From contig DAOSZO010000001.1 in the NCBI GenBank assembly GCA_035382085.1, forward strand, positions 4,488 through 68,487: a stretch of DNA of 64,000 bases, in the 5' to 3' direction. Made by a program: the position numbers and the translations under genes. Shown piece after piece: positions 1 to 64,000 of this stretch (within the stretch, counting starts at the first letter, position 1; each line of letters begins with the position of its first letter). Below the pieces are notes generated by a model, which had not been told where the DNA came from, did no database searches, and was given only the letters and a program-made list of their open reading frames with translations. This DNA is from Smithella sp. GTDB taxonomy: Bacteria > Desulfobacterota > Syntrophia > Syntrophales > Smithellaceae.

Positions 1-2
1 TG

Positions 3-425
3 GTGGTCACACGGCTCAACAATATTTTCTTTTTACTGCGTTTCGGCACGGGAGATTTGTCGCGTTTGATCACGGAAGCCTGTCCCTGCGGGCGGACGTC
101 CTATCGTCTGGCGGGCATTGCGGGCAGGGTGGGGGACGCCGTGAAGGTTCGCGGATTGTTTGTCGCGCCAAGCCAGCTCAAAATGCTTCAGTCGAAATTC
201 AATAACCTGCCTCTACAGGCTGTGGTCAGCCGAAGCGGTCACGAAGATGTCCTGACATTACGCATTGAAAAAATATCGCCGGAAATCGGCGGCTCGTCGT
301 GGGAAGAGCATTTTAAAAAAGTATTCCGCGACATCTGCACAGTGAGAATCGACAATCTGGAATATATCAGTGCGGGTACTATCAAGCCGGAGGAGAAACT
401 GATTCTGGATCGGAGGGAGTGGTAG
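3..425 (+). CDS. Phenylacetate-CoA ligase / coenzyme F390 synthetase-like adenylate-forming enzyme, C-terminal fragment (5' end outside window)
   Basis: The ORF runs off the left edge. The segment CPCGRTSYRLAGIAGRVGDAVKVRGLFVAPSQL is typical of the PaaK-type C-terminal domain. Confidence 0.6.
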   Translation: MVTRLNNIFFLLRFGTGDLSRLITEACPCGRTSYRLAGIAGRVGDAVKVRGLFVAPSQLKMLQSKFNNLPLQAVVSRSGHEDVLTLRIEKISPEIGGSSWEEHFKKVFRDICTVRIDNLEYISAGTIKPEEKLILDRREW

Positions 426-765
426 GCGGGTTCATTTTTCTGCCTGCTACATACGCATCGATTATCGAAAGCAGCCAGAGAATGATCAGTAAAATACAAA
501 GTAACAGGAAATAAGAATGGTTCATGCCGCGGAAGGATTTTACAGCCAATTGCAGTATTGCTCCTAAACCGAACGTTCCTTTGGCAAGAGGAACGGTTTT
601 CAAAATCACTACGGTTTGCCTCAACAGTCCCCAGAGAATTGATAAAATTCCCACCGTCATTCCCGCTATAATCAGCAATCCCTTTCCATAATTTTTCAGA
701 TAAATCTGTCCCCATCCGGGGAACAGAAGCGCATTGAATAAAACGGCTTTTTGGGCCCGATTCAT
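382..765 (-). CDS. Small integral membrane protein (PGWGQIY motif), function unknown
   Basis: Several hydrophobic helices. ATG at 765 is preceded by GGAGGG; an alternative TTG at 792 overlaps the recJ stop. The 3' end overlaps the convergent PaaK-like gene by 44 nt. Confidence 0.5.
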   Translation of the reverse strand: MNRAQKAVLFNALLFPGWGQIYLKNYGKGLLIIAGMTVGILSILWGLLRQTVVILKTVPLAKGTFGLGAILQLAVKSFRGMNHSYFLLLCILLIILWLLSIIDAYVAGRKMNPPTTPSDPESVSPPA

Positions 766-788
766 GAGCGGATTTTCCCTCCGACGTT

Positions 789-2534
789 TCAATGATTGAT
801 GTTGATGTCTTTAATCTTTAACTGGATTTCCGGTGTGCCGTTCCAGTTATTGATCTGCGGGGTAAAAACAATGTCCAAATTGGCGTCGAACATTTCCGGC
901 AGGTGCCGGGCCATGTTAAACCATATCGATTCAAAAGAAACGCCGTTGCTTTTGACGTACATCTTTAAATGATTTCCTCCGACGACAACAGGCGCGTTGA
1001 TGGAAACATCGCGCGCGTATAGCAAAGGTTCGGGATTATGACTGCCAAACGGCGCCAGCATTTCGATTTGATGGATAAGCTCGAGGCTGATATCCGAAAT
1101 TCGGCAAAGAGAATCAATGGTTGTTTGCGCGATCGTTTCCCTGTTGTCAAAACTATTTGCGGCGATGTCGTTCAATTGGGAGGAAAATTTTGCAATGTTG
1201 TGCTCCGCAATTGTTATGCCGACGGCATGATAATGACCGCCGTAGGAAAGCAGGAAATCCGCGCATTGCAAAATCCCCTGATAAAGGTTGAAACCGGAAA
1301 CGCTGCGTCCGGACCCTTTGCCGGTGCCCTGATTGAGGCTGATGACCAGAGCGGGGCGGTTGTATAATTCAACTAGGCGGGAAGCGACGATTCCCACCAC
1401 GCCCGGGTGCCATTTTTCTGAGGCGAAAACCAAAACGTTTTGTTTTTCCATCTCGGGATTTTTGCCGATGATGTCAAGAATTTCCGCAAGAATTTTCCTT
1501 TCCATCGTCTGACGTTGACGGTTATAGACGTCAAGTTTTTCGGCGAAGATTCTGGCTTCGTCGAGATTGTCGGTCAGCAGCAGCTTGACGGCGTCGGATG
1601 AAGTGGCAATTCTTCCGGCGGCATTGATGCGGGGGATAAGGGAAAAGGACGCTTTGAAGGAATCGATCGTCTGGTTATCGACGTTGCTGATTTCCTTGAG
1701 AGCCTTAATACCCGGTCTCTTTCCTTCTGTGATGAGTTCCAGGCCGATTTTGGAAAAAATTCGGTTTTCATCAACCAGCGGAACCACGTCGCCGATGGTT
1801 CCCAGCGCCACGATATCCAGGTATTCCTTGAGGTTGGGGTAGCTGTTGTTTTTCCAAAACCCTTCCTTGCTTAGAATCGAGCGAAGCGCTATCAGAAAAT
1901 TGAAAGCAATGCCAACGCCGGCAAGTCCCTTGAAGGGGAAAGGACAGTCTTCGCGGTTGGGATTGATCGACGCAAACGCGGGGGGCAGTGATCCTGAAAC
2001 TTCATGGTGGTCCAAAATAATCGTATCAATTCCCAGAGTATTGGCGTAAGCAATTTGCTCCACATCGGAAATCCCGCAATCCACCGTGATCATCAGATGG
2101 ATATTGTCTTTCTTGAATTTATCGATGATCTGCGATTTCAGGCCGTAGCCTTCCTCCACCCGGTCCGGAATGTAATAATCAACGTTTGGCGTGATATCCC
2201 TGATGAATTTATAAAGGATGACAACCGCGGTGATGCCATCGGCGTCGTAATCTCCGTAAATAAGAATATTTTCATTTTCACGAATGGCTTTGAGCAGACG
2301 GTTGACGCCCTTTTTCATGTCTTTCATCAGAAATGGGCTGTGTAAATCATGGAGGGACGGACGCAGATAGCGGCGTGCCGCCTCAATCTCTCGGATGCCT
2401 CTGGAAATCAGGATTTGAGAGATGATGGCGTGAATACCCAACGTGTCGCTGAATAATTTTTCCAAATCCTTATCGCCGGGTTCGTTGACTTTCCATCTCG
2501 CTACCGGCAAAACATTTTCTCCTGTCATCGCCAA
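789..2534 (-). CDS. recJ: Single-stranded-DNA-specific exonuclease RecJ
   Basis: 581 aa with DHH-family motifs YGDYDADGITA, ITVDCG and ILDHHEV, plus a DHHA1-like GGHYHAVG. Confidence 0.9.
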   Translation of the reverse strand: MAMTGENVLPVARWKVNEPGDKDLEKLFSDTLGIHAIISQILISRGIREIEAARRYLRPSLHDLHSPFLMKDMKKGVNRLLKAIRENENILIYGDYDADGITAVVILYKFIRDITPNVDYYIPDRVEEGYGLKSQIIDKFKKDNIHLMITVDCGISDVEQIAYANTLGIDTIILDHHEVSGSLPPAFASINPNREDCPFPFKGLAGVGIAFNFLIALRSILSKEGFWKNNSYPNLKEYLDIVALGTIGDVVPLVDENRIFSKIGLELITEGKRPGIKALKEISNVDNQTIDSFKASFSLIPRINAAGRIATSSDAVKLLLTDNLDEARIFAEKLDVYNRQRQTMERKILAEILDIIGKNPEMEKQNVLVFASEKWHPGVVGIVASRLVELYNRPALVISLNQGTGKGSGRSVSGFNLYQGILQCADFLLSYGGHYHAVGITIAEHNIAKFSSQLNDIAANSFDNRETIAQTTIDSLCRISDISLELIHQIEMLAPFGSHNPEPLLYARDVSINAPVVVGGNHLKMYVKSNGVSFESIWFNMARHLPEMFDANLDIVFTPQINNWNGTPEIQLKIKDININH

Positions 2535-2572
2535 ACTTTCATTTTCATATTCGCTTTTATCATATCAATCCG

Positions 2573-4510
2573 TCATCTGATGTCAAGCTTTTGATCACGC
2601 TTGATAAAAATAAGATTTTTCACCATAGATTCATGTTTCTGCAATTCCAGGGCCGCTCTCTGGAAGTTTTTTATCTCCTTCGGATCAATCGTCGAATCGA
2701 TGTTCTTTTCTTTTGTCTCTAGAGTGAAGGTCGAGTGGCGGAAACTGTATTTTTCCTCAAGCTTTTTAAAAGGCGTTTTAAATTCAAAATCCTTGGGCAA
2801 TCTTTTGATTCGAAAACCGGGAGGAAAAATATAGGCGATCTTTTCAACGGACAGGAATGATTCCTTCAATTCCACCGGATAAATCCGCTGTGTTGCGGCC
2901 GTAATGTCCTTATACGTGTCATAGGATACCACCCCGGATAACAGGATGGTTTCATCGTCGAGGACCTGTGCCGCATTTTTGAAGAAACCCGTGAGTCGGA
3001 TGACGAAGGGTTCTTCCGTTTCCGAAAAGCTTCCGATATCGAGCCGATCGACTTCAATACCGACTTTTTCAAAAAATTTTTTTCGTTGTTCGGGAGAAGA
3101 GTATTTAAAATAATAACGCGCCGATTCCGCCGATTTGCCGAAATAACGGTAAGTGAAGTTGACGGTGGCATGACCGTCGGTGTTGATGGTGTACTGCATA
3201 TCCTGAACATAATAATCTTTCTTGTCGTCAATGGGGGGAGTTTCGATGAACTGGTAAGCGCCATCCGGTTTGATCAGGAAAACCTTCGTGGGAAAAAGAA
3301 AAGGCGGCGAATCAAAAGCAGCGGTTTCGTTGGTGGCGTCCAGCCACAGGTATCTGTTTTTTTGCGTAGCCACGGCAATGATGTGGTTGAAGACTTTCAG
3401 AGAAGGTGTTCCTTCATCAAAATATTTGCCATTGGAGGGCACCAGCGCCGGCATGGCGTCGATCCCCGCGATTTTCAGCATGGTAAGCAGCAGGACAGTC
3501 TTGTCCTTGCAATCGCCGTACCTTTTCCGGAATATTTCTGTGGCCGAATGCGGTACGTGGGTGTGCGGTCCCAACAGGACGGCGATATAGCGGACATTTT
3601 GGGAAACAAACTTGAAAATGGCGTTGATTTTTTCTTCATCGGTTGATTTCCCTTCAATGAGCTTCTGGGTGAAGGATTCCAATTCCGGATCCGACGTCAT
3701 TTTTTCCCGCACCAGCTTGGCATACCATTGGGAAATCGTTTCCCATCGATCAAGCGTCCAGATAGAAATCTGGGGGAACGTATTTTTGTCCCACAAAGAA
3801 GGCATTCTGGATTCGGGAATGATCTCCTTCTGTTTTCTGTTGATGAAAACGTATTTTTTCTTGCGGTTGCCTGCCGTGGAAATCTCTGGCACAATATCCG
3901 TATTGAAATTCTTCATCTTCAACTCCAAGCTTCTGGGCAGGACGATTTCCAAAATATCTTCCTCGATGGGATAAAGGTTGCGGCAGAAAAATGTTTCAGA
4001 ATAATCCAGGGACAAAATGGGTTTTAAGTTTCTTATTTCGTAGGCGTATTCGATGACGCAATTGTCTTCTACGGCAGGCATGGTGAATTTTTTGACTTTG
4101 ATATCCGTGTAAAATTGATAGCCGGCATACTCGGCAGTATCGTAGATATCATTTTTGTTCAAGGGCACAACCTGGCCGTCCGGCTTGATGGTGTTGGCGA
4201 AAAGAACATCAACCTCCTGGTAACCTTCGCGATAGGAAATCGAAACGGTGGCGAAGTTGCGTCCCCGTTCATTGAATATTTTCATCCGATGAATATTCCG
4301 GTTTACGCTGGTTCCGTCATCATGGAGTTCAACATAAGAGTAGGAAAACAAAAGATCCGCTCCCGCATTGGGATGGTCTTGGGCTTGGGGTGTCTGTTCA
4401 AGGAAAGAACGGACATCCTCCTGCGTGATGCTTCGGAGGTAGGGGTGAGAGGTCGTGCAGGAAGAAGTAAAAATAATCACTAATAAAAGAAAATATTTGA
4501 AAAAGCGCAT
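2573..4510 (-). CDS. Transglutaminase-like lipoprotein (DUF3857/transglutaminase-core architecture)
   Basis: Lipoprotein-type signal (LLLVIIFTSSC). Transglutaminase-core Cys motif RYGDCKDKTVLLLTMLKIAGIDA. 645 aa. Confidence 0.6.
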   Translation of the reverse strand: MRFFKYFLLLVIIFTSSCTTSHPYLRSITQEDVRSFLEQTPQAQDHPNAGADLLFSYSYVELHDDGTSVNRNIHRMKIFNERGRNFATVSISYREGYQEVDVLFANTIKPDGQVVPLNKNDIYDTAEYAGYQFYTDIKVKKFTMPAVEDNCVIEYAYEIRNLKPILSLDYSETFFCRNLYPIEEDILEIVLPRSLELKMKNFNTDIVPEISTAGNRKKKYVFINRKQKEIIPESRMPSLWDKNTFPQISIWTLDRWETISQWYAKLVREKMTSDPELESFTQKLIEGKSTDEEKINAIFKFVSQNVRYIAVLLGPHTHVPHSATEIFRKRYGDCKDKTVLLLTMLKIAGIDAMPALVPSNGKYFDEGTPSLKVFNHIIAVATQKNRYLWLDATNETAAFDSPPFLFPTKVFLIKPDGAYQFIETPPIDDKKDYYVQDMQYTINTDGHATVNFTYRYFGKSAESARYYFKYSSPEQRKKFFEKVGIEVDRLDIGSFSETEEPFVIRLTGFFKNAAQVLDDETILLSGVVSYDTYKDITAATQRIYPVELKESFLSVEKIAYIFPPGFRIKRLPKDFEFKTPFKKLEEKYSFRHSTFTLETKEKNIDSTIDPKEIKNFQRAALELQKHESMVKNLIFIKRDQKLDIR

Positions 4511-4567
4511 AGCAGACCTTTTTTATCAATTATCATACATGCTTTGAGCTGAAGCGTCAATTGCTCA

Positions 4568-4828
4568 TTGAATCTTTCGTCGCAACATGATAATTTTACA
4601 AAGTCTATGATAAAGAGATATTTTAAATTGGATAGAAAGAACATCGCCGCAGTGCAGTTTATCCTGGAAGGATACGAGAACATGGCCAACGTCACGACGA
4701 TGGATTCCCGCATCGCCGTGATTCGGATCGCCATTGTTGAAGATTTTCTTTGTGAAATAAACACGCTTCTCGATCGTCTAAAAATGGACTATTCGATGCA
4801 GGAAGTCGATCCCGCCGGCAATCCTTGA
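4568..4828 (+). CDS. Small conserved protein, DUF4911-like
   Basis: The pattern FKLDRKNIAAVQFILEGYENMANVTTMD...AVIRI resembles DUF4911, recalled from memory. The start is uncertain; ATG at 4610 is possible. Confidence 0.4.
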   Translation: MNLSSQHDNFTKSMIKRYFKLDRKNIAAVQFILEGYENMANVTTMDSRIAVIRIAIVEDFLCEINTLLDRLKMDYSMQEVDPAGNP

Positions 4829-4850
4829 CAAATTCATTTCAGGATTATTT

Positions 4851-5666
4851 ATGTTCATGCTCACGCATACGTACTTTCTTCAGAACGTTTTGGAACAAGG
4901 CAGTCCGAAACGCTCATCGCTGGATATTTACGTGTATAACATCATGCCGGATCTTTTGACCATCCATCCAAAGATTTCCGCCAACAAAACCCATGCGGTA
5001 AAACGGGACATGGAAATACCTCTGATTCATTCCAAAGTGGCCTTTACGTTTTTTCATCTTTTGGTGGACGACTTGGCTCATTACGGCCGCACAGATTCAG
5101 ATCTTCGGGAAGGTTTTGATGCTGATTCCCAAGGCTACTGTTATATCAAGGGGCGCGATCTTGTTGGTCCCATCGTAGAGTTGCATGGCTTAATCGACAG
5201 GGAAATTTCCAATGACGAGGCCGTTTACCAGTCCCACCTTATCATTGAAATGATGTTTGATTTAATCATTGCGCGGCAAATTGAGGAATTCCGGACCATT
5301 GACCTTCTGGTGGAAGCCCTTCAATACACGGCCGACCGAAAACTCAACGAACTTTCGGATGACATGAACTGGCTGTACGGTTTTGAAAAAGGCCAGATCG
5401 CTGATGTCATGCAGGCCGCAATTCATTACGTGACCCGGGAAGGGATGGACCGCCTGATGAACATCCAGGGCCGAATCAATCTTTACCAGGAAAAATTTGG
5501 ACTCCACTCCGACGAGATGATATTTTCTTCTGCTTTGACAAAAATGTTTGAGAAGGCTTTGACGCTGATTGACGATGAAGATCTTTTTTTGCAGCAGTCC
5601 ATCGGTGCGATTCAGAAACTCAAGGAAAAGGCTTGTGGTTTAAACGGCCTTTTGCACATACCCTGA
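4851..5666 (+). CDS. Hypothetical protein (His/Asp-rich, possible metal-dependent hydrolase)
   Basis: 271-aa ORF with coding-like composition and no confidently recognised family. The 3' end overlaps the convergent rpmB by 27 nt. Confidence 0.4.
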
Positions 5667-5837
5667 ACGAATGCAACGGGTGCACACCTTGACTCTTTTT
5701 ACCGAACCGGATTTTTTATCCACGCAACGCAGTTTCTGGAGATTGGGATACCAGACTGCCTTTGTTCTATTGTTGGCATGGCTGACTTTGTTGCCTATTA
5801 CCGGCTTTTTGCCGCACACCTCGCAAACTCGAGACAT
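5640..5837 (-). CDS. rpmB: 50S ribosomal protein L28
   Basis: [26 protein letters not shown]... is a canonical L28 N-terminus. RBS AGGAGG lies upstream. Confidence 0.92.
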
Positions 5838-5987
5838 GATATAACCTCCTGAAAAAGTGCGTCGTTACTAAACCATAAGAGATTATTTTGCAAGCATTTT
5901 TTCCGTTTAATTTTCATTGGGACCGAAAAACAGCCGCAGAAGTCAGTATCTGTTCTCAAATATATGAAATAATTGATGATTATTAAA

Positions 5988-7295
5988 TCAGGGGATGCGA
6001 TTGACCATCAAGGGTGGTTGGCCGGTTGTTTGCAAAACCCTCTGCCAGATATCGTCCTCGGGATCAATCTTGCGACTGGAAGAGACCGCTGCAAGGGGAA
6101 GATGAACATATTCGTTTTTCAAAAGGGCGACGAGAATTCCCGTCTTGCCCGCCATGCCGGCATGAACGGCGTATTGTCCCAGGGAGTTGCAATAGATGCC
6201 GTCGGACGCGTTGGCCGGAATGGAACGGATTAAATAACTGGGCTCGATATATTTTAGGTTGATCTCCATGGCGGTTTTCCTGAAATAATCTTCAATAGAC
6301 TTTTTAAGATACAATCCGATGTCCAGAAGTCGGACGTTGCCGGAAGGATCTTTTTCAATCGGGAGATTGTCTTTTTTTAAAAGACTTTGGCCCGCGCCTT
6401 CAGCGACAATAATGACCGCATGGCCTTTGGATACTAAACGTTTTTTTAGATGATATAAGAATCCGTTTCTTCCGAACATATCGAAAGGAACCTCCGGAAT
6501 CAAAACGAAATTGGCTTCGTTCTGCGCCAAAGCCGCATGGGCGGCAATGTGACCGGAGTTTCGTCCCATCAGTTTAATCAGCCCGATGCCGTTGAATGCG
6601 CCCTTTGCCTCGACGTGAGCGCTTTTGATGGCTTCAGCCGCTTTTTCAATAGCGGTGTCAAAGCCAAAGGATTTTTCAATCAGATTCAAATCATTGTCAA
6701 TGGTCTTGGGAATACAGACCACAGCTATGTTCAAATTTTTTTTCTGGATTTCCTCGGATAATTTTTCCGCAGCCCTGATGGTGCCGTCACCGCCGATGCA
6801 AAAAAGAATGTTGATTTTAAGACGGCGGAGATAATCTGTCATCACCTGAACATCCTGGGGGCCGCGGGAGGTTGCAAGAATGCTTCCTCCGATACTGGTG
6901 ATATCTTTGACTTTATCCGGCGACAGCGCGACCGGTTCGTGTCCGCAGGCCGGATTCAATCCCCGAAAACCATATCGTATTCCCCAAACGGATCGAACCT
7001 CGTAGCTGTAGAAAAGCGTTATGATGATGGACCGGATAACATCATTGATGCCCGGGCAAAGGCCGCCACAGGTTACAATAGCCGCTTTCGTTTGATCGGA
7101 TGGAAAATAAATTTTTTCACGCGGTCCGGCAAGCTCAACGGATATTGGGTCTCCTTTTTTATCCGTAACGGAATCATAATCATCCAGATAGACGTTGAAA
7201 AGCATCCTTTTTTTATCGGAGGTGAAGTTCGTAATGTTGAGCGGAGAGGGGTACCTCCTTGGGCCGAGATTGCTAATCGAAAAATCAAGCATCAT
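5988..7295 (-). CDS. pfkA: 6-phosphofructokinase (long form; GGDG motif suggests ATP-dependent)
   Basis: Motifs GGLCPGINDVIR, CIGGDGT, PKTIDNDL and MGRNSG. Start chosen at ATGATG (7295) behind GGAGAA. The ORF-track extension to 7433 overlaps the upstream gene. Confidence 0.85.
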   Translation of the reverse strand: MMLDFSISNLGPRRYPSPLNITNFTSDKKRMLFNVYLDDYDSVTDKKGDPISVELAGPREKIYFPSDQTKAAIVTCGGLCPGINDVIRSIIITLFYSYEVRSVWGIRYGFRGLNPACGHEPVALSPDKVKDITSIGGSILATSRGPQDVQVMTDYLRRLKINILFCIGGDGTIRAAEKLSEEIQKKNLNIAVVCIPKTIDNDLNLIEKSFGFDTAIEKAAEAIKSAHVEAKGAFNGIGLIKLMGRNSGHIAAHAALAQNEANFVLIPEVPFDMFGRNGFLYHLKKRLVSKGHAVIIVAEGAGQSLLKKDNLPIEKDPSGNVRLLDIGLYLKKSIEDYFRKTAMEINLKYIEPSYLIRSIPANASDGIYCNSLGQYAVHAGMAGKTGILVALLKNEYVHLPLAAVSSSRKIDPEDDIWQRVLQTTGQPPLMVNRIP

Positions 7296-8730
7296 GCCTT
7301 TTCTCCTTATCCAAGACCTGATAGGCTGCGTTGATACCCGACAGGATTTCCCCGTCGTAACCAATATCCAGAAGCAGAGAAGCGCCGGTGAGGTAGATGT
7401 TTTTGAATCTTGTTTCAAGGCCTTTTGCGGCAAGGCCCGTCAAGAAAGCGTTGCGCACTTGATACTTGGAATTGATGAGCTGAAGATGTTTTTTGGAGAT
7501 AGCGATGGACGCGCTCAGGTCATAGAATTCTATGTTTTCCCTTAAAAAGGGAAGGAAAAATTCCAGTTGATTCAAGACGATTTCCGCCTTTTGCGTTAAA
7601 TTTTCCTCAGTCCAGGCATCCAGCACGTTCGGTAAGAATACGGTAACCGAAAACGGAATTGTCGATGCCGTCAGATCCTTGTCGTTGTCGGCGCAGGAAC
7701 ACAGAACCATCAGATTATCATCATAAATATCTTTTTCGACATCGCTGACCACGGCGACATGTCTGGCCATTTTTTCAGGAAGAGCGTGTGGCTTTACCCC
7801 CAAATGAAGGGTAAACGGGCAATGGCTGATTTTTGCGGGTCTGAGCCAATCTCCGAAATTGATTTTCTTTTTCTTGTCAATCAGTAAATGCATGTTTTGC
7901 CATTTGGTGCTGACAATCATTTTATAGGCTTCAATTGTTAAGGGCGTTTTCTCCGAATCGTTATACGTGATTTCGAAAGGCTTTCCTTTTTTTATGGAAA
8001 GCGCTTCGGCGCCATTTAAATAAAGCCCTCCAGATGCCATCACCTTTTGAACGGCGGCTTCAAAAATCGTTTGTTTGCCCTTTGGGAAATATCCCACGCC
8101 CAAAAGAGGAGCAAAGAGCGGATAAAATGAAAATATGGAATTTCGATGGTTGCGGTGGAAAGAGAGAAGGCATTGCTGGGCTTCGACCACTTTTCGGAAA
8201 GCAGGTTGGCGCGACATGATTTTGTTGAGCTTGAGTCTTGCTAAACGATTCTTGATCATATCGGGGGCAAGCTTAAGATAATCAAAATATTCATTGAGGC
8301 CAAATGTCTTAATGCGGGGATGCTGTTGCAGCCAGGATTGCGATACGGACAAAAGGGTTTCAAGAGAATCATAAAAAGATTTCACTTCGGCGGCCACTTC
8401 AGGGAATTCCCGGATGATTTCCTGAACCAAAAGATTTTTATCATGGAAGAAATCTATCCGATGCCCGGGAAGAATCACCTGATATCCGGGATCCAATAGT
8501 GAAATTTTATAAGCGATGTTTAATTGTTTTAAAAAAGAATTTCCGGCTTCAGTGAAGACAAAACCGGGCAGGGGGGTGCAATCAATATTGAAGGAAACGC
8601 CTCCGATTGTTGCGTTATCCCCCATACCGATCTCAGCAAGGAGCGCCGTTTTCAGGCCTCTTGCCGCCGCCGTGGCTGCCGCCACATAAGAGGAAAGATC
8701 ATCTCCTATTACTATCAAGTCGTAAATCAA
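7285..8730 (-). CDS. Phytoene-desaturase/CrtI-like FAD/NAD(P)-binding oxidoreductase family protein
   Basis: N-terminal Rossmann-like DLIVIGDDLSSYVAAATAAARGLKTALL with a degenerate GxGxxG. 481 aa. The stop overlaps the pfk start by 11 nt. Confidence 0.5.
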   Translation of the reverse strand: MIYDLIVIGDDLSSYVAAATAAARGLKTALLAEIGMGDNATIGGVSFNIDCTPLPGFVFTEAGNSFLKQLNIAYKISLLDPGYQVILPGHRIDFFHDKNLLVQEIIREFPEVAAEVKSFYDSLETLLSVSQSWLQQHPRIKTFGLNEYFDYLKLAPDMIKNRLARLKLNKIMSRQPAFRKVVEAQQCLLSFHRNHRNSIFSFYPLFAPLLGVGYFPKGKQTIFEAAVQKVMASGGLYLNGAEALSIKKGKPFEITYNDSEKTPLTIEAYKMIVSTKWQNMHLLIDKKKKINFGDWLRPAKISHCPFTLHLGVKPHALPEKMARHVAVVSDVEKDIYDDNLMVLCSCADNDKDLTASTIPFSVTVFLPNVLDAWTEENLTQKAEIVLNQLEFFLPFLRENIEFYDLSASIAISKKHLQLINSKYQVRNAFLTGLAAKGLETRFKNIYLTGASLLLDIGYDGEILSGINAAYQVLDKEKRHDA

Positions 8731-8775
8731 CGGAAAGAAACCTTTTTAAAAAAATGCGACTGCAACGACGGTGAA

Positions 8776-9390
8776 TCAGTTTTTCACAAAAACTTTGCGA
8801 CCCCGTATTTCCAATCTGCCTTCGGCAAACCACTGGATGGCCTGCGGATAAATTCTGTGTTCTTCTTTCAAAATTCTGGCCGCCAGAGTTTCGTCCGTAT
8901 CGCTATCCAACACCGGCACGGCCGCCTGAATGATGATCGGTCCGGTATCGACGCCCTCGTCGACGAAATGCACGGTGCAGCCCGATATTTTCACGCCGTA
9001 ATCAAAAGCCTGCTTCTGCGCGTGAAGACCCGGAAAGGAGGGCAGGAGCGCCGGGTGAATGTTCATCACCCTCTGGGGAAACGCCCTCAAGAAAGTCGGC
9101 GTTAGAATCCGCATGAAGCCGGCCAGCACAACAAGGTCAACGTCGTTTTCCTTTAAAATTCGAACAAGCTCCCGGTCGAAGTCTTCTTTATCTTTAAAAT
9201 TTTTGCTTTGCAGCACCCGGCAGGGAATACCGTGTTTTTCCGCCCTGGTGATGCCGAAAGCGCCGGCATTGTTGCTGATGACGATTTTGATGACCGCGCA
9301 AAGCGATCCGCTTTCGATATGGTCGATGATGGATTGAAGATTAGAGCCGTTGCCGGAGATGAGCACTCCCAGTTTCAACAAATCAGCCAT
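8776..9390 (-). CDS. purN: Phosphoribosylglycinamide formyltransferase
   Basis: Motifs VLISGNGSNLQ, NIHPALLPSFPG and SGCTVHFVDEGVDTGPII. Confidence 0.92.
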   Translation of the reverse strand: MADLLKLGVLISGNGSNLQSIIDHIESGSLCAVIKIVISNNAGAFGITRAEKHGIPCRVLQSKNFKDKEDFDRELVRILKENDVDLVVLAGFMRILTPTFLRAFPQRVMNIHPALLPSFPGLHAQKQAFDYGVKISGCTVHFVDEGVDTGPIIIQAAVPVLDSDTDETLAARILKEEHRIYPQAIQWFAEGRLEIRGRKVFVKN

Positions 9391-9396
9391 GGCCTT

Positions 9397-10446
9397 TCAT
9401 TTTCCTTCCAGGATGACAGCTTCCTGTTTGTCATCTCTTTTTTCAATCGTTCCGATCCAATAGGCTTTTTCATTCATCAGGCTCAAATATTCCAGGACCT
9501 CCTGGCAATCTTTTTCCGAAACGATCAGGATCATGCCGATCCCCATGTTGAAGACGCGGAACATTTCCCTCTCGTCGATATTTCCCGTTTGCTGAATAAG
9601 ATGAAAGACCGGCAAAACGGGCCAGGTCCCCTTTCGGATCACGCAGCGACACGCCCGCGGGACGACGCGCGGAATGTTGTCATAAAACCCTCCGCCGGTG
9701 ACATGCACCAGGCCCTTGATGTTGAATTTTTTGAAAAGGTTCAGAAGCGGCTTGACGTAGATTTTTGTCGGCTCCAGAAGTTCCATGCCGATGGTTTTGT
9801 CAAGTCCGGGAACCTCATCAGTCATGTTGAAACGTCCTTTTTCCAGTAGAGCCTTCCTGGCAAGAGAAAAACCGTTGCTGTGAAGACCGCTGGAAGCCAA
9901 ACCGATCACCTGATCGTTGATTTTGATTTCCGCACCGCTGATGATTTTTTCCATTTCCACGATGCCGACGCAAAATCCGGCCAAATCATATTCGCCGGGA
10001 CCATAGAAGCCGGGCATTTCAGCGGTTTCTCCGCCCAGCAGCGCGCATCCCGCCTGACGGCATCCTTCCGCGATGCCTTCGATGATCCTTACACTCTTTT
10101 CAAGTTCGATTTTTCCAGTAGCCAGATAGTCCAGAAAAAACAGGGGTTCCGCTCCCTGGACCACCACGTCATTGACGGACATGGCCACAAGATCAATGCC
10201 GATGGTGTCGTGTTTGTCCATCATCTGAGCGATTTTGAGTTTTGTGCCAACGCCGTCCGTGGACGAAACCAAAACGGGATTCTTGTAGGCCATGGAATTC
10301 AGACGAAACAGGCCACCAAATCCCCCGATGCCGGAGAAGACTTCTTTGCGCGCTGTCGTTTTGACGGATTCTTTGATGCGTTCGACAAATTCATTGGCGG
10401 TGTCAATATCCACGCCCGCATCTTTATAGGTGATTTGATCTGTCAT
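9397..10446 (-). CDS. purM: Phosphoribosylformylglycinamidine cyclo-ligase (AIR synthetase)
   Basis: Motifs YKDAGVDID, GGFGGLF, STDGVGTK and GGETAEMPG. Confidence 0.93.
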   Translation of the reverse strand: MTDQITYKDAGVDIDTANEFVERIKESVKTTARKEVFSGIGGFGGLFRLNSMAYKNPVLVSSTDGVGTKLKIAQMMDKHDTIGIDLVAMSVNDVVVQGAEPLFFLDYLATGKIELEKSVRIIEGIAEGCRQAGCALLGGETAEMPGFYGPGEYDLAGFCVGIVEMEKIISGAEIKINDQVIGLASSGLHSNGFSLARKALLEKGRFNMTDEVPGLDKTIGMELLEPTKIYVKPLLNLFKKFNIKGLVHVTGGGFYDNIPRVVPRACRCVIRKGTWPVLPVFHLIQQTGNIDEREMFRVFNMGIGMILIVSEKDCQEVLEYLSLMNEKAYWIGTIEKRDDKQEAVILEGK

Positions 10447-10598
10447 GTTGCTTGTGAAATCCTTACGGTAATGTGTGCATTTCTGTAGCTCAAATCGAAT
10501 CCGAAGTCAATCATTCCTTGCGAAACAAAGTTATATTTGCTAATAAAAACAGCAAATTCATCTTAAAATAATTTCAAGTGGTCTCATCGGGAGCATTC

Positions 10599-13061
10599 AT
10601 GGATTCACTCAAGGCGATTCTGGAAAAAATCGGACAGCCGATCGGCTTTGCTTCCAGGGATGATTTCAGAAATCTGCCGAACATCAAAGAGCTGGGTAGA
10701 ACCATGCTCAATTTGTTGTCATTATTGAAAAATTCTCAATGGACGATGAAAAACAACGAGGTGGAATCTCTCGTGAATCAGCTGCAGGAAATCTTTTCGG
10801 ATTATGACTGGCAGAAAATTGAACTGAAAAAAAATAAAATAGAAAAAGCCCGTGCTCTTTTCGAAAGATTGAAACATGTTTCAGCATCTTCAATGGGGCA
10901 GGAAAATGAAAATCCTGTAGAGACCTCTGCCGGGCGGAGAATCGAAGAGTTAAGAGAGAGCCTGGCCAAGCTTGAGCTTCCTGTGCAGTATTTGAAAGGC
11001 GTGGGGCCCAAGATGGCATCCCGATTTGGCGCGAAAAAGATTTTCACCGTCGAAGATCTGCTGTATTTTTTGCCGAGAACTTATGAAGACCGAAGAGAAA
11101 TAAAAAAAATCAACCGTCTCGAAACCGGCAAGGTTCAGACAGCCGTCGGCGTGGTTGTGTCTGCTCAATATCGTCATTTCACGAAAAAACGCATTCTGGA
11201 GGTCAGCATCAGCGATGAGACGGCCAACTTGACGGCGAAATGGTTCAAGGGACAGATGAATTATCTTCTCGGAATATTCAAAAAGGGCGTCAGAGTTATT
11301 TTAACGGGAGAAATCCGGACCGACTATAACGGTAAAACCATGATTCATCCCGACTATGAAATTCTGGAAGAAAAGGACGAGGACAATCTGCTTAATTTCA
11401 AAAGAATCGTCCCCGTTTACTCCGAAACGGAAGGCCTGCATCAAAAATATTTCCGCAGAGTCATCAAATATGCCCTGGACCATTATGCTCGATACGTGGC
11501 ATCGCCGATACCCGATGATATTCTGGAGAAAAGAAATTTGATTCCTATTCGTGAAGCGCTTTCCCGCGTCCATTTTCCCGAGAACCATGCGCCGCTGGAA
11601 AAACTGATTGCCTGTCAATCCGAAGCTCACCGGCGATTGATTTACGACGAATTCTTCTTTTTTCAACTGGGCATGGCCGTCAAAAAAAGGGGGAGGATTT
11701 TGGATGTCGGGATCCGTTTCAATACGGAAGGAAGCTTATTGAAAAAATTTTTCGCCCTTTTGCCTTTTGATTTGACGGAAGCGCAAAAAAGGGTCATTCG
11801 TGAAATTCAACAAGACATGTCCGCCCCCACCGTGATGAACAGGCTTCTCCAAGGCGACGTCGGCAGCGGGAAAACGATCGTTTCGATGGCGGCAATGGTG
11901 ATCGCCTGCGATAATCGCTATCAGGCCGCGATCATGGCGCCGACGGAAATTCTTGCTCAACAGCACTATCAGAACATCAAAAACTGGTCGCGGCATTTGG
12001 GGCTGAACGTGGTTTTGCTTGCTGGAGGATTAACGACTTCGCAGAGAAAAAGCGCCCTGGAAAAAATCCGCAGCGGCGAGGCCGACATTGTCGTCGGAAC
12101 ACACGCTTTAATCCAGGAGGACGTGAATTTTCACCGGCTGGGCATGGTGGTGGTAGACGAACAGCACCGCTTCGGCGTGATGCAGCGGGCGACGCTGCGC
12201 GCCAAAGGGATCAACGCGGATGTTTTGGTCATGACGGCGACACCGATTCCCCGCACGCTGGCGATGACCGTGTACGGAGACCTGGATGTTTCCGTCATTG
12301 ATGAAATGCCCCCCGGCAAACTTCCTGTCCACACTATTTTGCTGTCGGAAAGCCAGAGGGAAAAGGCCTACCGGCTCATCAGGGGCGAGCTGGAAAAGGG
12401 CCTGCAGGCTTTCGTGGTTTATCCTTTGGTGGAGCAATCCGAAGCCCTGGACCTGAAAGATGCAACCAACATGGCCAGACATCTTCAGGAGGATGTTTTC
12501 CCCGATTATCGGGTTGGCCTCATTCACGGCAAGATGAAGGACAAGGAAAAAGACGCCGTCATGAAAGACTTTCTCGAAAGCAAGATTCAGATTCTGGTTT
12601 CCACCACGGTCATTGAAGTGGGAATCGATGTTCCGAGGGCGTCGCTGATGGTCATTGAGCATGCCGAACGTTTCGGTCTTTCTCAACTCCATCAGCTGCG
12701 CGGCCGGGTCGGACGCCGGGACATTCCCTCGCTCTGCGTTCTGCTGGCGGATTACCGTTGCTCCGCCGATGCGCATAAAAGACTGAAGGTCATGGAAAGA
12801 ACCACCGACGGCTTCGCAATTGCCGAAGAGGATTTGGCTATTCGCGGTCCCGGTGATTTTCTTGGAACAAGACAATCGGGATTGCCCGATTTCAGAATCG
12901 CCAGCATTGTTCGCGATGCGCGAATTCTCAATGACGCCAAACAGGATGCTTTTGAATTGGCGGAACGCGATCCCTGCCTGGAGAAACCGGAACATCGGAT
13001 TTTAAAGGAAATGTTGCTCTGGAAATGGCAGGGCAAATTGGATTTGGCGAGGACAGGATGA
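10599..13061 (+). CDS. recG: ATP-dependent DNA helicase RecG
   Basis: Walker A GDVGSGKT, DEQHRFG, and QLHQLRGRVGR in the helicase C domain. ATG at 10599 follows GGGAG; the track's GTG at 10578 is an alternative start. Confidence 0.9.
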   Translation: MDSLKAILEKIGQPIGFASRDDFRNLPNIKELGRTMLNLLSLLKNSQWTMKNNEVESLVNQLQEIFSDYDWQKIELKKNKIEKARALFERLKHVSASSMGQENENPVETSAGRRIEELRESLAKLELPVQYLKGVGPKMASRFGAKKIFTVEDLLYFLPRTYEDRREIKKINRLETGKVQTAVGVVVSAQYRHFTKKRILEVSISDETANLTAKWFKGQMNYLLGIFKKGVRVILTGEIRTDYNGKTMIHPDYEILEEKDEDNLLNFKRIVPVYSETEGLHQKYFRRVIKYALDHYARYVASPIPDDILEKRNLIPIREALSRVHFPENHAPLEKLIACQSEAHRRLIYDEFFFFQLGMAVKKRGRILDVGIRFNTEGSLLKKFFALLPFDLTEAQKRVIREIQQDMSAPTVMNRLLQGDVGSGKTIVSMAAMVIACDNRYQAAIMAPTEILAQQHYQNIKNWSRHLGLNVVLLAGGLTTSQRKSALEKIRSGEADIVVGTHALIQEDVNFHRLGMVVVDEQHRFGVMQRATLRAKGINADVLVMTATPIPRTLAMTVYGDLDVSVIDEMPPGKLPVHTILLSESQREKAYRLIRGELEKGLQAFVVYPLVEQSEALDLKDATNMARHLQEDVFPDYRVGLIHGKMKDKEKDAVMKDFLESKIQILVSTTVIEVGIDVPRASLMVIEHAERFGLSQLHQLRGRVGRRDIPSLCVLLADYRCSADAHKRLKVMERTTDGFAIAEEDLAIRGPGDFLGTRQSGLPDFRIASIVRDARILNDAKQDAFELAERDPCLEKPEHRILKEMLLWKWQGKLDLARTG

Positions 13062-13981
13062 GAATCGGAATAATCGGCATCGGTGGGGTAGGGGGATATT
13101 TCGGAGGAAAACTCGCTCTGCGCTATGAAAACGCAGAGGAACACGAAGTGATTTTCATCGCAAGAGGAGAGCACTTAAACGCCATTAGGAAACATGGATT
13201 GAAACTCATCACGCGTGAAGGACGCTGCCTTGCCCGTCCCCGAATCGTCACGGATCATCCCCAAGAGGCGGGCATGCTGGATTTGATTTTTTTCTGTACC
13301 AAAAGCTATTCTCTGGAAAATGCCGCGCAGACATTTGCGGGGTGCATGCATCGGCACACAGTGGTGATTCCGCTGTTAAACGGCATCAACAATGTTCAAA
13401 GGCTGCGCAATGTCTTGCCATGGGCCGACATCATCGGAGGCAGCGTGTATATCATTTCTCATATCCTTGAACCCGGCGTCGTCAAACAGGAGGGCGGCTC
13501 CTGCAAGCTGACTTTCGGAACGGATGATTTCGTTTCCGCCGCCCAATATTCCCAAATCCTGGATTTGCTTCTGAAGGCGCAGATCGACGCGACCTTGACG
13601 GATAAAATTTCTGAAGTATTATGGACGAAATACCTGCTGATGTGTCCACTCGGTTCTCTCACTTCGGCCACCGGCAAAACCTATGGAGGTATCCGGGAAG
13701 ATCCCGGACTCAGACAAAAGGCCAGAGCGATGATGATGGAGGTGGTTGCTGTGGCGCGCATGCAACAAATCTATTTGTCTCCGGATGCCGTGGACAAGGC
13801 GATGGAAATGGTCGCGGGATTTGATTATGATTCAAAAACCTCCATGCAGCTGGATTTTGAGTCAGGTAAGCCGACGGAAATCGACGCGCTGACGGGATAT
13901 CTTTGTCATGCGGGGCGAATAGCCGGAGTGCCAACGCCGCTGCATGATGAAATTTACCGACAGTTGAAACAATCCTGCTGA
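13058..13981 (+). CDS. panE: 2-dehydropantoate 2-reductase (ketopantoate reductase, ApbA/PanE family)
   Basis: MRIGIIGIGGVGGYFGGKLA Rossmann N-terminus and a PanE-like C-terminal domain. The ATG overlaps the recG stop (ATGA). Confidence 0.75.
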   Translation: MRIGIIGIGGVGGYFGGKLALRYENAEEHEVIFIARGEHLNAIRKHGLKLITREGRCLARPRIVTDHPQEAGMLDLIFFCTKSYSLENAAQTFAGCMHRHTVVIPLLNGINNVQRLRNVLPWADIIGGSVYIISHILEPGVVKQEGGSCKLTFGTDDFVSAAQYSQILDLLLKAQIDATLTDKISEVLWTKYLLMCPLGSLTSATGKTYGGIREDPGLRQKARAMMMEVVAVARMQQIYLSPDAVDKAMEMVAGFDYDSKTSMQLDFESGKPTEIDALTGYLCHAGRIAGVPTPLHDEIYRQLKQSC

Positions 13982-14000
13982 AATATTTCGGAGGAAGAAA

Positions 14001-14417
14001 ATGAGAAACATGATCCGTGCAATATTAGTCGCATCGTTTTTCGTGATCGTTGCCTGTGCTGAAAATATTCAGACGATTGCCGTTGAGCAGCTGGCGAAGT
14101 CAACCAGAAGCTGGGATGACACGATTTTGCCCGGGTATCCTTCGGGGCAACCTGAAATAACTATTTTAAGAATCAAAATTCCCGCAGGCACGGAACTGGA
14201 AATGCACCGACACCCGGTCATCAACGGAGGTGTTTTGTTGAAAGGAGAATTAACCGTCACCACCGAGGACGGTAAGGTACTTCATCTCAAGGCAGGTGAT
14301 TCTCTCGTTGAAGTGGTCAACAAAAACCATTACGGAAAAAACGAAGGCTCTGAAACGGCTGAAATTATTGTTTTCTATGCGGGGGAAGAAGGAAAACCGA
14401 TCACCCTCAAGCATTGA
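14001..14417 (+). CDS. Secreted cupin-domain protein
   Basis: N-terminal signal-like helix. Cupin motifs ELEMHRHP...GGVLLKGEL and HLKAGDS...HYGKN. Confidence 0.65.
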   Translation: MRNMIRAILVASFFVIVACAENIQTIAVEQLAKSTRSWDDTILPGYPSGQPEITILRIKIPAGTELEMHRHPVINGGVLLKGELTVTTEDGKVLHLKAGDSLVEVVNKNHYGKNEGSETAEIIVFYAGEEGKPITLKH

Positions 14418-14576
14418 CATTTTCAATTTTTGTTTGAATCCAGATTCTTCATTGGTCAAATCATCAGGCATTATTTATATTTAATTGACAACAAGGCTAT
14501 ATTTGTTATAGGAGAAGCCATTGTGAAACGGCCGGTTGCTTGAAGGAGAAATTCTTAAATTATTAAATAATATCAG

Positions 14577-15896
14577 GTGATTACAATGAGAGAAATCCAA
14601 GTCGGATTGATAGGTTTCGGCACCATCGGTACGGGAGTGGTCAAACTGATGCGCCAAAATGAAAATCTGATAAACAGAAAACTGGGCGCCAAGCTTGTTC
14701 TTAAGCGCATCGCCGACATAGACATCACTACCGCCCGTGTCGTGAAAGTCAACAAAAATCTCCTCACGACCGACGCCGGGGAAATCCTTAATGATCCTGA
14801 TATTTCAATTGTCATTGAATTGATGGGGGGTTACGAACCGGCGAGAACATTTCTTCTGGAGGCGATAGCGAATGGAAAAAACGTTGTGACCGCTAACAAG
14901 GCGCTTTTGGCGACCCACGGCAATGAACTTTTTTCCGCCGCTCAGAAAAAAGGCGTGGACATCGGCTTTGAGGCCAGTGTCGGAGGAACCATTCCTATCA
15001 TCAAGACCTTAAAAGAGAGCCTTGCCGCCAACCGAATCAATTCCATCATGGGCATCATGAACGGCACATGTAATTTTATCCTGACCAAAATGACTGATGA
15101 GGACAAGCCGTTTGATGCCGTTCTGAAAGAGGCGCAAAAACTTGGTTTTGCCGAGGCCGATCCTACTTTTGACATCGAAGGGTTGGATACCGCGCATAAA
15201 ATGGCGATTGTCCTGTCCTTGGCCTACGGTAAAAAGGTACACCTTGATGACATTTATCTCGAAGGCATCACGGGAATCACCCGAGAGGATATCGCTTTTG
15301 CGAAAGAGCTCGGTTATCGGATAAAACTGCTGGCTATAGCAATGCTCAGAAACGGTTTGGTGGAAGCGAGAATTCATCCGACGATGATTCCTTCGGGTCA
15401 TCTTCTGGCCAACGTGAATCAGAATTACAACGCGTTTCACATCATGGGAGACGCCTCCGGACCGGTTTTTCTCTTCGGCCAGGGGGCGGGCATGATGCCC
15501 ACGGCAAGCGCGGTTTTCAGTGACATCATTGACAGTGCCAGAAATATTTTGAAAGGTACGTCGTTGAGATCGCCTTTGCGCTCAATCAGCGAGGCGGAAA
15601 TGACGCCCATAAAACTCATACCAATGGATGAAGTGGAAACAAAGTATTATTTCCGTTTCTCTGCGTTGGATCGACCGGGCGTTCTTTCCAAGATTTCCGG
15701 CATTCTAGGGAAATATAATATCAGCATCGCTGCCTGCATCCAGAAAGCTCGGGGTAAGAGGGGTGCTGTGCCCATTGTGATGACCACTTACAAAGCCAGG
15801 GAAAAAGACGTGCGAAAAGCGCTGAAAAAAATTGACCTGCTCGATGTCGTGCAGGGACCGACAAAGCTCATCAGAGTTGAAGATGAATTAAATTAG
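14577..15896 (+). CDS. hom: Homoserine dehydrogenase
   Basis: VGLIGFGTIGTGV NAD-binding site, GFEASVGGTIPII, and a C-terminal ACT-like domain. Confidence 0.92.
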   Translation: MITMREIQVGLIGFGTIGTGVVKLMRQNENLINRKLGAKLVLKRIADIDITTARVVKVNKNLLTTDAGEILNDPDISIVIELMGGYEPARTFLLEAIANGKNVVTANKALLATHGNELFSAAQKKGVDIGFEASVGGTIPIIKTLKESLAANRINSIMGIMNGTCNFILTKMTDEDKPFDAVLKEAQKLGFAEADPTFDIEGLDTAHKMAIVLSLAYGKKVHLDDIYLEGITGITREDIAFAKELGYRIKLLAIAMLRNGLVEARIHPTMIPSGHLLANVNQNYNAFHIMGDASGPVFLFGQGAGMMPTASAVFSDIIDSARNILKGTSLRSPLRSISEAEMTPIKLIPMDEVETKYYFRFSALDRPGVLSKISGILGKYNISIAACIQKARGKRGAVPIVMTTYKAREKDVRKALKKIDLLDVVQGPTKLIRVEDELN

Positions 15897-15923
15897 AAGC
15901 TTGAGCGGATTGGATAAAGCAAA

Positions 15924-17150
15924 ATGAAATACGTGATTTTACTAGGGGATGGGATGGCCGATTATCCATCGGAAAAGTTGGGAGGGAAAACTCCTCTGGA
16001 ATGCGCCTTTACGCCCTTTATGGATCAGATTGCCGCTGAAGGAACCCTTGGTCTTGTGGATACCATTCCCAGCGGGATGAGTCCCGGCAGTGACGTGGCC
16101 ACCTTGAGTGTCCTAGGCTACAATCCAGCGGAAACCTATTCGGGACGGGGACCGCTTGAAGCGATAAGCATGGGAATTGCTCTTGAGGAGAATGACATGG
16201 TTTACCGCTGCAATCTTGTCACCATCGGAGAGAAGGATTCCCCCGGCGCCTACATGGAAGATTTCACATCGGGACACATTACTTCCGAGGAAGCAAGGGA
16301 AATTATTCTGGACATCAATAAAAAACTCCGTTCGGATCTCTACGAGTTCTTCCCCGGCGTGGGCTACCGTCATTTGTTCGTAAGACGCAGGGCGTCGTCT
16401 TCTCCGCAAACAACACCGCCCCATGACATCACCGGGCGGCCGATCGCGCCTTATTTGCCCCACGGCGATTCGGAACAGGAAATCAACGACATCATAGCCA
16501 GTGCCGCCGAGGTTCTGAAAAATCATCCCGTGAACCAGAGAAGACAGAGTCTCGGAAAAAAACCGGCCAATTCCATCTGGCTCTGGGGGCAGGGAAGAAA
16601 GCCGAAGATGGTGCCGTTAACCGAGAAATATTCGATCACCGGGGGCATGATTTCCGCGGTTGATTTGCTCAAGGGCATCGGGCTGATGGCGGGGCTCAAA
16701 GTGTTTGCCGTCGAAGGGGCCACCGGTTACATTGACACAAACTTCGAAGGCAAGGCCAAAATGGCGCTGGATGTATTGAAATTTATGGATTTTGTCTTCG
16801 TCCATCTTGAGGCGCCGGATGAAATGGGGCACGAAGGAAACGCCGAGGGCAAAATCAGGGCCATTGAGCTGTTTGATGAAAAAATCGTGGGACCCATTTT
16901 GAATCAGATGGATTCCTATGGGGAGGACTTTCGGATCATTGTTTTGAGCGATCATCCCACTCCCATTGACGTGAGAACGCATGTCGCCGATCCCAGTCCG
17001 TTTGCCGTGCTGTCGTCCATAAAAAACGAAAACAGAGCGGCCGGCGTTCCCTTTCAGGAACGGACCGCCAGGGAAAGCCAAATCATAGTTTCCCCGGGTC
17101 ATTTGCTCATGGAAAAATTTATAAGGAACTGGAGCGAAATTGTCCGTTAG
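15924..17150 (+). CDS. Cofactor-independent phosphoglycerate mutase-like protein (archaeal apgM type; 'proposed homoserine kinase' family)
   Basis: MKYVILLGDGMADYP..., the metalloenzyme-superfamily motif HLEAPDEMGHEG, and LSDHPTP. Located 27 nt downstream of hom. Confidence 0.75.
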   Translation: MKYVILLGDGMADYPSEKLGGKTPLECAFTPFMDQIAAEGTLGLVDTIPSGMSPGSDVATLSVLGYNPAETYSGRGPLEAISMGIALEENDMVYRCNLVTIGEKDSPGAYMEDFTSGHITSEEAREIILDINKKLRSDLYEFFPGVGYRHLFVRRRASSSPQTTPPHDITGRPIAPYLPHGDSEQEINDIIASAAEVLKNHPVNQRRQSLGKKPANSIWLWGQGRKPKMVPLTEKYSITGGMISAVDLLKGIGLMAGLKVFAVEGATGYIDTNFEGKAKMALDVLKFMDFVFVHLEAPDEMGHEGNAEGKIRAIELFDEKIVGPILNQMDSYGEDFRIIVLSDHPTPIDVRTHVADPSPFAVLSSIKNENRAAGVPFQERTARESQIIVSPGHLLMEKFIRNWSEIVR

Positions 17151-17580
17151 GAACATTACGAAAGTCAGGGTGCTTTTCGCAGACACCGATGCCATGGGTG
17201 TGGTTTACCACACGAACTACATCAAATGGTTCGAATTGGGACGCAACGAACTGATGCGTCAATTGGGCCTTCCCTATACGGAGCTCAACAAACTTTTTCT
17301 CAATCTTCCCCTGATCAAGGTGAGCTGTGATTACTTGAAATTTGCCGTCTATGATCAGCTGCTGACCATCGAAACGGTATTCGGTTACATCAAGAAAGCG
17401 ACGGTCAGGTTTGATTCGCGGATCTGGGATGAAGACATGAATAATCTTTTCGTGGAGGGCTATACGATTCACGCCTGCACCAATTATGAGGGGAAAATTC
17501 GCCGTATACCGAAAATGCTTTTGGAGCTAAAAGAAAAATACAATATCAGAGGAGAAGAATATGGCTTCGAAAATATCTAA
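17140..17580 (+). CDS. Acyl-CoA thioesterase, YbgC/4HBT (hot-dog) family
   Basis: VRVLFADTDAMGVVYHTNYIKWFELGR is a canonical 4HBT N-terminal motif. Confidence 0.8.
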   Translation: MSVRNITKVRVLFADTDAMGVVYHTNYIKWFELGRNELMRQLGLPYTELNKLFLNLPLIKVSCDYLKFAVYDQLLTIETVFGYIKKATVRFDSRIWDEDMNNLFVEGYTIHACTNYEGKIRRIPKMLLELKEKYNIRGEEYGFENI

Positions 17581-18247
17581 AAAAGATCTTAACCTGGATG
17601 GTCCGGACAAGTTTCAGTCAACGATGGAATTGATTACGGACTACATAGCGGAGAACAAAAAACGTTTTTATTCCATTGTCGCCGGAACTGTTTTGGCTGT
17701 TTTTATCGCCGTTTTCATTTATCTCTACTGGAGCCATTACCAGTATGCGGCAAGAGAAATGTATGCCAAGTCTCAAAAGGAAACATCCGAAAACGTGGAA
17801 TCGCCAGAAATTCTCGCTAAAAACATTAAAATTTACAAAGAGCTCACCGATAAATATCCACACAGCTGGAGCGCGCGCATGGCTCATTATCATCTTGGCA
17901 ATCTCTACTACCACGCAGGCGAACTGGACAACGCCATTGCTTCTTACAAAAAATTCGTTGCCTCTAGAATTTCAGATGCCGCCGGAATGAAATTTCTCGC
18001 CCTGACCTCGATCGGTTACTGTTATGAGGCAAGAAAGGATTATAAGTCCGCTCTGGAGTATTTCGAAAAAGCGCAAAAAAACAAAAAAATAGGATTTGAA
18101 TCCATGGCTCTGCGCAATATCGCCAGGATGTATGAATTGATGAATAACAGGGAAAATGCCCTGGAAAATTACAGAAAAGCCCTGGAAAAAACAAAAGATC
18201 CGTCCATGGCTGTATTTATCAAATACAAAATTTCCACACTCAGCTGA
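17561..18247 (+). CDS. Membrane-anchored tetratricopeptide-repeat protein (YfgM-like)
   Basis: Single TM helix (IVAGTVLAVFIAVFIYLYW) followed by TPR-like repeats (LGNLYYHAGELDNAIASYKKF, GYCYEARKDYKSALEYFEKA). Confidence 0.6.
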   Translation: MASKISKKDLNLDGPDKFQSTMELITDYIAENKKRFYSIVAGTVLAVFIAVFIYLYWSHYQYAAREMYAKSQKETSENVESPEILAKNIKIYKELTDKYPHSWSARMAHYHLGNLYYHAGELDNAIASYKKFVASRISDAAGMKFLALTSIGYCYEARKDYKSALEYFEKAQKNKKIGFESMALRNIARMYELMNNRENALENYRKALEKTKDPSMAVFIKYKISTLS

Positions 18248-18267
18248 TCTTTCGGCGGGAGGTATTT

Positions 18268-20028
18268 TTGAAAGTATTGATGTCCGGCAATGAAGCCGTT
18301 GCCCGTGGCGCCTACGAAGCGGGCGTGAGATTCGCTGCGGCGTACCCTGGAACGCCCAGCACGGAGATCCTGGAAGAATTTTCCAAATACGACGGGGTTT
18401 ATGCAGAATGGTCACCCAATGAAAAAGTCGCCGTGGAAGTGGCCATTGGCGCAGCTTTGGCCGGGGCGAAAGCCATGGCGGTGATGAAACACGTCGGCGT
18501 CAACGTGGCAGCCGATCCTATCTTTACCGTCAGCTACACGGGAACCAACGGAGCCTTGGTGATCATCACCGCCGATGATCCCTCGATGCACAGTTCGCAA
18601 AATGAACAGGATAACCGCCATTACGCGCGTTTTGCCAAAATACCCATGCTGGAACCTTCTGACGCGCAGGAAGCCAAGGAATATATCAAGCTGGCCTTCG
18701 CCATCAGCGAAGAATTTGACACGCCGGTTTTTCTTCGTTCAACGACGCGCGTTTCTCATTCCAAATCGATTGTCACGCTTTCAGAGCCAGAACCCTACAT
18801 CGACAAGACCGCGTTGATCTTCAATGCGGAAAAATATGTGATGGTGCCGCACTGCGCACGCCTCCGTCGCGTGGAAGTGGAAAAGAGGCAATACAAATTG
18901 AAAGATTTTGCCGAAACTTTTCCGGAAAATAAAATGGAAATCCAAAACGCCGACGTCGGCATCATCACGGCGGGTATGCCTTATAATTACGCGAAGGAAG
19001 TTTTCCCGGACTATTCCTACCTCAAGTTGGGAATGGTTTACCCCCTGCCGGAAAAATTAATTCGTGATTTTGCCTCCCGGGTGAAAAAAATATATGTCAT
19101 CGAAGAACTGGATCCTTTTCTGGAAGATCAGATCAAGGCTTTGGGCATTCAGGTGATTGGCAAGGAAATCTTTCCGTACACCAATGAATTCGACCCCGGC
19201 GTGATCAGAAAGGCCGTCTTGAAAGAAGGACTTCCTGCTGTTGCGTATCCGGAGAGGCTATCGCCGCGTCCGCCGAATCTCTGTCCCGGGTGTCCGCATC
19301 GGGCGCTTTTCTACGCATTGAAAAAACAAAAGGCTTTTGTTCACGGAGATATCGGATGTTACACTTTGTCTTACATGAAGCCCCTCGAAGGGATGCATTC
19401 ATGCATTTGCATGGGCGCAAGCATAGGAATGACCCACGGAATGAGCAAAGCGATGAAAGAAAAAGGGAAGGGGAAGGTTGTCGGTGTCATCGGTGACTCG
19501 ACATTCCTGCATTCCGGCATTACTTCTTTGATGAACATGGCATATAACCAGAGTGATGCCCTAGTCATTATTCTGGATAACAGCACCACGGCCATGACGG
19601 GAATGCAGGAACATCCGGGGACAGGCTTCACGCTTATGGGCAATGAAACAAAGAAAGTCAATCTCAAAGAGTTGACTTCAGCACTAGGTATTGAAAATAT
19701 AAGGATCATTGATCCTTTTGACCAAAAAGAAACGCAAAAAGCCATAAAAGAAGAACTGGCCAAAAGCGGTCCCTCCGTCATCATTTCCCAAAGTCCTTGC
19801 GTCCTTTTTAAAAGAACGGCCAAAAAGCCTAAACCGGCTCTTAAGGTCGATGCTGGTAAATGCGAAGGTTGCAGGGCCTGTCTTGATTTGAATTGTCCGG
19901 CGATTTTCTGGAAAAAAGGGATCAAAAAAGAAGGTTCAAGAAGGGCAGGCATTGCCCATATAGATGAAACCTTGTGCAATGGATGCAGTTTATGTGCTCA
20001 AATTTGCAAATTTAAAGCTATAGATTAA
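18268..20028 (+). CDS. iorA: Indolepyruvate:ferredoxin oxidoreductase, alpha subunit
   Basis: 586 aa. MSGNEAVARGAYEAGV, TPP-binding region with CPGCPH and GDSTF, and C-terminal 2x[4Fe-4S] CEGCRAC...CP / CNGCSLC. Confidence 0.88.
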   Translation: MKVLMSGNEAVARGAYEAGVRFAAAYPGTPSTEILEEFSKYDGVYAEWSPNEKVAVEVAIGAALAGAKAMAVMKHVGVNVAADPIFTVSYTGTNGALVIITADDPSMHSSQNEQDNRHYARFAKIPMLEPSDAQEAKEYIKLAFAISEEFDTPVFLRSTTRVSHSKSIVTLSEPEPYIDKTALIFNAEKYVMVPHCARLRRVEVEKRQYKLKDFAETFPENKMEIQNADVGIITAGMPYNYAKEVFPDYSYLKLGMVYPLPEKLIRDFASRVKKIYVIEELDPFLEDQIKALGIQVIGKEIFPYTNEFDPGVIRKAVLKEGLPAVAYPERLSPRPPNLCPGCPHRALFYALKKQKAFVHGDIGCYTLSYMKPLEGMHSCICMGASIGMTHGMSKAMKEKGKGKVVGVIGDSTFLHSGITSLMNMAYNQSDALVIILDNSTTAMTGMQEHPGTGFTLMGNETKKVNLKELTSALGIENIRIIDPFDQKETQKAIKEELAKSGPSVIISQSPCVLFKRTAKKPKPALKVDAGKCEGCRACLDLNCPAIFWKKGIKKEGSRRAGIAHIDETLCNGCSLCAQICKFKAID

Positions 20029-20041
20029 AGGATAATTTTAA

Positions 20042-20623
20042 ATGATTTATAATGAAGTGAAAAATATTCTATTTGCCGGAGTAGGCGGGCAGGGAATCTT
20101 GCGGGCAAGCGACATCGTCTGCGAGGTTGTAATGAATGCCGGGTGGGACGTCAAAAAGAGTGAAGTTCACGGCATGGCTCAACGCGGGGGGTGCGTAACA
20201 AGTCATGTTCGTTTCGGAAAAAAAGTATATTCTCCTCTGGCGGAGCCTGGAAGTGTCGATATTCTGGTATCTTTTGAAAAAATGGAGTCATTACGGTATA
20301 TTTCATTTCTCAAAAAAGAGACGGCAATTATCGTCAATAACGACAAAATCCTGCCGCCGGAGGTAAATTTAGGGGAAACAGCATATCCGTTGAATATTAT
20401 TGAATATCTTGAAAAAAATTACAAAAAGGTTGTTTCAGTCAACGCCACCTCGTTGGCGAAAAAAGCCGGAAATGTAAAGGCGGCCAATGTCGTGCTTCTG
20501 GGCGCTTTATCTAATTTACTCAATGTGGAGAAATCTCTTTGGGGAAAAGTAATTTCTGGAGCATTTCCTGAAAAATTAAAAAATTTGAACTTGGAAGCTT
20601 TTCAATCGGGAATTAATGCTTAA
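20042..20623 (+). CDS. iorB: Indolepyruvate:ferredoxin oxidoreductase, beta subunit
   Basis: ILFAGVGGQGILRASDI...SEVHGMAQRGG. Immediately downstream of iorA. Confidence 0.85.
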   Translation: MIYNEVKNILFAGVGGQGILRASDIVCEVVMNAGWDVKKSEVHGMAQRGGCVTSHVRFGKKVYSPLAEPGSVDILVSFEKMESLRYISFLKKETAIIVNNDKILPPEVNLGETAYPLNIIEYLEKNYKKVVSVNATSLAKKAGNVKAANVVLLGALSNLLNVEKSLWGKVISGAFPEKLKNLNLEAFQSGINA

Positions 20624-20673
20624 ATTATTGCATAATAATTTCATCATAATTACTTATTTTCAGAAGGAGAATC

Positions 20674-21627
20674 ATGGCAGAAGATTATTACGATGTTTTG
20701 GGTGTCGATAAAAAAGCCTCGGCGGATGATATAAAAAAAGCATACAGAAAACTCGCCCTTAAATGGCATCCAGACAGAAATCCCAATAACAAGGCGGCCG
20801 AAGAAAAATTCAAGAAAATAAGCGAAGCCTACGCCGTTTTGAGTGACACAGAAAAACGCAAGCAGTATGACCAGTTTGGTTCCGCCGACCAGTTCCGTCA
20901 GCAATTCTCCCAGGAGGATATATTCCGTGGCTTTGACATTGATGAAATTTTACGGAGTTTCGGTTTTGGCACAGCAAGAGGAGGTAGAACAACTTTTCGA
21001 ACCAGCAGAAGGGGTAGCGGCCTGAATGATGATTACGATGATCCTTTTGTGGGACTTTTCGGGAGCATGGGATCGGAAGGCCGCCGTTACTCAAATATGC
21101 CTCAAAAAGGACAAGATGCCGAGTATAATCTATCCATAACGCTGGAGGAATCGGTTTTCGGAACAGAAAAAAAAATATCCTTTCAACTGGAAAATCGCAT
21201 TGAAGACATAAACGTTAAAATTCCGGCCGGCATTAGTACAGGAAAAAAATTAAGATTGCCAGGAAAAGGCCTCTCTGGCGTCAATGGAGGTCCTAACGGA
21301 GATTTATATCTAAATATTAATGTTTTGCCTCATCCCATTTATGCCCGAGATGGAAATGATTTGTATCTTGAAAGAACAATAAGATTTTCTCAAGCGGCAT
21401 TGGGCACATCGATTGATGTCCCCATGCTCGATGGTACGACCAAAAGAATAAAAATTCCTCCCGGAACTCAGAATAATACCAAAATAAGAATGAAAGGCTT
21501 TGGCGTTCCCGGGATGAAAGGTGCTTCGAGGGGAGATATGTATGTAAAAATTAATGTCGAAGTTCCTAAGAAGTTAAATGATCGCCAAGTAAAGCTCATT
21601 CAACAACTGGCTGCTGACGGCATTTAA
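20674..21627 (+). CDS. cbpA: DnaJ-class co-chaperone lacking the zinc finger (CbpA-like)
   Basis: J-domain DYYDVLGV...[11 protein letters not shown]. No CxxCxGxG repeats. The C-terminal DnaJ_C beta domains are present. Confidence 0.8.
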
Positions 21628-21762
21628 AAATTTATTAACAATTTACAAATGATCATTCGAGCCTCATTTAAAATATTTAACCCTTGTAAAAAATGTCCTA
21701 TAAGATATGTTATGTAAACATAATAAAACTTTTTTAAATTATAAATTTAAGCAACCTTGCCA

Positions 21763-22701
21763 TTATATTGTCTTCCTCCGCCCAACTGATATACAAATCA
21801 TATTGTATAATTTGTTTCTTAAATCGTTGTATGTATTCCATGAAATATAATTGTAATTTTTTCTTTCAAAATGAACATTTTCCAGAATGTTTTTTCTTAC
21901 GCACCAAATGACGGGAAGATTTCTGCCCATGGCGTACCCTGCTTCAAAATAAACGGTTTGTTTTTGATCGCTTACTTCGGCAACAACAAAAAGAGAGTTT
22001 TTTATTTCATTAATAATTTTTGAATTGATTCTATCCATCTGCCGTTTGTTTTCATAACGGCAAGCTTTATAGCCGGCATCATGAATGGCCGGCTTGATGG
22101 CTTTTTCCCAAATCATATTCATTTCTTTAGAAAAGGACATGGCGACATAGGCCTGGCTCAATTCTATGGCCCGCTGCTCATATTGATCAAGATATTCCCA
22201 TCCATTAGAGCTTATCATAACGGAAACAGTTCCGTCGATGCGCGCGGGAAAATCACCTTTTTCGCCGGTTAAAACCAGGAGACCCCGTTCGACAAGGAAT
22301 CTTATATAAAACAGAACTTCCCTCGGTTCTTTTGCCCAAGCCAGGGGAAAGTCAAATTCCGGGGAAATATTGACGCTGTCTCCAGGATATCTAGATTTAC
22401 GGGAAATATTTCGCAAAAACAGATATTGTTTATCGGAAGGATTGTACTCCGGTATGGAATTCTCAACATCTTTTAGGCATTTGATGTTTATTTCAGGAAC
22501 ATCTACATTTAATTCCGAAAGATTTCTGATCCACGACGAAAGCAACTTGGTTATGTTTTTGTTGTCCGCCATTCGAATGGCGGTCCGCGTGATCGTAAAG
22601 TGACCGCATCGGATGCAATGAAAAGTCATTTTCTCTTTAGAGGCCGAATGGGAAATGAAAGATTGGTTGTGAAGATGGCAAATCGGGCAGTCTTTTTTCA
22701 T
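21763..22701 (-). CDS. Orphan protein: N-terminal zinc ribbon, central winged-helix-like region, C-terminal nucleoside 2-deoxyribosyltransferase/TIR-like domain
   Basis: CPICH...CIRCGH zinc ribbon. FLVERGLLVL..ISSNGWEYL resembles a winged helix. The C-terminal AYVAMSFS...LFVVAEVSDQKQTVYFEAGYAMGRNLPVIW matches the NDT-like fold pattern. ATG at 22701 follows AAAGGG. The gene is visibly AT-rich. Confidence 0.55.
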   Translation of the reverse strand: MKKDCPICHLHNQSFISHSASKEKMTFHCIRCGHFTITRTAIRMADNKNITKLLSSWIRNLSELNVDVPEINIKCLKDVENSIPEYNPSDKQYLFLRNISRKSRYPGDSVNISPEFDFPLAWAKEPREVLFYIRFLVERGLLVLTGEKGDFPARIDGTVSVMISSNGWEYLDQYEQRAIELSQAYVAMSFSKEMNMIWEKAIKPAIHDAGYKACRYENKRQMDRINSKIINEIKNSLFVVAEVSDQKQTVYFEAGYAMGRNLPVIWCVRKNILENVHFERKNYNYISWNTYNDLRNKLYNMICISVGRRKTI

Positions 22702-22752
22702 AAAATACCCTTTCTGGATGAATATCCGCATGTTAGTTAAAAAAACGATTTA

Positions 22753-23490
22753 TTAAATCAACTCCACCTCCCCTATTACACCCATTTCATTGCCGATAAC
22801 AATGATAATGCCCCGAACGCCGTTTAATTTTATGCCGAACTCCAGAGCGGCTTTAATATCGTCTTTTGTTTTCACTTTATTGCCGATGGCGGACGCCGCG
22901 GCATCGGCTAGAGTGGCTGATTTCGAAACCACGCAAACCGCGTCAGCTTTTCCGAAACTCACTGAAGGACCGACCGTCGCCGATGATGTACATATTCCCA
23001 GCGGAGTATCTTCAGATTTAACGACAAAATTTACATTGAAACTCAAGGGAGAATCTCCGGCGTAAACCGAAACAATAAGATTCCTTTCCGACTGAAGAAA
23101 AATGTCTCCTCCGTTTTCAATAATCAAATTTTTTGTATGGTCCATTAAATCATATCCTACAAATTCGGCGACAGCCCCGGCCACGCCCGCCATCGGGCCC
23201 ACGCCGCAGATTTTTGACTTCGTCAGCATATCCCGAACCAAGGGAGGAGCTAATTTATCTTCGGGCAACGGCAGAAGAGAAGAATAGAATGCTGGATGGT
23301 TTTCTATGTATGTTTCCAGAGCATGACGATGACAGGCTAAGGATTTCAGAGCCTCTTCCTTTAGATTAAGATCAGAGCTGATCAACAAATCGCTTTCTCC
23401 TAATTTTACATTATATGAAATGAGATTATCTTTGTTGACTAAATTTCGATAGGTTCTCTCCTGATACTTCATCTGCAACCCTTTTTTCAC
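22753..23490 (-). CDS. UPF0280 family protein (ApbE-like fold)
   Basis: YQERTYRNLV... followed by GVGPMAGVAGAVAEFVG; family recalled from memory. Confidence 0.55.
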   Translation of the reverse strand: MKKGLQMKYQERTYRNLVNKDNLISYNVKLGESDLLISSDLNLKEEALKSLACHRHALETYIENHPAFYSSLLPLPEDKLAPPLVRDMLTKSKICGVGPMAGVAGAVAEFVGYDLMDHTKNLIIENGGDIFLQSERNLIVSVYAGDSPLSFNVNFVVKSEDTPLGICTSSATVGPSVSFGKADAVCVVSKSATLADAAASAIGNKVKTKDDIKAALEFGIKLNGVRGIIIVIGNEMGVIGEVELI

Positions 23491-23543
23491 CAGTTTGATT
23501 TAAAAATTATGGCTCCAAGCATTAATATCGGAGATTGCGACGG

Positions 23544-26500
23544 TTATGAGTAAATGGTGGACCCTTCCCCCAAAATCGTATCAGCCTCTCTTCTGAGCGC
23601 ATCCGTAATATCAAGTCGGCAAGCATCGCCCAAGTACACGGTTGTTTCACTTTTTTGATTCAGAAGATGCATATAAGCGTTGAATTTACCGGTATGTTTT
23701 TTGATCAAAGAAATAAAATCATCCATGGTTTCCAAAGAAATTTTTTCGATATCAACTATAAAATGTATTTCTTTGAAAGGATTTTCCAATGCTTGAGTTA
23801 TTGGAATAACCTCCTGAGCGATTACGGTAATTTTTTGGTTTTCCTCATTTCCGCTTATGTCGATTTTTCCCTTGATCACCACAGGCTCTTCCCCATGTAA
23901 AAGGGCATAATATTTTCTGTAGAGATCAGCAAAAAAAATCGTATTGACCGATCCTTTTAAATCTTCAATCGTTACATAACACATGATATCATTTTTTTTT
24001 GTCTTTTTTTCGCTTCTAGAACTTATTATTCCAGCGATTGTCGCGTCATCCTTATCGTTTTTATTATGGATGGTCGCCGAATTGCAGTCGGTGATGTATT
24101 TTAATCTGTCAGAAAAACTCAGTAGCGGATGGCCGGTGATGTAAAATCCCAAAGCTTCTCTTTCCAGAGACAGCTTGCTTTTCTGATCCCACTCCGGAAC
24201 ATCATCGGGTATTTCATAGGAAAGAACGCCATTGTCTTGAGCCGAGCGATTTGAGTTCAACTGCTCAAAAAAACTGGATTGGTTGCTAAGCTTTTCTTTT
24301 TTGCTTCTCTGAGCTTGCTCCATAGCCTCTTCACAATGCATCATCAGCTGACTGCGTTTATAACCAAGAGAATCAAAAGCGCCGCATTTAATCAAGCTTT
24401 CGACAACTTTTTTATTGACCTTGCGCAAATCGACTCGGGTTAAAAAATCCATAAAAGAAGAAAACCTGCCTTCTTCTCTCACCGAAATGATTGATTCGAT
24501 TGCAGCCAGGCCAACATTTTTTATAGCGGCCATTCCGAAGCGGATGTTTTCGCCTGAAATTGTGAAATCTTTTTGGGATTCGTTGATGTCCGGAGGCAAA
24601 ATGCTGATTCCCATTTCTTTGCACGCCGTCATGTATTTGATAATTTTATCAGGGTTGTCCTTTTCACTGGTGAGCAGGGCAGTCATAAATTCGGCGGGAT
24701 AATGCGCTTTTAGATAGGCGGTTTGATAAGCAATGATGGCATAGGCTGTACTGTGTGATTTGTTGAAACCGTAGGAGGCAAATTCCTTGATTTGTTCCCA
24801 TATTTTTCTTGCAATATTTTCATTGATTCTGTTTCGTTTAGCCCCTTCAATAAATTTAGGCATTTCCTTTTCCATCGCCTCAGTCAATTTTTTGCCCATG
24901 ACTTTCCGCAAGGTATCTGCTTCGGCCATGGAATATCCCCCAATGACACTGGCAATGCGCATGACCTGCTCCTGATATAATATGATGCCGTAAGTTTCTT
25001 TCAGAATCTCTTCCAGTTGCGGCAATTCATAAGATATTTTGGTTGTTCCCTGCTTGCGCTTTATGAATTCTGAAATCATTCTCATGGGACCGGGACGATA
25101 AAGCGCGATCAAGGCGATGATGTCCTCGATGTTATCCGGCTTGAAATTTATAGCCAAGTCCGTCATACCTGCGCTTTCCATTTGGAAAACCCCGTCTGTT
25201 TGACCGCGCCCCAACAGCTCATATGTTTTTTTGTCGTCAAGAGGAAGATTATCAATATCAATTTCTAACCCTTTGAAGTGTTTAATAAATTTAAGAGCTT
25301 TTTTAATAACCGTAAGGGTTTTCAGTCCGAGAAAATCGAACTTGGTCAAGCCGATCTTTTCAATATCATCTTTTGAAAATTGTGTTACCACGTCATCTTT
25401 GGGAATACACAGCGGAACCCTTTCCACCAATGGCACATCGGAAATCACCACCCCGGCCGCATGCGTTGAAGCGTGACGGTTGATGCCCTCGAGAATTCTT
25501 GAAAGTGCCAGCAATTTGGCGACTGTGGGGTTATTTTTTTCCTCGTCGGCAAGACGCGGTTCATTTTTGATGGCCTCAGTGAGGGTGATTTTAGGGTCGT
25601 TGGGAATCAGTTTTGCGATTTTATCCGCATCAGCGTAAGGCATATTCAGGGCTCTGCCCACATCTCTGACCACTGCCTTGGCTTTCATTTTCCCGAAAGT
25701 GATGATCTGGGCGACTTTGTCCTGGCCGTATCTCTCCATGACGTATCGGATGATATCGTCCCGGCCCTCTTCGCAAAAATCAATGTCGATATCCGGCATG
25801 CTGATTCGGCTGGGATTCAGAAAACGTTCGAAAAACAAATTGTAACGAATGGGGTCGATATTTGTGATTCTCAAAGCGTAGGCCACGAGGCTGCCCGGAG
25901 CGGAACCCCGCCCGGGACCAACGGGGACATCGTTATGCTTGGCGTGTTTCACAAAATCCGAAACAATTAAAAAGTAGCCCGCAAACCCCATGGATTTGAT
26001 GATTTCTAGCTCATCGTGGAGCCTTTTTTTATATTTTGCGAGGACTTCAAGTTCGTTTTCTTTTTGATCCCTTAATATTATGGGGAAAAGCTTTTCCAAT
26101 CCTTCTTTGGCTTTTCTTTCCAGATAATCATTAAGTGTTTCTTCAGGATTCTTTACTTGGAAATTCGGAAGGATGAATTGTCCCAACTCCAATGAAAAAT
26201 TGCATTTTTCAGCGATGCTGACGGTATTAGCTATGGCTTCGGGGGTGAGTGAGAATAATTGTCGCATTTCATCCGGTGATCGAAAATAAAACTGATCTGT
26301 GCCCAACGACATCCTGTCTTTGTCGGCCATGGTTTTCCCCGTTTGAATGCAAAGCAGAACGTCATGCGCTTCGGCGTGATCACGATCCAGGTAATGACAA
26401 TCGTTGGTGGCAATTAACGGAATTGAAAGTTCCTTGCTTAATTCTATCAGGCCGGCATTGACAATTTTTTGTTCAGGCAGTCCATTTTCCATCAATTCGA

Positions 26501-27023
26501 GATAAAAATTGCCCTCTCCAAATATTTCCAGGTAATTCAGTGCGGCTTTCCTGGCCATTTCCATGTTTCCCTGAAGAATGCAAGAAGCAACTTCGCCCTG
26601 CAGACAGGCGCTGGAAGCGATGAGGCCCTCATGAAATTCTCTGAGCAATTCCTTGTCAACGCGCGGTCTGTAATAAAATCCCTTCAGATAAGCCGTGGAA
26701 GTCAGCTTCATCAGATTTTTATAGCCCTGTGAATTTTTGACCAGGACGATCAAATGCCGGGCGCTCTCTCCAGCGATTCTATCCGTGAGTTTATTTTGCG
26801 CCACATACAGCTCACATCCAATGATTGGTTTTATTCCGTACTTATAAGCTTGCTGATAAAAATCAACGGCCCCGAACATATTTCCGTGATCCGTAATGGC
26901 CAAGGCGGGCATTTTGTAGTCGCGCGCTTTTTTAAAGAGATCCTCCAGACGGATCATGCCGTCCAGAAGACTGTATTGGGTATGGAGATGAAGGTGAACG
27001 AAATCAGAATGCTTCATGGTCAA
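23544..27023 (-). CDS. dnaE: DNA polymerase III, alpha subunit
   Basis: 1159 aa. PHP domain FVHLHLHTQYSLLDG, polymerase core GPGRGSAPGSLVAYAL and MPDIDIDF, plus an OB-fold tail. Confidence 0.95.
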   Translation of the reverse strand: MTMKHSDFVHLHLHTQYSLLDGMIRLEDLFKKARDYKMPALAITDHGNMFGAVDFYQQAYKYGIKPIIGCELYVAQNKLTDRIAGESARHLIVLVKNSQGYKNLMKLTSTAYLKGFYYRPRVDKELLREFHEGLIASSACLQGEVASCILQGNMEMARKAALNYLEIFGEGNFYLELMENGLPEQKIVNAGLIELSKELSIPLIATNDCHYLDRDHAEAHDVLLCIQTGKTMADKDRMSLGTDQFYFRSPDEMRQLFSLTPEAIANTVSIAEKCNFSLELGQFILPNFQVKNPEETLNDYLERKAKEGLEKLFPIILRDQKENELEVLAKYKKRLHDELEIIKSMGFAGYFLIVSDFVKHAKHNDVPVGPGRGSAPGSLVAYALRITNIDPIRYNLFFERFLNPSRISMPDIDIDFCEEGRDDIIRYVMERYGQDKVAQIITFGKMKAKAVVRDVGRALNMPYADADKIAKLIPNDPKITLTEAIKNEPRLADEEKNNPTVAKLLALSRILEGINRHASTHAAGVVISDVPLVERVPLCIPKDDVVTQFSKDDIEKIGLTKFDFLGLKTLTVIKKALKFIKHFKGLEIDIDNLPLDDKKTYELLGRGQTDGVFQMESAGMTDLAINFKPDNIEDIIALIALYRPGPMRMISEFIKRKQGTTKISYELPQLEEILKETYGIILYQEQVMRIASVIGGYSMAEADTLRKVMGKKLTEAMEKEMPKFIEGAKRNRINENIARKIWEQIKEFASYGFNKSHSTAYAIIAYQTAYLKAHYPAEFMTALLTSEKDNPDKIIKYMTACKEMGISILPPDINESQKDFTISGENIRFGMAAIKNVGLAAIESIISVREEGRFSSFMDFLTRVDLRKVNKKVVESLIKCGAFDSLGYKRSQLMMHCEEAMEQAQRSKKEKLSNQSSFFEQLNSNRSAQDNGVLSYEIPDDVPEWDQKSKLSLEREALGFYITGHPLLSFSDRLKYITDCNSATIHNKNDKDDATIAGIISSRSEKKTKKNDIMCYVTIEDLKGSVNTIFFADLYRKYYALLHGEEPVVIKGKIDISGNEENQKITVIAQEVIPITQALENPFKEIHFIVDIEKISLETMDDFISLIKKHTGKFNAYMHLLNQKSETTVYLGDACRLDITDALRREADTILGEGSTIYS

Positions 27024-27103
27024 TTAATCCAAGTTTCTATTCTATCATGATCAGAAGGAGGAGGAGGAACAAACCGGTTGAATGAATTTGTCCGAACTAA
27101 TCA

Positions 27104-29045
<1,942 letters not shown>

Positions 29046-29047
29046 GA

Positions 29048-29497
29048 TTAAAAATTTTTCCTGCTGTCCAAAATGATAGTGACAGGTCCGTCATTGACAA
29101 GTTCCAGTTTCATCATTTCCTGGAATTTTCCTGTGGCCAGACTTTTAACTTCTTGAGAGGCTCTCATAATAAAATACTCATACATTTTTCTTGCTTTTGT
29201 CGGTTCTTCAGCCGATCCGAACGATGGACGTCGTCCTTTAACGCAATTGCCCAGCAAGGTAAATTGCGAAACGACCATCAGGGATCCCCCGACATCCAGC
29301 AATGAACAATTCATTTTCCCCTGATCGTCTTCAAAGATGCGCAAATGAACGGTTTTCTCAAGAATATAGTCACAGTCGGTTTCTGTGTCAGCCTTTTCCA
29401 CCCCCAATAAAAGCAGGATTCCCTGATTGATTGCCGATATGGGTTGATGGCCGATTTTGACAGTAGCTCTCTCAACTCTTTGAATGACAGCCCGCAT
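29048..29497 (-). CDS. dtd: D-aminoacyl-tRNA (D-Tyr-tRNA) deacylase
   Basis: MRAVIQRV start, SQFTLLG, and GPVTIILDS at the C-terminus. The track's extension to 29551 was rejected. Confidence 0.9.
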   Translation of the reverse strand: MRAVIQRVERATVKIGHQPISAINQGILLLLGVEKADTETDCDYILEKTVHLRIFEDDQGKMNCSLLDVGGSLMVVSQFTLLGNCVKGRRPSFGSAEEPTKARKMYEYFIMRASQEVKSLATGKFQEMMKLELVNDGPVTIILDSRKNF

Positions 29498-29707
29498 AAT
29501 GAATCCATTTTTTAGTTTTTGCAGACTAGCAACAAATCCTTTTGTGTTCAAGTTTTTTTCTAGGCAAATTTGCTGAAATGTATAGAATTCAAGCGTTTCA
29601 ATTATTGCTTGACAGCGATTGTTTTTGTTGTTAAGGACACGCCTGCTTTAGACAAAGTAAATACGTTTTTTAATCGTGAAAAGACATATCAGATCAAGGG
29701 GGATTCA

Positions 29708-29992
29708 ATGAATTGTCAAACAGTTAAGGCTGGAATGGAATGCACTTTCATGACCAAAAAGGGGTGTGGTTTCATCGGCGGAATTTGCAAGCCGATCATT
29801 GACAAATGTGAAGGTTGTGGAAAAATAATCGAATATCAGTCTGCAAAATATTGCACGGTCTACGCCGATCCTTTCAGCAAATGGTTCAGGGGAAACTGTC
29901 CCGTCGCAACTCATGTGAAGCTTGAAATTCAAGAAAAAGTTCAGAAAATCAATCCGCTTAAGGCGTCCAAGAGAGCAAGCAAAAAAGGCTAA
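29708..29992 (+). CDS. Small Cys-rich protein (8 Cys, basic tail), function unknown
   Basis: ATG at 29708 lies 6 nt after AAGGGGGA. The protein starts MNCQTVKAGMECTFMTKKGCGFIGGICKPIIDKCEGCG. A strong terminator follows. Confidence 0.55.
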   Translation: MNCQTVKAGMECTFMTKKGCGFIGGICKPIIDKCEGCGKIIEYQSAKYCTVYADPFSKWFRGNCPVATHVKLEIQEKVQKINPLKASKRASKKG

Positions 29993-30005
29993 AAATATTT
30001 TCCTC

Positions 30006-30037
30006 AAAAAAGCCGGCGCATTGAACGCCGGCTTTTC
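30006..30037. terminator. Bidirectional rho-independent terminator between convergent genes
   Basis: AAAAA-AGCCGGCG-cattgaa-CGCCGGCT-TTTT: an 8-bp GC-rich stem with A/T tracts on both sides. Confidence 0.8.
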
Positions 30038-30374
30038 AACTTATCATTTTTCTTATTTGTTCCAATTCCTGCTTGACGCGAATTAAAATCTTTTTCTCGA
30101 AATGGTTGTCCTCGTTATCGTTGTTATATTTTAATTTATGAAGCTGCTTTTTTGCGCCGTCAATAGTGAATCGTTGTGTGTAAAGCAAGTTTTTTATATT
30201 GAGCAGCTCCAATACATCTTTTCTTCTGTAGAGGCGTTGTGCCGTCTTGGTTCGTACCGGATTGATTGTTTTGAATTCAGTTTCCCAGTATCTGATCACA
30301 TAAGGTTCGACTTCGAGGATTTTGCTCACTTCCCCAATGCGGAAATACGCTTTATCTGGAATTTTCGATTCCAT
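30036..30374 (-). CDS. MerR-family transcriptional regulator
   Basis: YFRIGEVSKILEVEPYVIRYWETEF helix-turn-helix. Sits downstream of ihfA, as in many proteobacteria. Confidence 0.8.
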   Translation of the reverse strand: MESKIPDKAYFRIGEVSKILEVEPYVIRYWETEFKTINPVRTKTAQRLYRRKDVLELLNIKNLLYTQRFTIDGAKKQLHKLKYNNDNEDNHFEKKILIRVKQELEQIRKMIS

Positions 30375-30483
30375 CCTTCCCCTGCCCCTTACATTGGCAA
30401 AAAACCTTTAAATCAAAACCAAGGCGCCAACAAGAAGAAAAATCTCTTTTATTCGTGGTCAACTTGCCGGTTTTTTAAAAAAA

Positions 30484-30756
30484 TCAGTTTAATGCCTTGC
30501 GCAACACCTGCGAGGATTTAAATGTTAATACTCGACGTGCGGTAATGGATATTTCCTCGCCGGTTTGAGGATTGCGTCCGCGACGGGATCTTTTTTCCTT
30601 GACAACAAAATTGCCGAAACCGGATATCTTGACCTTTTCGCCTTTCGCCAGACAGTCTTTTATGATATCAAAAACAGCTTCGACAATTTCGGCGGAATCT
30701 TTTTTAGAGAAACCAAGTTTGTCGTAAACATTCTGAATAATATCGATCTTCGTCAT
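30484..30756 (-). CDS. ihfA: Integration host factor, alpha subunit
   Basis: GFGNFVVKEKRSRRGRNPQTGEEI arm motif. The position after pheT matches the E. coli himA arrangement. Confidence 0.88.
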   Translation of the reverse strand: MTKIDIIQNVYDKLGFSKKDSAEIVEAVFDIIKDCLAKGEKVKISGFGNFVVKEKRSRRGRNPQTGEEISITARRVLTFKSSQVLRKALN

Positions 30757-30783
30757 ATCCTTACCTCCATTTTAATATTTGAT

Positions 30784-33192
30784 TTAGCTTCTCAGCTTTG
30801 CACCCGTTACGGATATTAATTTGTTAATAATTCTATCATGGATGGTGTTTGTTTCTGAATCAGTGAGCGTTTTTTCAGGTGATCGATAAGAAAATCGCAA
30901 TCCCAAGCTTTTCATGTTTTCCGGAATCTCTTTGCCTTTGTATACATCAAAAACTATAACATTTTCAAGTAAATATTCTTGCTGTTCTAAAATAATTTCT
31001 ATCATTTTTGCGGATTCCAAATCATCTGGAATAATGAAAGCAGCATCACGGGTAATCGATGGAAATTTAGTTATTTCGCGGAATTGAATCTTGTTCTGCT
31101 TCCATATTTCCGCAAGATAATCCAGTTTAATTTCAAGCACATAGAGTTTGTTTCTTAAATCAAATTTTTCTAAAACGTCGGGGTGAATTTCTCCCAAAAA
31201 CCCTATCTTTTCGTCATAATAAAAAATGCCGCATGATTTTCCGGGATGCAAGAACGGTTCCCCTTCATCCGATTTGAATTTGCAATGACTGATTTTTAGA
31301 TCGAAAAGGATATTATCTACGGCACCTTTTAAATTATAGAAATCCGCCATGCTCCTTATATGCCAAAAGGTATCCGTTAATCGGCCTGTCATCAGACAGG
31401 ACAACATATTCATTTCGTCCGGAAGAGCGTCTTGCTGACTCAAAAAAACCTTTCCAATTTCAAAAAGTTTTAGATCGGAAGAACCGTTGTTGATGTTCCG
31501 TTTGGCTGTTTCAATTAAACCATATACCATCGTCGAACGCATGACAGACATTTCTTCGCTGAGTGGATTCTTTATCTTCACCGTCTGCCTTCTTCTGTCG
31601 CTCAATGGCAAATTAAGGATGTCAGCCGACAAAGGATTTTCAAAACTGTAATTGATTATTTCACTGAATCCGTTGCCGGTTAACACCCGCCTGATTCTTC
31701 CCTCGAGCTCAATCCGCGGCAGGGATTTCGTTTCGGATACCGATATGGACGGTAAGGTCAGAGGAATCTTGTGGTAACCATAAAGACGAATTAATTCTTC
31801 AATCAAATCAATTTCTCTGGTCAGATCCAGTCGGCAGGAGGGTGGCGTAACCAGCCACCTGCCCTTTCCATCCGCCTTGACGATCAGATCAATGCTAGTT
31901 AAAATTTTCTTTATATCCCTCGCCGATATCTCGGTGCCGACAATCTTTTTGATTCGATCGTAACGCAAAGGAATGTCATGAGCGGAAAAAATTTTCCGCG
32001 GATATTCATCAATGTAATTCCTGCAGATAGAGCCTCCGGCCAGTTCGGCAATGAGTTTTGCGGCCCTGTTGAGAGCCTGAATGACGCCATCAGGATCGAT
32101 GCCTCTTTCAAAACGGAAAGCGGCATCCGTTGGCATGGCTAATTTTCTTGAAGAACGTCGGATTGAAGCCGGATGAAAATAAGCGCTTTCGAGCAATATC
32201 GTCTGCGTATCGTCCCTGACTTCCGAATTCACTCCTCCCATAATTCCACCGATGGCAACAGGCTTGACTCCGTCACAGATGAGCACAGTATCGGCCGGAA
32301 GAATTCTGCTTTTTCCGTCGAGAGAAGTAAACTCCTCATTTTCTTTTGAACGGCGAACAACAATCCTTCCCTCTTCCAAAAATTTATAGTCGAATGCGTG
32401 CAGAGGCTGGCCCATTTCCAGCATGACAAAATTTGTTACGTCAACGACATTGTTGATGGAGCGTAATCCCGCCGCTTCCAACCTGGATTTCATCCAGATC
32501 GGTGAAGGACCTACTTGAATGTTTTTAATGATTCGTGCCGTATAACGCGGGCACAAGTCATCATCCATAATAACAACGGAAGCTAAGGAACGAATATCTT
32601 CGCCAGATTCTTTCAATTTGACGGACGGCTTTTTCAGCTTTTTTCCAATCAGCGCCGCCACTTCCCTGGCCAGGCCGATCATGCTCAAACAATCGGACCG
32701 GTTCGGAGTGATGTTGACATCCAAAACCGTATCTGTAAGATTCAACGCAACATCAAGGGAATTCCCTAACGCCATGGTTCGAGGCAGGTGCATGATGCCG
32801 GAGGCGTCCTCTCCGATTTCCAATTCGGCTTCCGAACACAGCATGCCATCTGATTTTTCCCCCCTCAAAACGGTTGACTTTATGGTATAGCCACCGGGAA
32901 GGGTTGCTCCGATCCTAGCCAATGGAACAACATCGCCGGATGCTATATTTTTGGCCCCGCAGACAACGCGGTAAGTGACGGCCCCATCCGAGACATCACA
33001 GATCGATAAGCGATCCGCTGAAGGATGAGGCGCAACCGAAAGGATTTTGGATACCACCACGCCGCTGAACTGAGGGCTAATGACTTTTATTTCATCAACT
33101 TCCAAGCCGGCCATGGTAAGCTTTTCAGCCAATTCTTGAGGAGGTATGTCGATATCCACATAATCCTTCAGCCATTTGACGCTAACCAGCAT
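30784..33192 (-). CDS. pheT: Phenylalanine--tRNA ligase, beta subunit
   Basis: 802 aa. MLVSVKWLKDY start, with tRNA-binding, B3/4, B5 and FDX-ACB regions. Confidence 0.95.
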   Translation of the reverse strand: MLVSVKWLKDYVDIDIPPQELAEKLTMAGLEVDEIKVISPQFSGVVVSKILSVAPHPSADRLSICDVSDGAVTYRVVCGAKNIASGDVVPLARIGATLPGGYTIKSTVLRGEKSDGMLCSEAELEIGEDASGIMHLPRTMALGNSLDVALNLTDTVLDVNITPNRSDCLSMIGLAREVAALIGKKLKKPSVKLKESGEDIRSLASVVIMDDDLCPRYTARIIKNIQVGPSPIWMKSRLEAAGLRSINNVVDVTNFVMLEMGQPLHAFDYKFLEEGRIVVRRSKENEEFTSLDGKSRILPADTVLICDGVKPVAIGGIMGGVNSEVRDDTQTILLESAYFHPASIRRSSRKLAMPTDAAFRFERGIDPDGVIQALNRAAKLIAELAGGSICRNYIDEYPRKIFSAHDIPLRYDRIKKIVGTEISARDIKKILTSIDLIVKADGKGRWLVTPPSCRLDLTREIDLIEELIRLYGYHKIPLTLPSISVSETKSLPRIELEGRIRRVLTGNGFSEIINYSFENPLSADILNLPLSDRRRQTVKIKNPLSEEMSVMRSTMVYGLIETAKRNINNGSSDLKLFEIGKVFLSQQDALPDEMNMLSCLMTGRLTDTFWHIRSMADFYNLKGAVDNILFDLKISHCKFKSDEGEPFLHPGKSCGIFYYDEKIGFLGEIHPDVLEKFDLRNKLYVLEIKLDYLAEIWKQNKIQFREITKFPSITRDAAFIIPDDLESAKMIEIILEQQEYLLENVIVFDVYKGKEIPENMKSLGLRFSYRSPEKTLTDSETNTIHDRIINKLISVTGAKLRS

Positions 33193-33207
33193 AAGAATAT
33201 CATTCCT

Positions 33208-34224
33208 TTAAAACTGTCTGATGAATCGAATATCGTTTTCAAAAAATAATCTGATATCGGAAATGCCGTACTTGAGCATCGCCATTCGTTCCAATCCCAG
33301 GCCGAAAGCGAATCCTGTGTATTTTTCGGCATTGTAACCGACATTTTCAAAAACCGCCGGATCAACCATTCCCGAACCTAAAATTTCCAGCCATCCACTC
33401 TGACCGCAGACGCGACAACCGCTTCCGCCGCAGATCACGCAACGAATGTCCACTTCCGCTGATGGTTCCGTAAAAGGAAAGAAACTCGGACGGAAACGCA
33501 AAAATGTGTTTTCACCGAAAAATTTTTTCAAAAAAATTGTCAAAATCCCCTTAAGATCGCCAAAAGATATTCCTTCATCCACCAAAAGCCCTTCTATCTG
33601 ATGGAACATGGGGGTATGCGAAATATCGGAATCACGGCGGTAAACCTTGCCTGGAGACAGGATGCGTAAGGGGGGGGCGATTTTTTCCATCACACGTATC
33701 TGTACTGGCGAGGTATGTGTGCGCAAAACAACATTGTCGCTAATATAAAAAGTGTCCTGCATGTCTCTTGCGGGATGATCCTTAGGGATATTGAGCGCTT
33801 CGAAATTGTAGTAATCCAATTCCACTTCAGGACCTTCAACGACTGAAAAACCAAAAGAGGCGAAGATTTCGCAAATTTCCTGACGAACCAAAACGACAGG
33901 ATGCTCTCGACCACACCATACAGCATTTCCCGGCAAAGTAACGTCGATTTTTTCCTTGAGCAGAAGGTTCTGTTTGCGGTTTGCGGCGTGCTTTTGTAAT
34001 TTCTCGTCAAAGAGATCGTTGAGCCTTTCCTTCAGTTCATTGCACAGCTTTCCGTAAACAGGTTTTTCGGCGTCGGGAACCTGAGCAATATTCCTCAAAA
34101 GAGCTGTTAAAAGACCCTTCCGGCCTATATATTTTGTCTTAATATTTGATATCTGTTCTTCCGTTTCCGCAGTTTCCAGTTCGGCCAGCGCATTTTTTTC
34201 CAGCTTTTGAAGCTCGCTAATCAT
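33208..34224 (-). CDS. pheS: Phenylalanine--tRNA ligase, alpha subunit
   Basis: Class II motifs [27 protein letters not shown] and [14 protein letters not shown]. Confidence 0.95.
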
Positions 34225-34580
34225 GCCGTTAATTTACCTTTAGCGATGGACACAACTTGTTCAAAGCCTTTGGGATCGTTGACGGCCATATCTGCAAGTA
34301 TTTTTCTGTCGATTTCGATGCCTGCCTTTTTCATCCCATCCATCAGGCGGCTATAGGAAATGTTATATATTTCCGCGGCCGCGTTGATTCTGCTGATCCA
34401 TAACCTGCGGAATTCTCTTTTTCGCGAGCGCCTGTCCCGATAAGCATACGTCATCGCCTTATGGACGGCTTCCGTCGCCGTTCTTAAAAGACGGCTGCGG
34501 GCTCCAAAAAAACCTTTGGCCATTTTCAATATTTTTCTTCTTTTTTTACGAGCGTTGACGCTCCTTTTTATTCTGGACAT
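34221..34580 (-). CDS. rplT: 50S ribosomal protein L20
   Basis: [19 protein letters not shown]... canonical L20. Confidence 0.95.
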
Positions 34581-34620
34581 TTTTTTCTCCTTCTTAGATC
34601 ATCTCCTTAATTTTCATTGT

Positions 34621-34818
34621 CTAAAGATAAGGGACAAGCTTCTTGATGGCTTTCACATTGGCGGAATCCACCAAAGCTCCCTTTCTAAGCACCCTCTTCC
34701 TCTTGGTTGTTTTTTTGGTCAGGATGTGGCTCGCAAACGCCTTGCTCCGTTTAACTTTTCCACTGGATGTAAGGGAAAAACGTTTTGCGGCGCCACTGTG
34801 AGTCTTTAATTTTGGCAT
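34621..34818 (-). CDS. rpmI: 50S ribosomal protein L35
   Basis: [14 protein letters not shown]... canonical L35. Confidence 0.95.
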
Positions 34819-34833
34819 GTTGTTACCTCTCTA

Positions 34834-35349
34834 TCATTTATTTTTTTTGGGTGAAAAAATCATCACCATCGTCCGGCCTTCCAGGCGCGGTTCCTGATCA
34901 ACGATACAGTCGTCCGCCAGTTCGTTTCTAATAGATTCCATCAGCTTTTTGCCGATTTCCGTGAAGGCAATTTCCCGGCCTCGGAAAAGCATGGACACTT
35001 TGACCTTGTCATTGTTATTCAAAAATTTCCTGATGTGCTTCATCTTGACCTGCACATCATGCTCTTCTGTCCTCGGTTTCAATTTTATTTCTTTAACCTG
35101 AACGATCGTCTGGCTTTTTTTGGCATCGTGCATTTTTTTGCTTTGTTTATAACGATATTTTCCGTAATCCATGATTTTGCATACCGGAGGATTCGCCGAG
35201 GGAGAAACTTCTACCAAATCCAAACCAGCATCTTCGGCACGCGCCAGCGCCTCTTCCAGCGGCAGCACTCCAAGCTGTTTTCCGTCATCGCTGATGACGC
35301 GAACGCTGGAAGAATTGATTTCCTTGTTGATTCTTAAATCTTTAACTAT
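34834..35349 (-). CDS. infC: Translation initiation factor IF-3 (non-canonical ATA start)
   Basis: The reading frame extends upstream of the track's GTG to ATA at 35349-35347, 6 nt after AGGAGG, with an in-frame TGA two codons further up. The N-terminus VKDLRINKEINSSSVRVISDDGKQLGVL matches the IF-3 consensus. 171 aa. Confidence 0.85.
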   Translation of the reverse strand: MVKDLRINKEINSSSVRVISDDGKQLGVLPLEEALARAEDAGLDLVEVSPSANPPVCKIMDYGKYRYKQSKKMHDAKKSQTIVQVKEIKLKPRTEEHDVQVKMKHIRKFLNNNDKVKVSMLFRGREIAFTEIGKKLMESIRNELADDCIVDQEPRLEGRTMVMIFSPKKNK

Positions 35350-35365
35350 ATTTCACCTCCTGAAA

Positions 35366-37285
35366 TTAAATGATGGTTTTCTTTTCACAAAAATCTTTAA
35401 CCATTGCAATAAAATCATCCACCGTAACGGATCCCAAATTCTTTCCCGCACGTGTGCGCGGAGCCACGGATTTTGATTCGACCTCTTTATCGCCGATGAC
35501 GAGCATATAAGGAATTTTCTGCATCTGAGCTTGACGGATTTTGTATCCGAGTTTTTCATTGTCAAAGTATCGCTCGGCGCGGATTCCCGCCGCTGTCAGC
35601 CTCTCGTAAACATCCTGCGCATATGGCATTTGTTTGTCCGTCACGGTAAGCAAAACGCATTGCACGGGAGAGAGCCATAGCGGAAAGGCGCCTGCGTAAT
35701 GCTCAATGAGCACGCCCATGAATCTTTCAATGGCGCCCAAAATCACCCGGTGCAGCATGACCGGCCGGTGCCTATCGCCGTCGGGGCCGATATAACTCAA
35801 ATCGAATCTTTCCGGCAATGTGAAATCGCATTGAATCGTTGCGCACTGCCATTTTCTTTTCAAAGCGTCCTTGAGCTTGAAATCGATTTTCGGCCCGTAA
35901 AAGGCGCCGTCGCCCTCATTAACGTCATATGGGATTTGATGGTCTTTCAGAGCATTTTCCAAAGCCGCCGTCGCGAGATTCCAGTCCTCATCGGAACCGA
36001 TGGATTTCTCCGGCCTTGTGCTTAATTCCACCTCGTAATCGAAACCGAAAATTCCCATAGCGTAATGGACAAAGTCCGCAATTGCTTTTATTTCGGCATT
36101 CAGCTGTTCCGGCGTACAGAGAATATGCGCGTCATCCTGGGTGAATTGGCGAACCCTCAAGAGTCCATGCAGCACGCCGGTTTTTTCGTGACGGTGAACG
36201 GTTCCGAGTTCAAAGTAACGCAGGGGCAGGTCACGGTAACTTCTTATTCTTGATTTGTATATCAGCATGTGCGCGAGACAATTCATCGGCTTGATTCCGT
36301 AAGTCTGCTCATCGACTTCAGTAAAATACATATTCTCGCGGTAATGATCAAAGTGGCCGGATTTTTTCCATAGGTCCACTTTGAGAATCTGCGGTCCCAT
36401 AACCATGTCATATCCGCGCTTAAGATGTTCTTTTCTTTCCCAATCCTCAATCAGATAACGGAGCAACATTCCCTTTGGATGAAAAATAACCAGTCCAGCG
36501 CCCGCCTCTTCATTGATCTGGAACAAATCAAGTTCCCGCCCCAGTTTACGATGATCCCTTTTCTTTGCTTCTTCGAGCAAATGCAAATAATCGTCAAGCT
36601 CTTGTTCCGTGGCGAAGCCGGTTCCGTAAATTCGCTGCAGCATTTTGTTCTTTTCATCGCCGCGCCAATAAGCGCCCGCGACATTCAATAATTTGAAAGC
36701 TTTAATGAATCCGGTTGACGGAATATGAGGTCCGCGGCACAGATCGACATAATCTCCCTGTTTGTAGATGCTGACTATTTTTACATCTTCGGGCAAATCA
36801 TTGATCAGTTCTACTTTGTAATCTTCTCCTCTTTGTTTGAATAATTCAAGCGCATCCTTCCGCGAAAGCTCTTCTCGAATAAAGGGAACGTTCTTTTTGA
36901 TAATTTCCCTCATTCTTTTTTCTATTTTTGGAAAATCATCCACCGTGAAAGATGTTTCATATTCAAAATCATAATAGAATCCGTCTTCGATAGAAGGACC
37001 GATGCTGACCTTGGCTCCGGGAAAAACGTCTTGAACGGCCTGTGCCATAACATGGGAGATGCTGTGTCGCAGAATCGAGAGCCCTTCACGCGAAGAAATA
37101 TCAATCAATTCCAAATGAACATTTTCCTGTAAGACCACGCTTAAATCTCTGGCCAGGCCGTTAATTTTCACGGCAACGGCTTTAGCCAAAGCGTTCTTGT
37201 TCCATTCAGCAATCGCACCGGCGGCGGTCATGACGGCCTTAAAAGAAATCTCTTGGTTATCCGGAAAAGTTACTATAATACTCAT
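35366..37285 (-). CDS. thrS: Threonine--tRNA ligase
   Basis: 639 aa. TGS domain, editing-domain HxxxH (RHSISHVMA), and class II core [24 protein letters not shown]. Confidence 0.95.
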
Positions 37286-37311
37286 AAAAATTTATCATTC
37301 TTATTCATTTT

Positions 37312-37342
37312 AAAAGGGCATCATAGTTGCTGATGCCCTTTT
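37312..37342 (-). terminator. Rho-independent-type hairpin between tRNA-Val and thrS
   Basis: AAAA-GGGCATCA-tagttgc-TGATGCCC-TTTT: an 8-bp stem flanked by A and T tracts. Confidence 0.6.
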
Positions 37343-37372
37343 ACATTACCCGAGCCACACTTTTAAAATATA

Positions 37373-37447
37373 TGGTAGGCAAGCAGGGATTTGAACCCTG
37401 GACATCCACCGCGTCAGGATGGCGCTCTCCCCCTGAGCTACTTGCCT
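37373..37447 (-). tRNA. tRNA-Val (anticodon GAC), CCA encoded
   Basis: Hand-folded cloverleaf: acceptor AGGCAAG/CTTGCCT, U8, D arm GCTC-AGGGGGA-GAGC, anticodon arm CCATC-CTGACGC-GGTGG, T arm CAGGG-TTCAAAT-CCCTG, discriminator A, then CCA. Confidence 0.9.
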
Positions 37448-37528
37448 ACATGCAATTTTTACCGGAAGAGTCATTAGCAATAAATGTTTTTCGTGTCAAG
37501 CTAAAATATTCTATTCATTAGCTTATTT

Positions 37529-38113
37529 TTATGAGGAACGATTCAGAAATCCAATACCCTTAAGGATGTAAACACCGCCCGACAATATTGTAAAAATCGC
37601 CGTCAGCCAGGAAATCGCGATCACGTAATGATAACTGATTAGCTCGTAAGAATCCGTTTTTAGAAGCAAAGCCACAAAAACCGTTAAAATTTGAAGAGTT
37701 GTTGTTATTTTGCTGACAAAAAGCGGCTTGATTTCGTATTTAACCGACATCATGGTCAAGATAATAATCCCCAACAAGATGATAAAATCTCTGCTGATTA
37801 CAATTACCGTCAGCCAACTCGGAATGAGACCAAAAATGGACAAGGAAACAAAAGTCGTCACTAGAAGCACTTTATCAGCAAGCGGATCAAGAAAAGATCC
37901 CAATTCACTTTGAGCGTTGAGCAATCTGGCGAGCGCTCCGTCCAGAGCGTCTGTCAATCCCGCAAGACTAAAAACGATCAAAGCTTTAAGATATTCGTCC
38001 TGCATTAAGAAAATGACAATGACCGGCACCAGTATGATTCTTAACAGGGTTAAAAGATTAGGTATGTTCATTGCGCCTTTCATTTCTTGATGAAAATGCG
38101 TATTGGCAAACAA
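37529..38113 (-). CDS. pgsA: CDP-diacylglycerol--glycerol-3-phosphate 3-phosphatidyltransferase (CDP-alcohol phosphatidyltransferase family)
   Basis: Motif DALDGALARLLNAQSELGSFLDPLADK; multi-TM. The true start may be an internal ATG (MNIPNLLT, about 38071). Confidence 0.8.
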   Translation of the reverse strand: MFANTHFHQEMKGAMNIPNLLTLLRIILVPVIVIFLMQDEYLKALIVFSLAGLTDALDGALARLLNAQSELGSFLDPLADKVLLVTTFVSLSIFGLIPSWLTVIVISRDFIILLGIIILTMMSVKYEIKPLFVSKITTTLQILTVFVALLLKTDSYELISYHYVIAISWLTAIFTILSGGVYILKGIGFLNRSS

Positions 38114-38133
38114 ATTAAAAAATTTTATTTACT

Positions 38134-38733
38134 TTAACGGAGATTCGGCCCGTCGGGTAATTTCTCAAGTAACTTGTCCACAACTTCAGCAACAATATTT
38201 TCGTAATCTTCGTAGATTTTTCTTTCAATTCCCTTAGGGGTAAGATCAAAATTACGGTTTTGAGCCTTCTCCTGGCCACTCCAAAGAAGCTCGTCCGTTG
38301 TCTTGCGACGCAATTCACACTTTGCCTCGATGATAATGGGTGAATAAAAAAAACTTTTTTTATGACTGTCCTGCAATAACTTACAGTCCATCACCGCGTC
38401 GAACTCGAAGAATTCCGGCAGAGATTGGACGCTGAACTTTGTCGATGTCATTGGATCGGATGACGGATGCACCGCATTGAGCTTTTCGTCCAAAGCACTC
38501 AAGGGAATCGTATCATAACCTCTGAAATGGAGTTCATCGCATAGTTTTTTGCGTAACAATTCAGGAGTGGCCATGTTTTGATTGCTTTTGCTTTTAACGG
38601 GCAGAACAGCAATAACCTTTACGGGAAGGATGTTTTCTTTCTGTTCCGTTGTCTTTTGGGCTTTATAAAAGCAGCCATTCGCAACAAAGAAACATGGAAT
38701 CAATAAAAGCAGCTGAATTTTGTACGAGCGCAT
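38134..38733 (-). CDS. Putative lipoprotein (DUF799/GNA1162-like?)
   Basis: Lipobox LLLIPCFFVANGC. 199 aa. Family assignment is tentative. Confidence 0.45.
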   Translation of the reverse strand: MRSYKIQLLLLIPCFFVANGCFYKAQKTTEQKENILPVKVIAVLPVKSKSNQNMATPELLRKKLCDELHFRGYDTIPLSALDEKLNAVHPSSDPMTSTKFSVQSLPEFFEFDAVMDCKLLQDSHKKSFFYSPIIIEAKCELRRKTTDELLWSGQEKAQNRNFDLTPKGIERKIYEDYENIVAEVVDKLLEKLPDGPNLR

Positions 38734-38758
38734 TCTTGGTTGAATGAATACCCTTTCA

Positions 38759-39100
38759 TTACGAATTTTCTTTTAATTTTTCAATTTCTTCTCTGATGAT
38801 TCTTTCGGCGATTTCCGGAACCTTTTCTCTGGCAACTTGCTCTACGATCGCAGTGAGTCGGCTGAGCAACGTTTCGTATAAACGTTCTTCCATTCTGTTG
38901 TCCTCAACGACATCCTCCAAATCATAGATCTCCTCGTCGGAGGGCGCTTCCATTTCATATCCTCTGCCGTCAATGACAATAGGCTGCTGATGACCGTTTG
39001 GTTCCGAATCAATTTCAGTTTCAGCGTTCATTTTCTTATTTTTTCTGAAATTGAAAACCATGTCTATCTCCGATACTTTCTGTTTTGAATTCGTTATCAC
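38759..39100 (-). CDS. Hypothetical acidic protein
   Basis: 113-aa ORF with a Glu/Asp-rich centre and an amphipathic C-terminus VAREKVPEIAERIIREEIEKLK. The start is uncertain. Confidence 0.35.
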   Translation of the reverse strand: MITNSKQKVSEIDMVFNFRKNKKMNAETEIDSEPNGHQQPIVIDGRGYEMEAPSDEEIYDLEDVVEDNRMEERLYETLLSRLTAIVEQVAREKVPEIAERIIREEIEKLKENS

Positions 39101-39162
39101 AGCGGGAAAAACAGTTCAAGCAATATATATTTTCAAATACAGCCTTCACACTATATTTAGGG

Positions 39163-39192
39163 TTGACATAATGAAAATATTGGGGTTTTAAT
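39163..39192 (+). promoter_or_regulatory. Sigma70-like promoter candidate for the uxs-ugd pair
   Basis: TTGACA (39163-39168), an 18-nt spacer, then TTTAAT (39187-39192), about 40 nt upstream of the ATG. Confidence 0.35.
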
Positions 39193-39229
39193 GTAAAAAT
39201 GAAATGAAAAAAGACCCGTGAGAGGGCAT

Positions 39230-40171
39230 ATGAAGCGCATACTGGTAACCGGCGGAGCCGGTTTTTTGGGATCCCATCTTTGTGAAAAATTATTACAGCA
39301 GGGAAATGACGTCATCTGTCTGGATAATTTTTTTACAGGAAACAAGCAGAATATTCTTCACTTAGTTTCCAATCCGCGCTTTGAACTCATCAGGCACGAT
39401 ATCATAAATCCCATTTACTTGGAGGTAGATGAAATATACAATCTCGCCTGCCCGGCATCTCCCATACATTACCAGTTCAATCCGATCAAAACCATCAAGA
39501 CCAACGTCATGGGAGCAATCAATGTTCTGGGCATTGCCAAACGAACGAAAGCGAAAGTACTTCAAGCTTCCACATCTGAAATTTACGGCGATCCCGAAGT
39601 TCACCCTCAAAACGAATCCTACTGGGGCAAGGTCAATCCGATCGGATTGCGCAGCTGCTATGACGAAGGGAAACGGGCCGCCGAATGCCTCATGATGGAC
39701 TATCGCAGACAAAATGGAGTGAACACAAAAATTGTCCGAATTTTCAACACCTACGGCCCGAAAATGGCTGTCAACGACGGGCGAGTCGTCAGCAATTTTA
39801 TTATCCAGGCCCTTCAGAACAAAGCCATCACCATCTACGGGGATGGAAGCCAGACCCGATCTTTTTGCTATGTGGATGACATGATTGACGGTCTCATGAA
39901 GATGATGAACGCCGATGATGATTTTTTCGGTCCCGTGAATATCGGCAATCCCGACGAATTCACCATTCGGGATTTAGCGCTTATGGTAAAACAATTAACC
40001 CAAAGCCTCTCCGCAATAGAATTTAAACCGCTACCCGCGGATGATCCGATCCAGCGCAAGCCGGATATCACGCTGGCCCAGAAGAAACTCAATTGGCGTC
40101 CCCAAACCTCCCTAGAAACGGGCCTCTTAAAAACAATTGAATATTTTCGAAAAATTCTCGACAGCCAATAA
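39230..40171 (+). CDS. UDP-glucuronate decarboxylase (UDP-xylose synthase), SDR family
   Basis: [29 protein letters not shown] and YDEGKR (YxxxK). High resemblance to UXS-type enzymes. Confidence 0.8.
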
Positions 40172-40191
40172 AAAATTAGGAGTTTTATTCA

Positions 40192-41577
40192 ATGAATTTT
40201 AAGAAAAAAATACTCTGCATCGGCGCGGGATATGTTGGCGGACCATCGATGGCTATGATCGCCTACAAATGCCCCGATTTTAGGGTAACTGTCGTTGACA
40301 TCAATCACGACAGGATAGACGCGTGGAATTCCGATGAACTCCCGGTTTACGAGCCGGGACTGGATGCCATCATCAAAAAAACCCGCGGCAGAAACTTATT
40401 TTTTTCCAAAGATATTGAACGCCAAATCAAAGAAAATGACATCATATTCGTCAGCGTTAATACGCCCACCAAGACCTACGGCGAAGGAGCCCATATGGCC
40501 GCGGATCTTCAATTTTGGGAAAAGACGGCCAGACAAATATTGCAATACGCTTCCTCTTCGAAAATCGTTATTGAAAAAAGCACGCTTCCCGTCAAAACAG
40601 CCATGGCGATGGAAAAAATACTGTCTTCGGTAAAAGGGAAAATAAAATTTGATGTGATTTCCAATCCAGAATTCATGGCTGAGGGAACGGCCATTAAAGA
40701 TTTGGAAAATCCCGACAGAGTCCTGATCGGTTCTCATCAAACCCCAAGCGGATTAAAAGCCAGAAACGAGCTTGTCGAGATTTATGCCCGTTGGATTCCC
40801 GCGCATAAAATTATCACTTCCAATCTCTGGAGCAGCGAACTCTCCAAGCTGGCGGCAAACGCGTTTCTGGCGCAACGCGTTTCATCCATTAATTCCATCT
40901 CCGCGCTGTGTGAAAAAACGGATGCCGACATTTCCGAAGTTGCCAAAGCCGTGGGCATGGACAGCCGCATAGGAGACAAATTTCTCAAAGCCGGCATAGG
41001 ATTCGGCGGGTCCTGTTTCAAAAAAGACATTTTGCATTTGGTCTATCTGTGCAAAACTTACGGATTGAACGAAGTCGCATCGTATTGGGAAAGTGTTGTA
41101 AAAATCAATGAATACCAGCAAAACCGATTTATCGCTTCCATCATCAACAATATGTTTGGAACGCTGGCTGGCAAGAAAATATGCATCCTGGGTTTTGCCT
41201 TCAAGGCGGACACGGGGGACACCCGGGAAAGCCCGGCAATTTATATCGCCAAAAAACTGCACAGCGAAAAGGCTCAGCTCATTGTTTCGGATCCTAAAGC
41301 CTTGAAAAACGCCGCCATGGACTTAGCGGACATCAAAGACCATGTAAAATTCATTGAGGATCCATATGAGGCGGCGCGAGGATGCCATGCTTTACTGGTC
41401 CTGACGGACTGGAATATTTACCGGGATCTGGATTACAGAAAAATCTACCGTTCCATGATTAAACCGGCTTTTCTCTTTGACGGCCGCAACGTGGTGGATC
41501 ATCAAAAGTGCTTTAAAATCGGCTTTCATGTTTTTCCGATTGGGAAACCGCCCATGACGCATTTCAGAACAAGTTAG
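40192..41577 (+). CDS. ugd: UDP-glucose 6-dehydrogenase (long, eukaryote-like form)
   Basis: ICIGAGYVGGPS and the catalytic-Cys motif GFGGSCFKKDI. 461 aa. Confidence 0.9.
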   Translation: MNFKKKILCIGAGYVGGPSMAMIAYKCPDFRVTVVDINHDRIDAWNSDELPVYEPGLDAIIKKTRGRNLFFSKDIERQIKENDIIFVSVNTPTKTYGEGAHMAADLQFWEKTARQILQYASSSKIVIEKSTLPVKTAMAMEKILSSVKGKIKFDVISNPEFMAEGTAIKDLENPDRVLIGSHQTPSGLKARNELVEIYARWIPAHKIITSNLWSSELSKLAANAFLAQRVSSINSISALCEKTDADISEVAKAVGMDSRIGDKFLKAGIGFGGSCFKKDILHLVYLCKTYGLNEVASYWESVVKINEYQQNRFIASIINNMFGTLAGKKICILGFAFKADTGDTRESPAIYIAKKLHSEKAQLIVSDPKALKNAAMDLADIKDHVKFIEDPYEAARGCHALLVLTDWNIYRDLDYRKIYRSMIKPAFLFDGRNVVDHQKCFKIGFHVFPIGKPPMTHFRTS

Positions 41578-41583
41578 GTTTTT

Positions 41584-41958
41584 TCAGCTTTCTGCAAACG
41601 GAAAGGCGTCTTTGATCAGCTTCATTTCCGGAGGGGAAGACGTCATTAAAACAGCAACGACATCGAATCTGATCAGTTCATCCGTGAGATTATTTTCCTG
41701 CAAATAGTGAAGAGCCACGCGCGATATCTTTTTTTGTTTCTTGGTGTTAACCGCTTCTTCCGGATAACCAAATCCGTCGGACTTTCTTGTTTTCACCTCA
41801 ACAAAAACCAGGGATTGATGATCGCGCGCAACAATATCAACCTCACCCATCGGACAACGGTAATTTTTCTCTAAAATTTTATATCCGTTTTTCTTTAAAA
41901 AGGAAACGGCCAGTTCCTCTCCGATGAGCCCCGTTTTAATTTTTGAAAAGTTGATCAT
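41584..41958 (-). CDS. yraN: YraN-family endonuclease (UPF0102)
   Basis: GEELAVSFLKKNGYKILEKNYRCPMGEVDIVARD...VFVEVKTR. Confidence 0.85.
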   Translation of the reverse strand: MINFSKIKTGLIGEELAVSFLKKNGYKILEKNYRCPMGEVDIVARDHQSLVFVEVKTRKSDGFGYPEEAVNTKKQKKISRVALHYLQENNLTDELIRFDVVAVLMTSSPPEMKLIKDAFPFAES

Positions 41959-41963
41959 GCGGA

Positions 41964-42611
41964 CTAGAAATCAAATTTCACTTGCCGAAAATTTTTGAGA
42001 TGAAAAGAACGGCGATGAATTTTGCAAAGACCGAATTGTCTGATGGCATCGATATGTTCTTTCGTTCCGTAACCCTTATTGCGATGAAAATTATATTGCG
42101 GATATTGCCGATGGTACATTTCCATGATGCGGTCGCGTGTAACTTTGGCAATAATGGATGCCGCGGCAATCGAAATACTCAATTCATCGCCTTTCACAAT
42201 CGTTTTTTGAGGGGTGACCATGGGAATCGTATGATTGCCGTCAATCAGCAGAAAATCCGGTGAATTGTCCAGTTCCAGAACAGCTTCCTTCATGGTCTGC
42301 AACGTGGCATTGAGAATATTTACTTTATCGATAGTTTCAGCTTCCGCAATGCTGACACCGACCGCCAGGGCATCCCGCTGAATGGTTTCAAATAAACTTT
42401 CTCTCTGGGCGGCTTTGAGTTTTTTGGAATCTTTGATTTCGTCGTTAAAATAATCCGGGGGAAGAATAACCGCCGCCGCCACAACTGGTCCCGCAAGCGG
42501 TCCCCGGCCAGCTTCATCAATACCGGCAACCCATTGATAACCCTCTTGATAAGCCTTTTTTTCAAAAGTATTCATCTGAGGGTACAAAACGAAATCGGAT
42601 TTCAGGCTCAT
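41964..42611 (-). CDS. rnhB: Ribonuclease HII
   Basis: Motifs GIDEAGRGPLAGPVV, DSKKL and ASIIAKVTRD. Confidence 0.93.
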   Translation of the reverse strand: MSLKSDFVLYPQMNTFEKKAYQEGYQWVAGIDEAGRGPLAGPVVAAAVILPPDYFNDEIKDSKKLKAAQRESLFETIQRDALAVGVSIAEAETIDKVNILNATLQTMKEAVLELDNSPDFLLIDGNHTIPMVTPQKTIVKGDELSISIAAASIIAKVTRDRIMEMYHRQYPQYNFHRNKGYGTKEHIDAIRQFGLCKIHRRSFHLKNFRQVKFDF

Positions 42612-42958
42612 TACTGCTTGGTGGCGTCTTTCACCCGGGCTTTTTTGCCTCGCAAATTTCTCAAATAATAAAGTCGTGAACGGCGGATTTTGCCTTTGGT
42701 GACCACTTCTATTTTTTGAATGACCGGTGAATGAAGCGGAAACGTCCGTTCAACGCCTACGCCGTAGGATACTTTCCGTACCGTAAACATGGCACGGCTG
42801 TCCCCTTTTTTCTTTCTGATCACTACCCCTTCAAAAGCCTGAATTCTTTGCTTCTGTCCCTCAATAATGCGCACATGCACTTTGACCGTATCGCCCGTTT
42901 TAAATCGGGGGATATCGCCTCTGATTTGTTCTTTTTCAACAACTTCTAAAATATTCAT
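42611..42958 (-). CDS. rplS: 50S ribosomal protein L19
   Basis: [13 protein letters not shown]...[16 protein letters not shown]. Start taken at the internal ATG that matches the L19 N-terminus. Confidence 0.93.
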
Positions 42959-42985
42959 CGCTTCCTCCAAAAATTACCTTTAAAA

Positions 42986-43534
42986 TTAATGACTAATTCT
43001 ATCCAGTATGATAGCCGCAGCGGAACGCACAGAAAGATGATTATACCTGCCCTTTCCTGTTATGGGCTCCAGTTTGAAATCGGACGCATCAATCACTTCC
43101 CGGGCGATACCGAAACCGCTTCCGAAAAGAATAACAAACGGCGACCCGCCATCCATGATCATTTCCTTGAATTGCGAAATTTTTAAAACATTGCCCGCCA
43201 AGCCCGCTCCCGTCACCACGGTTTTCGGTTTTTGGCCTGTTTCACGCTCGATCTCGGCAAAGACTTCAGGCAGCGTGTTTCGAATTCTGACCAGAGCGAA
43301 GGCATCCTTGCGGAATTTATTGTAATGTGCACCGACTCCCGTTATCCAGTGAGAAACAATTTCATGGGCCAAGCGCCTTTGTTCTTCGATGGGGTTGACA
43401 ACGTAAAATCCGTCGACGTCATAGGTTTTCGCAATTCTCGCAATGTCATGAAGATCCATGTTCGCGATGGCTGTGGTAACCACTTTTTTCTCTTTATTGT
43501 AAACCGGAAAATGTAAAAGAACAATGTAAAGCAT
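42986..43534 (-). CDS. Putative SPOUT-like RNA methyltransferase (Methyltrn_RNA_4/DUF2168-like)
   Basis: MLYIVLLHFPVYNKEKKVVTTAIANMDLHDIARIAKTYDV...; family recalled from memory. Inserted between trmD and rplS. Confidence 0.45.
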   Translation of the reverse strand: MLYIVLLHFPVYNKEKKVVTTAIANMDLHDIARIAKTYDVDGFYVVNPIEEQRRLAHEIVSHWITGVGAHYNKFRKDAFALVRIRNTLPEVFAEIERETGQKPKTVVTGAGLAGNVLKISQFKEMIMDGGSPFVILFGSGFGIAREVIDASDFKLEPITGKGRYNHLSVRSAAAIILDRISH

Positions 43535-43625
43535 AAAAGCTTTTACCGAATATTTAGCGCCAAAAAGACCAACGCGTTTTTTAAAGATAGGCCTTTTACA
43601 TTATAAAATTCTGAAAATCAAGGTT

Positions 43626-44363
43626 TTATATATCATTTTGAGATATTTTTTCTAAATACTTTTTGTCTTCTTCCGAAAGTTTCACTTCTTTGAGTAGATC
43701 AGGCCGTCTTCTATATGTTTTTTTCAATGATTCATGCCTTCTCCACTGCTCTATTTGGGCATGATTTCCCGACAATAAAATTTCAGGCACCGCCCAATTC
43801 TTATATTGAGCGGGTCTTGTGTACTGGGGATATTCCAAAAGATTTTCCGAAAAAGACTCGCTGGCAGCTGATTCCGGATTTCCCAGAACATCGGGAATAA
43901 AACGCGACACAACATCTATCAGGACCATGGCCGCCAGTTCGCCGCCGGTCAGAATGTAATCTCCAATGGAAATTTCCCTATCCACCAAATTTTCCCTGAT
44001 CCTTTCATCTATGCCTTCGTATCGTCCACAAATGACAACAATTTGATTCTTGCGTGAAAGCTCAGCGGCCATTTTTTGATTCAACTTTTCACCCTGAGGC
44101 GTCATCAATACAACCATCGGATCCAATTGAGGAATTTTTATGGAAGCGAGGGCTTTTTCAATTGGTTCCACTTTCATCACCATACCGCAACCGCCACCGT
44201 ATGGAGCATCATCGGTCATCCGATGTTTGTCTTGAGCCCAATCTCTGATGTTGTGTAAAAAAACGCTGATCAGATTTTTTTCCTGAGCTTTTTTCAGCAG
44301 GCTGCAATTCAAAGGAGAAGAAAACATCTCCGGAAAAATTGAAAGGATATCAAATCGGATCAT
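43626..44363 (-). CDS. trmD: tRNA (guanine37-N1)-methyltransferase
   Basis: [25 protein letters not shown] and [19 protein letters not shown]. Confidence 0.95.
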
Positions 44364-44879
44364 TTATAACCCCTTCAGGAGCCTGACGGTCATCTTTCCA
44401 CCGGGAATGTCAATTTTCAAAATAACATCGGCTATGGCCGGAAGTAGAATTTCCTTGTTTCGCCCCTTGCAAACATAAACGTCATTGCTGCCCGTGGCAA
44501 AGATTGATTGGATGATACCCAAAGGCTTGCCTTCTTCCGTAAATACTTTCAAGCCGATAATGTCGCACCAATAGTACTCGCCCTCGGAAAGTTGAGGCAA
44601 GTATTTCTTTGGCAAAAACACTTTGCATCCGATGAATTTTCTTGCCGTTTCGACATCGGCTATTTCCTCGAATTCGACAAACAAAAACTTGCCGGACGCC
44701 CGATTTTTTCGCACATGAAAACATTTCTTGTCCTCATCGGAGGCAGAGAGAAACACTTCTTTGAGGGCGGTAAAATTACAAATGGCCTCCGTGAAGCAAT
44801 AAATCTTTAAACATCCACGGAGGCCACGAGTCTTAACAATTTCTCCAAATTCGAAGAAATCAGATTGTTTGTTACTCAA
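44364..44879 (-). CDS. rimM: 16S rRNA processing protein RimM
   Basis: [19 protein letters not shown] barrel, EILLPAI. Position upstream of trmD. Confidence 0.9.
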
Positions 44880-45102
44880 TGATTTCTAAAACCGCCCTTT
44901 TATGCGCCTTGGCGGAAGCGGCGCTCAAAATCATCCTAATCGCTTTGGCCGTCCTGCCCTGCTTTCCGATGACTTTGCCTAAATCTTCTTTGGCCACTCT
45001 CAATTCAATAACCGATGTTTGTTCGCCGATGATTTCCGTGACATCAACTTTATCCGGATAATCAACTAAAGACTGAGCTATGTATTTGATCAATTCCTTC
45101 AT
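44872..45102 (-). CDS. KH-domain RNA-binding protein (UPF0109/YlqC)
   Basis: [19 protein letters not shown]...[19 protein letters not shown] at 45102 lies 8 nt after GGAGG. Confidence 0.88.
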
Positions 45103-45168
45103 CGCTATAACCTCCACTGATTTAGATTAAAACTTAGAAATCATTAAAATGAAACATCCTGATATCCG

Positions 45169-45423
45169 TTATTTAACCTTAGCTTCAATTCCCTTTGTCT
45201 TTAGCAAATTAGACACCGTAACAGTTGCCTTGGCCCCTTTTGACAACCAGTCACGCACACGATTTTCTTTAATCGTCACATCCGCGGGATTTTTTTGGGG
45301 ATCGTAAGTTCCCAAAACTTCTAAAAATCTGCCATCACGAGGGAAATCCGTATCAGCAGCCACAATTCGGTAAAAAGCTTTGCCTTTGGCACCCATACGC
45401 GTTAATCTAATTTTGACAGCCAT
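45169..45423 (-). CDS. rpsP: 30S ribosomal protein S16
   Basis: MAVKIRLTRMGAKGKAFYRIVAAD canonical S16. Confidence 0.95.
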   Translation of the reverse strand: MAVKIRLTRMGAKGKAFYRIVAADTDFPRDGRFLEVLGTYDPQKNPADVTIKENRVRDWLSKGAKATVTVSNLLKTKGIEAKVK

Positions 45424-45485
45424 TGATTATCTCAAAAACCTCCTTAAAAAATATTTTTTGCCTTTTTATCACAGCTTCCTCTGTT

Positions 45486-46817
45486 TTAAAAGGAAAAATT
45501 TCTCATAAAGGATTTTATTCCCTCTTTTTTATTGAATTTTTTCATCAATTTTCTAATTTCAACATAGTTCTTAAGAAGCAGGTTGACATCCTGAACCGTT
45601 GTCCCGCTGCCCAGGGCTATTCTTTTGCGTCTCCGGCCGTCAATGATCAAATAATTGCTTCGCTCCTCTTTGGTCATGGAATCAATAATAGCCGTAATCT
45701 TCACCAGTTCTTTTTCATCCGGTTCGATATTTTTCATGGCTTTCAATTTGCCCATCCCGGGAATCATGCCCATGATGTCTTTCAGTGATCCCATCTTTTT
45801 AATTTGCGCCAATTGGTTACGAAAATCCTCCAGCGTAAAATTACTTTTTCTGATGCTTTTTTCCATCTCCAGCGCCGCCTTTTTGTCTATGTTGGCCTGC
45901 GCTTTTTCAACCAGCGTGAGAATGTCGCCCATCCCCAGAATACGGGAAGCCATTCTCTCCGGATGGAATATTTCCAGATTTTCGATTTTTTCACCGATAC
46001 CGACAAATTTTATAGGTTTTCCGATAACTGCTTTCAGTGACAAGGCGGCGCCGCCTCGTGCGTCGCCGTCCATTTTGGTCATGATGACCCCATCAATACC
46101 GATGATTTCATTGAATTTCAAACCCACATTGACAGCATCCTGCCCCGTCATCGCGTCCGCGACGTAAATGGTTTCCGCGGGAAGGACCTTTTCTTTTATT
46201 TTTTTGAGCTCTTCCATGAGCAAATCATCGATATGCAATCTGCCTGCCGTATCAATAATCATAACCTCATAACCGTTTTTGCGGGATTCTTCCACGGCTT
46301 GAGCGCAGATTTCGACCGGATTCTGGGAATTTTTTACTTCGATGACGCTCAAATTAACTTGTTTTCCAAGTACCGACAGCTGCTGCATGGCCGCAGGACG
46401 GTACACATCCGCGGAAACCAGGCTCACCCTTTTGCCTTCTTTGGCCATCAGTCGGGCGAGTTTGACGGCCGTCGTTGTTTTACCGCATCCTTGAAGTCCT
46501 ACCAGCATCAACACGGATGGAATTCTAGAACCGAACTTGATGTTGACATTATGACCGCCCATAAGTTCCACCAAGCGGTCATAAACAATTTTTACCATCT
46601 GTTGACCAGGCGTGATGCTTTCAAGAACTTCCCTGCCCAGAGCTTTCACGCGGACATCTTCAACGAAATCCTTGACCACTTTAAAATTCACGTCGGCTTC
46701 TAAAAGCGCCATTCGAATCTCTTTGAGGGAAGCGTTGATGTTTTCCTCGTTCAAAACTCCCTTGCCCTTTAATTTCTTAAAAATGCCGTCTAATTTTTCT
46801 GATAAGCTCTCAAACAT
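45486..46817 (-). CDS. ffh: Signal recognition particle protein Ffh
   Basis: MFESLSEKL start, GLQGCGKTTT, DTAGR, and a Met-rich M domain. Confidence 0.95.
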   Translation of the reverse strand: MFESLSEKLDGIFKKLKGKGVLNEENINASLKEIRMALLEADVNFKVVKDFVEDVRVKALGREVLESITPGQQMVKIVYDRLVELMGGHNVNIKFGSRIPSVLMLVGLQGCGKTTTAVKLARLMAKEGKRVSLVSADVYRPAAMQQLSVLGKQVNLSVIEVKNSQNPVEICAQAVEESRKNGYEVMIIDTAGRLHIDDLLMEELKKIKEKVLPAETIYVADAMTGQDAVNVGLKFNEIIGIDGVIMTKMDGDARGGAALSLKAVIGKPIKFVGIGEKIENLEIFHPERMASRILGMGDILTLVEKAQANIDKKAALEMEKSIRKSNFTLEDFRNQLAQIKKMGSLKDIMGMIPGMGKLKAMKNIEPDEKELVKITAIIDSMTKEERSNYLIIDGRRRKRIALGSGTTVQDVNLLLKNYVEIRKLMKKFNKKEGIKSFMRNFSF

Positions 46818-46828
46818 TTTTTCCTTCT

Positions 46829-47602
46829 TTATTTTTCATGATGTTTTGTATTTCTGACGATGCATTTTGTTCCAATTTTTTTTGATATTTTTTCGGATGC
46901 CGTCACCGCCTGATGTTTTGAGGCAAAGCCTGAAACCATTATCCGGTAGACCGTTCCCTTTCCTTCGAGCTCCGCCTTTACCACCGAGGATTTGTACCCC
47001 AAAGACGATACTTTCTTGTTGAGATCCTCCGCCTTTTTCTTTTCTTTCAGCGAAGCTGCCTGAATCACGAAATGATCGTGGTTGACGGATAATTGCGGTT
47101 CTTCTTTTTCCGTCGTCTTGCTCGGGGTCTTGCTTTCTTGCTTCTCTTCCGCTCTCACCGGTTCCACTGGATTTTTTTTACTGCCCTCCGATGCGCTTTC
47201 CGAAGATTTGCCAGGATCGTTAAAATCAAGAACCACGGATTCATCTCTTTTCAGATTTCCAACGACATTTGCTTCGTCTTGCATGGATTCTGTTTTCGGA
47301 TCCCCCTTTTTGTTGGTCAAAGCATTATAGAAGGTCAAATCAATATCCCCTTCTTTTGACTGCACCTTCTGATTTGCATGGGAATCATCCACGTCAATAT
47401 GAATTTTTTGAGGTCGCCATAAGACATCCATGACTTGTTGAGGAATGGCCGCTATCTTTTCCGGATAAGTATCTATATTTTTACCAACATCAACGCCGAA
47501 CAAAAACGCAACGAATAGGAGCGCGGACATGCCCAGCGCCATAATGACGACTCCCGTTTTGCCGATTTTTATTTCGAAGTTCTTGATATTTGCCGGTGCC
47601 AT
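46829..47602 (-). CDS. SPOR-domain membrane protein
   Basis: N-terminal TM helix, a low-complexity linker, and a C-terminal SPOR-like FVIQAASLKEKKKAEDL...YRIMVSGF. Confidence 0.65.
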   Translation of the reverse strand: MAPANIKNFEIKIGKTGVVIMALGMSALLFVAFLFGVDVGKNIDTYPEKIAAIPQQVMDVLWRPQKIHIDVDDSHANQKVQSKEGDIDLTFYNALTNKKGDPKTESMQDEANVVGNLKRDESVVLDFNDPGKSSESASEGSKKNPVEPVRAEEKQESKTPSKTTEKEEPQLSVNHDHFVIQAASLKEKKKAEDLNKKVSSLGYKSSVVKAELEGKGTVYRIMVSGFASKHQAVTASEKISKKIGTKCIVRNTKHHEK

Positions 47603-47685
47603 TTATTCTTTAAACCGTTTCAACGTCTTACCGCTATGCACAGCGTCAAACGAACATTCAACCAGCGATATTTACCAAAAACACT

Positions 47686-49350
47686 TCACATTTTCTCCGG
47701 AGCGCTCACACCCAAAACGTTCAGGGCATTACGCAGAACCGTCTTAACTGTTTTGATCAAAAACAATCTGGCCATGGTCAGATGCGCATCATCCGAAAGG
47801 ACTTTGTTTTTGTTGTAATAGCTGTGAAAAACACCCGCCAGTTCATTGAGATAGAAGGTCAACCGGTGCGGTTCCAGCGCTTGGGCGGCCGCTGAGATGA
47901 TTTCCGGATAACGGACAACGGACTTGATCATGATCTTTTCTTCAGGAGCTTCCAACACGTTCAATGAAACATCATCAAAGGCGGGCATGGCAATTCCCTT
48001 GTCCTGGGCCATTCTCATAATACTGCAAATGCGCGCGTGCGCGTACTGAACGTAATATACCGGATTTTCGTTGGATTGTTTTTTTGCGACTTCCAAATCA
48101 AAATCAAGGTGACTATCGCTGCGCCGCATTAAAAAATTATATCGAGCGGCATCTCTGCCGACCTCATCAAGCACTTCACGAAGCGTGACGAATTCGCCGG
48201 CCCGCGTGGACATCGCCACCGGCTCCCCGCCCCTCAAAAGATTCACCAGCTGCACCAAAATGATTTTCAGCTTCTCTTTGTCATATCCAAGCGCCTGAAT
48301 TCCGGCCCAAAGACGAGGCATGTAACCATGATGATCCGCACCCCAAATATCTATAACGGTTTCAAATCCGCGGGCGAACTTATTTTGATGATAGGCAATA
48401 TCCGCCGCGAAATACGTCGGTTCTCCGTTTTTGCGGACAACGACCCTGTCCTTTTCATCGCCAAATGCGGTTGTTTTAAACCACAGAGTTTCACCGTCCG
48501 AATAAATGAACCCTTTTTGCTGCAAATCCGCCAAGAGATTGACAACGCCGTTGTTTTTATAAAGCTCTTTTTCGCTGAAAAAAACATCAAAAACAACGCC
48601 GAAATCCCGCAGGTCTTCTTTGATGCCTTCAAGAATCTCGGATCCTGCAACGGACGTGAAAGAATCAACCGCTTCTTGCTCGTCCATCAACATATATTTG
48701 TCACCATTCATTAACTTAATCTTAGCAGCGATTTCCTTGATGTAATCTCCGCGATAGCAGGTCTCCGGAAAATCAATTTTGTCGCCGTGCAGTTCGCGGT
48801 ACCGCAGAAGGACGGATTTCCCCAAGTTATTCATCTGATTGCCGGCATCATTGATGTAGTATTCCCTTGAAACATCATGACCGGCGGCGGACAGCAGATT
48901 GGCGATCACATCGCCGACAACTGCGCCACGCGCGTGTCCTATATGGAGTGGACCCGTCGGGTTGGCGCTCACAAATTCCACCTGAATTTTTCTGCCCGTT
49001 TTTCCGCTGATGATACCGTAATGCTCATCTTGAAGTTCAACGGCTTTTAAAGCAGCATGCCATATTTCGTCTTTAATGAAGAAATTGATAAATCCAGGAC
49101 CGGCGATCTGTACCTTTTGAAGGATGTTTTCTTCGTCATTGATATTATTCTGAATAATTTCAGCAATCATCCTTGGATTTTGCCTAACTTTTGAAGCGAG
49201 AATCATGGCCGCATTGCAAGCATAGTCGCCATAGGCGGAATTGGCCGGCGCTTCGACTTCCAGATAGGGCAAATCTATACCCGATATCTCGGCCTTTTCC
49301 TCGCTCCGCCTCAAAGCACTTTTAATGATGCTGATTACTCTGTTTTTCAT
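47686..49350 (-). CDS. argS: Arginine--tRNA ligase
   Basis: HIGH motif [12 protein letters not shown] and a DALR anticodon-binding C-terminus. First ATG at 49350. The track's TTG at 49383 lies inside a terminator hairpin. Confidence 0.92.
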
Positions 49351-49370
49351 ATAAAAATCGAAGCCTGATA

Positions 49371-49411
49371 AAAAAAGTGACAAGCAGCTGATATCATTGG
49401 CCGCTTGTCAC
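49371..49411 (-). terminator. Strong intrinsic-terminator-type hairpin immediately upstream of argS
   Basis: Minus strand: GUGACAAGC(GGC)...(GCU)GCUUGUCAC followed by UUUUUUU. The stem is 9-12 bp. It lies 24 nt after the small-ORF stop and about 20 nt before the argS ATG. Confidence 0.7.
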
Positions 49412-49434
49412 TTCAAGTCTCCCCTTGTGAAAAT

Positions 49435-49611
49435 TTACTGCGACTGCTGATCTTTTTTTACTGCCTCTTCAATTTCATTGTCTTTGATGGACATGTCACG
49501 GGAGTAATCCGGGCAGCGGACACATCCCTGCGAATCCGTCACCACGCTAAAACGCTTCTGGCAATTGACCCGCCAAGCACAAATCGCACAATATTTTTTT
49601 TCTGAACTCAT
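49435..49611 (-). CDS. 58-aa Cys-rich protein (not in ORF track)
   Basis: Hand translation gives MSSEKKYCAICAWRVNCQKRFSVVTDSQGCVRCPDYSRDMSIKDNEIEEAVKKDQQSQ*. RBS AAGGA is 8 nt upstream. There is a consensus-like promoter upstream and a terminator downstream. Confidence 0.6.
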   Translation of the reverse strand: MSSEKKYCAICAWRVNCQKRFSVVTDSQGCVRCPDYSRDMSIKDNEIEEAVKKDQQSQ

Positions 49612-49639
49612 AACCTATTCCTTGAATTTTTTCTGGGAC

Positions 49640-49668
49640 TTTATAAAAATTAATTCGTTGCTTGTCAA
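49640..49668 (-). promoter_or_regulatory. Sigma70-like promoter of the 58-aa gene
   Basis: Minus strand: TTGACA (49668-49663), a 17-nt spacer, then TATAAA (49645-49640). Confidence 0.55.
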
Positions 49669-49701
49669 GCCAATTTGTTTTTTCTCCGTATCCTCAAAAA
49701 C

Positions 49702-50382
49702 CTACTGAATTCTCATATCGCGCCAGTAAATGAGATTTTTGTCCCCCATGCCTCCGGACAGGAAGGGATCCGTTATCCTCAAGGTATGACTTTTGTCGTT
49801 TAATTCTTCGGAAAAAGGCATATAAATGTCCTTTTTCTTCGTGTCAGGATTATCGGAAATCGACACAGTAGTGGACATTCCCTCCTCATGCTCTTTATAG
49901 CGCGAGCCATCTGTGTATGCGCCTTCTCCGGTAAGAATATTTAAGATATACAACCTTGACTTTCCGGCTTTATTGCACGAATCCGTTCCTGACGCTGGAA
50001 TATATGACGTCATGAATATTTTTTTATCCGCGACCTTCGCATCGCCTAGAACCTTTTCTCCTAGCGTTTCATTTAAGCTGATATACCATCCATGACCGTC
50101 CGCTGTGTCAGCATATGTCGAATTGGTTATGTCTTTTAAATCCGAAAGCGTGTATTTCTTCTCTCTGTCGGTGTCTTTGACCACAAAAATTCTGTCAACT
50201 CCAGTTTTAGAAAGAGGCTTTGTCTTGTCGCCCGTTCCCCAGATCACCAAAAGATTGTAATTGCCATCCAACGTTACAGCCGGTGCCGTGTAAATATTGC
50301 CGGCACCAAAAGCCGCCGGGGCAAAGCTTGTAATAACAATAATGCACAAAAAGGACATCCAACCTTTCTTGATGGCTTTCAT
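49702..50382 (-). CDS. PilY1-like protein, C-terminal beta-propeller portion, with its own signal peptide
   Basis: MKAIKKGWMSFLCIIVITSFAPAAFG signal. Then IYTAPAVTL...LVIWGTGDK, GWYISLNETLGEKVLG and SRLYILNILTGEG match the PilY1 C-terminal pattern. An alternative ATG at 50400 overlaps the upstream stop (TAATG). Confidence 0.7.
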   Translation of the reverse strand: MKAIKKGWMSFLCIIVITSFAPAAFGAGNIYTAPAVTLDGNYNLLVIWGTGDKTKPLSKTGVDRIFVVKDTDREKKYTLSDLKDITNSTYADTADGHGWYISLNETLGEKVLGDAKVADKKIFMTSYIPASGTDSCNKAGKSRLYILNILTGEGAYTDGSRYKEHEEGMSTTVSISDNPDTKKKDIYMPFSEELNDKSHTLRITDPFLSGGMGDKNLIYWRDMRIQ

Positions 50383-50399
50383 TTTACAATCTTCCTCCA

Positions 50400-53024
50400 T
50401 TATTGATTGCTAAATAATTTGCCATAGGACCAACTTCCCTCATCACAGGACGTGCCATCGCTTTGCATGCAGAATTTAAAGCGCCACAAATTGCCGCCGG
50501 TGTCTCCAATATAGGCTGTATCTATAAAACCATCTCGGTCGTAATCAACCACTGTCGGCGTCGCGGCCAGATCGTATTTTATATCTCCGGCGAAGGTTTT
50601 GAGTATCGAGCCATCTTGTAAATTAACGACAAAAAAACCTTTGCCTTGTTTATTACAGGTTCCAGCGCTTGAGCAATTTGCTCCGGAATAGCCGCCGCCC
50701 ATAAACCCCACCCATTTTTCCAATCCCTTAATGCTGACTCTTCCCATGACCATTTTGCTCCAAGCCTGACCCAGGTAGGAAGCGGCATCAGCTGGAATAG
50801 CCGAACTTCCGCCGAGTTTCCACTTAAATACCGGCGGTGTGCTTAAAGTATTCGAGACATCAAAGGCATAATAACCGCAATAATGCCCGTATTCGGCGCT
50901 GTAGGAAGGACTAAAATCTGAAGAGCAGTAAGCTGATTTGCTCCAGAGCGTGTTAATGCCTCCCCTCCCCTCTGAAATGATCAAATAGGTTCTCCAGTCG
51001 TTTTCATCTTTGGCTTCCTGATTGCTTCCCAGCCAGATTTCGGCGGCACTGATAGGACCATCGACAAAATATTCGTGCGAAAGGTTTGTCGGATGTGTGC
51101 TGTGGGCAACATTGATAAGCCGCGGCAATAAATTGGGTGGAATGAAACTCCAGAGTTCTGTACCTCCTCCCGATGATCCATCGCCTGCTTTAAAGGCATG
51201 GAGTTGACCATCATTGGCACCGACCAGAATAATTCTGGTACCGTCCTTGGATGTCCGCGGATGACTTTTCATGAATTTGTAAAATCCCTTGTTTTCCAAG
51301 GATTGCTTATCGATGACATCAACGAAATTTTTATTAGGCGTTGCGATCGACATCGGCGATGAATGAAAGATGTCACCCAGTTTCCAGCGGTAATTAAGGT
51401 GGCTGCTATCCAGCTCCCCGTTATGTATGAAATTCACAACCGATGCGCACTCAACGGAGCAAGACGAACTGTCAGAAATATTCAAAATATTATCCGTCAT
51501 GTTGCCGGCATTGAATTCGATAAGATTTGAGGATTGTTTTAGAGTATAGACGTTTCTTGCAGTTGATCTGCTTTTCAGGATCTCGCCGGCGTCCCAATCA
51601 GCTTTTGTGTAGATATCTCCGTAAGTTTCGGGACCGCCGCAGAGAGGATTTTGAGAACTGCAAATGGTATAGCGTTTAAGGTGGCCGATCCAAAACGGAT
51701 CATTTGGAATTTGTTCAAATGACGCCTCGTAAACATAATTTTCATCAAAAAGCCTGACGGCCTGAATTGATGATTGTGTAAAGGCGTACGTATAGCCGGT
51801 GATGGTATTTATGGCTTCTTTTAAGGCCATTTCCAACTGATCGGCGTCTTCAGCAATAAAAGCATAACCGGAAAGCGGCAAATAGCCCGGATCATAATTC
51901 GTCGCCTTGAATTTTGCAGTATCCGCGGATGTTCCACCCGCGAAACATGCAGCGGTTTGCGTTGATGTGTCAGACACGCACTTTGAAAATCCGGAAGGAT
52001 ATGTAGCTGTCCCATCAAGGGCATAGGCAGCAGTAGAACCTGAATTCAGTGCTTTAGGATTATCGGAATTACCGTGGAACGCCGCCCATTCGAGCGTGTT
52101 TTTAAGGTAATCGGTCATCCCGGCACCAAAACCGATGATAAATGTTTTGTACCCGGCATTGGCTAATTCTTTTGCCGCCGCCACAACTTCGCGGCGTCGA
52201 ATATACATGTTCGCCTGACATTCTGTTCCATCTCCGCTGCAGGCAAAAGTATCGGCTCCGTCAGTGACGGCAATGACAAATTTTGCTCTGCAGGCTTTTG
52301 CGGGATCTGCGGCTTTATGGTCGTCCAGATATTTTTTTGCTTCCCGCAAGGCCGACGCCAACGGCGTCCCTCCCGTCGCTGTTTCGCCAACAATACATTC
52401 TCCGGTCGTACATTTTGTGACCGTGGAGGCGCAACTTGTGGAGTTGCCGCAATAGGTCAGGGAATAAGAGGTTCCTGTTTCTTTGCCAAGCTCACTGATT
52501 TTCGTGACCAATTTGATCGCGCCTTTTGTATAGTCGCCTCCCGTGTCATTGCCCAATTTGCCGTCTTTGATGTCCTTGAAGCGCATGAAACCGATGCGAA
52601 TATTCATTTTGTCAGAGTCTGAATTATTGATGATATTGTTTCCGTCGCTGTCCAGGATGTTAAAAAGCGCTCTTTTGGCGATAGCCAGTCTGCTGCAATT
52701 GACCGTGCAGTTTGTTTTTGATGCTTCGCAAAACCCCTTAGAACAACTCGTTCCCCATACAGAGGCGCATTTTACAGTGTCGGCTTTGCAAGAAGTTGAA
52801 CTGCCATAGGGATAACTATCATCTCCCAAGGGATTGGAATTCATGCTGCCCGAAAGATCCAGAAGAATCAGCGCATCCGGGGTGACGCTCTCAAACAATC
52901 CCTGTTCGTCTCCCGCAGGTTCCAATTCATCTTCTTCGCCCTCCGCCCATGCCACATTGTTGACCATCAAGAAAAAAATGAGTATCACCAGGAGAAAAAT
53001 GGTTCTAATTTTATTTTGAAACAT
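50400..53024 (-). CDS. pilY1: PilY1-like tip adhesin, N-terminal portion (signal peptide, vWA/MIDAS domain, Cys-rich region, start of PilY1 propeller)
   Basis: ATG at 53024 lies 6 nt after AAGGAGGA. Signal LLVILIFFLMVNNVAWA. MIDAS LLDLSGSMN plus VTDGADT. PilY1 signatures RIILVGANDGQLHAF, VDYDRDGFIDTAYIGDTGGNLWRF. Confidence 0.75.
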   Translation of the reverse strand: MFQNKIRTIFLLVILIFFLMVNNVAWAEGEEDELEPAGDEQGLFESVTPDALILLDLSGSMNSNPLGDDSYPYGSSTSCKADTVKCASVWGTSCSKGFCEASKTNCTVNCSRLAIAKRALFNILDSDGNNIINNSDSDKMNIRIGFMRFKDIKDGKLGNDTGGDYTKGAIKLVTKISELGKETGTSYSLTYCGNSTSCASTVTKCTTGECIVGETATGGTPLASALREAKKYLDDHKAADPAKACRAKFVIAVTDGADTFACSGDGTECQANMYIRRREVVAAAKELANAGYKTFIIGFGAGMTDYLKNTLEWAAFHGNSDNPKALNSGSTAAYALDGTATYPSGFSKCVSDTSTQTAACFAGGTSADTAKFKATNYDPGYLPLSGYAFIAEDADQLEMALKEAINTITGYTYAFTQSSIQAVRLFDENYVYEASFEQIPNDPFWIGHLKRYTICSSQNPLCGGPETYGDIYTKADWDAGEILKSRSTARNVYTLKQSSNLIEFNAGNMTDNILNISDSSSCSVECASVVNFIHNGELDSSHLNYRWKLGDIFHSSPMSIATPNKNFVDVIDKQSLENKGFYKFMKSHPRTSKDGTRIILVGANDGQLHAFKAGDGSSGGGTELWSFIPPNLLPRLINVAHSTHPTNLSHEYFVDGPISAAEIWLGSNQEAKDENDWRTYLIISEGRGGINTLWSKSAYCSSDFSPSYSAEYGHYCGYYAFDVSNTLSTPPVFKWKLGGSSAIPADAASYLGQAWSKMVMGRVSIKGLEKWVGFMGGGYSGANCSSAGTCNKQGKGFFVVNLQDGSILKTFAGDIKYDLAATPTVVDYDRDGFIDTAYIGDTGGNLWRFKFCMQSDGTSCDEGSWSYGKLFSNQ

Positions 53025-53050
53025 CTTGATTCCTCCTTGATGCATTTAGT

Positions 53051-53527
53051 TTACAATTCCCCCTGCTGTGTGTCAGCCTGCGTAGGCGGAGGCGCCATGC
53101 CGATGGAAATTTTTGTTTCCGAATTATAAGCGGTGTCTCTTCCGGTAATCAAAGCTTCATAAACCATAGACGCAGAGTTAAGACTTTCATACGGAAAGAC
53201 GACTTGTCTTTCCGTATTGAAAACCTGTGCCAGATAGGCAAGCGTCGGGTCATTTACGGGATCTACTTGAATGGGTTTATTGGTATTGAGCGCATAGGGA
53301 TTCCCCAAGTCTATCGAGGCAAAGACGGCATGCGCGCCGGCTTCGGCGGCTGAAAAAGCCTTACGTTCGGCGACCATCCGGGAACTGATCATCAAATCTT
53401 CTGAAATCATAGTCAGAGCAAAAAAACCGATCGCGGTCAGCACAACAACCGCCATCAATGCCACAATAAAGACAAACCCACCTTCCGACTTTTGCTTTTT
53501 TTGGATTAAATCAAGGACATAACACAT
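53051..53527 (-). CDS. pilX: PilX-like minor pilin/pilus assembly protein (PilX_N type)
   Basis: N-terminal GGFVFIVALMAVVVLTAIGFFAL hydrophobic segment without Glu5. Its position between pilW and pilY1 is as in fimU-pilVWXY1 operons. Confidence 0.6.
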   Translation of the reverse strand: MCYVLDLIQKKQKSEGGFVFIVALMAVVVLTAIGFFALTMISEDLMISSRMVAERKAFSAAEAGAHAVFASIDLGNPYALNTNKPIQVDPVNDPTLAYLAQVFNTERQVVFPYESLNSASMVYEALITGRDTAYNSETKISIGMAPPPTQADTQQGEL

Positions 53528-54206
53528 GATTTTTCACCAACACGTCTGTTGTATATGTCATTCGTCTCACCTTCTGTGTCATGCTGTCTGGGTTTTTCGT
53601 GTCTGCGACAATATTGATGCGAACGCGGCGAATGCTGGGGATTAAAGCTGCCGGCACGTCGCCCGATGCGTCAGCGAGATTGTTACCGTCGCGGTCGAAA
53701 TATTGAAACAAAGGAAGTTTTGCGCTTGCATTCCTGACATTCGTTTCCGTGTCGGTTCCGCCGAGCATCGGCTGGAAATTACCGCAACTCACGCTTCTTC
53801 TGATCGTGTCGTTCTCATATCTATAGACGATGTATTCATTATCCGATGCGCTATTGGCAATAGATTTGGAATTGTCCAAATCCATTGCTATGGCGATTTC
53901 ATTGGCCGCGGCTTTTTGAATGCCCTTATGGTCTGGCGTCAGCGTGATTTCTTTGCAGTTTCCGTCCTTTGCCATTGTCCATGTGGCCTTGGTCATGCCG
54001 GGATTATAAGATGCCATTCGAATCTCCATCGTCATAATATCAAGAACGGTTCTCGCGTCCTGTTGCGTGACAACTTTTCGCCCCACACTGGCTGAAGATT
54101 TCTGCGCGGCATTCATGGCGGCATAGATGACCGTGATGATCAAAGCGCCGACACCCAGTGCGATCACCAATTCCACCAAAGTAAACCCGTTTCTTTTTAA
54201 AGCCAT
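53511..54206 (-). CDS. pilW: PilW-like type IV minor pilin
   Basis: Prepilin motif KRNGFTLVELVIALGVGALI from the ATG at 54206. The track's extension to 54368 overlaps pilV. Confidence 0.65.
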   Translation of the reverse strand: MALKRNGFTLVELVIALGVGALIITVIYAAMNAAQKSSASVGRKVVTQQDARTVLDIMTMEIRMASYNPGMTKATWTMAKDGNCKEITLTPDHKGIQKAAANEIAIAMDLDNSKSIANSASDNEYIVYRYENDTIRRSVSCGNFQPMLGGTDTETNVRNASAKLPLFQYFDRDGNNLADASGDVPAALIPSIRRVRINIVADTKNPDSMTQKVRRMTYTTDVLVKNHVLCP

Positions 54207-54208
54207 CT

Positions 54209-54625
54209 TCAGAATTTCTCCTGTCGAGAAACTATCATGCTGCTTCCAACGCCTTTTTTGCTTCCCGGCCACGTTACTTTCACATTCAAAAGCGTCGTGT
54301 TTTGCGGAAGAGTGGCGGGATTGCTCGCTGCAATAAAAATGGAATAAACCGCCGACGGGTCCTTGCAATCCACGCTGTTTCCGTCATTGTCCAAACAGCT
54401 TTTTGAGTCGGATGGAACATTTCCTGTCATAATCAGGTATTCGTTTGTTTCCATCTCCCGCTGCAGAATTGCCGCCGCGCGGCCCAAATAATCGGCTTTG
54501 CCAGCTCCCTGCCATGCAAGAGGCTGCATGTTGATTAGGGTAAAGATGGCGATGGTGGTCAGAAACAGAGCAATAATACATTCCATGATTGTCAGTCCCG
54601 CTTCTTTATTTGAGCTTCTCTTCAC
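54209..54625 (-). CDS. pilV: PilV-like type IV minor pilin
   Basis: Prepilin-type N-terminus KEAGLTIMECIIALFLTTIAIF (G, then Glu at +5). 138 aa. Confidence 0.6.
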   Translation of the reverse strand: MKRSSNKEAGLTIMECIIALFLTTIAIFTLINMQPLAWQGAGKADYLGRAAAILQREMETNEYLIMTGNVPSDSKSCLDNDGNSVDCKDPSAVYSIFIAASNPATLPQNTTLLNVKVTWPGSKKGVGSSMIVSRQEKF

Positions 54626-55055
54626 TTCTGATCCTCCCGGTTTGACCGCAAATAATGCGGATTTCCGAACCCCGGTCGTTCTGTAATACGATGGTCCCCA
54701 TTGAAGAGGTGCCCCTGGGCTGGAAGTTAATCGTGTTGCCGGAAAAATTATGCTGTTTGATTTTTATTCCTTCGCCGTACTGGTTTAAAAATTTTGGGGA
54801 GCCGTTCTGAAGGGTGTAGGAATCCTCATTATTGATCGTAATGGTATAGGCCACGCCTTCTGACATGGCTTTTTGCTTGGCCAATTTTATATCCGACATC
54901 AAAGCGCCCGCCGCTTCCTTCAGATTTCTGTTTCTGGCGAAAGATGAAAACATGGAGTTGGCAACCACCAGCAAAATTGCGATGACGCTCAAAACAATCA
55001 AAATTTCAATAAGAGTAAATCCTTTTTCGTTTGTTCTGCCGGATAATTCAAACAT
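54606..55055 (-). CDS. FimT/FimU (GspH-domain)-like type IV minor pilin
   Basis: Prepilin motif EKGFTLIEILIVLSVIAIL from the ATG at 55055, followed by a GspH-like beta domain. Confidence 0.65.
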   Translation of the reverse strand: MFELSGRTNEKGFTLIEILIVLSVIAILLVVANSMFSSFARNRNLKEAAGALMSDIKLAKQKAMSEGVAYTITINNEDSYTLQNGSPKFLNQYGEGIKIKQHNFSGNTINFQPRGTSSMGTIVLQNDRGSEIRIICGQTGRIRSEEKLK

Positions 55056-55057
55056 TG

Positions 55058-55819
55058 CTAGTAACTCATTAGAAAAATTTTCGTGACGCCATCGCCCCAA
55101 AAGATATAAGCGATAGCCGCCGCTGACAAAAAAGGTCCAAAAGGCACGGCGTATCTCATGTTCTGTTTTTTAATTAAAATTGTCGTCAAACCGACAATCG
55201 CTCCTAAAAGCGAACTGCACAGCAATACAAACAACAACGATTTCCACCCGAAAAACGCGCCTATCATAGCCAAAAGCTTTATGTCGCCGCCGCCCATTCC
55301 CTCTCGCTTGGCGATTAACTCATATAAGACGGCTATCGTAAAAAGAACGCCACCGCCGATCAGCAGGCCAAGCAGCGCCTCCAACCAGTGGATGCGGCAT
55401 ATGAAAACGGCTGCCAAAAAGAACAAAGGTATCCCGGGAAGCGTGATGACATCGGGTATAATTTGATGATCCAAATCAATAAACGTGACAACTAAAAGCG
55501 CTGATACGAACAAAAAATGTGCTAGGAACTTTAAAGTAAAGCCGAATTTTATAAAAAGCATGACGGCCAATACTGCCGTCAGCAATTCAACAACCGAATA
55601 GCGCCAAGAGATTTTTGCGCCGCAATCCCTGCATTTTCCCTTGAGCCACAAATAACTGACAATCGGCAAATTATCGTAAAGACGAAGGGGATGTTGACAG
55701 GCAGGACATCTGGACCCGGGACTGATAATGGAAACTTTCAAAGGGATTCTGTAGATGCAAACATTGAGAAAACTGCCGATTGCCGCTCCGAACACAAAAG
55801 CAAAACTTTCCACAATCAT
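55058..55819 (-). CDS. pilD: Prepilin peptidase / N-methyltransferase (A24 family)
   Basis: FLNVCIYRIP, zinc-binding CPACQH...CRDCG, and active-site regions FIDLDHQIIPD and GMGGGDIKLLAMIG. ATG at 55819 follows GGAGAA. Confidence 0.9.
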   Translation of the reverse strand: MIVESFAFVFGAAIGSFLNVCIYRIPLKVSIISPGSRCPACQHPLRLYDNLPIVSYLWLKGKCRDCGAKISWRYSVVELLTAVLAVMLFIKFGFTLKFLAHFLFVSALLVVTFIDLDHQIIPDVITLPGIPLFFLAAVFICRIHWLEALLGLLIGGGVLFTIAVLYELIAKREGMGGGDIKLLAMIGAFFGWKSLLFVLLCSSLLGAIVGLTTILIKKQNMRYAVPFGPFLSAAAIAYIFWGDGVTKIFLMSY

Positions 55820-55849
55820 GAAAAATTCTCCATCCGTCTTCATTAAAAT

Positions 55850-55990
55850 TTACGGGCGGGCAAAAAGCAGGAATGCTGGACGACTTTAAAAGTTGCCCGG
55901 CGGTTCTGCCACCTTATCTTCCACCCAGAAGACTTAGGTCAGTAACTTTGCGTCCCGTCTTTTCAGATCGGTTTGCCCTTATCAAGCCTG
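55850..55990 (-). promoter_or_regulatory. GEMM-I (c-di-GMP-I class) riboswitch candidate in the pilD operon leader
   Basis: Minus-strand RNA reads AAGGGCAAACCGAUCUGAAAAGACGGGACGCAAAGUUACUGACCUAAGUCUUCUGGGUGGAAGAUAAGGUGGCAGAACCGCCGGGCAA. It carries the GGGCAAAC, GNRA-capped P1 hairpin, GGGACGCAAAG junction, CCUAA receptor and AGGUnGC...ACC blocks of GEMM-I as recalled from V. cholerae Vc2. Confidence 0.7.
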
Positions 55991-56003
55991 TTATTTTTTG
56001 GCG

Positions 56004-56032
56004 ATTTAAATAAAAATATTCTTTAAAGTCAA
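56004..56032 (-). promoter_or_regulatory. Sigma70-like promoter upstream of the riboswitch/pilD operon
   Basis: Minus strand: TTGACT (56032-56027), a 17-nt spacer, then TTAAAT (56009-56004). It sits about 20 nt upstream of the aptamer. Confidence 0.45.
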
Positions 56033-56054
56033 GCACTATTATTCATGACGGGAT

Positions 56055-56510
56055 TTATCCGTCCTTTCTTGACCAATCATATTGGATGGAGCTCTTGTGG
56101 GCGTCCAGACGATATTCATCCGGTTTTTCGTAATTATAAACTTCCGTTGGGATATTGATGACCAAAGCCTCTTCTTCAGAGATGCATTTGAACCCGTGGT
56201 AAACCAACGCCGGAATGTGCACCAAAACCGGATTGTAAACGCCGGCGAAAATTTCATTGATCTCTCCGTAAGTCGGCGATTTCCTGCGCCCATCAAACAA
56301 AACGATTTTCATCATTCCTTTCACCACGGTCATATTGTCGGCCTGTTTTTTGTGGTAATGCCAGGCTTTGACGACTCCCGGGTAAGCCGTCGTCATGTAA
56401 ACCTGGCCGAATTTTTCAAATATCTCGTCGTCGGCACGCAGAATTTCCATCAAGCGACCCCGTTCATCGGGAATCACCTTCAGTTTTTTTACCGTCACGC
56501 CATTAATCAT
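56055..56510 (-). CDS. Short dTDP-4-dehydrorhamnose 3,5-epimerase-like cupin (RmlC-related sugar epimerase)
   Basis: IPDERGRLMEILR...VYMTTAYPGVVKAWHYHKKQ...HIPALVYHGF pattern. 151 aa. Confidence 0.65.
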   Translation of the reverse strand: MINGVTVKKLKVIPDERGRLMEILRADDEIFEKFGQVYMTTAYPGVVKAWHYHKKQADNMTVVKGMMKIVLFDGRRKSPTYGEINEIFAGVYNPVLVHIPALVYHGFKCISEEEALVINIPTEVYNYEKPDEYRLDAHKSSIQYDWSRKDG

Positions 56511-57235
56511 AATTTATTTGCTCCTGTTTTGGCTACCATATTGCCCGCATACTGCAGGGATTCAAACGTTCCCGCATCCGACCACCAGCCGTTGAGAACA
56601 TCCCACTGCATTTTCCCATCCCGGATGTAAAAATTATTGACATCCGTGATTTCCAGTTCGCCGCGCTGGGAGGGCTTCAGTGATTTGATGAATTCGAAAA
56701 CACGGTAATCGTACATGTATATGCCGATGACGGCATAGTTTGAAGCGGGCTGCGCGGGTTTTTCTTCGACGCGGATGATCTTTTCGCCTTCAAAGACCGG
56801 CACGCCAAATCGCTGCGGATCTGAGACTTCTTTGAGCAAAATCCTTGCGCCTTCTTTCTGTTTCTGAAATTTTTCGACGGCGGACCGGATATTTTTTTCA
56901 ATGATGTTGTCTCCCAGCACAACGACAATTTTGTCATTATCCGCAAAATATTCGGCAAGACTCAAGGCGGCCGCGATCCCGCCTTCGCCCTGCTGATAGG
57001 TATAGTTGATGTGTTTGAGGCCGAAATCTCTTCCGTTTTCCAAAAGTCTCAGGAAATCACCGGCATTGTTTCCTCCGGTGACAATCAGGATTTCATCAAT
57101 GCCGGCATTGACCAGCGTCCTGATCGGATAGTAAATCATCGGTTCGTTATAGACAGGCAAAAGGTGTTTATTGGTCACCTTGGTCAACGGGTATAAACGG
57201 CTTCCCAGACCTCCCGCGAGTACAACCCCCTTCAT
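56507..57235 (-). CDS. Sugar-phosphate nucleotidyltransferase (short glucose-1-phosphate thymidylyl/uridylyltransferase type)
   Basis: MKGVVLAGGLGSRLYPLTKVTNKHLLPVYNEPMIYYPI. 242 aa. Overlaps the downstream epimerase-like gene by 4 nt. Confidence 0.8.
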   Translation of the reverse strand: MKGVVLAGGLGSRLYPLTKVTNKHLLPVYNEPMIYYPIRTLVNAGIDEILIVTGGNNAGDFLRLLENGRDFGLKHINYTYQQGEGGIAAALSLAEYFADNDKIVVVLGDNIIEKNIRSAVEKFQKQKEGARILLKEVSDPQRFGVPVFEGEKIIRVEEKPAQPASNYAVIGIYMYDYRVFEFIKSLKPSQRGELEITDVNNFYIRDGKMQWDVLNGWWSDAGTFESLQYAGNMVAKTGANKL

Positions 57236-57335
57236 ATAAACTCCTTGTGTTTTTTGGGCGTTTCTTTAACACAAGGAAACCCCGGCGACAATAAATTTCT
57301 TTGCATCTTAAAAAATAATACGGTAATTAAAACCC

Positions 57336-58421
57336 ATGACCGACGAGTATTTCATGAAACTGGCACTGAAACTGGCCAGGAAGGGCCTCGGCCACGTCAG
57401 CCCCAATCCCATGGTGGGCGCCGTTTTGGTCAAGGAAGGAAAAATTATCGGCGCGGGTTATCATCGCCGATTCGGCGGGCATCATGCCGAAATTAACGCC
57501 ATCCGCAATGCCCGGCAGGATGTCGCGGGCTCGACGCTTTATGTCACTCTGGAGCCCTGTTGCCATGAAGGCAAAACGCCGCCGTGCGTGGAAAGCATCA
57601 TCGCCTGCAAAATCGCCCGCGTCGTCATCGGTACCATCGACGCCAATCCGCTTGTTTCCTGCCAAGGCGTTCACTGTCTGCGCGAAAGCGGCATCGAGGT
57701 CAAAACGGGGGTTCTGGCCGATGAATGCCGCAAGCTCAATGAAGTTTTTTTTCATTACATGGAAACCGGAATGCCTTTCATCACAATCAAGTACGCTCAG
57801 ACTCTGGATGGTCGGATTGCCACCCGTTCAGGCCGGTCGCAATGGATCAGTTCGCCCGCGTCGCTGAAATTCGCCCACCGTCTAAGAGCTCAACATGACG
57901 CGATTTTGGTCGGCTGCAAAACAGTCATCAAAGACAATCCGGAACTCACCGTCCGCCTTGTCCGCGGACGCAATCCCATCCGGGTGATTGTTGATTCCCA
58001 TTTAAAAATTTCACCGAAAGCCAAAGTTTTTCAAAACACTGCCGATGCCGCCACTATTCTGGCCACGACCAGCGGTGCAAATCGCCCTCGCCGGATGCGT
58101 CTGAGCGCCCTGGGCGTGGAGATCATCTCCGTGCCCGCAGACAGGCAGGGTCACGTTGACCTGAAAAAACTGTTTGAGAGACTGGCTCAAAGGGGCATCT
58201 CTTCCATTCTGATCGAAGGCGGATCAGAGATCATAACATCCGCTCTGAAGCAGAACCTTGCCAACCGGCTTGTCACCGTTGTGTCGCCGAAAATCATCGG
58301 AAAGGGGATCGAGGCTGTCGGTGAACTCAACATCACAGCGCTGGATTCGGCAAAAAAAATATCGATCGCAAAAGCAATGCGTTTGGGCGATGACATTATC
58401 ATTGACGGCCGTTTATCTTAA
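57336..58421 (+). CDS. ribD: Bifunctional riboflavin biosynthesis protein RibD (pyrimidine deaminase/uracil reductase)
   Basis: Deaminase zinc motifs HAEINAI and PCCHEGKTPPC. C-terminal reductase domain with GGSEI. Confidence 0.92.
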   Translation: MTDEYFMKLALKLARKGLGHVSPNPMVGAVLVKEGKIIGAGYHRRFGGHHAEINAIRNARQDVAGSTLYVTLEPCCHEGKTPPCVESIIACKIARVVIGTIDANPLVSCQGVHCLRESGIEVKTGVLADECRKLNEVFFHYMETGMPFITIKYAQTLDGRIATRSGRSQWISSPASLKFAHRLRAQHDAILVGCKTVIKDNPELTVRLVRGRNPIRVIVDSHLKISPKAKVFQNTADAATILATTSGANRPRRMRLSALGVEIISVPADRQGHVDLKKLFERLAQRGISSILIEGGSEIITSALKQNLANRLVTVVSPKIIGKGIEAVGELNITALDSAKKISIAKAMRLGDDIIIDGRLS

Positions 58422-60011
58422 ACTTTCCATCAGTTTTTGAGCCGTCCGGATTCCGTCAATCGCGGAGCTTACAATGCCCCCGGCGTACCCCGCTCCTTCC
58501 CCGCAGGGATATATGCCGATAACGGTTTCACTCTGCCCGTCCTTTCCGCGGCAAATCCTCACCGGCGCAGAAGTTCGGGTCTCTACGCCAATCAAATGGG
58601 CCTCCTCGGTAATGAATCCTCGCATTTTTTTGTCAAATTCCCAGAGGCCTCTTTTAATGGCTTCGGCTGCAAAGTCAGGCAACAGGTGATGCAATAGCGT
58701 GGGGGTCACGCCAGGACGATAACTGGTTTCCCCTAGCGTGTCGCTTGCCTTTCCTTTCAAGAAGTCCGTAATCTTCTGCGCCGGCGCGAGAAAATTCCCG
58801 CCTCCGGCCAAATATGCTTTTCCTTCCCAAACGCTTCGGAAGTCAAGTCCTCTCAGCGGGTTGGAATCCGAAGAAAAATCTTCCACCCGGACGTTGACCA
58901 CCAAAGCCGCGTTGGCAAATTTTCCGGAACGGCGGGCGTTGCTCATTCCGTTGACGCACAAATACCCGTCGCGGGTGCTGCAGCCGATCACCGCACCTCC
59001 GGGACACATGCAGAAAGAATAAACGGAACGATTCAAATCCGAAAGCGACGCTGTCAAAAAATATTCGGCGGGCGGCAGTTTGGGATGCCCGCGCCATTTT
59101 CCGTACTGAATTTCATTGATGAGATCCTGCGGGTGTTCCGCGCGCAATCCCATGGCAAAGGGCTTTGCCTTCATCATGAGGCCCTTTGCGAAAAGCGCCC
59201 GATACGTGTCCTCCGCGCTCTGACCGATGGCGAGAATCACTTGACGGGTTTGGATTTCCTCACGGTCGTTGACAATGACTGCCGCAATTTCATCGCGCTG
59301 AATGATGAAGTCCGTCACACAGGCATCAAACTCAACATGGCATCCCATCTCAATTAATTTTTTCCGAAAATTAACTATGATTTTTCTTAAACTGTCCGTG
59401 CCGATATGGGGCTTGGCATCCACGAGAGTTTCCGGCCGCGCGCCCATGTCCACGAAAATCTTTTTGACCCTTACCGCCAAAGGATTTTTTGTTCTGCTGG
59501 TAAGTTTGCCGTCCGAAAACGTTCCCGCGCCACCTTCGCCGAAAAGAACATTGCTTTGGGGATTCAATCCTTGTCCGTTCCAGAATTTCTCCACATCCTT
59601 GACGCGCTTTTCAATAGCCCGGCCCCGCTCCAGGAGAATTACCGGCACTTTATTGCTTAAAAGCTCGTATGCGGCAAACATTCCCGCGGGTCCTGCGCCG
59701 ACAACGACAACAGGTTTTTGAGATGCCCTGATCGAGGCAAATGAAGGCATGGCCGGTTCATGAGGCATTTCTTCCAAATGGATATTCCCCATTAATTGCT
59801 TCGGCGGCTGGATATCTTCGGCCAGGACGATTTTCAGAACATACACGAATTGGGGGGCTCTATGCCGGCGCGCATCAATGGATTTTCGGACAATTTGCAT
59901 CTCAACAATATCGGAAGGCTTGATTTTCAGCAGATCTGCCGTCTTTGCGGCCAGGACGTCTTCTTTGTCCGACAAATCCAGCCTGATTCCGCTCAAACGC
60001 CAGTATTTCAT
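58413..60011 (-). CDS. FAD-dependent protein (COG2509-type uncharacterised dehydrogenase)
   Basis: VVVVGAGPAGMFAAYEL dinucleotide site, C-terminal PCGEGAGYAGGIVSSAIDG. 532 aa. Confidence 0.65.
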   Translation of the reverse strand: MKYWRLSGIRLDLSDKEDVLAAKTADLLKIKPSDIVEMQIVRKSIDARRHRAPQFVYVLKIVLAEDIQPPKQLMGNIHLEEMPHEPAMPSFASIRASQKPVVVVGAGPAGMFAAYELLSNKVPVILLERGRAIEKRVKDVEKFWNGQGLNPQSNVLFGEGGAGTFSDGKLTSRTKNPLAVRVKKIFVDMGARPETLVDAKPHIGTDSLRKIIVNFRKKLIEMGCHVEFDACVTDFIIQRDEIAAVIVNDREEIQTRQVILAIGQSAEDTYRALFAKGLMMKAKPFAMGLRAEHPQDLINEIQYGKWRGHPKLPPAEYFLTASLSDLNRSVYSFCMCPGGAVIGCSTRDGYLCVNGMSNARRSGKFANAALVVNVRVEDFSSDSNPLRGLDFRSVWEGKAYLAGGGNFLAPAQKITDFLKGKASDTLGETSYRPGVTPTLLHHLLPDFAAEAIKRGLWEFDKKMRGFITEEAHLIGVETRTSAPVRICRGKDGQSETVIGIYPCGEGAGYAGGIVSSAIDGIRTAQKLMESLR

Positions 60012-60076
60012 GAGATCTCCATTGCAAAACTTGTTGGAATGTTATAGGGCTACGCCGTAAAAGGAAACGGATTTTT

Positions 60077-60580
60077 ATGCCCTGGTATGTCATCTACACG
60101 AAAAGCAGACACGAATACAAGGTCAACACCCGTCTCTTTCAAAAGAATCTGGCAACGTTTCTACCTGAGATAGAAATCTGGAGCAAGCAAAAAGACCGCA
60201 AAAAGAAAATTCTGACTCCTCTTTTTCCCGGATATGTTTTCGTGGACGCGCCGTTCATGGACAATGAAACGCGTTTGGCAATCCTAAAAACGGCCGGCGT
60301 TGTCAAAATTCTAGGCAAAAAAGAAAACGCCGAACCCTTGCCCGTGCCCGATCAGCAGATTGACGCCATCCGGCGCTTTGTGAATTCCGACATGGAGATA
60401 TTCACCATGCAGTTTCCCCGCGAGGGTGAACCGGCGCGAATTGTTGACGGACCCTTTGCCGGCATCGAAGGCGTTGTCGTCCAAACCGACTGGGAAAAAG
60501 AACTTTTCGTCGTGACTATTGAAATTTTGCAGAGATCGGTAGCCGTCAAACTGAAGGGATTTCAGATCAGCAAAATATAA
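60077..60580 (+). CDS. NusG-paralog transcription antiterminator (UpxY/RfaH/LoaP-like)
   Basis: NGN-type start MPWYVIYTKSRHEYKV...LFPGYVFV and a KOW-like ARIVDGPFAGIEGVV. 167 aa, and not in a ribosomal secE-nusG context. Confidence 0.7.
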   Translation: MPWYVIYTKSRHEYKVNTRLFQKNLATFLPEIEIWSKQKDRKKKILTPLFPGYVFVDAPFMDNETRLAILKTAGVVKILGKKENAEPLPVPDQQIDAIRRFVNSDMEIFTMQFPREGEPARIVDGPFAGIEGVVVQTDWEKELFVVTIEILQRSVAVKLKGFQISKI

Positions 60581-60667
60581 TTGCGTTGATTTCTTCTTTT
60601 AAAATACTTGACTTTCTTTTCATTATAAGCAAGATAGCAACGCAAATTACTTTTACGGGGTCTGGTT

Positions 60668-60877
60668 TTGAAAGGACATATAAAAATCAACAAAGAACTA
60701 TGCAAGGAATGTCTGCTGTGCATTCATTTCTGTCCCAAAGGCCATATCTTGACCACGAATGAATACAATTCCCTGAGCTATCATCCCGTCGGCACGGATG
60801 AAACAAAGGAGTGCACCGGCTGCGCATTGTGCGCGACCATCTGCCCCGAGGTGGCCATAGAGGTGTATCGTGAATAA
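60668..60877 (+). CDS. 2-oxoacid:ferredoxin oxidoreductase, delta (2x[4Fe-4S] ferredoxin) subunit
   Basis: CKECLLCIHFCP and CTGCALCATICP. Apparent TTG start. Overlaps the alpha subunit start. Confidence 0.75.
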   Translation: MKGHIKINKELCKECLLCIHFCPKGHILTTNEYNSLSYHPVGTDETKECTGCALCATICPEVAIEVYRE

Positions 60878-61928
60878 AGTATTGATGTCGGGCAATCATA
60901 TCATCGGCGAGGCGGCCATTCGCGCGGGATGCCGATTTTACGCGGGCTACCCGATCACCCCTCAAAATGAATTGACGGAATACATGGCGGAACATATCCG
61001 AAACGCTGAAGGTGGAATTTTTATTCAGTCCGAAAGCGAAATCGCGGCCATCAACATGATTGCCGGAGCCAGCGCCGCCGGATTCAGGGTGATGACGTCA
61101 TCGTCCAGCCCCGGCATCTCCCTGAAGCAGGAGGGAATTTCCTCCATGGCCGCTTGCGAATTGCCGGGAATCATCGTCAACATCATGCGCGGAGGTCCCG
61201 GCTTGGGGAACATCCGGCCTTCCCAGGGCGACTACTTTCAGGCAACACGCGGCGGCGGCCACGGCGATTACCGCTGCATCGTTCTGGGGCCGGCCAGTTG
61301 TCAGGAACTGGCTGATTTGACCATGGATGGCTTCGAACTGGCCGACAAATATCGCAATCCCGTGATGATTCTAGCCGACGGCATGATGGGGCAGATGATG
61401 GAACCGGTGATCTTCAAAAAACCCAAGCCCCGCCTCTACAGCGAAAAATTCATGCTGCGCGGCGCCGGAACGGGTAAAAGCAAATTCATCAGAGGTCTCC
61501 TGCTCGACCCCATCGACAGTGAAGAGCATAATTGGAAACTGGCCCGTAAATACGAAGTGATCTTCAGAAAGGAATCTCGCTTTGAAACGTATCAAACCGA
61601 TGACGCGGAAATGATCATCGTTGCCTATGGAACGGCGGCCCGCATCGCAAAGGGTGCCATCAAAAGATTGCGCGGTGCAGGCATGAAAGTCGGTCTCTTT
61701 AGACCCATCACGCTTTGGCCTTTTCCGGAGCTTCAATTGAGAAGCTGGTCGTCAAAAGTCAGACACTACCTGGTTTTTGAAATGAGCACCGGCCAGATGC
61801 TGGAAGATGTTCGGTTGTCCCTGCAGGGTTTCGCGGATATTGAATTTCACGGAAGGCCCGGGGGGGCCGTACCGACACCGGCGGAATTGGCCAATGTCAT
61901 TGCGAAATATTATGAAAAAAGGGATTAG
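60870..61928 (+). CDS. 2-oxoacid:ferredoxin oxidoreductase, alpha subunit
   Basis: LMSGNHIIGEAAIRAGCRFYAGYPITPQNE canonical Por/Vor/Kor alpha N-terminus. Confidence 0.85.
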   Translation: MNKVLMSGNHIIGEAAIRAGCRFYAGYPITPQNELTEYMAEHIRNAEGGIFIQSESEIAAINMIAGASAAGFRVMTSSSSPGISLKQEGISSMAACELPGIIVNIMRGGPGLGNIRPSQGDYFQATRGGGHGDYRCIVLGPASCQELADLTMDGFELADKYRNPVMILADGMMGQMMEPVIFKKPKPRLYSEKFMLRGAGTGKSKFIRGLLLDPIDSEEHNWKLARKYEVIFRKESRFETYQTDDAEMIIVAYGTAARIAKGAIKRLRGAGMKVGLFRPITLWPFPELQLRSWSSKVRHYLVFEMSTGQMLEDVRLSLQGFADIEFHGRPGGAVPTPAELANVIAKYYEKRD

Positions 61929-61947
61929 TTCACTCTAAGGAACTTCT

Positions 61948-62721
61948 ATGGCAAAGGTTGTTTTCAAAAGACCGAAAAGTTTAAAAGAAAACGTTTTTCA
62001 TTATTGTCCCGGCTGCGGGCACAGTATCGCGCACAGAATCATCTCCGAGGTCGTTGATGAGCTGGATATCCGAGGCATCACCATTGGCGTTCCCCCCGCG
62101 GGTTGCGCTGTTTTGGCCTATAATTACTTTGACGTGGACATGATTGAGGCGCCACACGGACGAGGACCTGCGATGGCTTCAGCCATCAAGCGTTGCCTTC
62201 CGGATCGGGTGGTCTTTTCTTACCAGGGAGACGGCGACCTTGCAGCGATTGGGATTGCGGAGAGTTTCCACGCGGCCAATCGCGGTGAAAACATTACAAT
62301 CATCTTTATCAATAACGCCGTTTACGGGATGACGGGCGGACAGATGGCCCCGACCACTATGCTGGATCAAAAAACAACCACCTCCCCTGCAGGACGCAAC
62401 AAAACGCTTGACGGATATCCGGTCAAGGTTTGTGAAATCTTTTCGCAACTCAAAGGCGCCACGTATATTGAAAGATGCATGGTCAATTCGCCGGCCAATG
62501 TCATCAAGGCCAAAAAAGCCATCAAAAAGGCTTTTCAATGCCAGATGGACGGCCTGGGATTTTCATTGATTGAAATCCTTTCTCCGTGTCCGACCAACTG
62601 GAAAATGAGCGCCTTCAATTCCTGTAAGTGGATTGATGAAGTAATGAGCAAGGAGTTTCCTCCCGGTGTTTACAAGGACAATGTCGCATCACTGAAAAAA
62701 GACTCGGAGGCCTCCCTATGA
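61948..62721 (+). CDS. 2-oxoacid:ferredoxin oxidoreductase, beta (TPP-binding) subunit
   Basis: YCPGCGH motif, GDGD...NNAVYGMTGGQ TPP motif. Confidence 0.85.
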   Translation: MAKVVFKRPKSLKENVFHYCPGCGHSIAHRIISEVVDELDIRGITIGVPPAGCAVLAYNYFDVDMIEAPHGRGPAMASAIKRCLPDRVVFSYQGDGDLAAIGIAESFHAANRGENITIIFINNAVYGMTGGQMAPTTMLDQKTTTSPAGRNKTLDGYPVKVCEIFSQLKGATYIERCMVNSPANVIKAKKAIKKAFQCQMDGLGFSLIEILSPCPTNWKMSAFNSCKWIDEVMSKEFPPGVYKDNVASLKKDSEASL

Positions 62722-63260
62722 TTGTGAAAACGCTTTTTTCCGGATTTGGCGGACAGGGTGTTTTGATGATGGGGGTCAGTTTTGCACACAGCGCCATGAG
62801 CAAAGGCCTTCACGTGACCTATCTGCCCGCTTACGGCGCGGAGATGCGCGGCGGGACAGCCAATTGCACAGTCGCCATTGCCGACGAAGAAATCGCGTCG
62901 CCCGTCGCTTCTGAACCCAATTATCTTGTTGTCATGAACACCCCTTCCCTTGTTTCATTTCAGAACAAAGTGGTTGCGGGCGGCATGATATTTCTCAATT
63001 CCTCCATCACGAAAGAACAACCCAAGCGGCATGATGTAACCATCCATAAAATCCCCTGTTCCGATATTGCCCAGGAATTGGGCAATATCAGGGTGGCGAA
63101 TATCGTGATGATGGGAGCGTTCCTCAAAATTTCGCAGACCGTTCCCCCGGACATTTATCTGAAAAGCCTTGAGACCATCATGGGCAGCCGGAAAAAATCT
63201 CTGGCGGAAATCAACCGCAAAGCCTTCGCCGCGGGTTACGATTTTGTAAAACAAGGGTAA
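62718..63260 (+). CDS. 2-oxoacid:ferredoxin oxidoreductase, gamma subunit
   Basis: FSGFGGQGVLMMG...YGAEMRGG canonical gamma motif. Overlaps the beta stop by 4 nt. Confidence 0.85.
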   Translation: MIVKTLFSGFGGQGVLMMGVSFAHSAMSKGLHVTYLPAYGAEMRGGTANCTVAIADEEIASPVASEPNYLVVMNTPSLVSFQNKVVAGGMIFLNSSITKEQPKRHDVTIHKIPCSDIAQELGNIRVANIVMMGAFLKISQTVPPDIYLKSLETIMGSRKKSLAEINRKAFAAGYDFVKQG

Positions 63261-63264
63261 ACAT

Positions 63265-63696
63265 ATGGCCGTAAAACAGATTTCGGTTCTTCTGGAAAAC
63301 ATTCCCGGGTCATTTGCAAAACTCACCCACATTCTTGATCTGGAAGACATCAGCATCAAGGCGGTTTCCGCTGCAAGCATCGCTGAAGACAGCCGTGTTC
63401 GCCTCGTCGTCAATGACCCCGACCGCGCCGCGGCTGTTTTGGAAAGCTATAATCTCAACTTCGAGGTCACGCCTGTATTAGCCGCGGAAGTTCCCCTGCA
63501 CGCCGGAGGCATGAACGCCATCTTGAAACCGCTGGCCAAAGCGGACGTCAACATTCATTATCTTTACACCACCATCAACCGCATCGGCAAGGAAACCATC
63601 ATCATCATCGGCGTGGACAAACTCGAAGAAGCCCGAAATATCCTTTTGAACCACTGGATTCATCTCATTGATGATGAAATTTATTCCATTCCATGA
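63265..63696 (+). CDS. Tandem ACT-domain protein
   Basis: QISVLLENIPGSFAKL and a second ACT-like half (AAEVPLHAGGMNAIL). Last gene of the oxidoreductase operon. Confidence 0.7.
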   Translation: MAVKQISVLLENIPGSFAKLTHILDLEDISIKAVSAASIAEDSRVRLVVNDPDRAAAVLESYNLNFEVTPVLAAEVPLHAGGMNAILKPLAKADVNIHYLYTTINRIGKETIIIIGVDKLEEARNILLNHWIHLIDDEIYSIP

Positions 63697-63714
63697 TTCC
63701 GGACGCGCATCTTT

Positions 63715-64000
63715 ATGCCGGTTTCAAAAGAAAAAGAAAACGCGCTTCTGACACGAATGAACGATCTGGGCGTCAAGGAAAAGGATTTTCAGGAATCCTT
63801 CATTCGCTCATCGGGACCCGGCGGACAGAAGGTCAATAAAAGTTCATCCTGCGTTTATCTTGTGCATCTGCCGACAGGCCTTTCCGTAAAATGCCAGAAG
63901 GAACGCTCGCAATCCCTCAATAGATTTCTGGCCAAACGGATGCTCCTGGACAAAATTGAAAAGATGAAGACGGGATTTGTCTCCCGGCAAAGAGACCTAG
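63715..64000 (+). CDS. Peptide chain release factor-like (RF-1 domain, GGQ) protein, 3' end outside window
   Basis: Hand translation from the ATG at 63715 gives MPVSKEKENALLTRMNDLGVKEKDFQESFIRSSGPGGQKVNKSSSCVYLVHLPTG... with a GGQ motif. The ORF is open to the window edge. Confidence 0.65.
   Translation, partial: MPVSKEKENALLTRMNDLGVKEKDFQESFIRSSGPGGQKVNKSSSCVYLVHLPTGLSVKCQKERSQSLNRFLAKRMLLDKIEKMKTGFVSRQRDL

Follow-up and report, generated by a model that had tools for sequence, protein, structure and literature searches.

What is the function of a gene that encodes a zinc ribbon, a winged helix and an enzyme-like domain in one chain, and that lies between housekeeping genes on a 64,000-nucleotide stretch of Smithella DNA (the window)? 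An original prediction, made from the letters of the sequence, had described this gene – here termed X – as an AT-rich orphan forming a single-gene island, and had proposed it as a candidate defence protein with sensor-like and effector-like halves. The features of the locus are:

20674 to 21627, plus strand: DnaJ plus DnaJ_C (CbpA-type) gene, convergent with X, downstream boundary of the islet (Pfam E 2e-49 and 6e-30)
21628 to 21762, not assigned to a strand: AT-rich spacer of 135 nt, GC 0.215, separating the stop codons of X and of the convergent DnaJ/CbpA gene (composition)
21763 to 22701, minus strand: coding sequence of X (stop included), 312 aa, zinc ribbon plus winged helix plus NDT/TIR-like protein (ORF list, homologues, AF2 model)
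21787 to 22155, minus strand: residues 183-305, NDT/DNPH1/TIR-superfamily (flavodoxin-like) effector domain of N-glycosidase type (Foldseek, Pfam, PADLOC)
21943 to 21945, minus strand: GAA codon of Glu253 in VYFEAGYA, predicted catalytic nucleophile (conservation, HMM alignment)
22156 to 22587, minus strand: residues 39-182, helical linker and MarR/PadR-like winged helix (N-terminal model, Foldseek)
22588 to 22701, minus strand: residues 1-38, three-stranded zinc ribbon with C5/C8/C29/C32 (invariant columns, predicted strands, weak profile matches)
22702 to 22752, minus strand: gap of 51 nt from the AbpE stop to the X start, with an in-frame alternative ATG at 22731 and an AAAGGG Shine-Dalgarno-like site (sequence)
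22753 to 23472, minus strand: AbpE_bact/UPF0280-type gene, upstream boundary of the islet (Pfam PF27030 on the ortholog at locus L001)
23544 to 27023, minus strand: dnaE, neighbour upstream of the AbpE gene

The ORF and its surroundings are as first described: ORF calls and Pfam identify the UPF0280 gene, dnaE and the convergent cbpA as the neighbours, and X has an intact frame on the minus strand (21763-22731, 322 aa when counted from the first ATG). The ATG at 22701, giving a 312-aa protein that begins MKKDCPIC, is the likely start because AAAGGG precedes it, because the gene call for the 99%-identical protein P0001 (locus L001, whose contig is also 99% identical) gives 312 aa as well, and because the N-termini of the 60 homologues aligned with X agree with it. 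The AF2 model of the protein has a pLDDT of 85. No separate promoter for X was detected in the 51-nt gap, where the sites returned by a promoter scan did not rise above shuffled controls; X is therefore probably co-transcribed with dnaE and AbpE. The 135-nt spacer contains no unusual fold and no promoter or terminator-like site (folding energy against shuffles, z -0.2): an own promoter, a terminator or a structured RNA was thus rejected for this segment, all values lying within shuffled controls.

The predicted AT-richness stood in part. The GC content of X (0.391) is the lowest among the 50 long ORFs of the window, which average 0.460 with an sd of 0.036 (z about -1.9 for X), and that of the spacer is lower still, but GC3 (0.421) lies inside the local range (0.402 in the POR gamma gene, 0.377 in the DnaJ neighbour). 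X does have an AT bias, if a mild one, and the compositional signal for an island is weak. No tRNA, integrase or flanking direct or inverted repeat was found at the locus in the window; recent horizontal acquisition is unsupported by composition, with GC3 local and none of these elements at the locus.

X is an accessory gene, located in a small variable islet of a Smithella/Syntrophaceae-like genome. With the AbpE gene as bait, 56 relatives were informative for the dnaE-AbpE...DnaJ backbone: X is present in four and absent from 52, and is thus not universally syntenic. In these relatives the AbpE-DnaJ junction is either empty (123 bp) or holds other cargo (58 families in all), including a DndB-like protein, a Metallophos-nSTAND NTPase5, a MORC-like HATPase_c_3 protein, an HTH-LAGLIDADG protein and a DDE transposase; the cargo is mixed, and a thioesterase, an ICMT/PEMT methyltransferase, an APP1 phosphatase and a cation efflux protein are also found. 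Carriers within the host lineage always have X in the same slot, across deep divergence (55-64% identity), which looks like vertical inheritance and not recent gain; X appears less mobile here than typical defence genes. Its dN/dS of about 0.08-0.15 indicates purifying selection, and the neighbouring AbpE gene is similar. Three relatives (L004, L006, L007) have, directly after X, a gene of 264-290 aa with a signal-peptide-like N-terminus; it was rejected as a conserved downstream partner, being lineage-specific, missing from the window and unrelated to the neighbour at L010. Of the outcomes that the original prediction had named as refuting it, none was observed: the fold of the C-terminal domain is similar to the proposed ones, and the gene is far from general at this place in relatives.

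The term orphan does not hold: X has hundreds of full-length homologues. They occur in at least 550 species representatives from more than ten phyla, with paralogues inside single genomes, and at E<=1e-30 the effector domain forms 1,608 clusters (50% identity). Copies are found on plasmids of Bacillus, Bradyrhizobium, Hydrogenimonas, Hymenobacter and Leptospira and on 39 viral or prophage contigs (IMG/VR), and most are chromosomal, with no phage genes nearby. A placement at prophage ends was dropped, the excess being too weak (the terminal 10% holds 12 of 39 loci where about 8 would be expected, and the loci are not independent). Elsewhere the neighbours include type I R-M, PIN, MNT/NTP_transf_2, AAA_13, Abi_C, SEFIR and Dev_Cell_Death proteins, integrases and transposases; the R-M, TA, Abi_C, SEFIR and integrase neighbours belong to a minority of loci. 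Linkage to defence genes is partial, many copies being flanked by housekeeping genes, as in the window (dnaE/AbpE/DnaJ) and in Planctomycetota (argC/argJ). PADLOC matches on 148 immediate neighbours came mostly from overlapping type I R-M models that recognise the same 2-3 proteins, and are of no use as a measure of enrichment. No partner gene is conserved, the commonest neighbour cluster occurring in at most 13 of 90 loci. The accessory, patchy and mobile distribution that is generic to defence genes is nevertheless a trait of this family, and in the literature searched neither the zinc-ribbon/winged-helix/NDT-like architecture nor experimental work on any member is described.

The most conserved part of the protein is its C-terminal half (mean pairwise identity 67% vs 46% for the N-terminal half). 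All the quoted sequence motifs – CPIC...CIRC, FLVERGLLVL...SSNGWEYL and AYVAMSFS... – are present, and in the AF2 model the last of these, AYVAMSFS...VYFEAGYAMGRNLPVIW, is the strand-helix alternation of a flavodoxin-like domain. Foldseek bears out the NDT/DNPH1 part of the fold call, similarity to TIR domains being weaker: matches are to DNPH1, BcmB, NDT and the TIR domains of SARM1 and SPARTA (TM 0.6-0.7 on the target), the best being DNPH1 9i6e_B (E 9e-4, TM 0.64-0.71 on the target), with a superposable flavodoxin-like fold. BcmB (4jen) and NDT (9emw/8qc0) follow; SARM1 TIR (7cm7, 6zfx, 8gni) and SPARTA TIR-APAZ (8i88) have E 3e-3 to 8e-3 and rank under DNPH1. Pfam Nuc_deoxyrib_tr (PF05014) matches X with 17.3 bits (E 0.0054), under its gathering score of 28.8 bits, and matches 58 of 60 members below threshold (best E 2.2e-5), none of the 60 reaching it; Pfam TIR (PF13676 / PF01582) matches three of 60, weakly (best E 0.0054). 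A single PADLOC model, PDLC00733 ("Effector"/"TIR"), is matched by all 60 (best E 7.8e-15; X, E 8e-10), and is the sole one. Its PADLOC name points to an effector that works in cyclic-nucleotide signalling of the CBASS or Pycsar kind. The match covers the effector domain, model positions ~260-363 of 388: the effector domains are homologous, but since the C-terminal third of the model alone is matched, the N-terminal sensor part of those proteins differs from that of X.

The conserved acidic residue is E253, nearly invariant in the 60-homologue alignment. The HMM alignment pairs it with the Glu of Rcl GVGYELGRA, the G-x-x-x-E-x-G-x-A motif being present, and ADVT-x4-GVYFEAGYA of X corresponds to AEVTQPSLGVGYELGRA of the DNPH1/Rcl-NDT group, with the Glu at the nucleophile position – a role established for Rcl E93 and DNPH1 E104. 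One degenerate copy (P0041) has lost the Glu. X itself departs from the consensus at 8 of 84 conserved columns. Decay of the window copy into a pseudogene was rejected, given that D217E, H221Q and T244S are common to its sub-clade (P0002-P0004) and that the Glu is kept; the copy is a lineage variant that has been maintained. Because this sub-clade has replaced several near-invariant effector residues (the three above, and HFDTRQYNH by HFERKNYNY), its effector activity may differ from that of the rest of the family.

The N-terminal half is also consistent with what had been proposed. C5, C8, C29 and C32 are invariant across the 60 homologues, the structure models place beta strands at residues 13-18, 24-29 and 33-38, and the segment weakly matches the Pfam/NCBIfam profiles Zn_ribbon_DnaG, Lar_restr_allev, Com and ECs_2282_CxxC, as well as CHC2-type ribbons. 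Modelled separately, the N-terminal half has pLDDT 90 and pTM 0.83, and its Foldseek matches are winged-helix regulators only (MarR/PadR/SarA/ORC; weak, best E 0.03). FLVERGLLVL...SSNGWEYL falls in a predicted helix and the beta-hairpin wing, whose loop (residues 141-165) is variable; the motifs SAWIR, LPDYxPSxKQ, DYPLAWA and GW are kept. Residues 39-182 form a putative sensor or oligomerisation module. The strongly conserved motifs DYPLAWA and LPDYxPSxKQ are easier to reconcile with a conserved ligand than with a fast arms race. The same N-module occurs in 107 of the 150 best effector-domain representatives, others carrying different Cys-rich N-termini or an extra HTH of the Xre/HigA type. 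Together these data show that the three domain calls of the original prediction were sound, as were its ORF, neighbours and motifs; orphan status was not, AT-richness held in part and the island signal is weak.

The reading we favour, with confidence slightly better than even, is that X works on its own as an abortive-infection protein, combining sensor and effector in a single polypeptide and depleting NAD+ or nucleotides once triggered. The N-module – zinc ribbon, helical linker and winged helix – would keep X inactive until it bound a cue from the invader (phage protein or nucleic acid); binding would make the C-terminal NDT/DNPH1/TIR-like domains oligomerise or change position; with Glu253 serving as nucleophile or general base, they would then cut the N-glycosidic bond of an abundant nucleotide, most likely NAD+ or, alternatively, a (deoxy)nucleoside monophosphate; and the resulting depletion would keep the phage from replicating while sacrificing the infected cell. 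The architecture, the conserved Glu, the patchy distribution, the plasmid and prophage copies, the lack of a conserved partner gene, purifying selection and the variable sensor half all support this view. Defence function, response to a trigger, oligomerisation, substrate and abortive outcome are what we infer for X, the defence role from distribution, context and domain logic.

The mechanism is modelled on Swarozyc, in which a TIR-like NADase is joined to an HTH/winged AUX domain and activated by a phage portal; in the model of that paper, assembly on a phage structure switches the protein on and NAD+ depletion follows (bioRxiv 10.64898/2026.05.01.722283). Like X, Swarozyc is one polypeptide with a Glu-containing N-glycosidase domain of the TIR/NDT superfamily and a winged-helix-type auxiliary domain, and is patchy and horizontally spread; in Swarozyc, however, the effector is N-terminal whereas in X it is C-terminal, and X has the additional four-Cys zinc ribbon. 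DUF4062 (PF13271), the domain to which Swarozyc belongs, has no match in X at E<=1 and is absent from the families listed for the 60 members. The effector of retron Ec86 (Retron-Eco1) is likewise NDT-like, with a catalytic E106 (10.1101/2023.08.16.553469); it is anti-phage and activated in an oligomeric assembly, but needs an adjacent reverse transcriptase and msDNA, and X has no such neighbours: PADLOC retron-effector and PsyrT models find no match in X, and no RT or helicase (RecQ-like antitoxin) partner is conserved. X also differs from a CBASS- or Pycsar-type system, for there is no adjacent cyclase or signalling gene in the window and none conserved elsewhere, nucleotide cyclases being absent from the recurrent Pfam families of the 148 immediate neighbours. 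DrHyd/NDT-superfamily members of conflict systems have been predicted to be NADase effectors (PMC9503650).

The choice of substrate gives rise to the first alternative. The best structural matches of X are DNPH1/Rcl, the NDTs (PF05014, clan Nribosyltransf) and the BcmB/MilB CMP N-glycosidases – stand-alone metabolic enzymes of ~130-160 aa that lack the 180-aa zinc-ribbon/winged-helix module and the accessory, mobile behaviour of X – and X might accordingly be an N-glycosidase acting on modified bases, either hydrolysing hypermodified (d)NMP precursors of phage DNA or, guided by its zinc ribbon and winged helix, excising modified bases from invading DNA; this would be defence by another chemistry than NAD+ depletion. 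DNPH1 on hmdUMP and BcmB/MilB on (hm)CMP offer model activities. That these enzymes outrank TIR domains, that Pfam likeness is to NDT (58/60) far more often than to TIR (3/60), that the motif aligns with Rcl residue for residue, that a viral protein library returns NDTs and a "CMP/hydroxymethyl CMP hydrolase", and that the N-terminal domains are of nucleic-acid-binding type all point this way. Yet Foldseek E-values of about 1e-3 cannot separate the candidate substrates, the sole significant match in a defence library is a TIR-annotated model, the GSIRGG phosphate loop of DNPH1 is replaced in X by MSFS, and DNA binding by the N-terminal domains is hypothetical. We regard this alternative as unlikely. 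The broader proposition – that these proteins represent a novel kind of defence enzyme, one that leaves NAD+ alone and attacks phage-specific modified nucleotides or DNA bases – we would also call unlikely, if anything a touch more doubtful.

A second alternative concerns the winged helix: X could be a ligand-responsive transcription factor, in which the zinc ribbon and the winged helix bind DNA, the NDT/TIR-like domain senses a nucleotide, or turns it over slowly, and nearby or prophage genes are regulated. This too is improbable. The N-terminal model resembles DNA-binding winged-helix regulators and nothing else, and the matches include structures solved with DNA (HpaR, BusR, PecS); one homologue (P0072) is annotated by JGI as a PadR-family regulator, the added Xre/HigA-type HTH of some relatives fits such a role, X adjoins an ArpU regulator module in Bacillus prophages, and inactive members of the TIR-DrHyd-SLOG class serve as nucleotide sensors (PMC9503650). 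Set against this, the effector half is the most conserved and keeps its Glu in nearly every member, which argues for catalysis beyond binding; no adjacent target gene or operon is conserved, and neighbourhoods are unrelated between lineages; the similarity to winged-helix proteins is weak, no match being better than E 0.03; and a winged helix can bind proteins too, as the Swarozyc AUX domain does (bioRxiv 10.64898/2026.05.01.722283).

Public pipelines annotate the homologues as "nucleoside 2-deoxyribosyltransferase" or "hypothetical", and if the former is taken literally X is an ordinary accessory salvage enzyme (a nucleoside 2-deoxyribosyltransferase or nucleotide hydrolase), its N-domains being regulatory or oligomerising, with no part in conflict. 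Housekeeping flanks, both here and in Planctomycetota, and a dN/dS of about 0.1, like that of AbpE, agree with such a role, but 60 of 60 members miss the gathering threshold of the NDT family, close relatives mostly lack X, a defence-effector HMM (PDLC00733) is matched, prophage and plasmid copies lie beside R-M, TA and Abi genes, and paralogues within single genomes and modular sensor-like N-termini are hard to square with simple salvage. We judge it very unlikely.

In B. cereus-group temperate phages X lies between an ArpU/recombinase module and the terminase, and is absent from sequenced relatives; morons of temperate phages are more often defence or exclusion genes, so that a phage-borne role in counter-defence would merge with the defence reading that we prefer. 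As a separate proposal – a counter-defence or superinfection-exclusion factor of mobile elements that destroys, for example, cADPR isomers or cyclic oligonucleotides, with chromosomal copies as prophage remnants – it draws on the 39 viral or prophage contigs, a match to PHROG family 16139 (E 2e-37), the moron-like position and viral TIR-DrHyd-SLOG members whose proposed targets are ADPr derivatives of host immunity (PMC9503650), but is most improbable of all, as most copies are chromosomal and away from phage genes, and tblastn against 50,697 sequenced phage genome records found no match, X therefore being rare in bona fide virions.

The X family is large, widespread and unstudied, and consists of accessory bacterial proteins in which a probable sensor is fused to a domain of nucleotide-cleaving type; its architecture is a variant that the literature searched does not describe, within the known type of sensor plus N-glycosidase effector. 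PADLOC v2 does not list it as a system and Pfam has no entry dedicated to it; where ~310-aa proteins with this architecture are labelled "nucleoside 2-deoxyribosyltransferase", the name is probably misleading. Lying between the NDT and TIR clans in sequence, X is useful for studying the evolution of substrate choice (NAD+ vs dNMP). Were the modified-nucleotide reading true, the chemistry of the NDT fold would extend to a direct and selective anti-phage nucleotide or DNA glycosidase activity. If the defence role is true, a very common single-gene module – spread over 550 or more species and some 1,600 clusters – would be added to the bacterial immune repertoire, and a protein of ~310 aa would provide a compact model for the switching of an NDT/TIR-superfamily glycosidase by a zinc ribbon and winged helix.

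The gene under study (X) is carried intact on the minus strand, and ORF and domain calls bear out the neighbours named in the original prediction (dnaE, a UPF0280-type gene and a convergent cbpA). The features of the locus are:

20674-21627, plus strand, convergent: DnaJ+DnaJ_C (CbpA-type) gene, downstream of X (DnaJ)
21628-22752: AbpE|DnaJ junction, the islet interval that holds X
21763-22731, minus strand: X, intact in the ORF list
22753-23472, minus strand, as X: AbpE_bact/UPF0280-type gene, upstream of X (AbpE)
23544-27023, minus strand, as X: dnaE, upstream of X

Translation probably starts at the ATG at 22701 (312 aa, MKKDCPIC...), because a Shine-Dalgarno-like AAAGGG lies upstream, because a 99% identical protein (P0001, found on three metagenomic contigs) is called at exactly the same length, and because every homologue starts a few residues ahead of the first CxxC.

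To define the architecture, an AlphaFold2 model was built on 60 homologues (mean pLDDT 85), together with a separate model of residues 1-182 (pLDDT 90, pTM 0.83). Three domains are distinguished:

residues 1-38: three-stranded zinc ribbon (predicted model; invariant C5, C8, C29 and C32)
residues 39-182: helical linker and winged helix (predicted model and Foldseek)
residues 183-305: flavodoxin-like domain (predicted model and Foldseek)

The ribbon gives weak profile matches to CHC2/DnaG, Lar, Com and ECs_2282, the last a small prophage protein family. For residues 1-182 Foldseek returned winged-helix proteins alone, the MarR-family HpaR, HosA and HcaR first, followed by BusR, SarA, PadR and ORC WH domains; all were weak (best E 0.03, probability 0.97), which supports the fold call without a close relative. 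For residues 183-305 the best PDB match is DNPH1/Rcl (E 9e-4, target TM 0.64-0.71), accompanied by the CMP N-glycosidase BcmB and nucleoside 2-deoxyribosyltransferases (NDTs), with the TIR domains of SARM1 and SPARTA ranking after these; a viral structure library gave NDTs and one 'CMP/hydroxymethyl CMP hydrolase'. Pfam Nuc_deoxyrib_tr is matched by 58 of the 60 family members, always under the gathering score, and TIR models are touched by just three. In an HMM alignment the family profile 'fvvADVTeqkrGVYFEAGyAlG' pairs with Rcl 'VVVAEVTQPSLGVGYELGRAVA', placing the nearly invariant Glu253, the predicted catalytic residue, on the Glu of GYELG, the residue that serves Rcl/DNPH1 as covalent nucleophile. 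The profile and structure matches and the alignment of Glu253 thus confirm all three domains originally proposed: zinc ribbon, winged helix and NDT/TIR-like C-terminus. The family profile has its best PDB sequence match (E 0.039) in the TPR sensor protein PH0952 (6mfv_A), at profile positions 97-127 (window residues ~95-125, containing DYPLAWA); the matched stretch closes with the identical 'DYPLAWA', probably by chance.

The description of X as an orphan does not hold. The first homologue search gave 495 matches, the best 120 almost all full length, and a collection of species-representative genomes holds at least 550 relatives, spread over Thermodesulfobacteriota, Nitrospirota, Burkholderiales and other Proteobacteria, Planctomycetota, Bacteroidota/Ignavibacteria, Chloroflexota, Acidobacteriota, Binatota and others, with two copies in several genomes. 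Plasmids also carry the family, at full length in Bacillus mycoides, Bradyrhizobium, Hydrogenimonas and Hymenobacter and as a shorter match in Leptospira; 39 IMG/VR viral or prophage contigs carry relatives, and PHROG 16139, of unassigned function, matches at E 2e-37. With the effector-domain profile alone, 14,489 clusters (50% identity) pass E<=1e-3, and 1,608 still pass E<=1e-30; among the best 150, 107 have the complete zinc-ribbon and winged-helix module, while in others the N-terminus is Cys-rich in a different way or an Xre/HigA-type HTH has been added. The region that would act as sensor is thus modular: P0158 and P0199 (homologues of 554-566 aa) begin with ~250 additional residues that include an Xre-like HTH, followed by the three-domain core, P0200 (412 aa) has a HigA-like HTH and then a divergent middle region, and some relatives swap the ribbon for other Cys-rich N-termini ('CPIWG...').

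Relatives with 55-64% identity always occupy the slot dnaE - AbpE - X - (0-4 variable genes) - DnaJ - POR. Since so constant a slot looked core-like, AbpE was used as bait in a metagenome collection, yielding 80 loci (L095-L174), of which 56 extend far enough downstream for X to be scored. X is present in four and absent from 52, so universal synteny beside dnaE, the alternative to the accessory status first proposed, is not what is found. Many loci lacking X have an AbpE-DnaJ gap of just 123-300 bp; others hold different cargo of up to 7.2 kb, and the cargo overall comprises 58 protein families among 120 ORFs. Defence-like or mobile cargo includes SbcCD and the following:

L017:12512-15445: Metallophos-nSTAND NTPase5
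L095:7834-8967: DndB-like protein
L133:7725-9092: HTH-LAGLIDADG protein
L149:9484-11307: MORC-like HATPase_c_3
L159:5202-6722: DDE transposase

Ordinary accessory cargo includes a thioesterase, an ICMT/PEMT methyltransferase, an APP1-type phosphatase, a TRL lipoprotein and a cation-efflux protein. The presence of X in four of 56 loci and the mixed cargo elsewhere make X accessory, in a small islet; a dedicated defence island was rejected as its setting because of that mixture. In Smithella/Syntrophaceae-like genomes the junction is a flexible islet, from empty (123 bp) to 7.2 kb. The AT-richness originally noted stands in part: among the window's 50 long ORFs (mean GC 0.460, sd 0.036) X has the lowest value, 0.391, and the 135-nt spacer downstream has GC 0.215, but the GC3 of X (0.421) is inside the local range (adjoining DnaJ 0.377; POR gamma gene 0.402). 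The bias is real but is weak evidence for anything. The spacer shows no terminator, promoter excess or unusual fold, and neither a tRNA nor a flanking repeat points to an insertion at the window locus.

Where retained, X is under purifying selection. Compared with syntenic relatives, X is 55-64% identical, against 68-78% for AbpE, 72-81% for DnaE, 78-86% for DnaJ and 88-92% for IMPDH; among closer carrier pairs its dN/dS is 0.08-0.15, like that of AbpE and about twice that of DnaE and DnaJ. Mean pairwise identity is 46% in the N-terminal half versus 67% in the effector half, the wing loop (141-165) being most variable. Two kinds of variant concern these sites:

L008:8001-8939 and L122:7819-8757: P0041, a syntenic copy of X
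21859-21885 (residues 273-281) and 22041-22052 (residues 217-221): changed near-invariant effector residues of X

In P0041 the motif Glu is gone (FYFGAGFA where VYFEAGYA is usual) and 16 of 86 conserved columns deviate; the copy has probably been inactivated but keeps the same slot. The window X deviates at 8 of 84, through D217E, H221Q, T244S and the change of HFDTRQYNH to HFERKNYNY; the first three substitutions are common to P0002-P0004 (homologues at 76-81% identity), and the Glu is kept. It is a maintained lineage variant, and this sub-clade may have a changed effector activity or substrate. In the closest pair of loci (L021 and L022, two Smithella MAGs) the two copies of X share 86% of their amino acids at dS 0.56, against 94-97% at dS 0.25-0.32 for the neighbouring AbpE and DnaE, hinting at allelic replacement in the slot or a locally raised substitution rate.

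X has no universal partner gene: across 90 loci, even the commonest neighbour family is found in at most 13. Three lineage-specific syntenies exist: the dnaE/AbpE slot, AAA-ATPase - X - DUF559 (Syntrophobacterales and Desulfobaccales) and argC...X-argJ (Planctomycetota). In the second (L025:7618-9369, L216:5204-6958 and six other loci) the gene directly upstream encodes an AAA ATPase of ~583 aa (42-bp gap in L216), and a DUF559 (Vsr-like) endonuclease lies downstream in five loci, absent from L216; the arrangement may be a lineage-specific operon or multi-gene variant. Among 148 immediate neighbours from 37 non-redundant loci, recurrent families include type I R-M subunits, PIN, NTP_transf_2, AAA_13, SMC_N and rve, and also housekeeping families. 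Elsewhere the genes next to X are of defence or mobile type: Dev_Cell_Death/DUF4357, a giant TPR protein, AAA_14/DUF4143 and an rve transposase; an IS6 transposase; an ATPase plus HNH; ThiF and helicases; Abi_C and a HigA-type antitoxin; or an MNT nucleotidyltransferase and an IS1595 transposase. On the phage-like Leptospira interrogans plasmid p4 (NZ_CP043897.1; L013:5309-10121) the homologue has a SEFIR protein on one side and a SAM-dependent methyltransferase of 778 aa on the other; the three genes share a strand and may constitute a small defence cluster. The X of temperate phages of the B. cereus group sits between the ArpU/recombinase module and the terminase, and sequenced relatives with matching flanks lack it, which is moron-like behaviour.

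All 60 members matched exactly one PADLOC model, PDLC00733 ('Effector', 'TIR'; best E 7.8e-15), by PADLOC's naming a signalling-system effector family; none matched the retron-effector, PsyrT or Thoeris models, and no cyclase gene lies near X. Because the match spans only ~260-363 of 388 model positions, the effector module is shared and the sensor half different. The family falls outside CBASS and Pycsar, but its C-terminus is predicted to be the same kind of killing module.

The best-supported reading is that X would be a stand-alone sensor-effector abortive-infection protein. The zinc-ribbon/winged-helix module would recognise an invader cue, protein or nucleic acid; recognition would drive assembly of the NDT/TIR-like domains; and these would use Glu253 to break the N-glycosidic bond in NAD+ or a nucleotide. 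What the analysis shows is an accessory protein of this architecture; its role in defence, the trigger, the oligomerisation and NAD+ as substrate are inferred. One precedent is Swarozyc, in which a TIR-like NADase is joined to an HTH/winged AUX domain and becomes active by assembling on a phage portal; others are listed with it here (bioRxiv 10.64898/2026.05.01.722283): the NDT-like effector of retron Ec86 (10.1101/2023.08.16.553469) and the DrHyd/NDT domains of conflict systems, viewed by the Aravind laboratory as NADase-type effectors (PMC9503650). Under the rival readings X would be a winged-helix transcription factor whose other domain senses nucleotides, a glycosidase that targets modified nucleotides or DNA, an ordinary enzyme of salvage, or a phage counter-defence factor.

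No description of the architecture was found in the searchable literature; public annotation gives 'nucleoside 2-deoxyribosyltransferase' or 'hypothetical', and the family, below the Pfam NDT threshold, has no model of its own. X is best placed among the single-protein TIR/NDT-effector immune proteins, a known kind of which it would be a new architectural form. The window copy is an ordinary intact member of a large family that carries some lineage-specific substitutions close to the active site, and its locus adds little beyond the family itself, which is a credible, very widespread and uncharacterised defence candidate with a familiar logic.

Follow-up and report, generated by a model that had tools for sequence, protein, structure and literature searches.

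A PilY1 gene divided between two cistrons, the second with its own putative signal peptide, in Smithella and related lineages

The stretch of Smithella sp. DNA that we analysed (64,000 nucleotides of contig DAOSZO010000001.1, here called the window) carries a cluster in which the core minor pilins and PilY1 lie together: pilD, a GspH-like gene, an open reading frame (ORF) in the PilV position, a PilW-like gene with an N_methyl match, a gene with a PilX_N match, and two ORFs, ORF1 and ORF2, that correspond to the N-terminal and C-terminal parts of PilY1 (Table 1). The gene order of the cluster is kept in relatives, with pilD in the position that it has in related loci, and pilD, minor pilins, PilY1 N-part, PilY1 C-part, a small ORF and argS follow one another as an operon in every lineage with the split. 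A Pfam search with the ORF in the PilV position gave zero matches; the orthologues of the PilW-like pilin in L001-L004 match PF27121 (PpdB). By homology with the system described in PMC13533445, the PilX/PilK-like pilin would be expected to be the partner of the PilY1 C-terminal beta-strand. All of the sequences used, from the window and its relatives alike, come from metagenome assemblies of uncultured bacteria.

Table 1. Coordinates of genes and features at the split PilY1 locus (positions within the window; a slash marks a predicted cleavage point)
Feature	Position	Strand	Basis or remark
Prepilin peptidase (PilD), first gene of the cluster	55058..55843	-	Pfam A24_N_bact 4e-36, Peptidase_A24 1e-24
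GspH/FimU-like minor pilin	54606..55100	-	Pfam N_methyl 1e-8, GspH 7e-7
Small pilin-like ORF, PilV position	54209..54625	-	Position alone, synteny with L001-L004
PilW-like minor pilin	53511..54203	-	Pfam N_methyl 3e-6
PilX/PilK-like minor pilin	53051..53527	-	Pfam PilX_N E 1.3e-4, 22.3 bits, slightly below the cut-off of 25.5
ORF1, PilY1 N-part, 874 aa	50400..53024 (stop included)	-	Pfam T4P_PilY1 and 3HX6 alignment
ORF1 signal peptide, MFQNKIRTIFLLVILIFFLMVNNVAWA/EGE	52944..53024	-	Heuristic scan
ORF1 vWA-like alpha/beta domain, limits approximate	52065..52892	-	Weak Pfam VWA match (E 0.0095) and AF2
Calcium-binding motif DYDRDGFID (Dx[DN]xDGxxD), blade IV landmark	50520..50546	-	Direct sequence reading
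Junction: TAA stop of ORF1 (50402-50400), GGAGGA (50398-50393), conserved ORF2 ATG (50382-50380)	50380..50402	-	
Signal-peptide-like leader of ORF2, MKAIKKGWMSFLCIIVITSFAPAAFG	50305..50382	-	Heuristic scan, 26 residues
Mature PilY1 C-part, 200 aa plus stop	49702..50304	-	Collinear with fused PilY1 C-termini
Lone cysteine of mature ORF2 (Cys136 in the numbering of the 226-aa product)	49975..49977	-	Candidate inter-chain disulfide
C-terminal peptide KNLIYWRDMRIQ	49705..49740	-	Conservation; candidate beta-strand for PilX/PilK-like pilin

ORF1 can be read in two forms, of 881 aa from a start at 53045 or of 874 aa (MFQNK...) from 53024, which share the C-terminal end ...DTGGNLWRFKFCMQSDGTSCDEGSWSYGKLFSNQ. 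It comprises a signal peptide, a vWA-like domain and propeller blades I-IV. The signal peptide scored a maximal 10-residue hydrophobicity of 3.75 in our heuristic scan, with two K/R in the n-region and an AWA/E site at residue 27, and residues ~50-317 were modelled by AF2 as alternating strands and helices at a pLDDT of about 90. ORF1 matched Pfam PF05567 (T4P_PilY1) at 4.5e-17 and 62.5 bits (cut-off 28.1), the match covering profile positions 184-282 of 411 only, and it aligns to residues 33-282 of 3HX6, whose motif region is aligned with DYDRDGFID; this type of calcium motif has been defined for PilY1 (PMC13190605) and placed in blade IV (PMC11891296). The length of the homologues falls with their relatedness to ORF1: those at ≥62% identity are 870-907 aa long, and these closest homologues share its end point, whereas those at ≤58% identity extend to 1000-1150 aa.

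The missing end is found in ORF2, a product of 226 aa from the ATG at 50382 that opens MKAIKKGWMSFLCIIVITSFAPAAFG/AGNIYTAPAVTL and contains VIWGTGDK, GWYISLNETLGEKVLG and SRLYILNILTGEG, the PilY1 C-terminal blocks that the first-pass annotation had quoted. ORF2 on its own gave zero matches in Pfam, NCBIfam and PDB sequence searches, and it was assigned by homology to fused relatives: a profile built from the ORF2 family matches the C-terminal ~200 aa of PilY1 proteins of 1000-1300 aa with E values down to 1e-45, the matched proteins bear PF05567, and the matches begin at profile position ~26, immediately past the leader. Mature ORF2 is the last ~11 propeller strands (blades V-VII) together with the C-terminal tail. 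Conservation within the ORF2 family, and likewise among the fused homologues, is highest in the peptide that ends this tail, where NLIYWRDMRIQ is kept in both; the peptide is disordered in the single-chain AF2 model (residues 1057-1074, pLDDT <50). In PilY1 it anchors the protein to the PilK/PilX minor pilin (PMC13533445), and on that basis it may, in ORF2, donate a beta-strand to the PilX/PilK-like pilin. A1 and A2 show no variation at the Cys136 column, and 93-97% of fused homologues have Cys there. In WIN (the window), L086, L001, L004 and L088, the cysteines of mature ORF1 number 25 and so are odd in count. Against a disulfide, a covariation search for the partner of Cys136 gave none, and the total cysteine count of L084 is odd.

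The two parts meet at a compact junction, where the stop of ORF1, the TAATG overlap and the GGAGGA upstream of a second ATG were all present as previously described. The TAA overlaps an ATG at 50400-50398, and the second ATG stands 10 nt downstream of GGAGGA; the overlapping ATG, from which ORF2 had been read, does exist, but the start conserved in relatives is the second one. Spacers across the split lineages range from 13 to 89 nt and carry a GGAGG/AAGGAG ribosome-binding site, and the frame of ORF2 with respect to that of ORF1 is 0 or 2 according to lineage. Compared with eight fused homologues, ORF1 plus ORF2 has one extra block of ~27-33 residues between ...LFSNQ and GNIYT, in good agreement with the earlier estimate of about 30 intercalated codons; the fused proteins have a linker of 8-10 residues at this site and no leader-like segment in the corresponding loop.

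The arrangement recurs well beyond the window. The same ORF pair is present in NCBI, JGI, ENA and Logan assemblies that are independent of one another, and NCBI annotates it in a Smithella sp. MAG as HON57951.1 (874 aa) and HON57950.1 (226 aa, "hypothetical protein"). At least nine lineages, with ORF2 identities of 31-82%, have the two-gene layout, and wherever context was available (WIN, L086/87, L001-3, L004, L084/85, L088, L089, L090 and the P0137 locus) a truncated N-part is followed immediately downstream, within one operon, by the C-part. Relatives show the same stop, Shine-Dalgarno sequence, ATG and signal-peptide-like leader rather than a continuous ORF. Between the window and L086, dN/dS was 0.10 for ORF1, 0.12 for ORF2 and 0.08 for argS, as expected of purifying rather than relaxed selection on both parts, and the propeller part of ORF1, at 0.053, showed the strongest constraint that we measured. 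Split and fused forms are both viable: a single clean indel of ~120 nt, set in flanking DNA that is about 88% identical, separates the split allele L090 from the fused allele L023.

ORF1 and mature ORF2 are collinear with the single-chain PilY1 proteins of 1000-1150 aa in other Smithellaceae and Syntrophales, the stop, ribosome-binding site and signal peptide being the only additions, and this collinearity, together with the placement of the ORF2 profile on the C-termini of those proteins, upholds the original proposal that ORF2 continues the propeller where ORF1 stops. None of the outcomes that the first-pass annotation had listed as refuting its reading was borne out. An AF2 model of an artificial fusion of ORF1 with mature ORF2 reached a pLDDT of 85.4 and a pTM of 0.78, and its top Foldseek match was the PilY1 C-terminal domain 3HX6 (E 3.7e-19, TM 0.67 on the target). 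Residues 875-1056, from mature ORF2, had pLDDT values mostly of 80-96, and the junction 874/875 lies between strands 866-871 and 883-886 (pLDDT 87-97); in this model the cut follows the final strand of blade IV, the calcium-binding blade. A pseudo-complex prediction with ORF2 placed before ORF1, from a shallow unpaired alignment, gave a pLDDT of 43.7 and a pTM of 0.36 and supports nothing.

The N- and C-parts are both conserved, and the pair therefore looks like a working two-chain PilY1. We consider it likely that the locus produces a functional pilus-tip protein from two translationally linked cistrons, whose chains are exported separately and form one propeller in the periplasm. In an ancestral single-chain gene, a cut would have been made in the short loop that joins propeller blades IV and V, leaving chain A (ORF1, about 847 aa when mature) with the vWA-like adhesion domain, blades I-IV and the calcium site, and chain B (ORF2, about 200 aa when mature) with blades V-VII followed by the conserved C-terminal peptide. 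Each chain would be exported by its own Sec-type signal peptide, and in the periplasm the pair would fold jointly to close a single propeller, perhaps with the lone cysteine of chain B in a disulfide that staples the two. Chain B would, through its C-terminal peptide, add a beta-strand to the PilX/PilK-like minor pilin, which would mount the complex on the pilus tip and license pilus assembly. An unlikely alternative dispenses with re-assembly altogether: ORF2, which carries the C-terminal peptide, would be a minimal PilY1 that gives its beta-strand to the PilX/PilK-like pilin and primes assembly, with ORF1 as a separate secreted or periplasmic adhesin or as a dispensable product. In the model, however, blades I-IV and V-VII are open parts of one closed fold and would be unlikely to be stable alone; moreover, constraint is strongest on the part of ORF1 that forms the propeller, the genes are without exception neighbours and are conserved together, and re-fusion at precisely the split point is tolerated, in keeping with a shared fold.

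Separate export of the C-part depends on its leader. In the window the leader has the signal-peptide layout that the first-pass annotation had recognized, with three K/R in a basic n-region, a hydrophobic h-region scoring 2.81 and a c-region of small residues with an AFG/AG site at residue 26 (heuristic scan). All 13 split homologues scanned have an ORF2 leader with a basic n-region and a hydrophobic h-region, and in 12 of them a small-x-small motif at positions 23-28 (AFG/A, VFA/A, GLG/A, AFA/V, VWA/V or VLA/A) directly precedes the first conserved mature residues; the sole exception, P0004 (...SGHTA/EN), lacks the motif at these positions. The layout is that of a Sec-type (SPase I) signal peptide, and the -3/-1 rule suggests that it is cleaved. 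A type IV prepilin (class III) leader was considered and rejected, as the window reads MKAIKKG/WMSFL but its homologues are without Gly7. It is rather improbable that the N-terminus of ORF2 stays uncleaved and serves, like that of a prepilin, as an inner-membrane anchor until the tip complex is loaded. The hydrophobic core of 13-15 residues and the position of the gene within a pilin operon that includes a prepilin peptidase would suit such an anchor; against it stand the small-x-small motif of nearly all leaders, the want of a conserved Gly at -1 or any prepilin-type motif, and the faster evolution of the leader than of the mature part (dN/dS 0.30 versus 0.10). Cleaved signal peptides evolve faster than the mature parts of their proteins.

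Two further explanations carry very little weight. As the cause of the split, a lesion that makes a pseudogene or an error of sequencing or assembly might be suspected from the plain frameshifted PilY1 genes in other Syntrophales MAGs (L008, L034, L083, L010, L039 and L056) and from a survey of Myxococcota PilY1 that took adjacent fragments as annotation errors (PMC13190605), but the frameshifted genes have overlapping frames and no leader, unlike the window, and the possibility is already refuted by the independent assemblies, by relatives down to 31% ORF2 identity, by the ribosome-binding site and signal-peptide-like leader at the junction in all split lineages, and by the strongly purifying selection on both parts. 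It is just as hard to credit that programmed frameshifting or stop-codon read-through yields a single-chain PilY1, which the TAATG overlap might suggest (it could also point to coupling), since the spacers of relatives contain several in-frame stops, the frame of ORF2 varies with no conserved slippery site, and a read-through product would bury a hydrophobic signal peptide in an inter-blade loop.

Pilus assembly, adhesion and surface sensing all depend centrally on PilY1/PilC proteins, which at the pilus tip carry the whole force of retraction. If the two-chain reading is correct, the conserved and selected split shows that interruption of the propeller at the blade IV/V boundary is tolerated, and that a Sec signal peptide can occupy an internal position of an exported protein and come or go as a clean block of about 120 nt. 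The split also offers a ready-made design for dividing PilY1 in model organisms into a licensing and anchoring C-terminal part and an adhesion and sensing N-terminal part. There is a caution for annotation as well, in that the 226-aa gene is labelled as hypothetical and PilY1 genes in fragments are as a rule written off as errors (PMC13190605). A more speculative extension, which we regard as doubtful, is that the split separates two functions of PilY1 that now have a molecular explanation, with chain B as licensing strand and load-bearing tip anchor and chain A as adhesion domain and calcium switch. If chain B could prime pili alone and chain A were held by the propeller interface only, with or without a disulfide, cells could make pili with or without adhesin; alternatively, release of the adhesin half under tension would constitute a built-in mechanical fuse, and selection on that property would then lie behind the repeated switching of Smithellaceae between split and fused alleles.

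To our knowledge, every described PilY1/PilC member is one continuous polypeptide, and our literature search found no published account of such a split, in keeping with the first-pass annotation, which knew of none; here the single polypeptide gives way to two cistrons, between which stand a stop, a Shine-Dalgarno sequence, an ATG and a leader. The likeness to canonical PilY1/PilC (P. aeruginosa PilY1, PDB 3HX6, and the Smithellaceae and Syntrophales PilY1 of 1000-1150 aa at the argS-linked locus) is otherwise extensive and comprises PF05567 family membership, an operon position after the minor pilins, the N-terminal signal peptide, the vWA-like domain, the Dx[DN]xDGxxD motif, a propeller matching 3HX6 and the C-terminal peptide. 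The difference is that the Smithella chain is cut after blade IV, where a stop, ribosome-binding site, start and second Sec-type signal peptide replace a loop of 8-10 residues, and with this cut and a leader of its own on ORF2 the propeller would have to be built from two exported chains. A parallel in layout, PilY1 as two neighbouring coding sequences, is found in Myxococcota (LILAB_RS06745/06750 of M. macrosporus HW-1 and SCE_RS10345/10350 of Sorangium cellulosum So ce56), where the propeller and DUF4114 are separated and the authors took the fragments for errors of annotation (PMC13190605). Neither a second signal peptide nor conservation or selection was reported for these; the Smithella split, by contrast, cuts into the propeller itself, has been conserved from lineage to lineage and has a signal-peptide-like leader. 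We know of no separate 200-aa partial-propeller chain described as a strand donor in a pilus-tip complex, the role for which ORF2 is a candidate. The donor to PilK-family pilins is known to vary among type IV filaments, the strand coming from the C-terminal peptide of PilC/PilY1 in trans or from GspK/XcpX and CpaL in cis (PMC13533445), so that the described donors are a complete adhesin or the pilin itself. A closed propeller assembled from two polypeptides has a precedent in Sec13, an open six-bladed propeller that is closed by one blade from its partner (PMC2922654). The likeness of the Smithella protein to Sec13 with Nup145C, Sec31 or Sec16 is one of principle and, on the Smithella side, a predicted one. 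The Sec13 systems are eukaryotic, cytosolic and of the WD40 type, with a blade donated by an unrelated helical protein; the Smithella propeller, by comparison, is bacterial, exported, non-WD40 and of an unrelated family, and would have been divided about 4+3 by fission of a single gene, each part needing a signal peptide of its own.

The PilY1 protein of the Smithella sp. window shows a new variant architecture within a known family, conserved and under selection, in which the N-terminal and C-terminal parts are specified by two adjacent genes (ORF1 and ORF2) and the second polypeptide carries an N-terminal leader of its own. ORF1 ends in ...WRFKFCMQSDGTSCDEGSWSYGKLFSNQ and is followed by ORF2, whose product begins MKAIKKGWMSFLCIIVITSFAPAAFG-AGNIYTAPAVTL... 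The strings quoted in the first-pass annotation are all present in the window, and the features described there, namely, the TAATG overlap, the GGAGGA element, the second ATG, and the 226-aa ORF, were borne out by the sequence; the second ATG is the start that the window shares with its homologues. In the NCBI annotation of the same sequence, from a Smithella sp. MAG, the 874-aa product is labeled "PilC/PilY family type IV pilus protein" and the 226-aa product "hypothetical protein." Because the identical protein pair was found in independent NCBI, JGI, ENA, and Logan assemblies, the TAA of ORF1 is not an assembly accident. No second copy of PilY1 was found in the 64-kb window.

Positions of features in the window and in the joined AlphaFold2 model (ORF1 followed by mature ORF2)
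Feature	Position	Strand	Source
ORF1 (PilY1 N-part)	53045 to TAA 50402-50400; 874-aa form from 53024 (MFQNK...)	minus	sequence
ATG overlapping ORF1 stop (TAATG)		minus	sequence
GGAGGA	50398-50393	minus	sequence
ORF2 (226 aa)	second ATG 50382 to 49702	minus	sequence
58-aa cysteine-rich ORF (MSSEKKYCAICAWRVNCQKRFSVVTDSQGCVRCPDY...) between PilY1 C-part and argS	49435-49611	minus	sequence
Calcium motif DYDRDGFID	model residues 827-835		AlphaFold2 joined model
Strands after calcium motif	model residues 836-840, 846-850, 866-871		AlphaFold2 joined model
ORF1/ORF2 junction	model residues 874/875, pLDDT 87-97		AlphaFold2 joined model
First ORF2 strands	model residues 883-886, 892-897, 912-918, 946-950		AlphaFold2 joined model

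ORF1 matched Pfam T4P_PilY1 at 62.5 bits (cut-off, 28.1), over profile positions 184 to 282 of 411 only, together with a weak Pfam vWA match, and among PDB sequences it aligned to residues 33 to 282 of 3HX6, a 570-residue PilY1 construct, ending just past the calcium motif. ORF2 alone gave no meaningful Pfam, NCBIfam, or PDB-sequence profile match (the best was FGF13, with an E value of 0.5), and its homology was detectable only via fused relatives. Homologues closest to ORF1 (≥62% identity) have lengths of 870 to 907 aa, and those at ≤58% identity, from Smithella, Smithellaceae, and Syntrophaceae, are 1000 to 1150 aa long. Taken together, ORF1 and ORF2 aligned end to end with eight long PilY1 proteins, the sole extra block lying between ...LFSNQ and GNIYT; at this position fused proteins have a linker of 8 to 10 residues, typically SSSGxIRP. 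A profile of the ORF2 family, run against 1.84 billion representative proteins, matched the last ~200 residues of proteins of 1000 to 1300 aa, and the matches began at profile position ~26 to 29, directly after the leader. These alignments and profile matches identify ORF2 as the C-terminal part of the propeller that ORF1 lacks, as had been proposed from the sequence at the outset.

When ORF1 and mature ORF2 were modeled with AlphaFold2 as an artificial single chain, with an alignment of 58 fused homologues, the mean pLDDT was 85.4 and the pTM was 0.78, and the best structural match was the PilY1 C-terminal domain 3HX6 (E value, 3.7e-19). ORF2 contributes about eleven strands in total. Since blade IV of the seven-bladed Pseudomonas aeruginosa PilY1 propeller holds the calcium site (PMC11891296), the order of strands after the motif in the model suggests that the cut falls at the boundary of blades IV and V and that ORF2 would supply blades V to VII. 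The last 18 residues were disordered in the model; they include NLIYWRDMRIQ, the motif that is best conserved across the family. A permuted pseudocomplex, in which ORF2 preceded ORF1 in a shallow alignment, reached a pLDDT of 43.7, the prediction having failed because there was too little alignment depth.

The signal-peptide-like character of the ORF2 leader, also noted at first reading, was apparent in a simple scan of 13 split homologues, all of which display 1 to 4 basic residues at the start and then a hydrophobic core (mean Kyte-Doolittle value of 2.4 to 3.6 in a 10-residue stretch). Twelve of the 13 have a small-x-small motif at residues 23 to 28 (AFG/A, GLG/A, VFA/A, AFA/V, VWA/V, or VLA/A), immediately ahead of the first conserved mature residues; the homologous protein P0004 has HTA/E there instead. 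Export of ORF2 and cleavage of its leader are predicted, with a putative site at AFG/AG that would yield the mature N-terminal peptide AGNIYTAPAVTLDGNYNLLVIWGTGDK. No hydrophobic segment was found in the corresponding loop of P0016, the only fused homologue scanned. The leader is unlikely to be of the prepilin type, since homologues lack the Gly7 of the window protein and no Gly is conserved, and no lipobox indicative of a lipoprotein signal was found. Duplication of the ORF1 signal peptide as the source of the ORF2 leader was rejected, as local alignments of the two did not reach significance (P values of 0.06 to 0.48); z-scores for pairs of ORF1 and ORF2 leaders reached 6.6, so values below ~7 are not readable as homology of leaders.

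ORF1 and ORF2 alike show purifying selection about as strong as that on a housekeeping gene. Between the window and the related locus L086 (protein identity of 87% for ORF1 and 82% for ORF2), Nei-Gojobori dN/dS ratios were 0.10 for the whole of ORF1, 0.053 for its propeller part, 0.12 for the whole of ORF2, and 0.084 for the neighboring argS gene. The leader of ORF2 evolves faster than its mature part (0.30 versus 0.10); signal peptides typically evolve faster than the mature protein.

The split recurs in relatives. Stand-alone homologues of ORF2, 201 to 238 aa in length, were found at 55 to 82% identity, and a deeper search retrieved more of 213 to 252 aa at 31 to 41% identity, each with its own N-terminal leader. 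In every split locus with genomic context (L086/L087, L001-L003, L004, L084/L085, L088, L089, L090, and the P0137 locus), the C-part gene follows immediately after a truncated N-part gene in the same cluster, in the order pilD, minor pilins, N-part, C-part, an ORF of 56 to 58 aa, argS, a SPOR-domain gene, and ffh. The sequence of stop, Shine-Dalgarno-type spacer, ATG, and leader is found across these loci: ORF1 terminates in ...LF(N/S)(N/K)(Q/H/N), or in ...LLNNN at L084/L085, and spacers of 13 to 89 nt with GGAGG or AAGGAG lead to the ATG. Expression by frameshifting or read-through is ruled out because the frame of ORF2 relative to ORF1 is 0 or 2 according to lineage, with stops in between. 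Among GTDB species representatives, the best ORF2 match had 42% identity, and of the 79 distinct loci retained, not one has the signal-peptide type of split. The JGI assemblies at L001-L003 (Ga0192804/Ga0192806/Ga0193550) appear to be error prone, as argS, ffh, and, in L002, the PilY1 N-part are called as several fragments; despite this fragmentation, L001 and L003, the two loci whose junctions were read, agree exactly in the PilY1 junction and its leader. The 58-aa ORF of the window has no Pfam match and may encode a small zinc-binding protein; tblastn located it at 62 to 95% identity over 37 to 58 residues downstream of PilY1 in 30 fetched loci (27 distinct), most of which also contain argS, whether PilY1 is split or fused.

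Broken PilY1 genes of another kind also exist. Six PilY1 genes of Syntrophales MAGs, at L008, L034, L083, L010, L039, and L056 among the GTDB loci, are broken by plain frameshifts, with overlapping frames, no ribosome-binding site, and no leader. Several of these loci come from long-read "MFD" bins, and the six are probably assembly errors or pseudogenes; lacking a leader, they are a different phenomenon from the split in the window. Paralogy of PilY1 is common in Syntrophales, some of which carry two genes in tandem or close together: L009 and L013 are two PilY1 genes on the same contig (JAGPKU010000040.1), and a second PilY1-like ORF of ~1080 aa lies directly downstream at L010 and L008.

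Many fused PilY1 genes sit at the same argS-linked locus, which is thus orthologous, with the single chain as the common state. Neighbor-joining trees were built for the N-part, for ArgRS (standing in for the species), and, with bootstrapping, for the C-part. The split genes of the window clade are monophyletic (100%); deeper in the trees, split and fused forms are interspersed with weak support (bootstrap values of <50 at deep C-part nodes). Split P0132, at L090, groups with fused L023 at 100% bootstrap (C-part identity of 81%), and their DNA is ~88% identical on both sides of a single indel of ~120 nt that comprises exactly the stop, spacer, and leader. As the P0132 leader is homologous to those of P0131, P0144, P0154, and P0129 (z of 8 to 15, versus ≤6.6 for unrelated pairs), the simplest reading is that L023 was re-fused by deletion of the ~120 nt from a split ancestor. 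The fused gene at L023 (5001-5681 and upstream) has an open frame of 1375 aa, with an N-terminal part ~300 aa longer than the window protein. Split PilY1 is interconvertible with the fused form. Leaders within the group of these five proteins are clearly homologous (z of 3 to 16, most ≥7), and homology between them and the leaders of the window clade is not demonstrable by z-score; with deep C-part nodes at <50, descent of every split lineage from one fission event was not adopted.

Ellison et al. (PMC13533445) report that PilC/PilY1 donates a beta-strand, formed by its last ~10 to 12 residues, to a PilK-family minor pilin (PilX in Pseudomonas) and that this peptide is required, and in part suffices, to initiate pili; by their account, this explains why the adhesin is not lost from the tip under load. 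In the split Smithella protein, this peptide is on the small chain and the vWA-like domain and calcium site are on the large chain, so the force path from adhesin to pilus would cross the interface of the two chains; the gene immediately upstream of ORF1 is of the PilX_N type. Mature ORF2 has one cysteine, invariant in the split family and present in 93 to 97% of fused homologues, and mature ORF1 has an odd number, 25, in the window, L086, L001, L004, and L088. This is the pattern expected of one interchain disulfide, and we hypothesize that such a bond might join the chains after assembly. However, the total count at L084 is odd, and a search for the partner of ORF2 Cys136 by presence/absence covariation, over 59 and then 168 sequences, gave no signal. 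P0033 (1022 aa) and P0051 (1062 aa), with 45 to 49 cysteines against 16 to 33 in the other 57 aligned sequences, have no cysteine aligned to Cys136, perhaps because they are misaligned or carry a cysteine-rich insertion.

Within the reach of sequence analysis, a two-chain PilY1 that would assemble in trans in the periplasm is supported. Full-text literature searches turned up no published account of a PilY1 that is cut inside the propeller or has a second signal peptide, and a 2026 survey of Myxococcota PilY1 (PMC13190605) regarded neighboring fragments as errors of annotation. Completion of a propeller in trans is established in eukaryotes, for example for Sec13 with Sec16, Sec31, or Nup145C (PMC2922654); these are likewise two-chain assemblies, but they belong to an unrelated family and are cytosolic.

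Follow-up and report, generated by a model that had tools for sequence, protein, structure and literature searches.

A candidate class I c-di-GMP riboswitch in the leader of a pilD, minor-pilin and pilY1 operon of Smithella sp.

The leader of a type IV pilus operon of Smithella sp. contains, at 55987-55895 on the minus strand of the window (the 64,000 nt stretch of DNA analysed here), a sequence that is almost certainly a member of the class I c-di-GMP (GEMM-I) riboswitch family. It lies between a promoter and pilD, ahead of four minor-pilin genes and pilY1. Our preferred reading, to which we assign a probability of roughly 0.6, is that it is a functional c-di-GMP riboswitch in this leader and works as an ON switch of the terminator type.

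Results

Identification and fold of the aptamer

A covariance scan of the whole window with Rfam 15 at gathering thresholds returned two matches, a tRNA (37447-37376) and c-di-GMP-I (RF01051). With a score of 63.5 bits (gathering score 35; E = 4e-10 over the whole window), the RF01051 match runs from 55987 to 55896 (minus strand) and takes in model positions 1-87 of 87. No other member of its Rfam clan scores as high here. When 55700-56150 was scanned permissively, no match to c-di-GMP-II (RF01786) came up even at E <= 10, nor anything notable besides c-di-GMP-I. The first-pass annotation of this DNA had named a GEMM-I aptamer from the letters and proposed a covariance-model search as the check; the assignment is borne out, and the RNA string it quoted is found at 55986-55892 on the minus strand.

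GEMM RNAs have a P1 hairpin with 2-bp and 6-bp stems, a 3-nt internal loop and a GNRA loop, followed by an AAA linker and a P2 hairpin (PMC1950547). In the match to RF01051, the P1 hairpin of the window is made up of GC/GC and CCG-UCU[GAAA]AGA-CGG with an internal loop of 3 nt. Both hairpins described in the annotation belong to this fold: the first, CCG-A-UCU[GAAA]AGA-CGG, corresponds to the Rfam P1 hairpin and the second, GUCUUC[UGGGUG]GAAGAU, to the P2 tip, and the CCUAAG seen there as a bulge is one half of the tetraloop receptor. At the level of sequence, the GAAA tetraloop and the P2 receptor (CCUAAG ... AUAAGG) are both present, and the canonical UAUGG occurs in L171. A further helix, the outer helix P1, lies outside the Rfam model; a U-to-C change in L083 and L103 makes a G-C pair from a G.U pair there. 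The coordinates of these and all other features are given in Table 1.

The alignment of 16 aptamers was fitted to the covariance model, and 95% of the cells in its helices form standard pairs, with nine of the 22 pairs changed on both sides. These values for pairing and compensation were reached by none of 500 shuffles, and slid registers gave only 36-47% pairing. Compensatory changes across lineages point to purifying selection on the aptamer fold.

Table 1. Features of the pilus operon and its leader in the window
Feature	Position	Strand	Basis or remark
-35 box TTGACT	56027..56032	-	CTTGAC(T/A) invariant at the same place
-10-like box TTAAAT	56004..56009	-	17 nt past the -35 box; same distance kept in relatives
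c-di-GMP-I (GEMM-I) aptamer including outer helix P1	55895..55987	-	RF01051 and covariance model R1
Outer helix P1	GCUUG 55987-55983 / CGGGC 55899-55895	-	outside the Rfam model
Vc2 G20 equivalent	G55977	-	directly 5' of the Rfam P1 hairpin
Rfam P1 hairpin	55950..55976	-	2-bp stem, internal loop, 6-bp stem, GAAA tetraloop 55964-55961; RF01051 consensus alignment
AAA linker	55949-55947	-	includes the A47 equivalent
P2 hairpin	55902..55947	-	receptor halves CCUAAG 55938-55933 and AUAAGG 55917-55912; matches the GEMM description (PMC1950547)
C92 equivalent	55900..55900	-	pairs with one ligand guanine; role from PMC6140456
Switching (competing) hairpin	55866..55910	-	unconstrained MFE, -15.7 kcal/mol; comparison of 12 leaders
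Switching hairpin, GGCAG/CUGCU	55910-06 / 55870-66	-	pairs in the window
Switching hairpin, GC/GC	55901-00 / 55876-75	-	C55900 (C92 equivalent) with G55876
Switching hairpin, GGGC/GUCC	55898-95 / 55881-78	-	pairs in the window
Switching hairpin tip, ACUU/AAGU	55893-90 / 55886-83	-	pairs in the window
U5 tract	55862..55866	-	candidate intrinsic-terminator tail, directly 3' of the switching hairpin
Shine-Dalgarno GGAG and pilD start codon	55817..55831	-	GGAG 55831-55828, ATG 55819-55817; homologue N-termini
pilD, prepilin peptidase/N-methyltransferase, family A24	55058..55819	-	Pfam A24_N_bact 4e-36, Peptidase_A24 1e-24
GspH/FimU-like minor pilin	ORF 55100-54606	-	G/FTLIE motif; Pfam
PilV-like minor pilin	54625-54209	-	G/LTIME motif
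PilW-like minor pilin	ORF 54368-53511	-	likely start 54206; G/FTLVE motif
PilX-like protein	53527-53051	-	Pfam PilX_N
pilY1, 881 aa	53045-50400	-	Pfam T4P_PilY1 4.5e-17; VWA MIDAS motif DLSGS and PilY1 propeller
Secreted ORF, 232 aa	50400-49702	-	signal peptide; one-base overlap with pilY1

Ligand contacts

The numbering of Vc2, the V. cholerae example of this type, was transferred to model columns by our own reading of the Vc2 sequence, and with the mapping so taken, the RF01051 consensus alignment places the equivalents of G20, A47 and C92 at G55977, A55949 and C55900. In Vc2, G20 reads the Hoogsteen edge of one c-di-GMP guanine and C92 pairs with the other, and a change of G20 to A defines the cGAMP-sensing GEMM-Ib class (PMC6140456). 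The window has G, not A, at this position (G55977). Among the 15 aptamers that cover it (column 11), G is found in 14, the sole exception being an A in L169; apart from that A, the contact positions are invariant across the orthologues, and the GCCGGG tail is the same in 16/16 aptamers. Since the equivalents of G20, A47 and C92 are all retained, c-di-GMP is the most likely ligand, and on these nucleotides we consider it very probable. The earlier choice of c-di-GMP over cGAMP, made from the G at the Vc2-G20 position, is supported, and the contacts known from Vc2 at A47 and C92 agree with it (PMC6140456).

The L169 aptamer (2335-2421), with its A at the Vc2-G20 position, carries the GEMM-Ib/cGAMP signature; its P1 is weakened (UCUUA) and its score of 59.6 bits is the lowest. 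By its sequence it would represent either a change in ligand specificity or decay.

Promoter and leader boundaries

The CTTGAC(T/A) of the -35 region does not vary in 11 related leaders, unlike the spacer, and a -10-like hexamer follows 16-18 nt later, as TATAAT (L171, L173) or TAAAAT (L170, L172); TAGAAT also occurs. The distance from the -10 box to the start of the aptamer is 13-17 nt across the leaders and 17 nt in the window, and transcription would start near 55997. The window promoter escaped a generic promoter scan, its -10 box having no A at position 2. The promoter read in the first-pass annotation (TTGACT, 17 nt, TTAAAT) is present and conserved in placement, except that the aptamer begins 17 nt past the -10 box and not about 20 nt.

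The same annotation had given a gap of 210 nt upstream of pilD, which needs correcting: pilD starts at ATG 55819, not at 55843, so the distance to the upstream gene is about 235 nt. PilD homologues with 100% and 89% identity have a length of 253 aa and the N-termini MIVESFAF and MFLE, and GGAG is located 8 nt before the ATG. The promoter (56032-56004) and the pilD ATG (55819) are on the same strand, a 5' regulatory layout common to 12 relatives.

Three further elements were seen around the leader. A palindrome, GACGGATAAATCCCGTC (window 56047-56063), shares positions with the stop codon of the cupin gene that precedes the leader; since no U-tail follows it on the minus strand, transcripts of the genes upstream could run on into the riboswitch leader. 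A 12-bp, wobble-rich hairpin, AGAAUUUUUCAU / GUGGAAAGUUUU (55829-55802), covers the end of the Shine-Dalgarno sequence, the AUG and codons 2-8 of pilD; it appears whether or not the aptamer fold is enforced, and recurs in L161. In L001 (6778-6793), L081 and L082, loci that lack the two sugar genes found upstream in the window, the -35 box is preceded at about 9 nt by the end of a TGTGA-N6-TCACA palindrome of the CRP/FNR-type consensus; the window has no such site.

The downstream operon and its neighbourhood

Pfam matches and prepilin motifs agree with the gene content given in the first-pass annotation, i.e., pilD, minor pilins and PilY1. The minor-pilin block, defined as 53051..55100 (minus strand), shows the Pfam domains N_methyl, GspH and PilX_N. 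The nearest PilD proteins in public data are labelled Smithella sp., and the best species-representative genome is a Smithellaceae MAG. In L170-L173, PilY1 is a single protein of 1062-1341 aa, compared with the 881 aa and the separate 232-aa ORF of the window; these two may represent a split gene, or the ORF may be a separate accessory gene.

Beyond the operon lie argS, a gene for a SPOR-domain protein, and ffh. A 58-aa cysteine-rich ORF (49435-49611, minus strand) sits between the pilus operon and argS and has its own TTGACA-type promoter. Upstream, on the same strand, are genes for a nucleotidyl-transferase and a cupin/sugar-epimerase-like protein, and ribD is divergent. In window 1-37285, a Pfam survey of the 20 ORFs that reach 220 aa found only housekeeping genes, with no GGDEF/EAL protein and no further pil gene.

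A predicted switching hairpin built from the aptamer

Two blocks downstream of the aptamer, GUCCAGCA (55881-55874) and CUGC(U) (55870-55866), stand out in 12 leaders as conserved against a diverging background. A hairpin that joins them to the 3' part of the aptamer is found in the unconstrained MFE of 12/12 leaders with the block, at -14 to -20 kcal/mol. Because the 3' strands of P2 and P1 and the C92 equivalent are all taken up in its pairs, it would exclude the ligand-binding fold. In register, 88% of the cells pair, compared with 28-54% when the strands are slid. Only two pairs truly covary, which is attributable to the 5' arm being fixed by aptamer function. One-sided changes in L173 strengthen the basal helix (GGCAGG/CCUGCC).

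As a terminator the hairpin is imperfect. Its stem is interrupted (5 bp, a 4x4 loop, 2 bp, 1x1, 4 bp, 1x1, 4 bp), and a generic terminator scan did not call it. Such scans cannot discriminate here, because simple hairpin-plus-U sites are not enriched in this genome (22 found versus 23 expected from shuffled sequence). The hairpin is followed by U5 in the window, U7 in L161, U6 in L162 and U4 in L164/L165, but these leaders are close relatives and the U-run is therefore not independent evidence. The other eight of the 12 leaders that keep the hairpin (L163, L169-L173, L001 and L081) have no U-run, CUGCUAUAA... following instead, and so intrinsic termination cannot be the output across the clade.

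A different platform had been suggested in the first-pass annotation, in which CGGGCAA (55899-55893) pairs with UUGCCCG (55863-55857) and a small hairpin, AGCA (55877-55874) / UGCU (55869-55866), precedes U5. All of these elements exist in the window, but they are not conserved in the clade. Of the two pairings, both rejected as the platform, CGGGCAA/UUGCCCG survives in the closest relative (L161) alone, being degraded in L162 and L164, and AGCA/UGCU amounts to just 4 bp, broken in L164/L165 (CAGC). From the modelled folds, the switching element conserved clade-wide appears to be the longer hairpin that uses the aptamer's own 3' half.

The tip and loop of P2, GUCUUCUGGGUGG (55944-55932), are complementary to CCCGCCC...GAAGAC (55860-55836) downstream of the U-run. 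Compared with shuffles, this duplex (-18.5 kcal/mol in the window) is significant only in the window (z = -3.3), L161 (z = -4.3) and L001 (z = -2.9, with a different sequence), and may be a second alternative helix.

Related leaders

A covariance model (R1) was built from the aptamers of the window and L001 and used to search 80 genome loci, 80 metagenome loci and 13 contigs encoding PilD proteins 69-89% identical to that of the window. Besides the window, 15 loci from genomes and metagenomes of Smithellaceae proved to have the aptamer, or 14 distinct ones if the identical L164 and L165 are counted once. The gene order of the window (ribD, transferase, cupin, leader, pilD, minor pilins, PilY1) is shared by L161, L163-L165 and L169-L173, and L162, which starts within the aptamer, shows the downstream half only (pilD, minor pilins, PilY1). 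In the Smithellaceae chromosome L001 this order recurs minus the two sugar genes, and its aptamer scores 76.4 bits with the Rfam model. No aptamer was found beside more distant pilD genes in about 140 other loci, from Desulfobacterales and other groups.

Several relatives depart from this arrangement. In L166 (2276-2501; also in L167 and L168), PilD is 74% identical and synteny and promoter are the same as in the window, and the leader, of about 225 nt, is an unrelated sequence without a GEMM-I aptamer that matched no Rfam family; the riboswitch appears to have been lost or replaced in this lineage. In L103 the aptamer (4112-4201) follows pilD (2980-3756) at a distance of about 355 nt, with about 390 nt more before the first minor-pilin gene, and there it would control the minor pilins and PilY1 but not pilD. 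Such a placement suggests a core target in the minor-pilin/PilY1 module rather than in pilD. In L081 (~600-850), an insertion of about 250 nt with the inverted repeats GTCATTGCGAG ... CTCGCAATGAC separates the switching hairpin from pilD, and looks like a small mobile or repeat element. With the aptamer behind pilD in L103, replaced in L166-L168 and carrying G20A in L169, the clade appears, on sequence, to be evolutionarily labile.

Discussion

Proposed mechanism and alternatives

In the proposed mechanism, transcription of the leader would begin at the TTGACT-17-TTAAAT promoter. As long as no ligand is bound, the downstream GUCC-A-GC...CUGCU would pair with the 3' strands of P2 and P1, C55900 among them, and the hairpin so formed (55910-55866), ending at U5, would destroy the aptamer; in the window lineage it would probably act as an intrinsic terminator at U5. 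With c-di-GMP bound, P1 and P2 would be locked, only a 4-bp remnant could form, and transcription would proceed into pilD, the minor pilins and pilY1, high c-di-GMP thus turning on the module for pilus priming and tip adhesion. Of 322 GEMM instances, 78 have a terminator whose 5' side overlaps with the P2 3' side, an arrangement in which ligand is predicted to raise expression (PMC1950547). The GEMM-Ib RNA of Geobacter metallireducens pilM acts as an ON switch, the C that pairs with the ligand being sequestered in its terminator (PMC9262584), and because the architecture seen here resembles that terminator, the folds tip the balance slightly towards the ON direction. Intrinsic termination as the output is more tentative and on balance doubtful, the step being weakened by the interrupted stem, the lack of a clade-conserved U-run and the absence of enrichment of hairpin-plus-U sites. 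Also weighing against the proposed mechanism are the aptamer-enforced fold, which lies 13.6 kcal/mol above the free MFE, and the sparse covariation of the switching hairpin.

The same aptamer, also as an ON switch, could act on translation. The GAAGAC by the ribosome-binding site (55841-55836) is a look-alike of the P2 3' strand, and the freed P2 5' strand (ACC..GUCUUC) would pair with it and with the GG of GGAG (55831-55830), occluding the site until ligand restored P2. Such an output would explain why the hairpin is kept in leaders without a U-run, and its register (CC with the Shine-Dalgarno GG, GUCUUC with GAAGAC) recurs in the window, L161, L164 and L170; the significant P2-tip/downstream duplexes of the window, L161 and L001 also speak for it, as does L083, where the GGGUGGCAG of P2 is repeated about 20 nt before the start codon. 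However, duplex energies are overall no better than those of shuffles (mean z = -0.75; p 0.04 to 0.9) and only half of the Shine-Dalgarno sequence is covered. Its thermodynamic sequestration was rejected, as the unpaired probability of Shine-Dalgarno and AUG showed no consistent shift between the free and aptamer-enforced folds of 12 leaders. We consider a translational output unlikely. The reverse direction, in which ligand would free the GUCCAGCA..CUGCU block or UUGCCCG for a repressing structure and high c-di-GMP would lower the pilus genes, takes in the scheme of CGGGCAA/UUGCCCG, small hairpin and U5 considered above. Both pairings exist in the window, the AGCA/UGCU hairpin precedes U5 in the aptamer-enforced fold, and OFF-type GEMM-I switches such as Cd1 are known (PMC9262584). 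Against this, the remnant hairpin is only 4 bp and is the one broken in L164/L165, UUGCCCG is conserved only in L161, and no conserved partner of the freed block was found. Moreover, CGGGCAA is the P1 3' strand, so its pairing with UUGCCCG belongs to the ligand-free and not to the bound state. An OFF switch is less likely than an ON switch and, taken by itself, improbable.

The remaining alternatives concern the aptamer. It might sense 3'3'-cGAMP, or both dinucleotides, instead of c-di-GMP alone, given that a single position accounts for most of the difference between GEMM-I and GEMM-Ib, that bispecific members occur in nature (PMC6140456), and that A occupies the G20 position in the L169 leader. 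This is very unlikely for the window: G is present there and in 13 of the 14 other aptamers covering the position, C92 is retained, RF01051 scores best of its clan, and wild-type Vc2, with G20, discriminates against cGAMP (PMC6140456). That the window holds a decaying, non-functional relic could be argued from the complete loss of the aptamer in the syntenic L166-L168 and from the degenerate L169 copy (59.6 bits, weakened P1), but the window copy scores far above threshold, all its contact nucleotides are intact and compensatory changes are seen across lineages, leaving hardly any room for this explanation.

Significance

The cpaA gene encodes an A24 prepilin peptidase. Genes downstream of GEMM RNAs listed by Weinberg et al. 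in 2007 include cpaA, pilM, pilO, pilQ and pulF (PMC1950547). The control of a prepilin peptidase and tip-adhesin operon, described in the first-pass annotation as a notable regulatory wiring, was overstated, as GEMM RNAs ahead of pilus genes and cpaA have been on record since 2007 (PMC1950547) and the Geobacter pilM switch has been studied in detail (PMC9262584). Control of type IV pili by cyclic-dinucleotide riboswitches is established in Geobacter and C. difficile (PMC9262584, PMC6200980). A literature search found no paper linking a c-di-GMP riboswitch to pilD, minor pilins or PilY1, and the specific target set and host clade are therefore new. The aptamer itself is a bona fide member of a well-known riboswitch family, and knowledge of the class is unchanged by it.

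In Pseudomonas, PilY1 and the minor pilins act upstream of c-di-GMP synthesis. A broader reading, which we regard as a long shot, is that of a Smithellaceae-wide riboswitch clade for the pilus-priming module, in which the hairpin works mostly without an intrinsic terminator and c-di-GMP acts upstream of PilY1. If true, the order seen in Pseudomonas would be reversed, and the output would be a GEMM-I mechanism not yet described, e.g., one dependent on Rho, an RNase or a standby site. Little is known of regulation in Smithellaceae, and the leader offers a testable link from c-di-GMP levels to the type IV pilus priming complex and tip adhesin in these uncultured syntrophs. It would extend the range of genes controlled by GEMM-I to pilD, the minor pilins and pilY1, and the 15 orthologous leaders form a graded set in which platform drift can be followed while the aptamer stays fixed.

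Comparison with known riboswitches

With Vc2, the window RNA shares the two-hairpin aptamer, the GAAA tetraloop, the CCUAAG/UAAGG receptor, the AAA linker, the G20, A47 and C92 contacts and the 5' regulatory position; it differs in its Smithellaceae (Syntrophales) host, its target (pilD, minor pilins and pilY1) and its expression platform. In C. difficile, a c-di-GMP-II riboswitch upstream of pilA1 activates type IV pilus genes. That system is likewise a c-di-GMP riboswitch tied to type IV pilus genes (PMC6200980, PMC6366702), but it belongs to an unrelated class, c-di-GMP-II, in a different phylum, and serves the operon of the major pilin.

The GEMM RNAs listed in 2007 (PMC1950547) also control pilus biogenesis genes, and the terminators among them that overlap the 3' side of P2 have a candidate counterpart in the window hairpin, whereas pilD, fimU-pilVWX and pilY1 are not named and the Smithellaceae clade is not described there. 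Similarity to the pilM GEMM-Ib RNA of Geobacter metallireducens (PMC9262584) extends further: it too lies upstream of type IV pilus genes in a former deltaproteobacterium, its competing hairpin is built from the aptamer 3' strands and a downstream strand and sequesters the ligand-pairing C, and aptamer and hairpin are mutually exclusive. The pilM RNA, however, has A at position 20, where the window has G, and its ligand is 3'3'-cGAMP; its targets are pilMNOPQ, as opposed to pilD, minor pilins and pilY1, and the candidate terminator of the window is weak, with a U-run that is not conserved in the clade.
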